Below are positions 1 through 555 of a DNA stretch of 555 bases, in pieces. Where the stretch lies: the sequence record EF517107.1; one strand, given 5' to 3'. The notes under the pieces are model-generated. The model saw only the letters and a program-made list of their open reading frames with translations. It was not told the DNA's origin and searched no databases. Origin of the DNA: a phage. Made by a program: the position numbers and the translations under genes. How positions within the stretch are numbered: the first letter of the stretch is position 1; each line of letters opens with the position of its first letter.

Positions 1-5
1 TAGAG

Positions 6-20
6 TGCATAAAGTATGCA
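6..20. repeat. Inverted repeat TGCATA-AAG-TATGCA in the leader
   Basis: 6-bp arms that are exact reverse complements, separated by 3 nt; AT-rich, so weak as a hairpin; significance unknown. Confidence 0.4.
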
Positions 21-97
21 TAATGGTGTACCTAGAGTGACCTCTAAGAATGGTGATTATATTGTATTAGTATCACCTTAACTTAAGGATCAACATA

Positions 98-107
98 AAG
101 GGAGGAG
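98..107 (+). promoter_or_regulatory. Ribosome-binding site (Shine-Dalgarno) for the downstream small ORF
   Basis: Purine-rich AAGGGAGGAG with core GGAGG at 101-105, 6 nt before the ATG at 112; strong match to the anti-SD and typical of T7 late-gene translation initiation regions. Confidence 0.75.
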
Positions 108-111
108 ACTC

Positions 112-261
112 ATGTTCCGCTTATTGTTGAACCTACTGCGGCATAGAGTCACCTACCGATTTCTTGTGGTACTTTGTGCTGCCCTTGAGTACGCATCTCT
201 TACTGAAGACCTCAGTTCACTGGAGTGTGTCGTTTGCTCTATACTCACTTGTAGCGATTAG
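112..261 (+). CDS. 19.5: Small hypothetical protein, 49 aa, T7 gene 19.5-like (function unknown)
   Basis: ATG at 112 preceded by GGAGG with 6-nt spacing; open frame to TAG at 259-261; in-frame upstream stop TAA at 79-81, so 112 is the first in-frame ATG. Hand translation: MFRLLLNLLRHRVTYRFLVVLCAALEYASLTEDLSSLECVVCSILTCSD. Length and position about 240 bp upstream of the terminal repeat match T7 gene 19.5 as I recall it; identity not verified by alignment. Confidence 0.8.
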   Translation: MFRLLLNLLRHRVTYRFLVVLCAALEYASLTEDLSSLECVVCSILTCSD

Positions 262-343
262 GGTCTTCCTGACCGACTGATGGCTCACCGAGAGATTCAG
301 CGGTATGATTGCATCACACCACTTCATCCCTATAGAGTCAAGT

Positions 344-363
344 CCTAAGGTATACCCATAAAG
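344..363. repeat. Imperfect direct repeat, unit A (CCTAAGGTATACCCATAAAG)
   Basis: Shares CCTAAGGT..ATACC..TAAAG with unit B at 381-400, differing by small indels; carries the heptamer CCTAAGG at 344-350. Confidence 0.6.
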
Positions 364-380
364 AGCCTCTAATGGTCTAT

Positions 381-400
381 CCTAAGGTCTATACCTAAAG
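381..400. repeat. Imperfect direct repeat, unit B (CCTAAGGTCTATACCTAAAG)
   Basis: Near-copy of unit A, 37 bp downstream; carries heptamers CCTAAGG (381-387) and CCTAAAG (394-400). Confidence 0.6.
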
Positions 401-414
401 ATAGGCCATCCTAT

Positions 415-429
415 CAGTGTCACCTAAAG
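415..429. repeat. Composite motif CAGTGT + CACCTAAAG (member of the CCTAAAG repeat family)
   Basis: CAGTGTCACCTAAAG; a related arrangement CAGTGTACGGACCTAAAG occurs at 506-523 inside the terminal repeat, and TAGAGTGACCTCTAAG at 33-48. Confidence 0.5.
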
Positions 430-500
430 AGGGTCTTAGAGAGGGCCTATGGAGTTCCTATAGGGTCCTTTAAAATATACCATAAAAATCTGAGTGACTA

Positions 501-555
501 TCTCACAGTGTACGGACCTAAAGTTCCCCCATAGGGGGTACCTAAAACCCAGCCA
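501..555. repeat. First 55 bp of the direct terminal repeat of a T7-type genome (genome-end sequence)
   Basis: TCTCACAGTGTACGGACCTAAAGTTCCCCCATAGGGGGTACCTAAA.CCCAGCCA matches the sequence at the physical left end of T7 DNA, which is duplicated at the right end as the terminal repeat (recalled, not aligned). One position, 547, differs from what I recall for T7. The window ends before the repeat does. Confidence 0.75.
526..538. repeat. GC-only inverted repeat CCCCC-ATA-GGGGG inside the terminal repeat
   Basis: Five C (526-530), ATA (531-533), five G (534-538); a perfect 5-bp G:C stem with a 3-nt loop, starting 26 bp from the beginning of the repeat. Confidence 0.6.

Follow-up and report, generated by a model that had tools for sequence, protein, structure and literature searches.

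The question raised by this locus is what the short open reading frame at positions 112–261 of the window (here, the whole stretch of 555 bases of phage DNA that was analysed) encodes, and what its product of 49 residues may do. The sequence-only reading had called the product gp19.5-like; in fact, the gene is gene 19.5 of phage T7 itself. The window matches T7 with 98.9% DNA identity over its full length (NC_001604, 39278–39832), and the frame is T7 gene 19.5 in the form of a previously deposited mutant allele. Its protein is identical to ABR22987.1 (UniProt A9XLB5_BPT7), which has the GenBank title 'hypothetical protein [Escherichia phage T7]', so that both the gene and the G26E/G32E/S39C allele are already catalogued. 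The window protein scored 78.9 bits with the NCBIfam model NF040465 T7_gp19.5 (cut-off 33) and 33.3 bits with Pfam DUF5465 (cut-off 25), and matched PHROG 2193 over its full length (E = 2.9e-22). In each of these three family models the allele lies about 9 bits under the wild type, and it keeps six of the seven family-invariant residues, G26 being replaced by Glu. Since the DNA is 98.9% that of T7, the window represents a mutant allele of a member and not a non-member; it is the type gene of the gp19.5 family in a mutant allele.

Six base differences separate the window from the T7 reference, and five of them are G:C to A:T transitions (Table 1). All three differences located within the frame are non-synonymous, which leaves 46 of the 49 residues as in T7 gp19.5. 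Nine entries of the accession run ABR22985–22997 are listed as variant T7 19.5 proteins, and the substitutions A23V, G26E, T31I, G32E, S39F, S39C and S48T occur there in various combinations. G26E is also present in the deposited T7 variants P0001 and P0008, and S39F in sibling T7 variants affects the same codon as S39C of the window. The six differences were found in no complete phage genome of the collection, where the best full-length match over positions 85–300 reached 97.7%; the exact-protein look-up among contigs gave no assembly encoding the triple allele, and full-text literature searches did not reveal a source publication for the entries of this run. The differences look like the result of mutagenesis or laboratory passage rather than natural divergence, and we infer that the source was a mutagenised or laboratory-evolved T7 population sequenced over the gene 19.5 region. 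That three changes out of three are non-synonymous does not point to selection: of the 70 G:C to A:T changes that can occur in the gene, 44 (~63%) are non-synonymous, and such an outcome is expected by chance with a probability of ~0.3.

Table 1. Positions of the features of the window, with base and codon changes given relative to the T7 reference.
Feature	Position	Strand	Remarks
C90T	90		Upstream of gene 19.5
Shine-Dalgarno site GGGAGGAG	100..107	+	GGAGG core at 101–105, six bases 5' of the 19.5 ATG
T7 gene 19.5, mutant allele G26E/G32E/S39C	112..261	+	49 codons and TAG, ATG start; product MFRLLLNLLRHRVTYRFLVVLCAALEYASLTEDLSSLECVVCSILTCSD
Putative N-terminal amphipathic helix, residues 2–9 (FRLLLNLL)	115..138	+	AlphaFold2, low confidence
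Most conserved family motif, residues 10–18 (RHRVTYRFL)	139..165	+	From the alignment; N-side of the hydrophobic segment
Predicted membrane segment, residues 17–32 in the wild type FLVVLCAALGYASLTG	160..207	+	In the window interrupted by E26 and ended by E32
Codon 26, GAG (Glu) instead of T7 GGG (Gly)	187..189	+	Puts a charge on an invariant glycine at the centre of the hydrophobic stretch
G188A	188		Inside gene 19.5; G26E
Codon 32, GAA (Glu) instead of T7 GGA (Gly)	205..207	+	Falls within natural variation
G206A	206		Inside gene 19.5; G32E
Acidic C-terminal tail, residues 33–49	208..258	+	Invariant E38 and C42; Cys 47 (48 in one clade)
Codon 39, TGT (Cys) instead of T7 TCT (Ser)	226..228	+	CVVC spacing arises here
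C227G	227		Inside gene 19.5; S39C
G293A	293		Downstream, non-coding
G547A	547		Terminal repeat

Seven open reading frames of at least 20 amino acids are listed in the 555 bases, and the length of 49 codons alone is unremarkable; the frame was taken as a real gene due to its conservation and not its length. The comparison covered 35 loci, namely T7, 15 GenBank phages and 19 viral contigs, one of which repeats the T7 genome; they comprise 34 distinct coding sequences. The annotated records belong to at least eight genera, Teseptimavirus, Teetrevirus, Berlinvirus, Przondovirus, Eapunavirus, Helsettvirus, Ningirsuvirus and Pifdecavirus. Conservation of the frame had been proposed as a check in the sequence-only reading, and the frame proved to be open in 35/35 loci, at identities down to ~37%. 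An AGGAGG-type site precedes the aligned start by 5–9 nt in most of the 35 loci, while two Pseudomonas phages have a weaker GGAG placed further upstream; the start codon itself varies among ATG, GTG and TTG, the ribosome-binding site being kept.

Seven residues (H11, F17, L18, V20, G26, E38 and C42) are invariant in the 34 homologues, and several others are nearly so: position 12 is Arg and position 14 is Thr in 33/34 each, position 15 is Tyr or Trp and position 16 is Arg or Lys in all 34, and a second Cys is almost always found at 47 (48 in one clade). For the seven invariant residues, two or three synonymous codons are in use, so selection acts on the protein. The proposed comparison of the dN/dS type was also made and gave pN of 0.046 against pS of 0.128 within the T7 clade, and a median pN/pS of ~0.7 across genera, so gp19.5 is a fast-evolving protein with a fixed core. 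A profile search of 1.84 billion representatives yielded 12 clusters only, three of which (P0027, P0035 and P0036) are frame-shifted or truncated after G26; the family is narrow and tolerates occasional disruption, which fits a non-essential gene. Judged by this conservation, gene 19.5 is genuine, and its 49-residue product is a conserved protein in the T7 subfamily (Studiervirinae).

The databases assign no function to it: PHROG 2193 is annotated as 'unknown function', the Pfam family is DUF5465 and the UniProt entry is Y195_BPT7. The earlier statement that gp19.5 has no assigned function is correct in this respect; its further description as truly uncharacterised is not, as deletion and compensatory phenotypes linked to lysis have been published. 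The profile search against the PDB gave chance matches to antibody signal peptides only, and the low-confidence, all-helical AlphaFold2 model had no match in the BFVD fold search. No zinc-binding or nucleic-acid-binding family was matched in Pfam, and no nucleic-acid-binding protein in the PDB by sequence.

The AlphaFold2 model, obtained from a 15-sequence alignment with a mean pLDDT of 65.7 (modest confidence), contains helices at residues 2–9, 12–31 and 34–47. Residues 2–9 differ in sequence between genera yet remain hydrophobic or amphipathic, the hydrophobic moment of residues 2–12 being 0.50 and their mean hydrophobicity −0.21. They are followed by the near-invariant basic motif H-R-x-T-(Y/W)-(R/K)-F-L, and the segment after the [RK]-F pair consists of 12–16 uncharged residues across the family and is marginally hydrophobic. 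The best 19-residue Kyte-Doolittle mean is 1.59 in the wild type, 1.35 in the window and 1.2–1.96 in the family, i.e., borderline values. A TMHMM membrane span has been predicted for T7 gp19.5 (PMC2680503) and for the orthologue from AP5 (PMC4283147). No direct evidence on membrane localisation, topology or detection of the protein was contained in the literature searched.

The core FLVVLCAAL of about nine residues had been considered too short for a transmembrane helix. It is indeed the longest central uncharged stretch of the window protein (residues 17–25), while the wild type has 16 such residues (17–32); the conclusion on insufficient length is an artefact of G26E, given the 20-residue helix modelled for the wild type and the published TMHMM spans. 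The residue counts of the sequence-only reading are exact: 12 Leu, Cys at 22, 39, 42 and 47, basic residues R3, R10, H11, R12 and R16, and acidic residues E26, E32, D33, E38 and D49. The basic character of the N-terminal half and the acidic character of the C-terminal half were also borne out, with a net charge of +4 for residues 1–24 and −5 for residues 25–49 of the window protein, and this polarity is a feature of the whole family (+4/+5 versus −1 to −3 across homologues). At the same time, the three window mutations account for E26 and E32 (two of the five acidic residues listed), for C39 (one of the four Cys), for the CVVC spacing and for the interruption of the core after nine residues. 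Thus, caution is necessary: the short core, the CVVC motif and the additional acidic residues are traits of the mutated allele and are uninformative about the natural protein.

Position 26 is occupied by Gly in 34/34 homologues, Glu being never seen, and position 32 varies (G 17, D 6, E 4, Q 3, T 2, A 2). Only Ala, Ser or Thr, all small residues, occur at positions 24 and 28; together with the invariant G26 they would form small-residue surfaces on two faces of the putative helix, as suits helix–helix packing. The share of Gly, Ala, Ser and Thr in the hydrophobic segment is 29–60% across homologues, a purely descriptive figure. According to the positive-inside rule, the charge distribution (+4/+5 on the N-side, −1 to −3 on the C-side) suggests a single pass with the N-terminus inside and the C-terminus outside, which would place E38 and the Cys pair out of the cytoplasm, in a periplasmic tail.

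Genetic data on gene 19.5 come from several studies of T7. Heineman, Bull and Molineux (2009) found that T7 lacking the holin gene 17.5 regained faster lysis (PMC2680503). A single change in this 17.5-less phage was strongly compensatory, namely gp19.5-A24D, by which the membrane segment is predicted to be destroyed, and the same substitution in an otherwise wild-type background made lysis 2 min later; another allele, gp19.5-E38G, arose in an endolysin-disrupted line (PMC2680503). Both A24D and E38G were obtained again by Xu et al. (2021) with an independently built holin deletion, and 19.5 mRNA was increased 1.7- to 4.5-fold in that holin-deletion study (PMC8365609). As cited in PMC2680503, Kim and Chung (1996) and Kim et al. 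(1997) described a deletion of 19.5 together with the M-hairpin that was viable and gave late lysis and small plaques. When 19.5 alone was deleted seamlessly, plaques became much smaller and the burst fell from 224 to 152 (PMC12153263). The gene could be removed in a genome-reduction screen (PMC9825161), and in wild-type T7 it gives the top transcript at 25 min (PMC6938266). T7 without 17.5 still lyses, leaving room for a second holin-like activity.

Like the window allele, which also seems to come from the laboratory, A24D and E38G are laboratory-derived missense alleles of gene 19.5. A24D (PMC2680503, PMC8365609) and G26E of the window both bring an acidic side chain into the central part of the predicted membrane segment and reduce its hydrophobicity to a similar extent, since A24D leaves seven uncharged residues and a Kyte-Doolittle mean of 1.31. 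S39C adjoins E38, the site of E38G; otherwise the positions differ. When the deposited variants are combined with the two published alleles, nine distinct substitutions are obtained, all of them in residues 23–49 and clustered at 23–26, 31–32 and 38–39. A hand calculation from mutational target sizes, made post hoc, gave p ~0.01 for this confinement. The clustering fits the natural pattern, in which residues 10–21 are the most conserved.

Summarizing these data, we lean on balance towards gp19.5 being a micro-protein that is abundant late in infection, spans the inner membrane once and modulates lysis at the holin step. The protein would insert into the inner membrane as a single N-in/C-out helix and would act late in infection, being non-essential and tuning the membrane (holin) step; it probably packs helix to helix with itself or with another lysis protein. 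The charge introduced mid-helix by G26E, as in the published A24D, would probably prevent or weaken insertion. From the similar hydrophobicity loss, the window allele is probably insertion-defective and, by this analogy, probably a loss-of-function or altered-function allele. Several observations weigh on the other side. In the absence of the holin A24D makes lysis earlier, whereas in an otherwise wild-type background lysis comes 2 min later; the clean deletion lowers the burst, which is not expected from a pure lysis-delay defect; and as to the membrane, the hydrophobic segment is short and borderline on the Kyte-Doolittle scale, and the AlphaFold2 confidence is modest.

A more far-reaching reading, possible in our opinion and at present doubtful, is that gp19.5 represents a distinct class of lysis-clock micro-proteins of T7-like phages, consisting of a helix and a periplasmic tail that tune holin firing. 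In such a protein, the weakly hydrophobic, small-residue helix would pack via two faces, one with A24 and A28 and the other with the invariant G26; the tail would use E38 and the Cys pair (C42 and C47/48), possibly in disulfide-linked oligomers, and charge substitutions in the helix (A24D, G26E) would switch gp19.5 off. T7 lysis is more complex than the action of one holin and one endolysin. T7 is among the best-studied phages, and a biochemical function for 19.5 would fill a gap in the lysis model; the gene matters for fitness and has been mutated repeatedly when the lysis system was damaged. The leads given by the alignment are the H-R-x-T-Y-R-F-L motif, G26 in the small-residue helix, E38 and the Cys pair of the tail. 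The window itself adds little beyond the G26E allele; the published genetics already ties 19.5 to lysis.

Holins and antiholins are the nearest known systems for comparison with the favoured membrane and lysis reading. Like them, gp19.5 is small, is made late and has a charged C-terminal tail next to a predicted membrane helix, and its genetics is likewise connected with lysis timing. The small-residue content of its segment would be compatible with the releasable segments of the pinholin and SAR type. The resemblance to holins (the T7 class II holin gp17.5 and the class III holins with one transmembrane domain), antiholins and SAR-type segments is confined to size, timing, predicted topology and, possibly, small-residue content. 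The C-termini of holins are typically basic. The tail of gp19.5, in contrast, is acidic, and gene 19.5 is not located beside the endolysin gene. Homology to gp17.5 was rejected (hhalign probability of 0.1%). The PHROG 4712 'holin' profile was matched by the wild type with E = 0.03 and not by the window, and by two of 20 family members with E of about 0.1 or lower (0.03–0.11); this was treated as compositional similarity. On such comparisons, gp19.5 is not demonstrably a holin.

The position of the gene in the genome leads to the first of the other explanations, according to which gp19.5 is an accessory of concatemer processing or DNA packaging, acting with the terminase at the right end and off the membrane. 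Gene 19.5 occupies 39389–39538 in the T7 record, where no other annotated CDS follows it up to the end of the genome, as the sequence-only reading had stated. The window begins 49 bases past the phiOR promoter (39229), and the right terminal repeat starts at window position 501, positions 501–555 being the first 55 bases of the genome with one mismatch. The order of the large-terminase gene (gene 19), gene 19.5 and the right terminal repeat is constant in 16 annotated relatives, and two non-coding blocks conserved across genera adjoin gene 19.5. These circumstances agree with a packaging role, as do the basic character of the invariant H-R-x-T-Y-R motif, the suggestion of Kim et al. (1997), as cited in PMC2680503, that 19.5 may help to generate the M-hairpin, and the smaller burst and plaques of the clean deletion, which fit a maturation defect (PMC12153263). 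However, gp19.5 has a very hydrophobic composition, with 12 Leu and 5 Val among its 49 residues, membrane spans have been predicted for two orthologues (PMC2680503, PMC4283147), similarity to nucleic-acid-binding families is absent (Pfam; PDB by sequence), and the substitutions were selected specifically in holin- or endolysin-defective lines in two independent studies (PMC2680503, PMC8365609). A packaging accessory is considered unlikely.

It is likewise improbable that gp19.5, as a micro-protein of the inner membrane, functions outside lysis, for example, in superinfection exclusion, late membrane energisation or the countering of a membrane-associated host defence, and that its effects on lysis are indirect. 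The evidence on membrane architecture applies to this explanation equally well, the background-dependent sign of the A24D effect is easier to understand if the influence on lysis is indirect (PMC2680503), and the very high late expression agrees with it (PMC6938266). Nevertheless, no data favour any specific alternative of this kind, and identical substitutions recurred in lysis-defective lines (PMC2680503, PMC8365609).

The small Cys-based metal-binding fold suggested earlier on the basis of CVVC...C is very improbable: the window protein does have four Cys, including C39-x-x-C42 and C47, but C39 is unique to the window allele (Ser in T7; the 34 homologues have S, A, T, V or Y at this position, Cys in no case), C22 is Cys in the T7 clade only (16/34), and conservation is limited to C42 and a second Cys that follows it by five or six residues, so that the CxxC pair of known Cys-based metal-binding domains exists only in this allele and three or four conserved ligands are absent, while Pfam shows no zinc-binding match. 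The proposed structure prediction gave an all-helical model in which the Cys residues form neither a knuckle nor a loop; metal binding as a family property is refuted by the alignment.

Hardly credible, finally, is a frame that has no protein function and is kept open by overlapping DNA or RNA signals of a transcript leader or of packaging, in spite of a region rich in conserved non-coding signals, the dispensability of 19.5 (PMC9825161, PMC12153263) and the disrupted database members P0027, P0035 and P0036, because the same amino acids are maintained through different synonymous codons, the start codon switches with the ribosome-binding site retained, the frame is open at all 35 loci even at ~37% identity, and the mRNA hairpin predicted over the ribosome-binding site occurs in the T7 clade alone, in most members of which it is no stabler than shuffled sequence.

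This hairpin (positions 86–134) has a predicted energy of −17.4 kcal/mol in the window (z = −3.0) and −15.0 kcal/mol in the wild type (z = −1.9). It was not supported as a conserved element, since z ranged from −1.5 to +1.5 in all 32 distinct sequences (mononucleotide shuffle); the fold is restricted to the near-identical T7 clade. The Rfam search gave one sub-threshold chance match, and no sigma-70 promoter or terminator signals rose above shuffled controls. The downstream open reading frame at 280–348 was rejected as a gene, being open only in close T7 relatives, with an unconserved ATG, and broken elsewhere; stop-codon read-through of 19.5 into it was rejected on the same break of the frame outside close T7 relatives.

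Some minor observations concern the surroundings of the gene. The phiOR promoter is annotated upstream of 19.5 in T7, T3 and BA14, and fPS-26 has an unnamed promoter there. An HNH endonuclease gene is inserted in some of the 16 annotated relatives. The frame at 280–348 continues the reading phase of 19.5, and the two are fused in one metagenome protein, P0004.

Nine distinct laboratory-derived substitutions of gp19.5 (A23V, A24D, G26E, T31I, G32E, E38G, S39F, S39C and S48T) were found when the gene 19.5 variants of the GenBank run ABR22985-ABR22997 were combined with published alleles (window codons 23-48), and all nine fall in residues 23-49 and none in residues 1-22. Given the mutational target sizes, the probability of such clustering is about 0.01, the pattern having been recognized post hoc. 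Codon 39 was changed in two different ways (S39F and S39C), and several haplotypes of the gene carry G26E.

In a library of 1.84 billion proteins, 3 out of 12 clusters of the gp19.5 family (P0027, P0035 and P0036) are frame-shifted or cut off just past the invariant glycine G26; two of them resemble versions from Klebsiella phages and one the Ebrios-type version. Either the sequences contain errors or the C-terminal tail has been lost naturally in these forms.

In a hairpin predicted for the mRNA, codons 2-4 of gene 19.5 are paired with its Shine-Dalgarno site, and the C90T difference of the window from the T7 reference adds a base pair, changing the predicted energy from -15.0 to -17.4 kcal/mol. 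This fold is restricted to the near-identical T7 clade, within which no significant excess of stability over shuffled sequence was found.

Downstream of gene 19.5 lie two non-coding blocks that are kept across genera, as was seen in the comparison of T7, T3, AP5, Ebrios, Tarrare, KpV289 and phiEap-1. The blocks probably serve as signals for right-end processing and packaging. The G293A difference of the window falls inside the first block, at a base that is G in 5 out of 6 other phages.

Features of the window outside the gene 19.5 reading frame or overlapping its start and stop
Feature	Window position	Sequence or remark
Predicted mRNA hairpin	86-134	
Open frame past the gene 19.5 TAG	259-348	28 in-frame codons; GLPDRLMAHREIQRYDCITPLHPYRVKS
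First non-coding block	285-345	roughly AGGGATTC...ACACCAC.TCATCCCT.TAGAGTCAA
Small palindromes	343-354 and 390-401	TCCTAAGGTATA / TATACCTAAAGA
Second non-coding block	465-500	CCTTTAAAATATACCATAAAAATCTGAGTGACTA; immediately left of the terminal repeat
Beginning of the T7 right terminal repeat	501-555	
Small palindrome	523-542	GTTCCCCCATAGGGGGTACC

The frame that stays open past the gene 19.5 stop most likely results from conservation of the DNA block, as a side effect. Only close relatives of T7 have it open; in other genera it is broken, and its ATG shows no conservation. In one metagenome protein (P0004, 78 aa), the stop is replaced, and the gene 19.5 product is fused to the downstream frame.

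The terminal repeat portion of the window matches genome bases 1-55 except for G547A, and the two repeats would differ if the left copy is wild type in the same isolate. Short repeats of the CCTAAAG / CCTAAGG type occur at window positions 344, 381 and 517, among others (regions 343-401 and 517-545); such repeats, with the small palindromes, are a classic feature of the ends of the T7 genome.

Follow-up and report, generated by a model that had tools for sequence, protein, structure and literature searches.

Oriented heptamers and interleaved primase-type motifs beside the right terminal repeat in a phage T7 sequence

The stretch of DNA analysed here, called the window, is 555 nt long and aligned over its full length with nt 39278-39832 of phage T7 at 98.9% identity, so that the T7 coordinate equals the window position + 39277. 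Six substitutions distinguish it from reference T7 (window 90, 188, 206, 227, 293 and 547). Five of these are G-to-A or C-to-T transitions, and three substitutions alter gp19.5 (G26E, G32E and S39C). The window contains the last gene of T7 and the beginning of the right terminal repeat (TR). The heptamer region at 344-429, which corresponds to T7 39621-39706, lies in the non-coding DNA between them. Only ORFs of 20-38 aa overlap the non-coding part of the window and none of them is credible as coding. An earlier reading made from the letters alone (the sequence-only reading) had placed the repeats just upstream of the terminal repeat, in non-coding DNA flanking the site where concatemers are matured. 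Both points were borne out by the T7 alignment, in which the TR starts at window 501 and the non-coding DNA adjoins the T7 concatemer cut site. The 160-bp repeat is exact at both ends of T7. phiOR is located at T7 39229, ~390 bp upstream of the array. No record of the phage collection was found to match the window exactly, which suggests that it derives from a mutagenised or otherwise diverged T7 stock. The features of the window are as follows.

112-261, plus strand: gene 19.5, 49 aa, the last T7 gene; an ORF annotated at T7 39389-39538, forming the left limit of the non-coding right end
329-335, plus strand: CCTATAG, the first element of the heptamer family; invariant in 17 Teseptimavirus sequences, with CCTGTAG in the homologous place of T3
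344-363, plus strand: the pair CCTAAGG (344-350) and CATAAAG (357-363), 13 bp apart; T3 and phiYeO3-12 have CCTAAAG and CCTAAAG, also 13 bp apart, in the homologous place
381-400, plus strand: the pair CCTAAGG (381-387) and CCTAAAG (394-400), 13 bp apart; a near-copy of 344-363
423-429, plus strand: CCTAAAG; kept in 16 of 17 close relatives with both flanks variable, and retained in all evolved T7 clones examined
435-463, plus strand: the degenerate heptamers CTTAGAG (435), CCTATGG (446) and CCTATAG (457) at 11-bp spacing; CCTNNRG in relatives
466-500, plus strand: the non-repeat block TCCTTTAAAATATACCATAAAAATCTGAGTGACTA, which abuts the TR; 0 of 35 columns variable in 17 Teseptimavirus sequences
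501-555, plus strand: the right terminal repeat (160 bp), of which the window contains the first 55 bp, aligned to T7 39778-39832; heptamers at 517-523 and 541-547

All the heptamer coordinates proposed earlier were found to be correct, namely CCTAAGG at 344-350 and 381-387, CCTAAAG at 394-400, 423-429 and 517-523, and CCTAAAA at 541-547. Every copy lies on the plus strand and no reverse-complement copy was found in the window. The claim that the family occurs far above chance also held on shuffling. CCTAARR is present six times against 0.47 +/- 0.78 expected from 200 dinucleotide-preserving shuffles, of which 0/200 reached six. The two units described as 20-bp near-copies align over 22 nt (343-364 with 380-401) at 82%. 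The related ATACC(N)ATAAA strings are indeed present at 352-363, 391-400 and 477-487, but they do not constitute a separate element because they are the heptamer variants CATAAAG, CCTAAAG and CCATAAA with an ATA flank. The array extends beyond the copies listed earlier and covers window 329-465 (about T7 39606-39742), with further family members CCTATAG at 329, CATAAAG at 357, CTTAGAG at 435, CCTATGG at 446 and CCTATAG at 457. Successive heptamer starts in the array are mostly 11-15 bp apart, 13 bp being the commonest distance. Tandem Repeats Finder recognized only a 13-bp, 2.3-copy stretch at 369-398, and the array is interspersed rather than strictly tandem. The CCTAAAA at 541, produced by one of the six substitutions, is private to the window, while T7 and nearly all relatives have CCTAAAG there. 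Left of the array, an imperfect palindrome, GGTATGATTGCATCACACC, occupies window 302-320. As single-stranded DNA it folds into a weak hairpin only (-2.6 kcal/mol, z = -1.4), and it may be the 'hairpin' processing site described by Chung, Nardone & Hinkle in 1990. The palindrome is deleted in several viable T7 clones.

The distribution of the heptamer was then followed over the whole T7 genome. CCTAARG occurs 32 times on the plus strand and 7 times on the minus strand, with ~5 expected per strand, and 20 of the plus-strand copies are situated within about 340 bp of the two ends. The left end (nt 17-338) possesses 12 of them, four inside the TR and eight just right of it. The right end (nt 39621-39877) possesses eight, four in the 344-429 region and four inside the TR. 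The eight copies of the left flank, at T7 175-338, are on the plus strand and mostly 13 bp apart, matching the orientation of the right array. In the concatemer, the right-end array, the TR and the left-end array follow one another as one continuous unit of a single orientation. Over this 610-bp junction, strings with at most one mismatch to CCTAAAG were found 24 times on the plus strand and three times on the minus strand, against 1.5 expected, again mostly with 13-bp spacing. It is therefore nearly certain that the heptamers represent the right-hand short-repeat array of the T7 concatemer junction. We take this array to be the 'SRR' of Dunn & Studier (1981/1983), with 'SRL' as its left-end counterpart, both named when T7 was sequenced. 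The statement in the sequence-only reading that short repeats had been noted in the T7 ends agrees with these arrays. The heptamer array has thus been known since the T7 sequence was published and is not new as a discovery. Full-text literature searches, which did not reach the primary T7 descriptions, returned nothing relevant on SRL or SRR. The GenBank/RefSeq records of T7, T3, phiYeO3-12, phiA1122 and other phages annotate only terminal repeats, promoters and genes, leaving the short repeats unannotated. The record of phage Berlin was the only one seen with extra repeat regions off the terminal repeats (408-540 and 37697-37800), the left one (408-540) overlapping its 13-bp-period CCTTATG array.

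Conservation within the genus was analysed in 17 distinct Teseptimavirus sequences, in which the positions of the repeats are kept. Window 329-400 is nearly invariant, more so than the neighbouring tail of gene 19.5, and window 401-465 is variable, mostly in the spacers. At 446 and 457, where T7 has CCTATGG and CCTATAG, relatives have CCTAAGG/CCTGAGG/CCTAGGG and CCTAGAG, respectively. In 401-465, the mean minor-allele frequency was 0.042 in heptamer columns against 0.076 in spacers, and 8/28 heptamer columns were variable against 16/37 spacer columns. This is a weak footprint in the expected direction. T3, phiYeO3-12 and phiYe-F10 show CCTAAAG pairs or runs 13 bp apart, in 2+2 to 2+4 copies, and the T3 group keeps these pairs despite diverged spacers. 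The layout is retained beside the cut site in 12/12 Autographiviridae genomes examined (T7 and 11 others), representing two subfamilies. Outside the T7/T3 group the repeated heptamer is a different one, as given below.

Berlin, Kvp1 and BA14: CCTTATG
K11: CCTGAGG, near-palindromic and scoring on both strands
K1F and EcoDS1: CCTACAG
gh-1: CCATAGG
MmP1: CCTTAGG, near-palindromic and scoring on both strands
SP6, of a different subfamily: CCTTAGT at 12-bp spacing

All the non-palindromic heptamers form arrays of one orientation. A heptamer which varies by lineage at fixed position, period and strand is what would be expected for contact sites of a phage-encoded factor. The small-terminase protein gp18 is highly conserved across genera and the heptamer differences track phylogeny, so that covariation with gp18 is uninformative. 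The repeats are thus conserved among relatives, in position within the genus and in layout beyond it, and this comparison of sequences speaks in favour of a function.

The block at 466-500 was the only fully invariant stretch in the within-genus comparison. It is recognisable in T3, K11, gh-1, BA14 and PPWS4 and is the most conserved stretch in distant BLAST hits. As it is invariant in the genus, recognisable across genera and retained in distant hits, this block is likely to be the core cleavage/packaging signal and is a better candidate for that role than the heptamers. A related pair of short motifs was observed around the TR. ATCTGA lies inside the block at window 488-493, just left of the TR, and the related (T)ATCTGT is found at or next to the right TR boundary in T7 (161-167), K1F, K11, gh-1 (two copies) and SP6. 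(T)ATCTGT is the motif of the class II pause that T7 RNA polymerase makes at this junction of the concatemer.

Natural deletions in viable T7 clones showed how much of the array can be lost. OL964748 is without T7 39565-39664 (window 288-387), and with it the heptamers at 344, 357 and 381. Window 152-331 is absent from the aligned MZ375xxx clones. In MZ375287 and MZ375266, deletions of 9-10 bp fuse the heptamers at 381 and 394, and in MZ375271 window 407-414 is deleted and the first C of the 381 copy is changed. Window 415-555 is intact in these clones apart from about four positions with point changes and insertions of 1-2 bp. The losses amount to three of about nine copies, and loss of all copies was seen in no clone examined. 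Individual heptamers are dispensable, since clones without several of them, or with fused or mutated copies, are viable. Together with the invariance of 466-500 only, these deletions weaken a strict reading of the heptamers as required sites. MZ375271, MZ375287 and MZ375266 also share an 18-bp deletion inside the right TR (GGGTTGGGGATGACCCTT) along with other small indels, showing that the terminal repeat tolerates internal loss.

The same observations bear on the possibility that the repeats have no function and perpetuate themselves as a by-product of slippage or unequal recombination at the non-coding genome ends. Copy number differs among relatives (2+2 in T3, 2+4 in phiYeO3-12), evolved T7 lines carry small deletions between copies, single copies can be spared, and concerted evolution would likewise yield lineage-specific heptamers. 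However, two subfamilies agree in position, strand and a 12-13-bp period although the sequence around the repeats has turned over, heptamers also occur in non-tandem form inside the terminal repeat, and 329-400 varies less within the genus than the end of gene 19.5. A functionless origin is therefore considered very unlikely.

The heptamers might instead act through transcription, either by slowing or positioning, ahead of the class II pause, T7 RNA polymerase that arrives from phiOR, or in the RNA. In positions -7 to -1, T7/T3 promoters are similar to CCTATAG and CCTAAAG. The single orientation of the heptamers is the direction of transcription, all T7 transcription being rightward, and phiOR is positioned upstream of the array. 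The ATCTGT pause motif recurs at or next to the right repeat boundary in five phages, and polymerase pausing at the junction has been tied to packaging (PMC3276506). Yet the heptamer does not track promoter specificity, as T7 and T3 share CCTAAAG while their promoters differ at exactly that position, and it is unlike the known class II pause motif. Neither an RNA family nor a stable structure was found in the array. The Rfam search gave a chance-level match only (E = 0.38, 19 bits against a threshold of 50) and the single-strand folds had z-scores of -0.9 to -1.5. On this evidence, a role through transcription appears improbable.

Two other kinds of element were looked for and rejected. Sigma-70 promoters and terminators showed no excess over shuffles. 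Origin iterons do not fit the location of the repeats, as phiOR is far upstream and these repeats also occupy the TR and the left end. To our knowledge, T7 origins are promoter-driven and use no initiator protein.

The spacers of the array were found to carry a second class of motif. The extended major recognition forms of the gp4 primase are GGGTC, TGGTC and GTGTC, and strings of this type occur in the window as follows.

373-467, plus strand: GGTC-type motifs TGGTCT (373), (A)GGTCT (385-390), GTGTC (417), GGGTCT (431) and GGGTC (463)

The window thus holds five to six primase-type sites on the plus strand and none on the minus strand, interleaved with the heptamers. In T7, the right-end segment 39621-39777 has four major primase-type sites on the plus strand and 0 on the minus strand, which ties the genome maximum for the plus strand. 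The left-end segment 161-345 has five on the minus strand and 0 on the plus strand, which is the genome maximum for the minus strand. Over seven genomes, which are related and in which duplication of units inflates the within-genome counts, the outward-template strands carry 18 and 15 sites against 4.0 and 4.2 expected (0/1000 dinucleotide shuffles each), and the opposite strands carry 5 and 0 sites against 3.4 and 2.9 expected. The held-out genomes BA14, EcoDS1, PPWS4 and MmP1 gave 10 sites against 2.7 expected and 6 against 1.1 (0/1000 each). When all 5-mers were scanned for mirror polarity, GGTCT, which is present in 11/11 genomes, came out on top (40 against 4, p = 2e-8). Beside the TR of T7 and 10 other genomes, GGTCT, TGGTC and GGGTC are ~4-fold enriched over composition, and their strand flips across the TR, being plus in the left flank and minus in the right flank. 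GGTC polarity is lacking in SP6, a single genome with counts too small to show polarity of GCA; the SP6 primase recognises a different triplet. No published description of the mirror polarity was found in the literature searched, which did not include the older T7 work.

These motifs hint at a different account, in which the array would chiefly be a device of replication ends. The interleaved GGTC motifs would be start sites of the gp4 primase and the heptamers would be secondary. The strand that carries the sites is the one which serves as lagging-strand template when forks move outward to the nearer end. The last Okazaki fragment would then begin just inside the TR and leave the TR as a 3' single-stranded tail, and such tails could anneal to form concatemers, as in a Watson-type model. 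The strand-mirrored enrichment in T7, in the seven genomes and in the four held-out ones is in line with this account, as are the first rank of GGTCT among mirror-polar 5-mers in all 11 genomes, the start of T7 primase at 5'-GTC-3' (PMC3610141) and the behaviour of SP6, although the last point comes from one genome and tiny counts. Against it, the account covers the spacers but not the heptamers, which keep one orientation on both sides of the TR. The primase-type sites at 417 and 431 vary among close relatives, and the TR itself has plus-strand sites of this type 8 and 18 nt from the very end. The relatedness of the genomes and the inflation of counts by duplicated units also weigh here, and the extra T of GGTCT falls outside the known primase site, so that another factor may read the motif. 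Judged from these sequence patterns, a mainly replicative role of the array is somewhat unlikely. It is the main rival of a packaging role or else its complement, as it explains a different part of the array. A composite arrangement was also considered, in which the TR flanks would hold two interleaved codes. Heptamers of one orientation would serve packaging, and strand-mirrored GGTCT/primase sites would place the last lagging-strand primer inside the TR at both ends and so define the annealing 3' tails. This composite is regarded as unlikely.

For the heptamers themselves, the tentatively preferred reading, given somewhat less than an even chance, is that the concatemer-maturation machinery may use them as docking or architectural sites that are oriented and redundant. 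The sequence-only reading had likewise proposed binding sites for a packaging or processing protein, or structural DNA elements, a proposal that is reasonable and partly supported here. The heptamers would be individually weak, low-specificity sites of protein contact or DNA architecture which help the maturation/packaging complex to settle on the junction in the right orientation. This complex would consist of a ring of the gp18 small terminase with gp19, working together with T7 RNA polymerase that has paused there. The repeat boundaries and the invariant 35-bp block (466-500) would set the exact position of the cut beside the array. Loss of a few heptamers would be tolerated because the sites are redundant. 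One point against this reading is that far less than the full array was reportedly sufficient in the plasmid packaging assays of Chung and Hinkle in 1990. In its favour, a complex of RNA polymerase and lysozyme pauses at the junction, engages gp18/gp19 and starts maturation (PMC3276506). By one account (PMC9860248), PacB is recognised by gp18 and PacC is where gp19 cuts. The gp18 proteins of T3 and T7 are 92-93% identical and are interchangeable in packaging, while gp19 carries the T3/T7 DNA specificity (PMC3276506). As the heptamer is common to T3 and T7, it fits a shared factor such as gp18, and for the same reason the T3/T7 packaging specificity cannot reside in it.

T7, a model system, is also in wide use as an engineering chassis, be it for transducing particles, for phagemids or for the minimisation of genomes, and the role of its roughly 650-bp repeat-filled junction has so far been described only in outline. 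A conserved architecture with lineage-specific heptamers, of which several copies can be lost while the 35-bp block stays invariant, is useful knowledge for anyone designing reduced genomes or minimal packaging signals. Should the strand-mirrored primase-type motifs prove functional, the replication of ends and the formation of concatemers would be linked to a specific sequence; the sequence basis of these processes is an old question for linear phage genomes.

Compared with known systems, the heptamers are closest to the SRL/SRR arrays of T7, with which they share the phage, the coordinates, the CCTAAAG-type heptamer and the orientation, and nothing substantive differs. The pacB and pacC signals of T3/T7 (Chung & Hinkle 1990; Hashimoto & Fujisawa 1992; Fujisawa & Morita 1997) belong to the same junction region, but several heptamers are dispensable and the block at 466-500 fits a core signal better. 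With respect to gp4 primase sites, the matching strings lie between the heptamers, on the strand predicted if forks move outward, whereas the heptamers contain no GTC. The R sites of lambda cosB and the pacL/pacR boxes of SPP1 are likewise repeated short sites flanking a cut, and an oligomeric small terminase reads them. Those arrays are typically redundant, as are the T7 heptamers, for which contact with gp18 is putative. Unlike the lambda and SPP1 sites, the T7 heptamers are more numerous, occur on both sides of and inside a direct terminal repeat, and keep a strict single orientation with a 13-bp period.
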